This document shows, piece after piece, positions 1 to 37,659 of a DNA stretch of 37,659 bases. The stretch spans positions 1 through 37,659 of the forward strand of contig JBAYZM010000001.1 of NCBI GenBank assembly GCA_041672515.1, written 5' to 3'. Positions within the stretch are counted from its first letter, which is position 1, and each line of letters opens with the position of its first letter. Made by a program: the position numbers and the translations under genes. Under the pieces are notes generated by a model. That model saw only the letters and a program-made list of their open reading frames with translations, was not told the DNA's origin and searched no databases. Source of the stretch: Arcobacteraceae bacterium (lineage in GTDB: Bacteria; Campylobacterota; Campylobacteria; Campylobacterales; Arcobacteraceae).

Positions 1-133
1 TGAAAAACCAGAAAATCCTGAAATCCATATCCAAACCAATGAAAAAAGTCTTCAATCGTGTGTAGATATTATTTTAAATCATTTAATTAAATTTGGTTAT
101 ATTCAAGGTAATGAAAATGACTATGCGATTTAG
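1..133 (+). CDS. cysC: Adenylyl-sulfate kinase, C-terminal fragment (5' end outside window)
   Basis: Frame from base 2 reads EKPENPEIHIQTNEKSLQSCVDYILNHL...DYAI* (TAG 131-133), resembling the (Y)ExPxxPE C-terminus of APS kinases; lies directly upstream of cysQ. Not in the ORF track. Confidence 0.7.
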   Translation, partial: EKPENPEIHIQTNEKSLQSCVDIILNHLIKFGYIQGNENDYAI

Positions 134-181
134 TGGATTGGTTTTTGGTTTATAGTTGATGATTTATAGTGAGGGGAAAAT

Positions 182-934
182 GTGTTAGACAAAATTGATA
201 TTGAAGAGATAAAAAAAATTGCTATTCAGGCAGGAAGTGTTATTATGGAGATTTATGCTCAAGATTTTACTGTTGAGTATAAAAAAGATAAATCACCTTT
301 GACCCAAGCCGATTTAAAAGCCAATGAATTTATTTGTAATACTTTAAAGAAGTTGTATCCCACTATTCCAATTATGTCTGAAGAAAATAAGCAAACTTCA
401 TATTATGAGAGAAAAAATTGGGACTATTATTGGTGTGTTGACCCCATTGATGGAACTAAAGAGTTTATCCAAAAAAATGATGAGTTCACAGTTAATATTG
501 GCTTGATACACAAAAATTCACCGATACTAGGCGTTGTTTATGCCCCCGCATTAGATGAGTTATATTGGGCAGATGGTCAAAATTCGTATAAAAATGGTCA
601 AAAGTTACCTTTAAATACAAATGTTAATCCCCATGAGAAACTTTTTGTTGTAGCTTCAAAATCTCATCTGTCACAAGAAACTCAAACTTTTGTTGACAGT
701 TTAGATACCAAACATGTAATACAAATTTCTAAAGGAAGTAGTCTTAAACTTTGTATGGTAGCTGAAGGTATCGCAGACATTTACCCACGACTTGCACCAA
801 CTATGGAATGGGATACCGCAGCTGCTGATAGTATAGTGAGATGTGCAGGAAAAATGACTTATCAATTTGATTCAAATGAACCTGTTATTTATAATAAAGA
901 GGATTTACTTAATCCTTGGTTTGTGGTGAAATAA
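182..934 (+). CDS. cysQ: 3'(2'),5'-bisphosphate nucleotidase CysQ
   Basis: Motifs KxDxSPLTxAD, SEE, VDPIDGTKEF, GSSLK, PTMEWDTAA; GAGG SD before the GTG start. Confidence 0.93.
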   Translation: MLDKIDIEEIKKIAIQAGSVIMEIYAQDFTVEYKKDKSPLTQADLKANEFICNTLKKLYPTIPIMSEENKQTSYYERKNWDYYWCVDPIDGTKEFIQKNDEFTVNIGLIHKNSPILGVVYAPALDELYWADGQNSYKNGQKLPLNTNVNPHEKLFVVASKSHLSQETQTFVDSLDTKHVIQISKGSSLKLCMVAEGIADIYPRLAPTMEWDTAAADSIVRCAGKMTYQFDSNEPVIYNKEDLLNPWFVVK

Positions 935-936
935 TT

Positions 937-2652
937 ATGGTATATTTTGTTGCATTCACTATTTTGATTTTATTGGTTTTATTGATTCAAAATAAAATCA
1001 AGCCCTCTTTTTTATTTGTTGGATTGGTTTTAATATACTACTTTCTTAATTTAATTTCTTTAGATAAAATGCTACACGGTTTTGTAAATTCTGCATTAGT
1101 TACCCTTTTACTGTTACTTTTAATTTCCATTGTATTTGAAAAAACATCTTTTATTGCATTTATATCCGATAAGCTTTTTTGTTCTTCCTATAAAAAATCT
1201 TTGTTGCGACTGTCTTTATTTACATCACTGTTTTCAGCTTTTTTAAACAATACAGCTGTGGTTGCATCTATGATAAGTGTGGTGAATAAGAATAAATTTC
1301 ACTCTCCCTCGAAACTTCTTTTACCACTATCTTTTGCAGCCATTTTTGGCGGAACAATCACTTTAATTGGGACTTCGACCAATCTTTTAATTAACAGTTT
1401 TATGATAGAAAATAATTTAAAGCCTTTAGAATTATTCGATTTTATTTATGTTGGACTTCCTATTTCATTGATTGGTGCTTTTGTATTATTGTTTATTTCA
1501 AAATATTTGCCTGATAATAAAATAGATGTTAAGAAACAACATTATTTTATTGAGGCAAAAGTTTTAAAAGAATCAAAACTTATAGGAAAAACTGTTTTAT
1601 CTAATAATTTAAGAAATTTGGAATATTTATTTTTAAGTGAAATCTTACGTGAAAATTCAATCATTTCTCCTGTAAGTCCAAGTGAAACGATTAAAGAAAA
1701 TGATATTTTATTATTTACAGGTGATATAAAACACATTGCCATTTTAAAGCAATTTCATGGATTGAAATTAGAAGACAATCACCATAATTTAAATGATAAT
1801 ATTTTGGAAGTTATTGTTGCTCATGAATCAACATTAGTAAATAAAAGTATTAAAGAGTCAAATTTTAGAAGTAAATTCAATGCCTCAGTGATTGCAATTA
1901 AACGGGGGAAAGAACAATTATCAGGAAAAATAAGTGATATTAAGTTGCAAGTTGGCGATAATTTAGTTTTGGCTTATGGAAAAGATTTTACTAAACGCGA
2001 TAATATTGAGAAAAATTTTTATTTAATTAATGATGATATAACCATTGAAAAGAAGTTGAATAATACTCAAAGTAGCATCGTTATTGGTGGCTTTATATTA
2101 ATTTTGTTTTTAAGTTTTATTGAGATAATCCCCTTGGTTAAAGGCTTGTTCGCTTTATTATCCTTATTTGTGGCTTTGAAATATATTACGCTAGCAGAGA
2201 TAAAAAGACGATTTCCTTATGAATTGATGTTAATAATTGGCTCTTCATTAGCCGTTGCAACCGTTATGATACAAAGTGGTTTAGCAAATAACATAGCACA
2301 ATATATCAATACAATTTTTGGAAGTTTTGGTGTTTTAGGGGCGTTTATTGCCATTTATTTGGTAACTTTTTTACTCACTGAAATTATTACAAATAATGCG
2401 GCTGCCGCACTTGCTTTTCCAATTGCGTACTCAACAGCATTAAGTTTTGATAGCAGCGTTTTACCTTTTGTTATGGCAGTTGCGTATGGGGCTAGTGCGA
2501 GTTTTTTACTACCGTATGGGTATCAAACCAATTTAATGGTATACAGTGCAGGAGGGTACGATATGAAAACTTTTTTTAAAAGTGGAATATTAGTATCTGT
2601 TGTATATAGTTTATTGGTTCTTCTTTTAATTCCTTTATTTTTTCCTTTTTAA
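937..2652 (+). CDS. SLC13/CitMHS-family permease with TrkA-C domains (probable sulfate/anion transporter)
   Basis: Hydrophobic N- and C-terminal halves, SAFLNNT, TLIGTSTNL, PYGYQTNLMV motifs, soluble middle; ATG 937 preferred over TTG 916. Confidence 0.85.
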   Translation: MVYFVAFTILILLVLLIQNKIKPSFLFVGLVLIYYFLNLISLDKMLHGFVNSALVTLLLLLLISIVFEKTSFIAFISDKLFCSSYKKSLLRLSLFTSLFSAFLNNTAVVASMISVVNKNKFHSPSKLLLPLSFAAIFGGTITLIGTSTNLLINSFMIENNLKPLELFDFIYVGLPISLIGAFVLLFISKYLPDNKIDVKKQHYFIEAKVLKESKLIGKTVLSNNLRNLEYLFLSEILRENSIISPVSPSETIKENDILLFTGDIKHIAILKQFHGLKLEDNHHNLNDNILEVIVAHESTLVNKSIKESNFRSKFNASVIAIKRGKEQLSGKISDIKLQVGDNLVLAYGKDFTKRDNIEKNFYLINDDITIEKKLNNTQSSIVIGGFILILFLSFIEIIPLVKGLFALLSLFVALKYITLAEIKRRFPYELMLIIGSSLAVATVMIQSGLANNIAQYINTIFGSFGVLGAFIAIYLVTFLLTEIITNNAAAALAFPIAYSTALSFDSSVLPFVMAVAYGASASFLLPYGYQTNLMVYSAGGYDMKTFFKSGILVSVVYSLLVLLLIPLFFPF

Positions 2653-2715
2653 CGCTTTTTTAAGTCAAATATAAATATCATTCAAGAATTGAATATTACA
2701 TTAGGGAAACAAATA

Positions 2716-3036
2716 GTGCTACAAGATGAACTGACATTAAATATACTTAAAAATATTGAAAATACTTCTAGCCAAAAATCTCTTGCCGTAGAACTCCAAA
2801 TTAGCGTAGGAAAAGTGAATTATGTACTAAAAGCGTTAGTTGAAAAAGGTTTAATCAAAGCAGAGAATTTTTTTGCCAATAAAAATAAAAATCAATATAA
2901 ATATTTGATCACTAAAGAAGGGCTTCACGCCAAAATTGAATTAACTGAAAGATTTATCCAAAGAAAAAAACTTGAGTACGATAACCTCATTTTAGAATTA
3001 GAAAAATATAATAAGGAAATAATAAATGACATCTAA
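2716..3036 (+). CDS. MarR-family EPS-associated winged-helix regulator
   Basis: [23 protein letters not shown]...KGLIK...YKYLITxEG pattern; GTG 2716 follows AGGGA (ORF track starts at 2689). Confidence 0.85.
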
Positions 3037-4372
3037 AATTTGTATTATAGGATTAGGCTATGTTGGTTTACCACTGGCTCATGCCTTTGCAAAAAAGTAT
3101 GAAGTGATTGGGTTTGATATTCACCAAGCAAGAATAGATGAGCTTAATAATGCACACGATAGAACATTGGAACTAAGCAGTGAACAACTCAAAGAAGTAT
3201 TACCAAAGTTTAATCAAAATCTTACCACTCACTGTTTACAACTTACCACTCACCTTGAAGATATTGCGGATGCAAATATTTACATCGTAACCGTTCCTAC
3301 TCCTATTGATAAACATAAAAAGCCTGATTTAACTCCACTGATAAAAGCCAGTGAAACGATTGGAAAAGTGCTTAAAAAAGATGATATTGTTATTTACGAA
3401 TCAACTGTTTATCCAGGTGCAACCGAAGAAGAGTGTGTGCCTGTTTTAGAAAAATTCAGTGGATTAAAATATATTTCAACTGAAACACTATCAACTATGA
3501 ACTATCAACTATCAACTAAACCCGAAGGGTTTTATTGTGGTTATAGCCCAGAGCGAATTAATCCAGGGGATAAAGAGCATACGGTAACTAAAATATTAAA
3601 AGTAACTTCAGGAAGTACACCCGAAATTGGACAAAAAGTCGATGCTTTGTATAAGTCAATTATAACCGCAGGCACCCACCTTGCACCTACAATTAAAGTA
3701 GCAGAAGCCGCTAAAGTTATTGAAAATTCGCAAAGAGATATCAATATTGCATTTGTCAATGAACTCTCAATGATCTTTAACCGTTTGGGCATCGACACCA
3801 ATGCCGTTTTAGAAGCAGCAGGAACAAAATGGAACTTCTTAAAATTTAAGCCAGGATTAGTAGGCGGACATTGTATAGGGGTGGATCCATATTACCTTAC
3901 ACATAAAGCACAAGAAGTAGGGTATAACCCAGAAATTATCTTAGCCGGGCGAAGGCTTAATGACAATATGGGGATTTATGTTGCCAATCAAGTGGTTAAA
4001 CTCATGATAAAAAAAGGGCATAAAATCGAAGGTTCTAAAGTGCTCGTACTTGGAATTACATTTAAAGAAAACTGTCCTGACATTAGAAACTCAAGAGTTA
4101 TTGATGTCATAAGAGAGCTTCAAGATTTTGGATGTAACGTTGAAGTAAGTGATTATTGGGCAGATAAAAAAGAAGTTGAATATGAGTATGGAATTGATTT
4201 AATTGAACATTCAACGCTTAATATACAAAGTTATGATGCTGTTATTCTTGCTGTTGCCCATACGGAGTATATTAATAATAATTCAAAATTTAATATTCAA
4301 GATGTAACCGTTTCAACTCAAGTGGTTTTTGATATTAAAGGTATTTTAGAAAAATCAGATGGGAGATTATAA
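3026..4372 (+). CDS. UDP-N-acetylhexosamine 6-dehydrogenase (WbpA/WbpO/TviB-like)
   Basis: [50 protein letters not shown] motifs; carries short repeat-derived segments. Confidence 0.93.
3221..3255 (+). repeat. Heptamer array, CTTACCA family, in frame in the dehydrogenase
   Basis: cttacca ctcactg tttacaa cttacca ctcacct; encodes [12 protein letters not shown]. Confidence 0.75.
3487..3521 (+). repeat. Heptamer array, ACTATCA family, in frame in the dehydrogenase
   Basis: actatca actatga actatca actatca actaaac; encodes [11 protein letters not shown]. Confidence 0.9.
4201..4300 (+). repeat. Two degenerate heptamer arrays, AATTCAA family
   Basis: 4201-4228 aattgaa cattcaa cgcttaa tatacaa (IEHSTLNIQ); 4280-4300 aattcaa aatttaa tattcaa (NSKFNIQ). 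Confidence 0.55.
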
Positions 4373-4373
4373 T

Positions 4374-5345
4374 ATGCCTAATAGTAAAAATTTTGCACTT
4401 ATTGGTGCTAGTGGATATATTGCACCAAGACATATGAAAGCAATAAAGGAAACAAAAAATAATCTTATAGCAGCACTGGATAAATATGATGGAATAGGTG
4501 TAATGGATAGCCATTTTCCCCAAGCAAATTTTTTTACTGAGTTTGAACGATTTGATCGATTTGTAGATAAATGGCACAGAGATGGAAATAAAAGAATAGA
4601 GTATATCGGTATTACTACACCAAATTATTTGCACGATTCACATATTCGATTTGCTCTTAAAAGTGGAGCTCATGCGATTTGTGAAAAACCTTTGGTTTTA
4701 AATCCTCATAATATAGATCAGTTAAAAGTTATAGAAGAAGAAACGGGTAAAAAAGTTTATAATATATTACAACTTAGACTTCATGATTCTATTATTGCAT
4801 TAAAAGAAAAGATTGCAAAAGAGTTACAACAAAACCCAAATAAAGTATATGATATTGATTTAACCTATTTAACCAGTAGAGGGAAATGGTATTTTGTATC
4901 ATGGAAAGGAAATGAAGATAAATCAGGTGGAATTGCATCAAATATTGGTGTGCATTTTTTTGATATGTTATCTTGGATATTTGGTCCTATTGAAGAAAAT
5001 TTAGTTCATTTAAAACAAGCAGATGCCAATGCTGGATTTATGAAACTAAAAAATGCGCGTGTTCGATGGTTTTTATCAGTAAATTATGACTATATCCCTG
5101 AAGATATAAGAGCTACTGGAAAAACTACTTTTAGAAGTATCACTGTTGATGGTGAAGAATTTGAATTCTCAGAAGGATTTACAGACTTGCATACACGATC
5201 GTATGAACATATTTTAAATGGGGGTGGATTTGGTCTTGATGAGGCCAGAAACTCTATAAATATTGTTTCCGTTATACGAAAACTAGCGCCTCTTGGACTT
5301 ACTGGAGAATATCATCCGTTTTGTATTAAAGTCCTTGGTTGTTAG
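4374..5345 (+). CDS. wbpB: Gfo/Idh/MocA oxidoreductase, UDP-GlcNAcA 3-dehydrogenase (WbpB/WlbA-like)
   Basis: FALIGASGYIAPRH, TPNYLHDSH, CEKP, LQLRLH, NIGVHFFD, GFTDLHT; ATG 4374 with GGAG SD. Confidence 0.9.
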   Translation: MPNSKNFALIGASGYIAPRHMKAIKETKNNLIAALDKYDGIGVMDSHFPQANFFTEFERFDRFVDKWHRDGNKRIEYIGITTPNYLHDSHIRFALKSGAHAICEKPLVLNPHNIDQLKVIEEETGKKVYNILQLRLHDSIIALKEKIAKELQQNPNKVYDIDLTYLTSRGKWYFVSWKGNEDKSGGIASNIGVHFFDMLSWIFGPIEENLVHLKQADANAGFMKLKNARVRWFLSVNYDYIPEDIRATGKTTFRSITVDGEEFEFSEGFTDLHTRSYEHILNGGGFGLDEARNSINIVSVIRKLAPLGLTGEYHPFCIKVLGC

Positions 5346-5365
5346 TTTATAGTTTTTAGTTTTAG
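5328..5365 (-). repeat. Heptamer array, AAACTAA family, reverse orientation, upstream of the four-helix-bundle gene
   Basis: aaagtcc ttggttg ttagttt atagttt ttagttt tag; contains the wbpB stop codon TAG 5343-5345. Confidence 0.9.
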
Positions 5366-5377
5366 AAGGAGAGAAAA

Positions 5378-5737
5378 TTGACTGGTTTTGAAAACTTAGA
5401 AGTTTGGAAAAAATCTATCATTCTTGTAAAAGAAGTTTATCTTTTAGTTAAACTCTTTCCTAAAGAAGAAAACTATGCCTTGAGTGATCAAGTTAGAAGA
5501 AGTGCGGTTTCTGTACCAAGCAATATAGCAGAAGGAAGTGGTAGAAATTCATCAAAAGAGTTTGTACAATTTTTATATATTGCATTAGGCTCTATCAATG
5601 AACTAGAAACACAACTTATAATAGCAAAAGAAATAGGTTATCTAAGTAATATTGTAGAAATAAGAACTAAAATTTTGGAGATTAAAAAAATGTTAAACTC
5701 ATTAATCACATCGATAAAGAGACAAAATGGAAACTAA
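5378..5737 (+). CDS. Four-helix-bundle protein (23S rRNA intervening-sequence protein / Avd-like family)
   Basis: [10 protein letters not shown]...[30 protein letters not shown]...[20 protein letters not shown] signature; AAGGAG SD before the TTG start. Confidence 0.93.
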
Positions 5738-6329
5738 AAACCAAAAACTAAAAACCAAAAACTATTACGTACACGAAAGTGCTTTCATTGACGATGGAGT
5801 AACCATTGGAAACAATACAAAAATTTGGCATTTTTCACATATTCTAAGTGGTTCAAACATTGGAACAAATTGTTCTTTTGGTCAAAATTGTGTTGTTGGT
5901 CCAAAGGTCAACATAGGAAATGGTGTAAAAGTTCAAAATAATATCTCTATCTATGAAGGCGTAGAAGTAGAAGATGATGTTTTCTTAGGACCTTCTATGG
6001 TATTTACAAACGTTACAAATCCAAGAGCATTTATAGTAAGACGAGAAGAGTTTAAAAAAACTCTTCTTAAAAAGGGTTGCTCAATAGGTGCAAATGCAAC
6101 TATAGTATGTGGTGTAACAATTGGAGAATATGCCCTTATTGGAAGTGGAACAGTTGTAAACAAAGATGTAAAACCCTATGCTCTTATGGTTGGAGTACCT
6201 GCAAGGCAAATTGGATGGGTATCAAAAGCTGGAAATACACTAAAGTTTGATGAAAATAATGAGGCTGTAGATAGTTTTGATAACACAAAATATAAAATAG
6301 TAGATAATATGTTAAAAGTAATAGGATAA
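5727..6329 (+). CDS. wbpD: Hexapeptide-repeat N-acetyltransferase (WbpD/WlbB-like)
   Basis: [25 protein letters not shown], [13 protein letters not shown], GVPARQIGW; N-terminus [12 protein letters not shown] is repeat-encoded. Confidence 0.9.
5731..5765 (+). repeat. Heptamer array AAAC(T/C)AA x5
   Basis: aaactaa aaaccaa aaactaa aaaccaa aaactat; the first unit supplies the four-helix-bundle gene's stop. Confidence 0.95.
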
Positions 6330-6332
6330 AAG

Positions 6333-7598
6333 ATGTCACTGCAAACTAAAGACCAAAAACTAAAAACCAATATAGATTTCGCAAACTTACAATATCAACA
6401 TGAATTATACAAAGATGAAATAGAAAATGCTATTTTAAAAGTGGCAAGAAATTGTAATTTTATTATGGGAAATGAAGTACAAGAACTTGAGAAAAGTCTT
6501 GAAGAGTTTACGGGTGCAAAATATGCAGTATCTTGTAGTAATGGTACAGATGCTTTACTTCTTGCTATGATGGCACTTGACATAAAACCAGGAGATGAAG
6601 TAATAACTACTCCATTTACTTTTATAGCCACGGCTGAAACAATTGCTTTTTTAGGAGCCATTCCAGTATTTGTAGATATAGATGAAAAAACTTATAATAT
6701 TGACCCAACTAAAATAGAAGCAGCAATTACAGACAAAACAAAAGCTATTATTCCCGTAAGCCTATACGGGCAACCAGCTGATATGGATGCTATTCAATCA
6801 ATAGTAGATAAAACACTAAAAACCAACAACCAAAAACTATACACCATAATAGATGGTGCTCAAAGTTTTGGAAGTACTTACAATGGCAAAACAGATAGCA
6901 ACCTTGGAGACATTTCAACTACGTCGTTTTTCCCTGCAAAACCACTAGGTTGTTATGGTGATGGTGGAGCAGTATTCACGAACGACCAAAAACTAGCGAC
7001 TAAAATCCAAAGTCTAAGACTTCACGGACAATCAAAAAGATATCATCATCAATATATAGGAATGGGTGGAAGACTTGATACTATACAAGCAGCAATTTTA
7101 AATGTAAAACTCAAATACTATCCTAAAGATTTAGCTCTAAGACAAGAAGTAGCTTCTAAATATGATCAAGCTTTTAGTCAAAAGTTTCTAGTCTCTAGTA
7201 AAGAAACCAAAAACAAACAACTAGATATAAGTACTAAAAACGAAAAACTAGAAACTAATAACTATTTAATAACACCATTTGTTTCAGATAAATGTACATC
7301 ATCTTGGGCACAATATAGTATAAGAATAAAAAACCGTGACGAAGTCCAAAAAAGACTTTCAAGTCTTAGTGAACTAAAAACTAAAAACCAAAAACCAAAA
7401 ACTAATATACCAACAGCAGTTCATTATCCAATGCCCTTACATCTACAAGAATGTTTTAGCTATCTTGGATATAAAAAAGGTGATTTTCCTATATCTGAGA
7501 TAGTATCGCAAGAAATCATGAGTTTACCAATGAACCCTTATGTAAGTGATGAAGAAATTGAATACATCGTTAATGAGGTATTAAATTGTATTCACTAA
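6333..7598 (+). CDS. wbpE: DegT/DnrJ aminotransferase (WbpE/WlbC-like) with multiple repeat-derived segments
   Basis: NGTDAL, TPFTFIATAE, SLYGQ, DGAQSFG, SFFPAKPLGCYGDGG, RLDTIQAA, VHYP; 421 aa. Confidence 0.9.
   Translation: MSLQTKDQKLKTNIDFANLQYQHELYKDEIENAILKVARNCNFIMGNEVQELEKSLEEFTGAKYAVSCSNGTDALLLAMMALDIKPGDEVITTPFTFIATAETIAFLGAIPVFVDIDEKTYNIDPTKIEAAITDKTKAIIPVSLYGQPADMDAIQSIVDKTLKTNNQKLYTIIDGAQSFGSTYNGKTDSNLGDISTTSFFPAKPLGCYGDGGAVFTNDQKLATKIQSLRLHGQSKRYHHQYIGMGGRLDTIQAAILNVKLKYYPKDLALRQEVASKYDQAFSQKFLVSSKETKNKQLDISTKNEKLETNNYLITPFVSDKCTSSWAQYSIRIKNRDEVQKRLSSLSELKTKNQKPKTNIPTAVHYPMPLHLQECFSYLGYKKGDFPISEIVSQEIMSLPMNPYVSDEEIEYIVNEVLNCIH
6336..6370 (+). repeat. Heptamer array, AAACTAA family, at the wbpE N-terminus
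   Basis: tcactgc aaactaa agaccaa aaactaa aaaccaa (MSLQTKDQKLKTN). Confidence 0.9.
6813..6847 (+). repeat. Heptamer array, AAACTAA family, inside wbpE
   Basis: acactaa aaaccaa caaccaa aaactat acaccat (TLKTNNQKLYTI). Confidence 0.85.
6976..7017 (+). repeat. Degenerate heptamer array, AAACTAA family, inside wbpE
   Basis: tcacgaa cgaccaa aaactag cgactaa aatccaa agtctaa (TNDQKLATKIQSL). Confidence 0.75.
7167..7265. repeat. Reverse-then-forward heptamer arrays forming an inverted repeat inside wbpE
   Basis: Reverse units caagctt ttagtca aaagttt ctagtct ctagtaa; forward aaaccaa aaacaaa caactag, then gtactaa aaacgaa aaactag aaactaa taactat. agtttctagt 7183-7192 is the exact reverse complement of actagaaact 7247-7256. 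Confidence 0.85.
7371..7405 (+). repeat. Heptamer array x5 inside wbpE
   Basis: gaactaa aaactaa aaaccaa aaaccaa aaactaa (ELKTKNQKPKTN), just before IPTAVHYP. Confidence 0.93.
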
Positions 7599-8803
7599 AA
7601 ACTAGCGACCAAAAACTAAAAACTAATATGTATGATTATTTAATCGTTGGTTCTGGAATCATAGGAATGACAATAGCTTATGAATTGATAAATCAAAACA
7701 AAGATTTAAAAATAGCTATTATTGATAAAGAGGAAGATGTAGGAAAACACGCAAGTGGAAGAAATAGTGGCGTTTTACATGCAGGATTTTATTACAGTGC
7801 CAATAGTTTAAAAGCAAAGTTTACAGTAGATGGTAATAGACTTATGAAAGAGTTTTGTAACTCAAATAATATAGAAGTTAAATCCACTCAGAAAATAGTA
7901 GTAGCAAAAGATGAAAAAGAGATAGAAGGCATTTATGAACTTCAAAAAAGAGCTCAAGTAAATGGAGTTGAAACAAAAATTATTGAAGAAGATGAAGTAG
8001 CTAAAATAGATTCAAATATTAAAACCTACAAAAAAGCCCTTTTTTCACCCAATACAGCCAGTGTTGACCCCAAAATTGTTTGTTTTAAACTCAAGAATAT
8101 TTTAGAACAACAAGGTATTGAGTTTTTCTTTAATACTTCGTTTGAGGTAAGTGAATTAAAGTATGATTATGTAATTAATTGTGCTGGAGCGTATGCAGAT
8201 AAAGTTGCTCAAAGTTTTGGACTGGCACAAAATTATACCATGCTTCCTTTTAAAGGGATATATTTAAAATATATGACCAATAAAACAGATATTAAAACCA
8301 ATATATACCCTGTCCCAAATTTATCAAACCCTTTTTTAGGTGTGCATTATACGATTACATCGGATGGAAGTATTAAAATAGGACCAACTGCTATTCCAGC
8401 TTTCTGGAGAGAAAACTATGACGGATTGAGCAATTTTAATTTGAAAGAAATGATTGAAATATTATACTATGAGAGTAAATTATTTATTTTGAATAGTTTT
8501 AATTTTAGAAATTTAGCCATAGAAGAGATGAAAAACTACAGTTCTAAGATTTTCATTCAAAAAGCAAAAGATATGGTTAAAAGAATAGGAAATGATTTTA
8601 AACCAATTCCAGCAGGAATTAGGGCACAATTATTAAATACAAAGACCAACGAACTGGTTCAAGATTTTGTAGTAGAACACGGTAAAAACTCAACTCATGT
8701 GCTTAATGCTGTAAGCCCTGCCTTTACTTGCAGTTTTGCATTTGCAAAATATGTTGTAAAAGAAATAAATAATAATCAAAAGGAAAATAAAAATGTTGAA
8801 TAA
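7586..8803 (+). CDS. FAD-dependent L-2-hydroxyglutarate oxidase-like protein (LhgO family)
   Basis: IVGSGIIG, HASGRNSGVLHAGFYY, IYPVP...PFLGVH, GIRAQ, NAVSPAFT. Start is either TTG 7586 (GAGG 7 nt upstream) or ATG 7628. Confidence 0.85.
   Translation: MYSLKTSDQKLKTNMYDYLIVGSGIIGMTIAYELINQNKDLKIAIIDKEEDVGKHASGRNSGVLHAGFYYSANSLKAKFTVDGNRLMKEFCNSNNIEVKSTQKIVVAKDEKEIEGIYELQKRAQVNGVETKIIEEDEVAKIDSNIKTYKKALFSPNTASVDPKIVCFKLKNILEQQGIEFFFNTSFEVSELKYDYVINCAGAYADKVAQSFGLAQNYTMLPFKGIYLKYMTNKTDIKTNIYPVPNLSNPFLGVHYTITSDGSIKIGPTAIPAFWRENYDGLSNFNLKEMIEILYYESKLFILNSFNFRNLAIEEMKNYSSKIFIQKAKDMVKRIGNDFKPIPAGIRAQLLNTKTNELVQDFVVEHGKNSTHVLNAVSPAFTCSFAFAKYVVKEINNNQKENKNVE
7592..7626 (+). repeat. Heptamer array x5 at the wbpE / lhgO-like junction
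   Basis: tcactaa aaactag cgaccaa aaactaa aaactaa; the first unit supplies the wbpE stop. Confidence 0.92.
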
Positions 8804-9776
8804 ACTTGAAAATGCAAAAGTTTTAGTAATAGGTGCTGCAGGGTTTATTGGTGGTTTTGTTGTAAGTGAGTTGCTTAAAGAGCCTGTTAAAGAAGTAATT
8901 ATTTATGACAATTTCACTCGTGGCAAAATGGAAAATCTTGAAGATAGTTTAAAAGACCCAAGATGTACTATTTTCCCATATGGTGGTGATGTGAGAGAAT
9001 TAGATGTTTTAGATAAAGCTATGGAAGGGGTTGATTATGTATTTCATTTAGCTGCAATGTGGCTTTTACACTGTAAAGATTTTCCACGGACGGCGTTTGA
9101 TGTAAACATAGCAGGTACTTTTAACGTACTGGAAGCCTGTGTAAAGCACAAAGTAAAAAAATTAATTTATAGCTCATCTGCTTCAGTATATGGGGATGCT
9201 GTTCACGTTCCTATGACAGAAGACCATCCTTTTAATAACAAAAACTTCTATGGTGCTACAAAAATTGCAGGTGAAGCAATGTGTACAGCATACAATGACA
9301 GATACGGTTTAGAAATAGTAGGTCTTAGATATATGAATGTTTATGGACCAGGTCAAGACCAACATGCAGTTTACAGTGGGGTTGTTCCGATTGTTTTAAA
9401 TAAAATTGACAGAAATGAAGCACCAAGTGTAAATGGTGATGGTTCTCAAGCGTATGATTTTATCTATGTAGAAGATATTGCAAGATGTAATATATCAGCT
9501 GCAAAATCAGATGTAAAGTTAGGATACTATAATGTTGGAACAGAAATACAAACAACTGTTCGAGAACTTTGTAATACGATGTTAAAGCTAAAAAATTCAG
9601 ACCTTGAAATCAATTATGTGCCATACAGTGCTGATGATGCAAGACAACTAGTACAAAATAGAATCGGTTCACGACAAAAAGCAGAACAAGAACTTGGATT
9701 TAAATATAAATACTCTTTAGAAGATGGGCTTAAAAAACTGATTGCATGGAGAGAAGAAAAAGGTATTAAAGGTTAA
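8793..9776 (+). CDS. NAD-dependent epimerase/dehydratase (extended SDR)
   Basis: GAAGFIG, SSSASVYG, YGATK, RYMNVYGP. Confidence 0.9.
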   Translation: MLNKLENAKVLVIGAAGFIGGFVVSELLKEPVKEVIIYDNFTRGKMENLEDSLKDPRCTIFPYGGDVRELDVLDKAMEGVDYVFHLAAMWLLHCKDFPRTAFDVNIAGTFNVLEACVKHKVKKLIYSSSASVYGDAVHVPMTEDHPFNNKNFYGATKIAGEAMCTAYNDRYGLEIVGLRYMNVYGPGQDQHAVYSGVVPIVLNKIDRNEAPSVNGDGSQAYDFIYVEDIARCNISAAKSDVKLGYYNVGTEIQTTVRELCNTMLKLKNSDLEINYVPYSADDARQLVQNRIGSRQKAEQELGFKYKYSLEDGLKKLIAWREEKGIKG

Positions 9777-9780
9777 TTAT

Positions 9781-10971
9781 ATGAAAATGAATATTCCTAT
9801 TACAAAAACAATATTTGGAGATGAAGAAAAAGAAGCTATAGTAAAACCACTTGAAACTGGTTGGGTAGTACAAGGTCCAAATGTAGCAAAATTTCAAACT
9901 ATGTTTTCAGAATTTACGGGCAGTAAATATGCCCATGCTGCTAGTAACTGTACTACCGCACTTCATTTAGGGCTTGAAGCCATGGGTATTACAAAAGGAG
10001 ATAAAGTAATTGTTCCATCTTTTACTTATATTGCCAGTGCCAATGCAGTTGAATATACAGGGGCAGAGGTTATTTTTTGTGATATTAACTTAAAAACTTT
10101 TAATATTGATGAAACAAAACTTGAAGATTTGATTAAAATGGATGGTACAATAAAAGCTATTATGCCTGTAAACCTTTTTGGACTTTGTGCTAATATGCTT
10201 TATATTATGGAACTGGCTAAAAAATATAATCTAAAAGTTATTGAAGACAGTGCTTGTGGTTTTGATGGATGGATTGGTGATAAACACTCTGGTACTTTTG
10301 GTGATTGCGGATGTTTCTCATTTCATCCTAGAAAGTCTATTTGCACAGGTGAAGGTGGTATGCTTATCACTGATGATGAAAATATTGCAAATAAAGTATC
10401 TCAACTTAAAGATCACGGAGCAAGTAAATCTGACCTTCAAAGACATAAAGAGAAAGGTGGTTCTTTATTACCTGACTTCACTATGAGAGGATACAATTAC
10501 CGCATGACGGATATGCAAGGTGCTCTTGGAGTTTGTCAAATGGATAAAAAAGAGTATATAATGAATGGTAGAAGAGAAATAGCTGCAAAATATGATGTTT
10601 TACTAAAAGATATATCACAACTAGTAACTCCATATATCCCTGAGAACTATAAACATGGGTATCAGTCATATGTTTGTATTTTTACAGATGGGGAAGATAT
10701 CTCAAATCTTACAAAAGAGCAAATAGATAGAATCAATATAAAAAGAAATATTTTCATGGAAAAACTTGAAAATATGACAATATCTACAAGACAAGGAACA
10801 CATGCTGTTCATACTCTTGGGTATTATAAAAATAAAAACAACTTCAAAGACGAAGATTTTATTATGAGTTATGCAGCAGATAGACTCTCAATTGCTCTTC
10901 CATTATATGCAGGAATGAGTAATGAAGAGTTTGATTATGTTATTTTAAATATAAAAGAGGCTTTAAAATAA
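9781..10971 (+). CDS. DegT/DnrJ/EryC1/StrS sugar aminotransferase
   Basis: NCTTALHL, EDSAC, FSFHPRKSICTGEGG, GYNYRMTD; start 9781 or 9787. Confidence 0.9.
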   Translation: MKMNIPITKTIFGDEEKEAIVKPLETGWVVQGPNVAKFQTMFSEFTGSKYAHAASNCTTALHLGLEAMGITKGDKVIVPSFTYIASANAVEYTGAEVIFCDINLKTFNIDETKLEDLIKMDGTIKAIMPVNLFGLCANMLYIMELAKKYNLKVIEDSACGFDGWIGDKHSGTFGDCGCFSFHPRKSICTGEGGMLITDDENIANKVSQLKDHGASKSDLQRHKEKGGSLLPDFTMRGYNYRMTDMQGALGVCQMDKKEYIMNGRREIAAKYDVLLKDISQLVTPYIPENYKHGYQSYVCIFTDGEDISNLTKEQIDRINIKRNIFMEKLENMTISTRQGTHAVHTLGYYKNKNNFKDEDFIMSYAADRLSIALPLYAGMSNEEFDYVILNIKEALK

Positions 10972-10972
10972 T

Positions 10973-12973
10973 ATGTGTGGAATAGTAGGAGCTTTATCAC
11001 TCAACAGACCATCTATAAATATTGATTATGCAAAGTCTATGGCAGATAAAATAGCCCATAGGGGACCTGATGATGCAGGATATCTTTGCTTTCATACAGG
11101 TTCAAGGCACAATAGAAGAGTCTCTTTTTATCAAAATCTCACAGATGAAAAATTTAAAAATATAGAAGATATGCTTCCTACTATTGAATCAAATTCAGCT
11201 CAAAGAGAGTTGCATTCTCATGATTATGACCTTTATATGGGGCATAGAAGATTGTCAATTTTAGATGTAAGTTATGCAGGGCATCAACCTATGAGTGATT
11301 TATCCAAAAATATTTGGATAGCTTATAATGGAGAGGTATATAACTTCAAAGAACTTCGAATTGAACTTGAAAAATTAGGACATAAATTCAAAAGTCATAC
11401 CGATACAGAAGTAATTATATATGCTTATATAGAGTGGGGAATAGAGTGTATCAAAAAGTTTAACGGTATGTTTGCCTTTTCTCTTTATGATAACTTTCAA
11501 AAGAAGTTTTATCTTTGTAGAGATCGTTATGGTATTAAACCAGTTTATTATCACATAACAGATGAAAAAACTTTTATATACGCTAGTGAGATCAAATCTA
11601 TTTTGGAGTATAAAGATTATAAAAGTGAAGTAGACAAAGAAGCATTGCTTGAATATTTTACATTTCAAAATATATTTACAAATAAAACACTTCATAAAGA
11701 TATACAGATACTTGAAGCTGGACACTATTTTGAGATAGATTTACACTCACAAGAAATAGAAAAAACTCAATATTGGGATTTCGATTTTAGTGAACCTGAG
11801 ACTATCAAAGATGAAAGAGAATATATAGAAGAACTTGATAGACTTTTTACACAAGCAGTACAAAGACAGCTTGTAGCAGATGTTCAAGTAGGAAGCTACT
11901 TAAGTGGTGGTATAGATAGTGGTTCTATAACAGCTATAGCATCAAATCATTTCCAAAAAAATAATAGTTTTTTAAAAACATTTACCGTAGGATTTGATTT
12001 AAGTAGTGCAAGTGGTATGGAACTTAGCTTTGATGAGAGAGCAAAAGCTGAGTATATGTCTTATAAGTTTAAAACAGAACACTATGAGATGGTACTTAAA
12101 TCAGGTGACATGGAAAGATGTATGAATAATTTTGCATATCATCTTGAAGAACCACGAGTTGGTCAAAGTTATCCGAACTACTATGCTGCAAAACTTGCCA
12201 GTAAATTTGTAAAAGTAGTACTTAGTGGTGCAGGAGGAGATGAACTTTTTGCAGGCTATCCTTGGAGATACTATAAAGCAGTTAATAATGATAATTTTGA
12301 TAATTATATAGATAAATATTATGGGTTTTGGAAACGACTTATTGATAATAAGAATATAAAACAAGTTTTTTCACCTATAATGAATGATACTAAAGATGTA
12401 TGGACAAGAGATATTTTTGCAAATGTATTTAAAACACCTATAAAAAATCAAACACCAGAAGAGTATATAAATCATTCACTTTATTTTGAAGCAAAGACCT
12501 TTTTACATGGACTTTTAGTAGTAGATGATAAACTTTCTATGGCACATAGTTTAGAAACAAGAGTTCCATTTCTTGATAATGATTTAGTAGATTTCACACA
12601 AAAAATACCTGCAAAATATAAGCTAGGAGATTTACATAAAGTTATCCATATGGATGAAAATGAAATAGGAAAAATGCAAAAAACCAATGATGGAAAAGTA
12701 ATTTTACGAAAAGCAATGAGTAAATATATTCCAGAAGATATACACAAAGCTGTAAAACAAGGCTTTAGTTCTCCTGACCAAAGTTGGTTTAAAGGTGAGA
12801 GTATAGAGTTTGTAAAAGAAAAACTTTTAATTAGTGATGCTAATATCTATAAATATATGGATAAAGATGCAACCTCCAAGCTGATAAATGAACACTTAAA
12901 TGGAGAAGAAAATAGACGATTATTTATCTGGAGTTTACTTAACTTTGAAGAGTGGAGTAATATTTATGGTTAA
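10973..12973 (+). CDS. Asparagine-synthase-like glutamine amidotransferase (sugar amidation)
   Basis: MCGIVG, HRGPDD, HRRLSILD, NGEVYNF, LSGGIDS, SGAGGDELFAGY, ETRVPFLD. Confidence 0.92.
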   Translation: MCGIVGALSLNRPSINIDYAKSMADKIAHRGPDDAGYLCFHTGSRHNRRVSFYQNLTDEKFKNIEDMLPTIESNSAQRELHSHDYDLYMGHRRLSILDVSYAGHQPMSDLSKNIWIAYNGEVYNFKELRIELEKLGHKFKSHTDTEVIIYAYIEWGIECIKKFNGMFAFSLYDNFQKKFYLCRDRYGIKPVYYHITDEKTFIYASEIKSILEYKDYKSEVDKEALLEYFTFQNIFTNKTLHKDIQILEAGHYFEIDLHSQEIEKTQYWDFDFSEPETIKDEREYIEELDRLFTQAVQRQLVADVQVGSYLSGGIDSGSITAIASNHFQKNNSFLKTFTVGFDLSSASGMELSFDERAKAEYMSYKFKTEHYEMVLKSGDMERCMNNFAYHLEEPRVGQSYPNYYAAKLASKFVKVVLSGAGGDELFAGYPWRYYKAVNNDNFDNYIDKYYGFWKRLIDNKNIKQVFSPIMNDTKDVWTRDIFANVFKTPIKNQTPEEYINHSLYFEAKTFLHGLLVVDDKLSMAHSLETRVPFLDNDLVDFTQKIPAKYKLGDLHKVIHMDENEIGKMQKTNDGKVILRKAMSKYIPEDIHKAVKQGFSSPDQSWFKGESIEFVKEKLLISDANIYKYMDKDATSKLINEHLNGEENRRLFIWSLLNFEEWSNIYG

Positions 12974-13007
12974 AGACTATACTCTAAAATTAACAAAAGG
13001 AAATAAA

Positions 13008-13784
13008 ATGGTAACGTATGAAGATATAAGAGAATTTTGGGCAGATGCAGGAAAAAAAGAGTTGGACGATAATGGATTAAAACCAACAGCTAGAGACCCA
13101 TATTTACAGGAACTTATTGAAAAAAGCATTATGAAATATTTAAATAGTTATGATAATGTTTTAGATATAGGTTGTGGAGAGGGTAGCTCAACTAAATTTT
13201 TTGCAAGTAAAGTTAAAAAAATTGTAGGTATTGATTATACTGAATCTCTTATTGAACAGGCAAAGAAAAATAATGTAGCAAATAATGCTACATATTTACA
13301 TGAGAATGTGTTAACCTTAGAAACGATAGAGGATGATTTTTTTGATGTTAGTATTAATATTAGATGTTTGATAAATCTTCCTGAAGAGGAAATGCAATTT
13401 AAGGGGATAGAAAATATTTTTAAAAAAATCAAATCTGGTGGGTTATGTATTTTTAATGAAGGGACAATAAATGAATTTGAAAACTTGAACGTATATAGAA
13501 CTAGGAATAAGTTAACACCAATGGTGCTCGCGAAATACAATAAATTATTTCCTAATGCCAAGCTTGAAGAATTTTTTCAAGAGCATGGTTATATTATTGA
13601 TGTTATTACATTGGGTGATTATATATACGGTTCACGTATCGTTCACCCTATGATAGTGGGTGAAAATAATATTAAACACGACAGTGAAATTAATTATTCA
13701 TATGCCAAGATGATGTTGAATGAAAAACTTGATAAACACCCAGAATTATCATATTCCTCTATATACATCGTTAAGAAAAAATAG
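13008..13784 (+). CDS. Class I SAM-dependent methyltransferase
   Basis: VLDIGCGEG, GIDY, RCLINL; ATG 13008 follows AAGG SD. Confidence 0.85.
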   Translation: MVTYEDIREFWADAGKKELDDNGLKPTARDPYLQELIEKSIMKYLNSYDNVLDIGCGEGSSTKFFASKVKKIVGIDYTESLIEQAKKNNVANNATYLHENVLTLETIEDDFFDVSINIRCLINLPEEEMQFKGIENIFKKIKSGGLCIFNEGTINEFENLNVYRTRNKLTPMVLAKYNKLFPNAKLEEFFQEHGYIIDVITLGDYIYGSRIVHPMIVGENNIKHDSEINYSYAKMMLNEKLDKHPELSYSSIYIVKKK

Positions 13785-13792
13785 GATTATTT

Positions 13793-14968
13793 ATGCCTGA
13801 TAAAAGTTTGAATACTAATCTCAAAGTATGTACTAAGTGTATACTTGATGAAAGAGTGGCTTCTATTGAATTTGATGAAAGTGGTGTATGTAATTATTGT
13901 CAGCAAATCGAAAAACTCAAAGAGGAATACGGTACTGGCACCAAAAAGGGTGAAGAAAAATTTATAAAAATTTTAGAAGAAATCAGCATGGCCGGAAAGG
14001 GCAAAAAATATGACTGTATTGTTGGCGTGAGTGGAGGAACTGATTCATCTTATATGTTGTATTTGGCAAAAAAATGGGGTCTTAGACCCCTTGCAGTCCA
14101 TTATGACAATACTTGGAATAGTGCAATCGCTACCGAAAATATAAGAAAAGTTTTAAAAGCACTTGATGTGGATCTTTATACACATGTAGTAGATAATAAA
14201 GAATCAGATGATATATTTAGGTCATTTTTTTTAGCAGATGTTGCTGAACTAGATGCAGGAACAGATTTGGCACTTGCAGAAGTAATGTATCGTGCAGCCT
14301 GGAAATATAAAGTAAAGTACGTACTTGAAGGTCATTCTTTTATAACAGAGGGTATTGTTCCAGTTGGAAGAAACTATTTTGATGGTAAGTATATAAAGTC
14401 TATTCATAATATGTTTGGAAGAATACCAATGAAGTCATATCCATTGATGACATTTGGCAGATTTTTGTTTTGGAGTATGTTTGCTCAAATAAGAAAAGTG
14501 AGACCTTTTTGGTACATAGATTATAACAAAGAAGATACAAGAATTTTTTTAGAAAAGGAGTATGATTGGAAATATTATGGTGGTCATCATTTAGAAAACA
14601 GGTCTGCTTCTTTTTGTCATACAGTATACTTTCCTCAAAAATTTAATACAGATATGAGAAATAATACATTGTCTGCACTTGTAAGAAATGGAAAACTCTC
14701 AAGAAAAGAGGCATGGCAAGAGTATAATAAACCACCACTTATTGAAAAAGATTTAGTAGAGTATTTTAAAAAAAGACTTGAACTTAGTGACGAAGAATAT
14801 GAAAAAATTATGGCTAGAAGACCAAAGTCGTGGTATGAATATCCTACTTATAAAAAAAGATTTGAAAGGTTAAGACCATTATTTAAAATATTAGCAAAAG
14901 CAAATTTAGTGCCTATGAGCTTTTATTTAAAATACTGTTTCCCGATTAAAAAGGATGATAAAAAATGA
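13793..14968 (+). CDS. N-acetyl sugar amidotransferase (WbpG/WbuX/PseA-like), copy 1
   Basis: CxxC...CxxC N-terminus, YDCIVGVSGGTDSS PP-loop, LRPLAVHYDNTW, HHLE; followed by hisH/hisF paralogues. Confidence 0.88.
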   Translation: MPDKSLNTNLKVCTKCILDERVASIEFDESGVCNYCQQIEKLKEEYGTGTKKGEEKFIKILEEISMAGKGKKYDCIVGVSGGTDSSYMLYLAKKWGLRPLAVHYDNTWNSAIATENIRKVLKALDVDLYTHVVDNKESDDIFRSFFLADVAELDAGTDLALAEVMYRAAWKYKVKYVLEGHSFITEGIVPVGRNYFDGKYIKSIHNMFGRIPMKSYPLMTFGRFLFWSMFAQIRKVRPFWYIDYNKEDTRIFLEKEYDWKYYGGHHLENRSASFCHTVYFPQKFNTDMRNNTLSALVRNGKLSRKEAWQEYNKPPLIEKDLVEYFKKRLELSDEEYEKIMARRPKSWYEYPTYKKRFERLRPLFKILAKANLVPMSFYLKYCFPIKKDDKK

Positions 14969-15573
14969 TAACAATTATAGATTATGGGATGGGGAATTTA
15001 GGTTCTATTAAAAATATGTTTAAATATATAGGGGTAGAAGCTGTGATACAAAGTGATGTAGATAAAATAAAAAATGCTTCGAAAATACTTTTACCCGGTG
15101 TTGGTTCATTTGATACTGCTATGAAAAAGATAAATGAAACAGATTTAAGAGAAGTATTAAATGAAAAAGCTTTAAAAGAACAAGTTCCAGTACTTGGCAT
15201 TTGTTTGGGGATGCAACTTTTAACTAACTCAAGCGAAGAGGGAATCTTAAATGGACTTGGTTGGATAGATGCTAAAACTATGAGCTTCAAAGAGAGAATC
15301 GTTAAAAAATATAGAATCCCCCACATGGGGTGGAATATAGTGCATAAATCAAATGAAAGTTTATTAACTGATGGGTTTGAAGAAACCAGATTTTATTTTG
15401 TACATTCATATTTTGTAAAAGTCGTAGATGAAAAGAATTCTATTCTTAAAACAAATTATGGTGTAGAATTTGATAGTGCTATCCAAAAAAATAATATTTA
15501 TGGTGCTCAGTTTCACCCTGAAAAAAGTCATAAGTTTGGTATGAAACTCTTTGAAAACTTTGCAAGGATATAG
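14965..15573 (+). CDS. HisH-like glutaminase subunit (WbuY-type paralogue)
   Basis: IIDYGMGNLGS, LPGVG, GICLGMQLL, YFVHSY, QFHPEKS. Confidence 0.92.
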   Translation: MITIIDYGMGNLGSIKNMFKYIGVEAVIQSDVDKIKNASKILLPGVGSFDTAMKKINETDLREVLNEKALKEQVPVLGICLGMQLLTNSSEEGILNGLGWIDAKTMSFKERIVKKYRIPHMGWNIVHKSNESLLTDGFEETRFYFVHSYFVKVVDEKNSILKTNYGVEFDSAIQKNNIYGAQFHPEKSHKFGMKLFENFARI

Positions 15574-15575
15574 AG

Positions 15576-16337
15576 ATGCTACGAACTAGAGTAATTCCCT
15601 GTTTGCTTTTAAAAAATGAAAGCCTTGTAAAAACAGTGAAGTTTAAAGAGTACAACTACATAGGTGACCCTGTAAATACTGTGCGAATATTTAATGAACT
15701 TGAAGTAGATGAACTGATGTTTTTGGATATATTTGCTTCGAAAGAAAATAGACCTATTAATGTTAAGATTTTAGCTGATATTGCCAATGAATGTTTTATG
15801 CCACTTAGTTATGGAGGAAATATCAAAAGTTTACATGATGCTAAAAACATTTTTGAAATAGGATTTGAAAAAGTAGTGATAAATTCCAATACTTTTAATA
15901 ACCTAAAACTAATTGAAGATATAGCCAAATATTTTGGAAACCAAAGTATCGTAGGCTCTATAGATGTTAAAAAATCTTTTTTTGGTGGACAAAAAGTTTA
16001 TTCACATCATGGTAAAAAAAAGCAAAATTTAGATGTTATATCATGGGCAAAACAACTTGAAAATGCTGGAGTAGGAGAACTGCTTATTACTTCTATTGAT
16101 AAGGAAGGAAGTTGGGAAGGATATGATGTTGAACTTATCAAAAATATCTCTGAATCTGTGCAAGTACCAATTATTGCAAATGGCGGTTGTGGAAAAGTTG
16201 AGCATATTTGTGAAGTAGTTAAACATGCATACGTTTCTGCATGTGCTGTTGGAAGCATGGTGGTTTATCAGAAAAAAGGGATGGGAGTTTTAGTGAACTT
16301 TCCAGATCAAAAAAGATTGGAAGAGGTACTGAAATAA
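15576..16337 (+). CDS. HisF-like protein (WbuZ/AglZ-type), copy 1
   Basis: RTRVIPCLLL, YIGDPVN, FNELEVDEL, PLSYGG, GSMVVYQ. Confidence 0.9.
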   Translation: MLRTRVIPCLLLKNESLVKTVKFKEYNYIGDPVNTVRIFNELEVDELMFLDIFASKENRPINVKILADIANECFMPLSYGGNIKSLHDAKNIFEIGFEKVVINSNTFNNLKLIEDIAKYFGNQSIVGSIDVKKSFFGGQKVYSHHGKKKQNLDVISWAKQLENAGVGELLITSIDKEGSWEGYDVELIKNISESVQVPIIANGGCGKVEHICEVVKHAYVSACAVGSMVVYQKKGMGVLVNFPDQKRLEEVLK

Positions 16338-17035
16338 TGAATGATTTTACTTTTGATTATTATAAACAAATATTTCAGACAGCACTAGAAAATGATTATA
16401 AAATTATCACTTTAAAAGAGTTTTTTGCTGATGAATATAATAAAGATGAAAAGATATTGGTAAATAGAATCGATGTAGATGTCAAGATAGATAGACTTAA
16501 AACTATTTATAAAATATTTAAAGAGCTAAATATAAAAGCGAGTATATATGTAAGACTTCATGCACCTACTTACAATCTTTTATCAATCGGGAATATTAAA
16601 ATCATACAAGATCTGATATCAATAGGTTGTGAAATAGGGTTACATACGGAAATGGAAGATGTAAGTGGTTACTGTAATATTGATAAAGTTGAATTGTTGA
16701 AAGAGGAAATTAAACTCTTCGAAATACTATTTAAAATCAAGATTTATGGAACAGCTTCTCATGGCGATATAACGCATTATAACAATCTTGATTTTTGGAA
16801 AAGTCAAACACCTGAGGAAATGGGATTACTATATGAAGCATATAATACAAAGATTTGGGATAATTGCAGATATGTAAGCGATAGTGAATGGACAAGATGG
16901 AAAGCTTATGAAAATGGAAAACTGTTGGAAAATGATAGGAGAACCCCCCTTGAACATATAATAGAGGATCAACCAGTAGTATTACATATTTTGACACATC
17001 CAGAAAGTTGGTATGAAGGGTATATTTATGAGTAA
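16337..17035 (+). CDS. Polysaccharide-deacetylase-fold protein (WbmS-like), function uncertain
   Basis: RIDVD, EIGLH, ASHG, YVSDS, LTHP motifs; ATG 16337 overlaps the preceding TAA. Confidence 0.6.
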   Translation: MNDFTFDYYKQIFQTALENDYKIITLKEFFADEYNKDEKILVNRIDVDVKIDRLKTIYKIFKELNIKASIYVRLHAPTYNLLSIGNIKIIQDLISIGCEIGLHTEMEDVSGYCNIDKVELLKEEIKLFEILFKIKIYGTASHGDITHYNNLDFWKSQTPEEMGLLYEAYNTKIWDNCRYVSDSEWTRWKAYENGKLLENDRRTPLEHIIEDQPVVLHILTHPESWYEGYIYE

Positions 17036-17938
17036 TGTAAATGCTTATGAAATAGCATTCTTTTTAGATGAAGAATTAATAGGTGAAAATATTACTATAG
17101 AACAAATTACTTCAATTGATGAAATAAAGCCAAATACGCTTACTTTTATTTCTAAATTTGGTTACAAAGATGAAATTTCTAAACAAGCATTGATAATAGT
17201 AGAAAAGCAATTTGAAATAAAGAAGAATTCAAGAAATAGCTATATCAAAGTCGATAATCCAAGATTAGCATTTGCAAAAGTAATAGAAAAGTTTTTTTAT
17301 AAAAAAAAGCATTCTTCTATATCTAAAAGTGCTATTGTTTCAGAACATGCTATATTAGGAAAGAATGTGTATATAGGCGAAAACGTGGTAATTGAAAATG
17401 GATGTGTGATTGGTGATAATACATTCATAGAACATAATGTAGTTATTTTAAAGAATTGTTTTATTGGTGCAAATTGTAAAATTAATCCTGGCGTAATCAT
17501 TGGTGATGATGGGTTAGGAGTCTGAAAGATGAAAATAAAAATTTGACTATGCTAAGACATCTTGGCAAAGTAATTATAGAAGACTTTATTGAAATTGGAG
17601 CAAATTCAACTATTGCTCGTGGCACATTAAATGATACAATTATTAAGAAATATACAAAAATAGGACCACAAGTAAATATTGGACATAATACTTTTATAGA
17701 TGAAAACTGTGAGATAGCAGGAAGAACTCATACGAGTGGAAGTGTAAAAATAGGTAAAAATTGTTTTATAGGTGCAAATTGTTCAATAAAAAATGGTATT
17801 AAAATTGGTAACAATTGCACTGTAGGAATTGGTGCAATTGTTACGAAAGATATAGCTGACCATGTTAGTGTTATGGGACTAGAAGCTTTACCCTTAAGAA
17901 AATTAGTTAAGTTTAAAAACGAACAGGATTATAAATGA
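17028..17938 (+). pseudogene. LpxD-like hexapeptide N-acyltransferase split by a 1-nt frameshift at about 17519
   Basis: 5' part has VDNPRLAF, hexapeptide repeats and IGDDGLG; 3' part has HLGKVII, EIGANSTIARG, IGHN. Restoring one base (GGAGT to GGAAGT) gives continuous GDDGLGSLKDENKNLTMLRHLG. Confidence 0.8.
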
Positions 17939-17959
17939 TATATAATAGGAGCGAACATA

Positions 17960-18565
17960 ATGCAAAAGTATAGTTTAGAATTTTGCTTTAAAGGTAGTAG
18001 AAACTATGTTCAAGGACCAGATATTTTCGATGCAGTAATTGATAAATTAAAGACACAGTTTAATATGGAAGAATTATCAGAGATTAAATATTCTGCACAT
18101 GAAATGTTGCATACTAATGCCAACATGATTATAATGAAAGATTTCAATAAAGATTATTTTGAAAGGATTAATTCAGTTATAACTTTTAGAAAAGAAAATA
18201 TAAAATATTATATAGTAGTTTCAGAAACAGAAGATAAAATAGGCTGTTCAACTGATTATAGTGAAGAAACTGTAAGATTAAAATCTATTCTTAATGGAAA
18301 TATTATTACTTTTGAAAATGAGTTAGAAGATAGTATTACAGAGATTATTGTTTCTATGAATAAATATTTCTTACAAGAAACTGTAACTAAAAATGGAAAA
18401 TGGATAGTAACAAAATTTGAATATAAAGAGGTTATTAATATGGAGAATATAAAACATAAAGAGTTAAAATTAGAACTGACTAATAACTTTAATAATAAGT
18501 TAACAAAGAGCACTATTTTTGTAAATAGCTGTCCTGTTGGGTATTTATACTTTTCATTAATTTAG
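17960..18565 (+). CDS. Hypothetical protein in the acyl-transfer cassette
   Basis: 201 aa ORF with AGGAG SD; no family recognised with confidence. Confidence 0.7.
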   Translation: MQKYSLEFCFKGSRNYVQGPDIFDAVIDKLKTQFNMEELSEIKYSAHEMLHTNANMIIMKDFNKDYFERINSVITFRKENIKYYIVVSETEDKIGCSTDYSEETVRLKSILNGNIITFENELEDSITEIIVSMNKYFLQETVTKNGKWIVTKFEYKEVINMENIKHKELKLELTNNFNNKLTKSTIFVNSCPVGYLYFSLI

Positions 18566-18573
18566 GAAGAAAA

Positions 18574-19512
18574 ATGTTAGCAATACAAGAGATAGCAAAC
18601 TATATACCAAATAGTAAAATTTCAAACTATGATAAAAAAGAGCAGTTTGAATTGGATGATGATTTTATTGAAAATAAGATAGGTGTAAAATGCCATTCAA
18701 TCAAAGAAAAAAGTGAAAAGTCATCAGATTTATGTGTCAAAGCATTTGAACAATTATTATTCAAAAAGGAGATAAGCAAATCGAAAATTGATTGTTGTGT
18801 TGTTGTAACACAAAATCCTGATTATAATATTCCACATACATCAGCAATTGTCCATGGTAAACTTGAGTTCCCTCCCGAGTGTGCTTGTTTTGATATATCG
18901 CTAGGATGCAGTGGATATGTTTATGGTTTGTCAAATATTATCTCTTTTATGAAATATAATGGCTTAAAAAACGGCTTACTTTTTACAGCGGACCCGTATA
19001 GTGAAATAGTAGATTCTAATGATAAAAATACAGCTTTAATTTTTGGAGATGCTGCGACGGTCACGTACATAACTGAAAATGGAACTTACTTACCCAAAGA
19101 TTTTATTTTTGGGACAAATGGGAAAGATTATAAAGAACTTTTATGTGAAGATAAACTTTACATGAATGGTAGAGCTGTATTTAATTTTACTGCTACAACG
19201 ATTCCAAAGCATATTCAGTTACTTTTAGAAAAGAATTGTTTAGAAGATAACGATATAGATAGATACATACTACATCAAGGAAGCAAATATATTGTAGATA
19301 CTATAAGAAAGCGATTAAAAATTGATGAAGGAAAGGTACCGTTTGATATGTATGAATATGGAAATACAGTTTCATCATCTATTCCAATTATTTTGGAAAA
19401 AGAAATACAAAATAGTGATAACAAACGATTGGTTATTTCAGGTTTTGGAGTAGGACTGTCTTGGGGTAGTGCTATAATAGAGAAATTAAATTTAAATGAG
19501 GAAAAAAAATGA
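18574..19512 (+). CDS. Ketoacyl-ACP synthase III (FabH-like)
   Basis: FDISLGCSGYVYGL, FGDAA, MNGRAVF, HQGS, GNTVSSSIP, GFGVGLSW (Cys-His-Asn triad). Confidence 0.9.
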   Translation: MLAIQEIANYIPNSKISNYDKKEQFELDDDFIENKIGVKCHSIKEKSEKSSDLCVKAFEQLLFKKEISKSKIDCCVVVTQNPDYNIPHTSAIVHGKLEFPPECACFDISLGCSGYVYGLSNIISFMKYNGLKNGLLFTADPYSEIVDSNDKNTALIFGDAATVTYITENGTYLPKDFIFGTNGKDYKELLCEDKLYMNGRAVFNFTATTIPKHIQLLLEKNCLEDNDIDRYILHQGSKYIVDTIRKRLKIDEGKVPFDMYEYGNTVSSSIPIILEKEIQNSDNKRLVISGFGVGLSWGSAIIEKLNLNEEKK

Positions 19513-19745
19513 AAGCAACATTAGCAAATGTCAAAGAAGTGATTAAAGAAGCTGAGGTACTAGGTAATGAAAATGAGATAAAAAATGATGTTGCATTGAG
19601 TGAACAAGGTATAGATTCACTGGATGTAGTCAATGTATATTTGCTTTTAGAAGAGAAGTTTAATATCAAAATACCTGATGAAGACTTGAATCAAGTTCAA
19701 ACCATTGATTCAATTGTAGAGTATATTAATAACAAGCTTAGCTAA
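19509..19745 (+). CDS. Acyl carrier protein
   Basis: 78 aa acidic protein with the GIDSLD phosphopantetheine motif. Confidence 0.9.
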   Translation: MKATLANVKEVIKEAEVLGNENEIKNDVALSEQGIDSLDVVNVYLLLEEKFNIKIPDEDLNQVQTIDSIVEYINNKLS

Positions 19746-19746
19746 T

Positions 19747-20376
19747 ATGTTACAAAAAGAGCAAGAAGTTATAGAGCTTTTTCAAAAGCTAGAAACTAGT
19801 AATACAGTTATTACTACTTCAGCAGGTAGCACATCTTTAGTTTTAATAGATTTACTTTATCGCTCCAATGTAAAAATACCAGTTGTATTTATTGATACTG
19901 GCTTTTTATTTCAGAAAACGATAGATTTTTTTACGCAAAATAAAGCTAAGTATTTTAATATAGAATTTATTACGCTAATAAGTTCATATAATAGAAGTGA
20001 ATTTTTAGAAAATGGTAAAATTTTGAATACGGAGTATTGTTGTAAAAAAAACAAAGTGGATTTACTCAGAAATTACCTCATTAAAAATAAAATTGAGTAT
20101 TGGATAAGTGGACCTAGGAAAACCCAAACAAATTTGAGAAAAAACCTCTCCTTATACGAAAAAACTAATTTCGGAACTACAAAAGTCTATCCAATGCTTG
20201 AGTGGACTGAAGATGAAATGATGCACTATCTGAAAGAAAAGGAACTTCCCTTAAATCCACTTTATTATGAAGGCTATGAAAGTATAGGCTGTTATCCTTG
20301 TACACAAAAAGGACAAGGCAGGGATGGTAGATGGAACGGTGAAAAAACTGAATGCGGATTACATATTAGGACATAA
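19747..20376 (+). CDS. APS/PAPS reductase family protein (CysH-like)
   Basis: FIDTG, CC pair, GYESIGCYPCT, GRW, C-terminal ECGLH. Confidence 0.85.
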   Translation: MLQKEQEVIELFQKLETSNTVITTSAGSTSLVLIDLLYRSNVKIPVVFIDTGFLFQKTIDFFTQNKAKYFNIEFITLISSYNRSEFLENGKILNTEYCCKKNKVDLLRNYLIKNKIEYWISGPRKTQTNLRKNLSLYEKTNFGTTKVYPMLEWTEDEMMHYLKEKELPLNPLYYEGYESIGCYPCTQKGQGRDGRWNGEKTECGLHIRT

Positions 20377-20475
20377 TAAAGTATCTGAATAGTTGAAACT
20401 TTTTTTGTCCATTCTAAAATTTTTTTAGGTGTAGTAAAAAGTCAAAAGTAATCTTAATATAAAATAAATTTTTAG

Positions 20476-21972
20476 GTGGTAGAAATGGAAGAAGCAACAT
20501 ATTTTTTAATAGGGGCATTTTTAGTTAGAATTGTTATGACATTTTGGAATAATAATCGTCCAACATATTCGTTTACCTCTGATGAAAATGGTCATTTAGC
20601 ACATGAACGGTTATTAGCTCAGAAAAATAATTTGACTCAATATTTAACAAAACATTTATTTAATAGAACATCTATTGGATACCCAAATTTATTCCATCAT
20701 GTTGCAAGAATTTTATTCAAAGAAGATTATGATATTGTTAAAAGAAGATATTTATCTGGATTCTTTTCAGTTTTATTTCCAATTCTATTTTTTTTGATTG
20801 GAATAAATTATTATAATTATGATACTGTTGCTTTTGTGACTATAGCATTACTGTTAAGTTTAGCAACATTTGGTGATTTTATTTCTCAATACAAATCTTA
20901 TACAGGAAGATCTTTAGCAGATTTTATTTTATTATGTGGATATTTTTTTATTGTGTTATATGTTCAAACAAATGATATTATATATTATCTCTTAGCAATA
21001 TTTTTCTTTTCTTTAGTATGGTTTTCAAGTGAATTTGGTATACAATCAATTGTCTTAACATCAATACTTTGGAGTACATTTAGTAAAAATACTGTACCTC
21101 TAGAAATTTTAATATTGTCAGTTCTTGTAGCGACTATAATTTCTAAAGAAAAAGTTCAAAGTAATGTTGGACATAAAATCTTTCATTGGATATGGTATTT
21201 CCGGAATCAAGCATTTTTACATGAAAAAATTAAACTTGATTTGAAAAGTTTAATAGGAATCTATAAAGCAATAAATTCCAATGTATTTTTAGGTAAGTTT
21301 TTACAATACATACCATTTGTCTTTTTATTTGTATATATTGCTGTGAGTACTTATGATAAAAATAGTTTTTTAAGTTCACTTATAGTTTCTACTTTTATTA
21401 TTGCTTTGTTATCTACAAATAAATTCTTTTCTTTTTTGGGGCCAGGGTTTAGGTATATGTTATATGTAATTCCTTTTATGTGGATTTTATTGTATGAAAC
21501 TTATCAAAATTTATCATGGTATTTGCTATTGATAGAATCATTATTATCAAGTATTTATGCATTTCTTGTGATTAGAGAATTATATAAAAACAAAAATACC
21601 ATTAATTATTCTGAACTAGACCAAATTTTAGAAAAAATCGACAAGGAAGGCAATATTATTTTAATGACACCAACAATCTTAAATCAATCTTTTTTTTCAA
21701 GAACTAATAATATTCAAGCAAAATATTTCTCAATTTGGGATAATGATTTTAATCCATACTATTTACATTTACACGAAACGTATATGACAAGATATCCATT
21801 TCTAACAAATGACCTTAACAAATTACATGAATTAAAATATGAAGTAGCTGCTAATATATTAGTTATCAATTTAAGTATTACCAAAGGGTATTATTCTGAA
21901 GAGTTTTTAAATGAGATAAGAAGAAAAAATATACTATATATTTCAGATAATTTTTTAGTTGTTGATTTATAA
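20476..21972 (+). CDS. Polytopic membrane protein, possibly a GT-C-like transferase
   Basis: Many hydrophobic segments, early SDE then GYP motif, late RY motif, soluble C-terminus; start GTG 20476 or ATG 20485. Confidence 0.55.
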   Translation: MVEMEEATYFLIGAFLVRIVMTFWNNNRPTYSFTSDENGHLAHERLLAQKNNLTQYLTKHLFNRTSIGYPNLFHHVARILFKEDYDIVKRRYLSGFFSVLFPILFFLIGINYYNYDTVAFVTIALLLSLATFGDFISQYKSYTGRSLADFILLCGYFFIVLYVQTNDIIYYLLAIFFFSLVWFSSEFGIQSIVLTSILWSTFSKNTVPLEILILSVLVATIISKEKVQSNVGHKIFHWIWYFRNQAFLHEKIKLDLKSLIGIYKAINSNVFLGKFLQYIPFVFLFVYIAVSTYDKNSFLSSLIVSTFIIALLSTNKFFSFLGPGFRYMLYVIPFMWILLYETYQNLSWYLLLIESLLSSIYAFLVIRELYKNKNTINYSELDQILEKIDKEGNIILMTPTILNQSFFSRTNNIQAKYFSIWDNDFNPYYLHLHETYMTRYPFLTNDLNKLHELKYEVAANILVINLSITKGYYSEEFLNEIRRKNILYISDNFLVVDL

Positions 21973-21983
21973 AAGGAAATAAT

Positions 21984-23054
21984 ATGAAGATATTAACTAT
22001 TTTAGGGGCTAGACCACAGTTTATAAAAGCAGGAAGTATAAGTAGAAAGATAATGGAAATTTCCCAAATTGAAGAAATAATTATACATACGGGACAACAT
22101 TATGATAGCAATATGAGTGATATATTTTTTGAACAAATGAAAATACCGAAACCTAATTATTATTTAGGGATAGGAGGAAAGAGTCATGGTGCTATGACAG
22201 GACAAATGATTGAAAAAATTGAAGAAATTGCATTAAAGGAAAAACCTGACTTTATTCTCGTATATGGAGATACTAATTCTACACTTGCGGGAGCATTAGT
22301 ATCAAGTAAATTACATATCAAATTAATTCACATTGAAGCGGGACTTAGAAGTAATAATATGAAAATGCCTGAAGAAATCAATAGAATACTTACAGATAGG
22401 GTAAGTACAATACTTTTTTGTCCAACTGATATTGCAGTTCAAAATTTGAAAAAAGAGGGGTTTGATAATTTTGATTGTTATATTGTAAAAAGTGGTGATG
22501 TTATGCAGGATAGTGCTCAGTTTTATAAACAGTTTGCAGTAAAGCCAAAATTAGATATTAAAGATGATTTTGTGCTTTCTACAATTCATAGAGCTGAAAA
22601 TACAGATGACATAAGTAGATTGAATTCAATTGTAAGTGCACTTAATCAAATAAATAAAGTTAAACAAGTTATTATCCCTTTACATCCTAGAACAAAGAAT
22701 TTATTAAAACAAAATAATATAAAAATAGAGTGTACAGTTATAGAACCTGTAGGTTATCTTGAAATGGTTTGGCTGATAGACCATTCAAAGTTGGTTATGA
22801 CAGATAGCGGTGGTTTACAAAAAGAGGCATACTTTTTTTCAAAACCTTGTATTACCTTCCGTGATGAAACTGAGTGGATGGAATTAGTAAATAACTCTTT
22901 TAATATATTAGTAGGTGCAAATAAAGACGAAATAGTAAATGCTTTTTATAATAAAAAGTTCAATACAAACTACAGTATAAATTTATATGGCAATGGCAAT
23001 GCATCAGAAAAGATAATTGATTATATAATTGGTTTTATGAATGACAAAAACTAA
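21984..23054 (+). CDS. Non-hydrolysing UDP-GlcNAc-type 2-epimerase (WbpI/WecB-like)
   Basis: GARPQFIK, HTGQHYD, GDTNSTLAG, HIEAGLRS, MPEEINR, TDSGGLQKEA, RDETEW. Confidence 0.92.
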   Translation: MKILTILGARPQFIKAGSISRKIMEISQIEEIIIHTGQHYDSNMSDIFFEQMKIPKPNYYLGIGGKSHGAMTGQMIEKIEEIALKEKPDFILVYGDTNSTLAGALVSSKLHIKLIHIEAGLRSNNMKMPEEINRILTDRVSTILFCPTDIAVQNLKKEGFDNFDCYIVKSGDVMQDSAQFYKQFAVKPKLDIKDDFVLSTIHRAENTDDISRLNSIVSALNQINKVKQVIIPLHPRTKNLLKQNNIKIECTVIEPVGYLEMVWLIDHSKLVMTDSGGLQKEAYFFSKPCITFRDETEWMELVNNSFNILVGANKDEIVNAFYNKKFNTNYSINLYGNGNASEKIIDYIIGFMNDKN

Positions 23055-24312
23055 ATCAAAAAAAGAATTTACACGAAATGTGTTAACTTTATTGACCGGA
23101 ACTACAATTGCACAAGCAATACCAATCGCAGTAAGTCCAATTTTAACAAGAATTTATACACCAGAAGATTTTGGTGTACTTGCACTTTTTTTAAGTATCA
23201 CTTTTATTATTTCTTCAATAGTATCTGGAGCATATGAATATGCAATAATGCTTCCAAAAAATGAAAAAGATGCTATTAATATTTTTGTGTTAGGTTTGAT
23301 TATTGTTATTATCACAACATGCTTTTTTACTGTTGTTATATTATTGTTTAAGGATAATATTATTCAGATTATAGGTAATGAAGAATTATCCCTGTGGCTT
23401 TATTTTGTTCCTATATCTGTTTTCTTTGTTGGAATTTTTAATCTTTTAAATTATTATAATAATAGATTAAAGAATTATAGAGCTATAGCAGAATCAACAA
23501 TTATAAAATCATTTGTAATGGTTTTTATACAATTGCTAGTAGGAATTACAAAGAGTGGAGCAGTAGGGCTCATAAGTGGGCATCTTATTTCACAAGTTGT
23601 ATCAAATATCAAGCTACTAAAAGGTATATTTAAAGATAAAATGCTTATATGCCAAATTAAAAGACTTAAAATTATTGCATTGGCAAAAAGATATAAAAAT
23701 TTCCCAAAATTTTCTATGATGGCATTGTTTGCAAACAGTTTGTCAAACAATTTAGTACAAGTATTTATTACTTCATTATATAATACGGCTACCCTTGGAT
23801 TTTATTTTCTTGTGCAAAGAGTATTAGGAATACCATCAATTTTAATAGGAAATGCCATAGGACAAGTGTTTTTACAAGAGGCTATTAAAGAAAAACAGCA
23901 AACATCGAAAACAATAAATGCTTTTAATATGGCTTTTGTAAAGTTAGCAATCATAGCTTGTTTGACTTTTGGAATATTATTCTTTTATGTGGATGAGTTA
24001 TTTGCAATAGTATTTGGAAAAGATTGGGAAATAGCAGGAAAGTATGCACAAATTTTAATTCCATTATTTTTTTTTAAATTTATAAGTTCGTCATTAAGTG
24101 TAGTATTGATTGTTTTTGAAAAACAAAAAATTGAGTTATTAATTAATGTTATTTTAATTTTTATTAGTGTTCTTGCAATTTTTATAAGTTATAGTATAGA
24201 AAATTTTTTATACATACTATCTTATTCATTATCCATATGTTATATTGTTTTTCTAATTTATTATTATAATTTAGCATTAAAGGGAGGAAAAAGTGTTAAA
24301 AAAAGTTATTAA
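23041..24312 (+). CDS. wzx: Wzx-type oligosaccharide flippase
   Basis: GTTIAQAI...SPILTRIYTPEDFG, FGKDWEIAG; many hydrophobic segments. Confidence 0.85.
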   Translation: MTKTKSKKEFTRNVLTLLTGTTIAQAIPIAVSPILTRIYTPEDFGVLALFLSITFIISSIVSGAYEYAIMLPKNEKDAINIFVLGLIIVIITTCFFTVVILLFKDNIIQIIGNEELSLWLYFVPISVFFVGIFNLLNYYNNRLKNYRAIAESTIIKSFVMVFIQLLVGITKSGAVGLISGHLISQVVSNIKLLKGIFKDKMLICQIKRLKIIALAKRYKNFPKFSMMALFANSLSNNLVQVFITSLYNTATLGFYFLVQRVLGIPSILIGNAIGQVFLQEAIKEKQQTSKTINAFNMAFVKLAIIACLTFGILFFYVDELFAIVFGKDWEIAGKYAQILIPLFFFKFISSSLSVVLIVFEKQKIELLINVILIFISVLAIFISYSIENFLYILSYSLSICYIVFLIYYYNLALKGGKSVKKSY

Positions 24313-24910
24313 GTTCTTTTATATGCAAATGTTAAGAATTATATGTAAGAATTGTTATGAGACAAGAAAAACGCAAACACCAATATTACTGAGACATATT
24401 TTAAAACAAAAAGTATTTGGATATAATCGTAACGTATACTGGCCCGTTCATTTTACAAGTATTGTTACTCATCCTCAAAATATCTGTATAGGGATAGATA
24501 CTTCCCCTGGATATATGCCGGGGTGTTATATTCAAGGAAATGGAAAAGTATTTATTGGAGATTATACTCAAATATCTGCAAATGTTGGAATTATTAGCTC
24601 AAACCATAATCTTTATGATACAAGAAAGCATAATGTATCTCAAGTAATAATAGGAAAATATTGTTGGTTGGGTATGAATACAATGATTTTGCCGGGAGTA
24701 GAATTAGGAGATTTTACTATTGTAGGGGCAGGAAGTGTAGTTTCAAAATCATTTTCAGATGGGTATTGTGTAATTGCTGGAAATCCAGCAAAGATTATTA
24801 AAACCCTGGATAAAAATGAATGTATAATGTTTGAAAATAATTATAAATATAATGGATTTGTTAAGAATAGTAATTTTGATAATTTTCGAAAAAAAAACCT
24901 AAATGTATAA
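24293..24910 (+). CDS. Hexapeptide-repeat acyltransferase
   Basis: IGKYCWLG, ILPGVELG, VGAGSVV, IAGNPAKIIK. Confidence 0.85.
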   Translation: MLKKVIKFFYMQMLRIICKNCYETRKTQTPILLRHILKQKVFGYNRNVYWPVHFTSIVTHPQNICIGIDTSPGYMPGCYIQGNGKVFIGDYTQISANVGIISSNHNLYDTRKHNVSQVIIGKYCWLGMNTMILPGVELGDFTIVGAGSVVSKSFSDGYCVIAGNPAKIIKTLDKNECIMFENNYKYNGFVKNSNFDNFRKKNLNV

Positions 24911-24928
24911 CTACATTGGAGTAATAAA

Positions 24929-25693
24929 ATGTTAAGAACAAGAGTTATACCTACATTATTAATAAAAGATAGAGGACTTTATAAAGGTGTTAAGTTTAAA
25001 AATCATAAATATGTAGGGGACCCTATTAATACTGTAAAAATATTTAATGAAAAAGAAGTTGATGAAATTGTATTACTTGATATTGAGGCTTCTAAAAAAA
25101 ACAAAATGATTGACTTTGAAATGATAGCAGAAATTGCTACTGAAGCTTTTATTCCTTTAGCATATGGTGGAGGTATTAGAACATTTGAAGATGCTAAAAA
25201 ACTTTTTAGTTTAGGTATTGAAAAAGTTATTTTAAATACAGCTGCCATTGAAAATGAAGAATTAATGAGAGAATTAATTGTTTATTTTGGTTCACAAAGT
25301 ATTGTTCTTTCATTGGATATTAAAAAAAGTTTTTTTGGGAAATACAGTTTATATACTAAAAGTGGAACTCAAAAAACAAAGCAAGATCCAATAACTTTTG
25401 CATTAAAAATGGAAAAAATAGGAGTCGGGGAGATTATAGTAAATTCAATTGATAATGATGGGAAAGGGGAAGGCTATGATAAAGATTTTTTAAGTATAAT
25501 ATCAAAAAAATTAACTATTCCTATAGTGGCAAGTGGTGGTGCGGGAACAATAGTAGATTTTAAAGAGGCAGTTGATTCAGGTGCTGATGCAGTTGCAGCA
25601 GGCTCTATGTTTGTGTATCATGGTCCACATAAAGCAGTATTAATATCATATCCTAGGTATGAAACACTAATAAAATTATTTAATAAGGATTAA
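24929..25693 (+). CDS. HisF-like protein (WbuZ/AglZ-type), copy 2
   Basis: RTRVIPTLL, YVGDPINTVKIFNEKEVDE, PLAYGGG, AAGSMFVYHGPHKAVLISYP. Confidence 0.9.
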   Translation: MLRTRVIPTLLIKDRGLYKGVKFKNHKYVGDPINTVKIFNEKEVDEIVLLDIEASKKNKMIDFEMIAEIATEAFIPLAYGGGIRTFEDAKKLFSLGIEKVILNTAAIENEELMRELIVYFGSQSIVLSLDIKKSFFGKYSLYTKSGTQKTKQDPITFALKMEKIGVGEIIVNSIDNDGKGEGYDKDFLSIISKKLTIPIVASGGAGTIVDFKEAVDSGADAVAAGSMFVYHGPHKAVLISYPRYETLIKLFNKD

Positions 25694-25695
25694 AT

Positions 25696-26805
25696 TTGAA
25701 ATACCAGCAATGTAATAGATGCCTAATGGATACCACGGCAGAAGATATAATATTTGATGAACATGGTAATTGTAATTTTTGTGAAGATTTTATTAAAAAG
25801 TTAAAGAATCCTATTAAAAAAGTTAATTTAAATTTAGAGGAATTTGTTCAAAAAATTAAAGAAGATGGGAAGGGAAAAAATTACGATTGTATTGTTGGTG
25901 TAAGTGGTGGAGTGGATAGTTCTTATACATTAGTAAAAGTAAAAGAGTTAGGGCTACGTCCTTTAGCTGTACATATGGATAATGGTTGGAATAGTGAATT
26001 AGCAGTAAGTAATATCAAAAATCTTATAGAAAAGCTTGATGTTGAACTTTATACCCATGTAATTGATTGGTCTGAATACAGACAATTAATGCAATCATTT
26101 TTTGATGCAGATGTAATTGATGTTGAATTACTTTATGATAATGCAATGTTGGCTGTTAATTATAAATTAGCTAATAGATATGGAGTGAAATATATTTTGT
26201 CTGGTTCAAATATTGCTACTGAAGGAATGAAAATACCAAATAATTGGAACTGGTTTAAATTTGATAAGAAAAACATAAAGGAATTAAGTAAAAAAGGGAA
26301 TGTAAAACTAAAAACTTTTCCAAGTTTCGGTACATTAGATTTTGTTTATCATGAGTTTTTAAGAAAAATAAAGTGGATTGGTTTTTTAGATTATTTACCT
26401 GACTATAATAAATTTGAAGTATTAGAAGTATTAGAAAAAGAGTTTCATTATAAACCTTATCCATATAAGCATTATGAGTCTGTTTTTACACGGTTTTATC
26501 AAGGATATATTTTACCAAAAAAATTTAATGTTGATAAAAGAAAAATTCATTTATCAACACTAATTATTTCAGAACAAATAACAAGAAATGAGGCATTTAA
26601 GCAGTTAGAAGGAATACCATATCCAAGTGAATCGGCTCAAAATGAAGATATCGAATTTTTCTTAAAAAAGATGTTATGGAAAAAAAAAGATTTAGAAATA
26701 TATCTTACTAGAGAAGAAAAATTACATAGTGTTTATGGTAGTGAAAAAAAATTATGGGATATGCTTTTGAATATATATAAAAAATACCGAATTAAGAAAG
26801 ACTAA
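25696..26805 (+). CDS. N-acetyl sugar amidotransferase (WbpG/WbuX-like), copy 2
   Basis: CxRCLMD...CNFC, YDCIVGVSGGVDSS, HMDNGWNSELA, KHYES; TTG start. Confidence 0.88.
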   Translation: MKYQQCNRCLMDTTAEDIIFDEHGNCNFCEDFIKKLKNPIKKVNLNLEEFVQKIKEDGKGKNYDCIVGVSGGVDSSYTLVKVKELGLRPLAVHMDNGWNSELAVSNIKNLIEKLDVELYTHVIDWSEYRQLMQSFFDADVIDVELLYDNAMLAVNYKLANRYGVKYILSGSNIATEGMKIPNNWNWFKFDKKNIKELSKKGNVKLKTFPSFGTLDFVYHEFLRKIKWIGFLDYLPDYNKFEVLEVLEKEFHYKPYPYKHYESVFTRFYQGYILPKKFNVDKRKIHLSTLIISEQITRNEAFKQLEGIPYPSESAQNEDIEFFLKKMLWKKKDLEIYLTREEKLHSVYGSEKKLWDMLLNIYKKYRIKKD

Positions 26806-28104
26806 ATGTTGGAGAATAAGAATCTTTTAGTAATAGCATATTACTTTCCTCCTATTAAAGCCATTGGTTCCATAAGAACTTATTTTTTAACAAAAAATTT
26901 AATCAAAAAAGATTGGAATATCCTTTTATTTACAACGGGTGGATATAAATTCCTTCAAAATGATAAATTGCTAAATAAGTTGAAAAAAGTTCAATATAAA
27001 TATTTGCCAACTTTTGATTTACAAATGATAAAAAGATTGTTTAATAGGAAGAATTATATAAAAAAAGAAGAAAATAGCGTTTCTTTTCAGAAGTATACTC
27101 AAAAAATATCTTTTTTTAAAAAATTAAGAAATTCATTTCCTTTAAATATTCACTATGAAGGGGGTATTATCTATATATTTTTTGGGATTTTATATGGTAT
27201 TTATTATATAAAAAAGAATAATATCAAATATATTTATTCTACATTTAGTCCTATATCAAATCATATTGTGGCGTATTTTCTTAAATTAATTTATCGTAAT
27301 TGTTATTGGGTTGCAGATTTTAGAGATCTTCCCTTTGGAGATAGTGAAACGGTAATTCTTTTCAGAGCATTGCAAAATAAAATTAATAAAATTATTTTTA
27401 CAAAAACTGATGCAATTGTAGTAGTTAGTGAAGGATTAAAGCATATTTTAGAAAAATATAACCATAACATTGAAATCATTACTAATGGATTTGAATTTGA
27501 GAATCATAATAATGAACCAGGCTTTTGCGAAAAAGAAAAGAACTTCACTATTACTTATACTGGAGCATTATATGGAGGAAAAAGAGATGCAGAAATATTA
27601 TTTAAATCAATTCAAGAATTAAAATATGAAAATAAAATAAAAGATAATATTAAATTAGTTTATGCAGGAACTGATTCTTCAATTTGGGAAATGTGGGCTT
27701 CCAAATACGATATAAAAGAGTGTAGTGATATTAGAGGTGAATTGAGTTTAGAAGATACAAAAGAATTGCAAAGAAATTCGACTGTAAATTTGATGTTAAC
27801 ATGGGCAACCAAAAAAGAGAAAGGGATGTTAACTGGAAAATTTTATGAGTATTTAAGTACAATGAAACCTATTGTATGTTTAATAAATGGAGAAAAGGAC
27901 CCCGAAATAGAAGAAAAATTTAAAAGCATAAATTGTGGATATATATTGTATGAAAATACAATTGAATTAAAACAAGTTATTGAAGAGTTATATAATAAAT
28001 GGGAACAAAATACATTAGTTAATATGTATAATAAAGAAGAATTATTGAAATATACATATAATAATTTATCAATGAAACTAACAAATATATACATGAGCAA
28101 ATAA
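26806..28104 (+). CDS. Glycosyltransferase, GT4-like
   Basis: IAYYFPP, WVADFRD, ITNGF, YTGALY, GKFYEYL. Confidence 0.8.
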   Translation: MLENKNLLVIAYYFPPIKAIGSIRTYFLTKNLIKKDWNILLFTTGGYKFLQNDKLLNKLKKVQYKYLPTFDLQMIKRLFNRKNYIKKEENSVSFQKYTQKISFFKKLRNSFPLNIHYEGGIIYIFFGILYGIYYIKKNNIKYIYSTFSPISNHIVAYFLKLIYRNCYWVADFRDLPFGDSETVILFRALQNKINKIIFTKTDAIVVVSEGLKHILEKYNHNIEIITNGFEFENHNNEPGFCEKEKNFTITYTGALYGGKRDAEILFKSIQELKYENKIKDNIKLVYAGTDSSIWEMWASKYDIKECSDIRGELSLEDTKELQRNSTVNLMLTWATKKEKGMLTGKFYEYLSTMKPIVCLINGEKDPEIEEKFKSINCGYILYENTIELKQVIEELYNKWEQNTLVNMYNKEELLKYTYNNLSMKLTNIYMSK

Positions 28105-29325
28105 ATGTTTTTAGAAAAGAAAATAAATCAGAATTTTACTAATATAGTTATTCTATGTATTATTATGACTATAAATACACAATTAAGGCTGTTTAATTTA
28201 CCATTAGGATTTGGTGAAATTATTTTATTATTACTTGGATTTTATGTAATTTATAGTCAAAATAGTTATGAAGTAATTAAAGAGATATTTAAAAATAAAA
28301 TATTAGTATTGTTTTGGTTACTTTATTTATTAATATTAACTTTAGGAAGCTTATATACAGTTTACGTAGATATACATCTTGAACCAAGAATGATTGTTCA
28401 TGATTATTTAGCATATTTTTTTATACTAATGGTTATAATAATTTTACAATTACAAAATGATTATAAAGAAAATGACTATACAATGCAAAAAACAATTATA
28501 TTTATAGTTATTTTCTTTTCTTTAGTTTTTATTATTCCTCAGTCTTTTTTTGAAACTTTTGGATTAATGAAATATTATGGTGGTGAGGGAGCAAGATTTA
28601 CAGCATTATCAAAAAATCCAAATCAATTATCACTATTGTATTCGCCTATTTTATTTCTAACAATTTACTATTTTAAAGATAAAAGAAGAATTTTATTTGT
28701 ATTATTAATTCTAGAATTAGTAGTAATAACTCAGATAAAAGGGCAGGCTTTATATCTCTCAATTATTTCTGGGGTTATAAGTCTTTTTATATATTATTTA
28801 TGTATAGAGATTCAAAAACGACGGAAGCTAAAATTCTTTTTACTATTTAATTTTATTATTATTCTATGTTTTCTTATTATAGTTGCTTTAGAATACTCAT
28901 TTATTTATAAAATTGTTTTTGATATATTTGTTTCTATTGTTGATGATAGTAGAACTCTTGCATTACATCGTATTACATTATTAATAAATGGTTTCTCAAA
29001 CTTTATGTTATCACCTATTATAGGATTAGGGGGAGGTCCTCACTCTTATTTAGAAATTGTAAATCATACATCAGAAGCACATAATACATTAATTGATATA
29101 TTAACTCAAACAGGGATAATTGGTTTCTTTATGTATATTATACTTTTTTATTATATTGGTAAACATTTAATTAATCAGAAAAAAATATTTTTATTTTCAG
29201 CACTAATTGCGTTATTTGTGTTTTCCCTTTTTCATTTTGTATTAAGGCAACCAATTTTTTGGTTTTATTTATTTTATTTATATAATGAAAGAAAAGGATT
29301 AGAGCTTGTTAAAAAAAATTATTAA
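28105..29325 (+). CDS. O-antigen polymerase / ligase family membrane protein
   Basis: Hydrophobic; R..NPN, PIIGLG, EAHNTLIDILTQTGIIG motif. Confidence 0.8.
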   Translation: MFLEKKINQNFTNIVILCIIMTINTQLRLFNLPLGFGEIILLLLGFYVIYSQNSYEVIKEIFKNKILVLFWLLYLLILTLGSLYTVYVDIHLEPRMIVHDYLAYFFILMVIIILQLQNDYKENDYTMQKTIIFIVIFFSLVFIIPQSFFETFGLMKYYGGEGARFTALSKNPNQLSLLYSPILFLTIYYFKDKRRILFVLLILELVVITQIKGQALYLSIISGVISLFIYYLCIEIQKRRKLKFFLLFNFIIILCFLIIVALEYSFIYKIVFDIFVSIVDDSRTLALHRITLLINGFSNFMLSPIIGLGGGPHSYLEIVNHTSEAHNTLIDILTQTGIIGFFMYIILFYYIGKHLINQKKIFLFSALIALFVFSLFHFVLRQPIFWFYLFYLYNERKGLELVKKNY

Positions 29326-31003
29326 ACTGTTTTCTGAGAAAGAAAAGTTTTTTTTGACTTATCTTATTATTTTTTCAGTTTTTGTTGCAATTATTGAAAC
29401 AGTAGCAGTTGTTGTTATTATGCCATTTATATCAGTTGCAACAGATTTTAATAAAATTTCTGAAAATAAGTATTTTAGTTTATTTTATAACTTTTTTGGG
29501 TTTTCAAATGAAATAAACTTTGTTCTTGCCTTTGGTGTAGGGTTAATCTTTTTTTATTCTTTTAGAGGAATAATTAATCTGTTATATTTTTATTTGCTAT
29601 CAAAATTCTCAAAAGGTATGACACATAATTTATCACTCATGCTTTTTCAACATTATATGAATTTACCATATCAACAATTTATATCTAGAAATAGCAGTGA
29701 ATTGACAAAAATTATTATTAATGAAACTCAATATTTAACAGTCATGATATCAGCCGTTTTACTCATGATAAGTGAGGTTTTCATTGTTTTATTAATTTAT
29801 TCTATAATGTTGTATATCAATTGGGAAACAACAATTATAATAACCATTTTTTTACTAGTGAATTTTATTTTTGTAGTTCGAATTATTTCACAAAAAGTGA
29901 AATTTCAAGGAACGTCAAGAGAAAGTTTTCAAAGACAATTTCATGAGATAATTAATAGTTCATTTGGTAATTATAAAATGATAAAGCTTCAATCAAATGA
30001 TAGAATTTTATTAAATTGTTTTAAAGAATCAAGTTATGGTTTTGCAAGAGCAAATATAATTTCAGAAGTTTTATTTCATATTCCAAGACTTTTATTAGAA
30101 ACGATAGGCTTTGTTTTAGTTTCCATGATAGTTGTTCTTTTGATATATATAAATAATGAAAATATATCAAATCATTTAGGCATACTTTCGATGTTTATTT
30201 TGGGTCTTTACCGATTAATGCCATCAGCCAATAGAATCATTAATGGATATCATCATGTACAATTTAATCATAAAGCTTTTGAATTGATTTATAATGATTT
30301 ATTGAATAATGGAGAAAATCTTGGTTACGAAGAGATTAGTTTTAAAAAAAGAATTTATTTACGTAATATAGACTTTGAATATAGCAAGAATAAAAAAGTA
30401 GTTGAAAATATTGATTTATTAATTGAAAAGGGTGAAAAAATAGCCTTCATTGGAGCTAGTGGGAGTGGAAAGAGTACATTAGTAGATATAATAATTGGAC
30501 TTTATAAACCTACAAATGGTCAAATGGTAGTAGATGATATTAGAGTAGATGAATCAAATGTAAGAAGTTGGAGAAATAAAGTAGGATATATTCCACAAAG
30601 TGTTTATTTGTTTGATGGTACCGTTGCAGATAATGTATCTTTTGGTTTGGAATATAATGAAGAAAGAATTAAAAATGTTTTATCAACAGCAAAAATACTT
30701 GAATTCCTAGAAATATATCAAAATGGAATAGATACTTTTGTAGGAGAGGGGGGCGTTAAATTAAGTGGAGGACAAAAACAACGTATAGCTATAGCCAGAG
30801 CATTATATAGAGAACCAGAAATATTAGTTCTTGATGAGGCAACTTCTGCACTTGATGAAGCTATAGAAAAAGAAATAATGGATGAAATTTATAATCTTAG
30901 CCAAGATAAAACATTAATTATTATTGCACATAGATTAAGTACAATAAAGAACTGCAATAAAATTTATACAATTGAAAATAAAAAAGTTAGGTTAATCAAA
31001 TAA
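29306..31003 (+). CDS. ABC transporter, fused TM + ATPase (PglK/WlaB-like flippase)
   Basis: YRLMPSANRI, GASGSGKS, LSGGQKQRIAIARA, LDEATSALD, IAHRLST. Confidence 0.88.
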   Translation: MLKKIIKLFSEKEKFFLTYLIIFSVFVAIIETVAVVVIMPFISVATDFNKISENKYFSLFYNFFGFSNEINFVLAFGVGLIFFYSFRGIINLLYFYLLSKFSKGMTHNLSLMLFQHYMNLPYQQFISRNSSELTKIIINETQYLTVMISAVLLMISEVFIVLLIYSIMLYINWETTIIITIFLLVNFIFVVRIISQKVKFQGTSRESFQRQFHEIINSSFGNYKMIKLQSNDRILLNCFKESSYGFARANIISEVLFHIPRLLLETIGFVLVSMIVVLLIYINNENISNHLGILSMFILGLYRLMPSANRIINGYHHVQFNHKAFELIYNDLLNNGENLGYEEISFKKRIYLRNIDFEYSKNKKVVENIDLLIEKGEKIAFIGASGSGKSTLVDIIIGLYKPTNGQMVVDDIRVDESNVRSWRNKVGYIPQSVYLFDGTVADNVSFGLEYNEERIKNVLSTAKILEFLEIYQNGIDTFVGEGGVKLSGGQKQRIAIARALYREPEILVLDEATSALDEAIEKEIMDEIYNLSQDKTLIIIAHRLSTIKNCNKIYTIENKKVRLIK

Positions 31004-32802
31004 TGTGTGGAATAGCAGGAGCGATTAATTATAAAAGGTTTGACTTACAGAAAATAAAAGAAAGTTTGTTTCATCGTGGTCCAGATGAACAATCTAGTTA
31101 TAACTATAAAAATATTGAATTAATCCATACAAGACTTTCTATTCAAGATATTTCTCATGGTCATCAGCCATTTCACTTTGGACACTACACAATAGTTTTT
31201 AACGGAGAGATATACAATCATCTTGAACTAAAAAATGAGCTAAGTGAGTTTGAATTTCAAACTACATCTGATACTGAAACACTTTTATACCTGTATATAA
31301 AATATAAAGAAAAAATGTTTGAGAAACTTGATGGAATGTTTGCTTTTTGTATTTTAAATAAAGAAACCAATCAACTCATCCTTGCAAGAGACAGAGCGGG
31401 TAAAAAACCACTTTATTTGTATCAAGATGGACAAACTGTTTTATTTGCAAGTGAACTTAATGCTATAAAAGCAGGGATTACAAATCTAAAAATAAATGAA
31501 ACAGCGATAGAGTCATATTTGCGATGTGGCTTTTTCTTTAAAGAATTTACAGCCTATGAAAATGTAATAGCCTTAGAATCAGGATATCTTTATGCGATTG
31601 ATATAGAGAGTTTAAAAATTCAACAACAACCATATTTTGACATAAAGAATTATTATAAAGAAACAACAAATTTAACTTTTGAACAATCATTACAAAAAGT
31701 AGATGAACTGTTACACCGAAGTATCAAAGACAGATTAGAATCATCAGATTTGGAAGTGGGGGCTTTTTTAAGTGGTGGGATAGATAGTTCTTTAATCGTA
31801 GCAATAGCAAGTGAGTATAAACAAAACCTTAAAACTTTTACTGTGAAGTTTGATGGGGCTTACGATGAATCACATTTAGCAAAACTTACAGCACAAAAAT
31901 ATAATACAACTCATCATGAACTATCAATTTCTATGAATCTAAAAGATGATATAGAAAAGATATTATTTAACTATGGACAGCCTTTTATGGATAGCAGCGC
32001 AATCCCCAGTTACTATGTATCAAAAGAGGCTAAAAAATATGTAACAGTAATACTTAATGGAGATGGGGCAGATGAGCTTTTTGGTGGTTATAGAAGGTAT
32101 GTACCAACAGCAAATGGTTTGATAGATATTGCTAGTAAATTTTCTTTTTTAACTAAAATACTTCCAAAACCACACAATAAAAAATCCTTATACAACTATG
32201 GATATAGACTTCTATCAATGGCAAAAAGGCAAGGACTTGAATTTTATTTAAGTAGTACTAACGACATATTTGAAGATGAATATCAATTTAAAGAAAATCA
32301 AATAAATATGCAAATGAATAAATATATAAATAGTGTTGAACTTGAATCTTTATCGAAAATGCTTTATCTTGATTTTAATTTAATTTTGTTCAGTGATTTA
32401 CTCATAAAAATGGATATAGCTACAATGAGTCAATCATTAGAAGGAAGAAGTCCATTTTTAAGTAAGTATATGCTTGAATTTGTCCCCACTTTGAAAAATG
32501 AGTATAAAATAAAACGAGGTTCAACGAAGTATATCTTAAGAGAGTTATCAAAGAAATATTTACACCGTGAGTTGATAACGCAACCTAAAAGAGGATTTGA
32601 AGTACCACTGAAAAAATGGATAGAAAATGATCTTAAAGAAAATATTTTTGATAGTTTAAATAATAATAGTTATTCCAGCCAATTTATAGAGCAACGATTT
32701 ATTGGTGATTTATTATCAAAGAGATTAAACATTTCAGATGAAAAAAGAGCTAAAATGCTTTGGACGATGTATTGCTTAGAAGTTTGGAAGAAAAAACAAT
32801 GA
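31003..32802 (+). CDS. Asparagine-synthase-like amidotransferase, copy 2
   Basis: MCGIAG, HRGPD, NGEIYNH, LSGGIDSS, GDGADELFGGY, EGRSPFL. Confidence 0.92.
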   Translation: MCGIAGAINYKRFDLQKIKESLFHRGPDEQSSYNYKNIELIHTRLSIQDISHGHQPFHFGHYTIVFNGEIYNHLELKNELSEFEFQTTSDTETLLYLYIKYKEKMFEKLDGMFAFCILNKETNQLILARDRAGKKPLYLYQDGQTVLFASELNAIKAGITNLKINETAIESYLRCGFFFKEFTAYENVIALESGYLYAIDIESLKIQQQPYFDIKNYYKETTNLTFEQSLQKVDELLHRSIKDRLESSDLEVGAFLSGGIDSSLIVAIASEYKQNLKTFTVKFDGAYDESHLAKLTAQKYNTTHHELSISMNLKDDIEKILFNYGQPFMDSSAIPSYYVSKEAKKYVTVILNGDGADELFGGYRRYVPTANGLIDIASKFSFLTKILPKPHNKKSLYNYGYRLLSMAKRQGLEFYLSSTNDIFEDEYQFKENQINMQMNKYINSVELESLSKMLYLDFNLILFSDLLIKMDIATMSQSLEGRSPFLSKYMLEFVPTLKNEYKIKRGSTKYILRELSKKYLHRELITQPKRGFEVPLKKWIENDLKENIFDSLNNNSYSSQFIEQRFIGDLLSKRLNISDEKRAKMLWTMYCLEVWKKKQ

Positions 32803-33911
32803 GTCAAAAAATAGCCTTTTTATCGCATCTCGATTTAAATCTTTTTCTTTTTCGTTTGCCTATTATGCAAGCATTGGTTCAAAAAGGTTATATAGTGTAT
32901 GCGATTTGTCCAAGAGGAGAGAAATTTGATGAGTTTGAAAAGTATGGTATTAAAGCTCTAGAGTACAAAATAAAAAGGCAAAGCCTTAATCCTTTTAAAG
33001 AATTAGGCACCATACGAAACATCTATAGAGTGATTAAACCTTTGAAACTGGATATATTACAAAACTTTACAGCAAAACCAAATATATATGGTTCAATAGT
33101 AGGACATTTAGCAAAAATCCCTTTAATAGTAAATGCGGTTACAGGGTTGGGAAGTTTTTATATTGAAGAGAGTAAAAAAGCAAAAACAGTAAAAAAAGTG
33201 ATGAATACACTCTATAAAGAAGCCAATAAAAAAGCACACTACTGTGTTTTCCAAAACAGTGATGATAGGCAGTATTTTATTGATAAAAAATTAGTAAAAA
33301 AAGAAAAAGCAATACTCATAAAAAGTTCAGGAATTGACACACAAATTTTTTCATCCACATCCTACTACTCATCTCACATTACTCATCACTCACCTCTTAC
33401 CATACTTATGATAGCAAGAGGAATATGGCATAAAGGGATTAAAGAGTATTACGAAGCTGCAGAGATTTTAAAAAATAAAGATCTAAAGTTTATATTAATT
33501 GGTGATACGGATGAGGGAAATATCTCTTGTGCAAGTAAGAGTTTTTTAAATAGTGGAAATGTAAAATGGCTAGGACATAAAGATAATATAAAAGAACAGA
33601 TAGAGAAGTGTGATATATTTGTATTACCAAGCTACAGAGAAGGAGTTCCAAGGACACTTCTTGAAGCTGCATCGATGGGAAAACCAATAGTAACTACAGA
33701 TGCTGTAGGATGCAAAGAAGTGGTTGATGATGGGGTCAATGGTTTTTTAGTACCTGTAAAAGACAGTAAAACTTTAGCAGAAAAGATTAATCTTTTAGTA
33801 AATAGTAGTGAGTTAAGAGAAGAAATGGGCAAACAAAGTAGAATAAAAGCTCAAAATGAGTTTGATATAAATGTTATCGTTCAACAGTATTTAGAGGTTT
33901 ATGATGCTTAA
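32799..33911 (+). CDS. GT4 glycosyltransferase (PglA-like)
   Basis: [32 protein letters not shown]; ATG 32799 overlaps the previous TGA. Confidence 0.88.
33351..33399 (+). repeat. Degenerate heptamer array, TCACTCA family, in frame in the PglA-like gene
   Basis: tcatcca catccta ctactca tctcaca ttactca tcactca cctctta; encodes [16 protein letters not shown]; C-rich against an AT-rich background. Confidence 0.8.
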
Positions 33912-34497
33912 ATCAATATTTGACAAGTTTTTGGCACTTTTTTTAATCATACTTTTTTTACCTATCTATATTGTGCTAAGTTTACTTATATTGTTGAAGA
34001 TAGGAAGACCAATTTTATTCAAACAAAAAAGACCAGGGTATAAAGAAAAAATCTTTGGAATCTATAAGTTTCGTACTATGAGCAATGAGAAAGATGAGAA
34101 TGGGAATTTATTACCCGATGAACAAAGACTTATTGGAATTGGTAAATTTATACGAAGTACGAGTTTAGATGAACTTCCTCAGCTTTTTAATGTACTTAAA
34201 GGTGAAATGAGCTTTGTCGGTCCTCGTCCACTTTTGATTGAGTATTTAGAGGTTTATAACAATGAACAAAAAAGAAGACACTCTGTCTTACCTGGTATCA
34301 CAGGATGGGCACAAGTCAATGGTCGAAATGCTATAACTTGGGAGCAAAAATTTACGTATGATGTATGGTACGTAGATAATCAATCATTTTTATTGGATAT
34401 AAAGATATTATGGATGACGTTTTTAAAAGTAATAAAAAGAAGTGATATAAGCTCATCTACAAGTATCACTATGGAAAAATTTACAGGAAGCAAGTAA
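33901..34497 (+). CDS. pglC: Monotopic phosphoglycosyl transferase (PglC-like)
   Basis: [47 protein letters not shown]. Confidence 0.9.
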
Positions 34498-35096
34498 TGA
34501 AAAGTATATATATTTATGGTGCTAGTGGACATGGGTTTGTTGTAGCAGATATTGCAAGAACTTGTGGATATGATGATATTATTTTTATAGATGATGGACA
34601 AAATAGTTATCCAACATTTGATGACATAAAAAATAATAATTATATTCCTATTGTATTTGGAATAGGTAGCAACACAAGAAGAAGTAAGCTTTTTGATAAA
34701 GTAAAAATGAGTGGTTTTGAAGTAGTTAGTTTGATACATCCAAGTAGCATAATCTCATCAAGTGTTACTATTGGTGTTGGAACTGTAGTAATGCCAAATG
34801 TTGTAATCAACGCGAAAGCTGTAATTGGAGATGGAGTCATACTTAATACTGCAAGTATCATAGAACATGAATGTTTAATAGAAGATTTTGTCCATATATC
34901 ACCCAATGTAGCACTCGCTGGGAATGTAAAAGTAGGTAAATTTACTCATATTGGAATAGGTTCTTGTGTAATTCAGGGAATAATCATTGGCAAAAACTCT
35001 GTTATTGGAGCAGGTTCAGTTGTAATAAAACATATAGACAATAAAATAAAAGCTTATGGAAATCCATGCAAAGAAGTAGAGGATATAAATGAATAA
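34497..35096 (+). CDS. pglD: UDP-4-amino-sugar N-acetyltransferase (PglD/NeuD-like)
   Basis: YGASGHG, LIHPS, IEHEC, HISP, hexapeptide repeats; between pglC-like and pglE-like genes. Confidence 0.85.
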   Translation: MKSIYIYGASGHGFVVADIARTCGYDDIIFIDDGQNSYPTFDDIKNNNYIPIVFGIGSNTRRSKLFDKVKMSGFEVVSLIHPSSIISSSVTIGVGTVVMPNVVINAKAVIGDGVILNTASIIEHECLIEDFVHISPNVALAGNVKVGKFTHIGIGSCVIQGIIIGKNSVIGAGSVVIKHIDNKIKAYGNPCKEVEDINE

Positions 35097-36204
35097 AAGA
35101 ATTTTTTTAAGTGCGCCCCATATGAGTGGAAATGAATTAAACTATATAGAAAAAGTATTTGAAAGTAACTATATTGCTCCATTAGGTGCTTATGTAAATA
35201 AGTTTGAAGAGAGTATCAAAGAGTATACTGGTACGTCGAATGCTTTAGCTGTTACAAGTGGAACAGCAGCTATCCATTTAGCTTTAAGAATTTTAGGTAT
35301 TGGGAAAGATGATGAGGTATTAGCTTCTTCATTTACATTTATTGGTTCAGTTAATGCAATACTTTACCAAGGAGCAAAACCAGTTTTTATAGACAGTGAT
35401 AAAGAATCATGGAATTTATCACCAAAACTTTTAAATAAATATCTCTGTGAGTGTGATAAAAAACCTAAAGCGCTAATAGTTACCCATTTATATGGACAAT
35501 GCGCAAATATCGAAAAAATAGCTGATATATGTAGGCTTCATGGTGTTTATCTGATAGAAGATGCAGCAGAAAGCCTTGGTGCGACTTATAATGGTAAACA
35601 TTCAGGAACATTTGGCGATTTTGGTATATATAGTTTTAATGGCAATAAAATATTAACTACAAGTGGTGGTGGGATGCTTGTAAGTAATAATAAAGAGTGG
35701 ATTGAAAAAGCGAAATTTTACTCTACACAAGCAAAAGAGCCTTTTATTCACTATGAACATTTAGAATATGGATACAATTATCGTATGAGTAATGTTCTTG
35801 CAGCTATTGGCGTTGCTCAAATGGAAGTTATAGAAAAACGGGTGCAGAAAAAAAGAGAGATTTTTGAATGGTATAAAGAGTTTTTAGGACATATTAAAGA
35901 GATAACTTTTATGCCAGAACTTGAAAATAGTCGTGGTAATAGATGGCTTACTGCTTTGACTTTTAAACAAACCGATTACAATAAAATTATGAAAGTGCTT
36001 GAAGAGGTTAACGTAGAATCTCGTCCACTTTGGAAGCCTATGCATATGCAAAAATTGTTTGAAACTTCAAAGAGTATTATTGATGGTACAAGTGAAGAAC
36101 TTTTTAATCATGGAATTTGCGTAGCAAGTAGCACTTCTATGACAATTGAAGATGTGAAAATGATATGTGATGTTATAATTAATACTTTGGAAAACGATGC
36201 TTAG
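35089..36204 (+). CDS. pglE: UDP-4-keto-6-deoxy-GlcNAc aminotransferase (PglE-like)
   Basis: [53 protein letters not shown]. Confidence 0.88.
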
Positions 36205-37659
36205 AATAGACAAACGAATACTCAACTTTTTAGTCATAACCGTGTTGACGGTAATCACCTTTTGGTGGACATTTTTCATTTTTCACCAAGATATGATATG
36301 GGAAGTAGTCGCTTTTGCTTTGGGAGTTAGAATTTTAGCTTCCATTTTTATTTTTAAAGATTACAGTTTAAGTTGGAGCAAAGCAACAACGCGAACTTTT
36401 TTAATAAAAACAGTGGTTTATTTTGTAGCATTTATTGTGTATGCTCCTTTTTTATATGGCAAAGTGCGTTTTGCTCTTTTGGCTTCTGAAGCGGCTTTTT
36501 ACTTATTGGCAATTACTTTTTTGATGTATGCCTATCATTTTATTATGAACCGAAATACAATTTATAAAAATAAAATAGCAGTCATTTATGGTGCAGGAAA
36601 AGCTGGGATAAAACTTGAAGAAGAGTTTAGAAACAGTGCATTTAAAGTCAAATATTTTGTGGATGATGACCCCATTTTACAAAAAAGAAGTATTGATGGG
36701 GTTAAGATTATTTCTAAAGATGAGTTAAAACGTATTATTCAAAAACAAAAAAAATATGAGCTTTTGGTTATTGCAATGCCAAGTACAAACACAAAAAGAA
36801 TCCAAGAAATCTATGAGAAATTAAATCCTTATTTTAAAGTGATTAAAATTCTTCCCTCGTTAGAACAAATACTTCAAGACAAAGATTTCTCAACCCAGCT
36901 TAAAGACATTTCAGTCGAAGATTTATTGGCACGACATCCTAAAGATTTAGACAAAGTACTCATTGAAAGTTTTATTAAAGATAAAGTGGTACTAATTACA
37001 GGTGCGGGGGGAAGCATTGGAAGTGAAATTAGCAGACAATGTATCCATTTTAAAGCCAAACAGCTTATTTTGCTTGATCACAGTGAGTTTAACTTATACA
37101 CCATTGCTGAAGAATTGGCTGTATATAAACCTATCTTAGTCATGCAATCCGTCGTCAACAAAGAGTTATTGGACAAAACCTTTGAAAAATATAAACCCGA
37201 TATTGTTATACACGCAGCTGCATACAAACATGTGCCTTTGGTTGAAGATAATATTACAGAAGCGATTATGAACAATATTATTGGAACAAAAAACAGTATT
37301 GATTGCGCCATTAAACATCAAGTCAAAAAGTTTGTCTTAATTTCAACCGATAAAGCTGTTCGTCCAACCAACGTTATGGGAACAACAAAAAGAATTTGTG
37401 AATTGTATGCTCAAAATATTAATACACCAGAAAATACAGAAATAGTTGCTGTTCGATTTGGAAATGTTTTAGGAAGCAGCGGAAGTGTTATTCCGAAGTT
37501 TAAATCCCAAATAGAACAAGGGAAAAATATAACGGTCACTCATCCGGATATTACTCGATATTTCATGCTTATCCCAGAAGCATGCGAGTTAGTTTTGCAA
37601 GCCGCAAGTATTGGAAAAGGGGGCGAAATTTTTATTTTAGATATGGGAGAACCTATCAA
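36197..37659 (+). CDS. pglF: Membrane-bound UDP-GlcNAc 4,6-dehydratase (PglF/CapD-like), 3' end outside window
   Basis: Absent from the ORF track. ATG 36197 reads [11 protein letters not shown]; in-frame [18 protein letters not shown] (G at 37001), [44 protein letters not shown]. Confidence 0.9.

Follow-up and report, generated by a model that had tools for sequence, protein, structure and literature searches.

What does a small gene of the 'IVS protein' family do among arrays of its own 7-base repeat? The question arises in an Arcobacteraceae bacterium, in a stretch of 37,659 nucleotides (positions 1 to 37,659 of contig JBAYZM010000001.1; hereafter the window), where a four-helix-bundle gene lies at an operon junction surrounded by arrays of AAAC(T/C)AA (Table 1). 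The locus joins two long-open questions: the role of this protein family and the over-representation of 7-base repeats in bacteria. Our preferred reading, to which we give a probability of about one half, is that the gene is part of a gene-in-hairpin cassette, a selfish element whose protein likely drives the writing of its heptamer into nearby coding sequence.

Table 1. Features of the locus, in window coordinates
Feature	Position	Strand	Remarks
Distant reverse array, AAAC(T/C)AA family	138..169	-	upstream of a presumably cysQ-like gene
Gfo/Idh/MocA oxidoreductase host gene	4359..5345	+	5' arm overwrites its final codons
5' arm array	5335..5364	-	G/T-rich on coding strand; 4 units; upstream oxidoreductase stop codon inside
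Four-helix-bundle gene (PF05635/TIGR02436)	5378..5737	+	119 aa; TTG start; stop codon in first 3'-arm unit
Hexapeptide acetyltransferase host gene	5727..6329	+	cassette provides its start (ATG 5727)
3' arm array	5731..5765	+	5 units; in-frame N-terminal extension of acetyltransferase
DegT-family aminotransferase host gene	6333..7598	+	421 aa, versus ~362 aa in most orthologues
Array insert directly after aminotransferase ATG	6339..6370	+	from orthologue alignment
S1 loop array	6813..6847	+	in-frame insert; patch also present in distant alleles
Rewritten conserved codons	6978..7019	+	length-neutral; C-Y-A at 6986, 6993, 7000, 7007, 7014
S2 loop insert	7172..7265	+	in-frame; decayed 'empty hairpin': G/T-rich arm and two C-rich runs
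S3 loop array	7371..7405	+	in-frame insert; also in G004 and G580
Aminotransferase/hydroxyglutarate-oxidase-like junction array	7592..7626	+	upstream stop codon inside

A gene enclosed by inverted heptamer arms

The identity of the gene, proposed in an initial annotation made from the DNA letters, is confirmed by profile matches of its product to PF05635 (E 4e-40) and TIGR02436 (E 1e-39). The bAvd and DivGenRetAVD profiles score below cut-off (21 of 80 bits, NCBIfam; 27 of 40 bits, Pfam). The predicted structure (pLDDT 94) is a four-helix fold with TM scores of 0.89 to 2GSC and 0.79 to 4DWL, the Avd protein of DGRs, and this is the fold of pentameric Xcc0516 and of Avd. Homologue structures 2GSC and 2RLD contain five chains, and we infer that the protein is a pentamer as well. 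Its reading frame retains invariant residues.

A profile search found no transposase in the cassette, whose sole ORF matches PF05635 and bAvd-like models. No reverse transcriptase (RT) is linked to it; the one RT of this genome lies on contig C40, and two closed genomes that carry cassettes (G014 and G471) have no RT match. Dependence on RT was rejected, such enzymes being present in 12 of 35 gene-bearing and 15 of 35 comparison genomes; for 7 of the latter, the check for the gene was confined to the surroundings of the aminotransferase. A GxxExxY partner has no match in this genome.

Two mirror-image heptamer arrays flank the gene as inverted arms that pair in both MFE and centroid folds (whole-region z of -2.2). 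The second four-helix-bundle gene of the genome also has inverted arms, of a different heptamer. The cassette is flanked by protein-coding genes and not by a 23S rRNA gene; we take the oxidoreductase, acetyltransferase and aminotransferase of the locus to be wbpB-, wbpD- and wbpE-like, respectively. Comparison of filled and empty junctions reveals that the native stop codon, the spacer/ribosome site and the ATG have been replaced at microhomology, with no target-site duplication, and that arm sequence extends into the terminal codons of the host gene. In contigs from four mixed-community read runs, the sole cassette-spanning joint (5323 to 5805, with 69 other letters between) is the empty allele of a relative and not an excision product.

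Arrays within neighbouring coding sequences

All eight AAAC(T/C)AA arrays first described around the gene are present, with refined coordinates. A unit scan yields 8 runs between positions 5300 and 7650; in 300 order-2 Markov samples the mean number was 0.027, and no sample had more than 1. The initial annotation overlooked that two are the arms of a hairpin and one is a rewrite of existing codons, and its statement that the window holds no other array of this family is contradicted by the reverse-strand array at 138-169. Its figure of about five units applies at this locus, where each of five listed plus-strand family arrays contains five phased triplets and the 5' arm four. It does not apply generally, since the modal unit number across 85 cassettes is four, and a rule of 'five units for five subunits' was rejected accordingly.

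The scan of the other 2.46 Mb of the genome returned 11 matches. Five look like genuine family members (one each on C17, C113 and C121 and two on C215), and several of these are hairpins behind stop codons. Period-7 repeats are in excess in this genome (50, versus 3-6 at periods 5, 8, 10 and 11), and a third heptamer family occurs genome-wide without a cognate gene in the 88% complete assembly. Long perfect heptamer expansions are found on C118 and C269 and in the 5' arm of G196.

Judged by alignment, cognate arrays are inserted into or overwrite adjacent sugar-synthesis coding sequences, which is a new observation. Relative to 29 orthologues, the aminotransferase carries in-frame inserts at its N-terminus and in three loops; its five or six array sites add ~59 residues. 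At one array, 11 conserved codons have instead been turned into five phased C-Y-A triplets with no change in length (33 nt, 11-14 changes, zero indels). This array, at 6976, falls below the unit-scan threshold, yet C-Y-A runs of at least four at period 7 occur in only one of the 29 other orthologues. Its triplets are in phase while part of the flanking bases are still ancestral, and its unit variant recurs in the 7592 array and in an insert of G580, which points to copying. At all eight in-frame units where T would create a stop codon, C or G is present, and the ninth such unit is a true stop codon.

The starts of three consecutive genes at the locus each carry an array. The array at 7592 is an N-terminal extension if the downstream gene starts at TTG 7586, and intergenic if it starts at ATG 7628. 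In the S2 insert, the decayed G/T-rich arm folds with the two C-rich runs (-14 kcal/mol). The upstream dehydrogenase gene contains four arrays from three other heptamer families, and the same aminotransferase loops in other species are occupied by other families, three in all. Four non-array inserts in the aminotransferase set are each confined to one allele, whereas array patches recur. Pre-existing seeds are frequent at only three of five array sites. The aminotransferase gene itself is a mosaic, and its 5' part was not found in G004.

Array patches of 50-90 nt are common to distant alleles. S1 patches of carriers have identities of 0.79-0.98 at core identities of 0.68-0.77 (baseline 0.71 +/- 0.06); the patch scan inherently favours inserts, and 3 of 15 patches lack an array. 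A single-clade origin of array carriers is rejected in three of five tests (S1-A, S1-ATTC and the rewrite); AU tests are compatible with one clade for S3-A (p 0.31) and S3-CCTTC (p 0.47). For the 6976 rewrite, a separate origin in G014 was rejected: a serine codon-family switch in that tract matches the lineage of the window, and we read the tract as a transferred patch. Present in G014 and in four metagenome alleles, this rewrite seems to have arisen once and then been transferred, rather than to have arisen repeatedly.

Cassettes in other genomes

The period-7 signal that the initial annotation proposed to seek around other four-helix-bundle genes is evident across phyla. Period 7 is best in 53 of 80 upstream and 53 of 80 downstream regions, compared to 11 of 275 control windows, and each surveyed gene has inverted arms of its own heptamer. 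For 85 cassettes, 33 cognate arrays are found in 137.5 kb at 0.26-2 kb downstream and 5 in 134.6 kb upstream. Just downstream, cognate arrays reach ~24 per 100 kb and non-cognate units 0.3-1.3. With the wbp loci excluded, the arrays lean downstream at 11 loci and upstream at 2 (p 0.022); the per-locus lean is not significant within 3 kb (9 versus 4, p 0.27) or 5 kb (12 versus 6, p 0.24). Upstream arrays occur in G515, G014 and G196 and at 138-169 of the window. Any additional cognate array accompanies only 31 of the 85 cassettes. Of 24 gene-bearing genomes, 8 contain the AAAC(T/C)AA family pattern, compared to 2 of 276 genomes that lack the gene.

Cassettes reside at unrelated junctions, for example, cysD-cysN. 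The 3' arm lies inside the N-terminus of the next ORF in 30 of 85 cassettes, and the upstream stop codon lies inside the 5' arm in 37. TGA, TAG or TAA leads 51 of the 85 units, but the idea that units provide stop codons in all frames was rejected because CAG, CGG and TGG families exist. A Y-R-R unit consensus is marginally above shuffled units (0.81, versus a mean of 0.72 and a maximum of 0.80). In a quick tree, protein-unit co-evolution beyond co-descent is not seen below 60% protein identity; unit similarity tracks protein identity only above 60%, as a consequence of co-descent.

Aminotransferase genes bear arrays in 5 of 6 loci where the four-helix-bundle gene occupies the junction and in 1 of 15 where it does not. 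In four of these loci the arrays match the local arms, and in G196 they match those of its second cassette. At least 4 of 15 further loci have arrays and no local gene (G597, G013, G577 and G556). Genomes without a family match can also contain arrays (G013, G057 and G063), and arrays outlast genes that were lost or swapped for a cassette of another family (L299, G580 and G516). Arm-only and truncated relics are found in G057 and G516. The suggestion that gene and repeats form one system is supported by the own-heptamer arms and the cognate enrichment downstream. Between the two options originally offered, a local seeding element fits better than a glycan-operon regulator, because cassettes also occupy cysD-cysN and further junctions and the arrays can survive loss of the gene.

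Candidate mechanisms and related systems

In the writing mechanism that we favour, the pentamer would bind an array of 4-5 units in single-stranded nucleic acid and promote its annealing to a short stretch of microhomology in the vicinity, usually no more than ~2 kb downstream, where a host repair or replication polymerase would copy the array in. By this step the complete cassette would also reach further gene junctions, and short array patches would pass from allele to allele; selection on host enzymes would then remove all events except those that keep the frame, introduce no stop codon and fall in tolerant loops and termini. The repeat is more than gene packaging, since it occurs within working enzymes, sometimes length-neutrally, near the gene and in the dialect of that gene. 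A wider proposal is more tentative, and we consider it somewhat less probable than not. Avd-like pentamers that operate with neither RT nor transposase may constitute a widespread class of sequence writers and be ancestor-like relatives of DGR Avd and of rRNA IVSs. Each would recognise its own 7-base repeat and use microhomology to copy it into chromosomal DNA nearby, in some cases rewriting conserved codons in frame; it would also move its own gene between operon junctions and send 50-90 nt array patches homing between divergent alleles. Such protein-guided copying may explain the puzzling heptamer excess of bacteria, and this locus gives the strongest hint of mechanism. If the protein does write, its activity would be a compact form of DNA writing or homing that needs no RT and is related to DGR Avd, and it would supply surface-glycan enzymes with loop insertions.

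The arrays might instead be selected as binding sites of a cis-acting RNA regulator, with the pentamer wrapping 4-5 phased triplets of the operon mRNA and thereby gating translation or shielding the transcript. The ring protein TRAP reads phased triplets in this manner. Three consecutive array-bearing gene starts, a 3' arm that spans the codons behind the ATG of the acetyltransferase and is paired with the 5' arm, the frequent N-terminal position of 3' arms in other cassettes, and a rewrite that keeps triplet phase amid ancestral bases are all consistent with this possibility, and MacGregor suggested that TAACTGA repeats near start codons are recognised by an unknown post-transcriptional regulator (PMC4679880). 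It is nevertheless unlikely: five or six sites and ~59 residues in one gene seem excessive for regulation, arrays persist after gene loss or replacement, cassettes occupy unrelated junctions, and the shared unit variant of the rewrite points to copying. If a regulator is at work after all, the locus offers a ready natural set of binding sites.

Less probable still is a passive history in which slippage made the heptamers, gene and arrays were transferred together from array-rich donors, and N-terminal arrays are scars of former cassettes. The long perfect expansions, the mosaic host gene, the relics and the third family that lacks a cognate gene could all be accommodated. Slippage, though, does not account for inverted arms that share one family at each gene, for non-repetitive codons rewritten without a change in length or for an excess specific to period 7, and the non-array inserts are single-allele events while array patches recur. 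The explanation that we rate lowest makes the gene a passenger: fold-back or template switching would let the 5' arm serve as the template for copies downstream, and the stems may act as RNase III sites, as they do in rRNA IVSs. For six of the eight C-rich runs, pairing with the 5' arm comes to -18.5 to -24.6 kcal/mol, where background pairings average -7.8 and go no lower than -17.6, and the IVS stem of Coxiella burnetii, with its GACAGAT heptamers, is described in the available text of PMC4990558 as cut by RNase III and its ORF as thought to be unexpressed. This leaves unexplained why period-7 arms accompany one protein family across phyla and why the ORF keeps invariant residues. In addition, the distance from the arm to its targets reaches 2.3 kb, and a cut in the 3' arm would part the acetyltransferase from its start codon.

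Small hairpins linked to a cognate protein gene are familiar from REP/REPIN elements with RAYT and from MITEs, and DNA uptake sequences are motifs that accumulate in coding sequence. Unlike these systems and TRAP targets, the cassette combines period-7 tandem units with the absence of a transposase domain and of target duplication; the AAAC(T/C)AA family also accumulates locally, whereas REP/REPIN elements, MITEs and DNA uptake sequences are genome-wide. Other parallels are the GGGAATC repeats of Xanthomonas (PMC4692102) and the TAACTGA repeats of Beggiatoaceae (PMC4679880). As described in the main texts, these are genome-specific 7-mers, mostly in 2-6 copies and in inverted pairs, situated near start codons with rare coding copies at protein ends, as here. 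Those main texts identify no protein partner, do not contain 'helix bundle' and describe no mid-gene rewrite. A literature search that covered mostly open-access papers, in their main texts, found no paper connecting the PF05635/TIGR02436 family with dispersed heptamer arrays.

The protein shares its fold with DGR Avd, according to available accounts a pentamer that belongs to a system rewriting coding DNA and binds an RNA stem-loop, one of which is gripped by all five protomers (10.1101/2023.10.23.563531, in the part available). It differs in scoring below the Avd model cut-offs and in having no linked reverse transcriptase. The 23S rRNA IVS (S23p) of C. burnetii resembles the cassette in that a stem, of ~28 bp, encloses in its loop an ORF for a member of this protein family, and in the tandem heptamers recorded in its 5' flank (PMC4990558, available text). 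Unlike that IVS, the cassette occupies an mRNA operon junction, where it replaces host stop and start signals, and its cognate arrays lie inside neighbouring genes, a spread not described in the same text. Like rRNA IVSs in general, it has complementary ends that are predicted to form a stem around the ORF.

A four-helix-bundle gene within a heptamer hairpin

The array region of the window belongs to a nucleotide-sugar operon, whose genes we take to be wbpA, wbpB, wbpD and wbpE. A TIGR04176 MarR-family EPS-associated regulator (2689-3036) heads the glycan cluster.

Genes in and around the array region, with window coordinates
Gene	Position
Dehydrogenase	3026-4372
Oxidoreductase	4359-5345
Four-helix-bundle	5378-5737
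Acetyltransferase	5727-6329
Aminotransferase	6333-7598
FAD oxidase	7586/7628-8803

The arrays of the AAAC(T/C)AA family that the initial annotation described around the four-helix gene are recovered by Tandem Repeats Finder and by a separate unit scan, which finds eight runs in 5300-7650 versus a mean of 0.027 expected from 300 Markov samples. Contrary to the initial annotation, the window contains a further, reverse array of the family at 138-169. About five further arrays occur on other contigs of the same genome. Period-7 arrays are over-represented throughout this genome (50 arrays versus 3-6 at other periods), and most of the excess comes from a third heptamer family. Dozens of intergenic 'empty' hairpins of the third family are spread over many contigs (for example, C21:13912-13983, C118 and C269). 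The 88% complete assembly carries no cognate gene for them, but a cassette with such arms is present in G004 (loci L005 and L170), a genome from its genus.

The encoded protein matches PF05635 (E 4e-40) and TIGR02436 (E 1e-39) and scores below the cut-offs of Avd models. Its predicted structure (pLDDT 94) resembles Xcc0516 (TM 0.89), BT_0352 and Avd (0.79). Two PDB entries matched at the sequence level contain five chains each, and the protein probably also forms a pentamer. The arrays at 5335 and 5731 are reverse complements that pair around the open reading frame in both MFE and centroid folds. This real feature is a variant of the gene-in-a-hairpin known from 23S rRNA intervening sequences (IVSs). 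Membership in the IVS, diversity-generating retroelement and IS/MITE classes was considered, and the feature belongs to none of them.

The only other family member in this genome, on contig C105, is flanked by inverted arms built from another heptamer and lies between genes that are presumably cysD-like and cysN-like. Four-helix cassettes with different heptamer arms occupy the cysD-cysN-like junction in three related genomes (L016, L017 and L224). At C113:1500-5000, a longer palindromic element edged by heptamer arms of the C105 family is present in several copies, interspersed with toxin-antitoxin-like small genes. In genome G217 the family gene occurs three times with equal scores (C1:584757, 869210 and 1474092), possibly as rRNA intervening sequences.

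Arrays within neighbouring coding sequence

A few bases separate the oxidoreductase stop from the acetyltransferase ATG in empty alleles. Stop, spacer and ATG are all missing from filled alleles, where the 5' arm enters the last oxidoreductase codons and provides the stop, and the cassette end provides a new ATG followed in frame by the 3' arm. A second heptamer family at the same junction also overwrites the first conserved acetyltransferase codons. Comparison of filled with empty junctions reveals no target duplication.

The aminotransferase has 421 residues here versus about 362 in most of 29 orthologues, and the additional residues are arrays at the N-terminus and in loops S1 (6813), S2 (7172-7265) and S3 (7371). 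Judged from this comparison, these arrays are derived. Eight in-frame units would contain a stop if they had T at the relevant position, and every one of them has C or G; a ninth unit of this kind forms the gene's real stop. The degenerate array at 6976 adds no length. Across 11 codons, 11-14 of 33 bases depart from those of near alleles, and the five phases have all become C-Y-A triplets with period 7.

The four-helix gene occupies this junction in six of 21 loci with wide flanks. In the proposed comparison of wbpE-like orthologues, arrays are present in the aminotransferase of 5/6 loci with the gene versus 1/15 without (Fisher p 0.002; loci not independent by descent). Arms and inserts in G151 both belong to another heptamer family, and the inserts in G196 match its second cassette, located elsewhere. 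Arrays of three families are found repeatedly at S1, S2 and S3.

Loops of the dehydrogenase are likewise reused. Four arrays belonging to three other heptamer families lie in this gene (3213-3252, 3485-3521, 4206-4230 and 4277-4307). Compared with orthologues, the first two are inserted in frame, and these loops hold different families in G307, G515 and G259. A PIN-like reading frame and the aminotransferase share one frame in L257 (G597), L259 (G013) and L271 (G483); the join passes through a heptamer-encoded linker in G597 and G483. In-frame arrays also occur in a tRNA-ligase-like linker and other sugar-pathway genes (L285 of G451, near 1500; L065 of G041, at 1530, 2019 and 14180), with no four-helix gene in either of the stretches covered.

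Among 44 alleles, those that share an array patch are often only distantly related: for 10 of the 13 pairs chosen, the partner ranks 24-42 of 43. Their S1 loops are nonetheless 0.79-0.98 identical over 51-90 nt, versus 0.71 +/- 0.06 in 319 non-carrier pairs. Tests on a quick tree reject a single clade for patches S1-A (p 0.001) and S1-ATTC (p 0.001) and for the 6976 rewrite (p 3e-8), and do not for S3-A or S3-CCTTC. In G014 the rewrite takes up a patch of 33-45 nt, and its allele groups within a set of five without the rewrite; four metagenome contigs, picked by rewrite pattern, carry it in a G014-like background, three with a visible S1 insert. These relationships suggest one origin of the rewrite followed by transfer. 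Twelve of 15 shared rare patches lie at array sites in a scan that favours inserts; four non-array inserts are singletons.

Distribution and origin of cognate arrays

In the proposed comparison with control loci, period 7 scores best upstream of the gene at 53 of 80 cross-phylum loci and downstream of it at 53 of 80, versus 11 of 275 control windows. A test for two inverted arms is passed by 85 of 159 distinct full-length genes, and the other 74 are left out of arm and locality counts. The modal number of units per arm is four, compared with about five per array in the initial annotation; 50/85 5' arms and 66/85 3' arms have four to five.

With all four-helix genes masked, 33 cognate arrays lie in 137.5 kb downstream (0.26-2 kb) versus five in 134.6 kb upstream; non-cognate units occur at 0.1-1.3 per 100 kb. 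Among the 61 cassettes outside the wbp loci, a downstream lean is seen in 11 and an upstream lean in two (p 0.022); when counting starts at 500 nt, the figures are ten and two (p 0.039). At 3 and 5 kb this bias is no longer significant, and just 31/85 cassettes have any extra array. The family pattern is found in 8/24 genomes with the gene versus 2/276 without (kin not independent), and a reversed control in 1/24 versus 6/276.

Other observations loosen the link between gene and arrays. Arrays occur without a local gene (G597, G013, G577 and G556), in genomes without a family match (G013, G057 and G063) and next to another family's cassette (G580 and L299). Similarity between units follows that between proteins only where protein identity exceeds 60%.

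These data establish the anatomy of the cassette, the derived state of the arrays, their cognate specificity, the replacement-type junctions and the sharing of patches; that the protein forms a pentamer, binds arrays and writes them is inferred. We favour, at roughly even odds, a selfish writer, which would explain the inserts and empty hairpins as well as the rewrite, the replaced junctions and the relics. The four-helix protein would bind and write arrays, an array-bearing single strand would anneal at nearby microhomology, and selection on host enzymes would filter the products. Regulation of mRNA through the arrays accounts for those near starts and for the phased rewrite, but it leaves array clutter and relics unexplained and seems a good deal less probable. 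Slippage with hitchhiking explains less and is unlikely; protein-free template switching also explains less and is more doubtful still. Local rewriting of coding DNA opens both the function of the four-helix family and the source of heptamer repeats in bacteria to direct testing.

Earlier reports describe a Coxiella IVS with a 28-bp stem, an RNase III cut and GACAGAT heptamers before its reading frame (PMC4990558), a stem-loop bound by the Avd pentamer (10.1101/2023.10.23.563531), a little-studied bacterial heptamer excess with four units modal and inverted pairs (PMC4692102), and TAACTGA repeats near starts with an unknown binder (PMC4679880). PMC8700078 has no bearing on the subject. Our literature search, which covered main texts, returned no paper tying the four-helix family to dispersed or coding arrays.

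Reverse transcriptases are not associated with the gene (12/35 versus 15/35 genomes). The genome studied here encodes a stand-alone reverse transcriptase of 483 aa (C40:11282-12733), which lies next to cobalamin-pathway-like genes.
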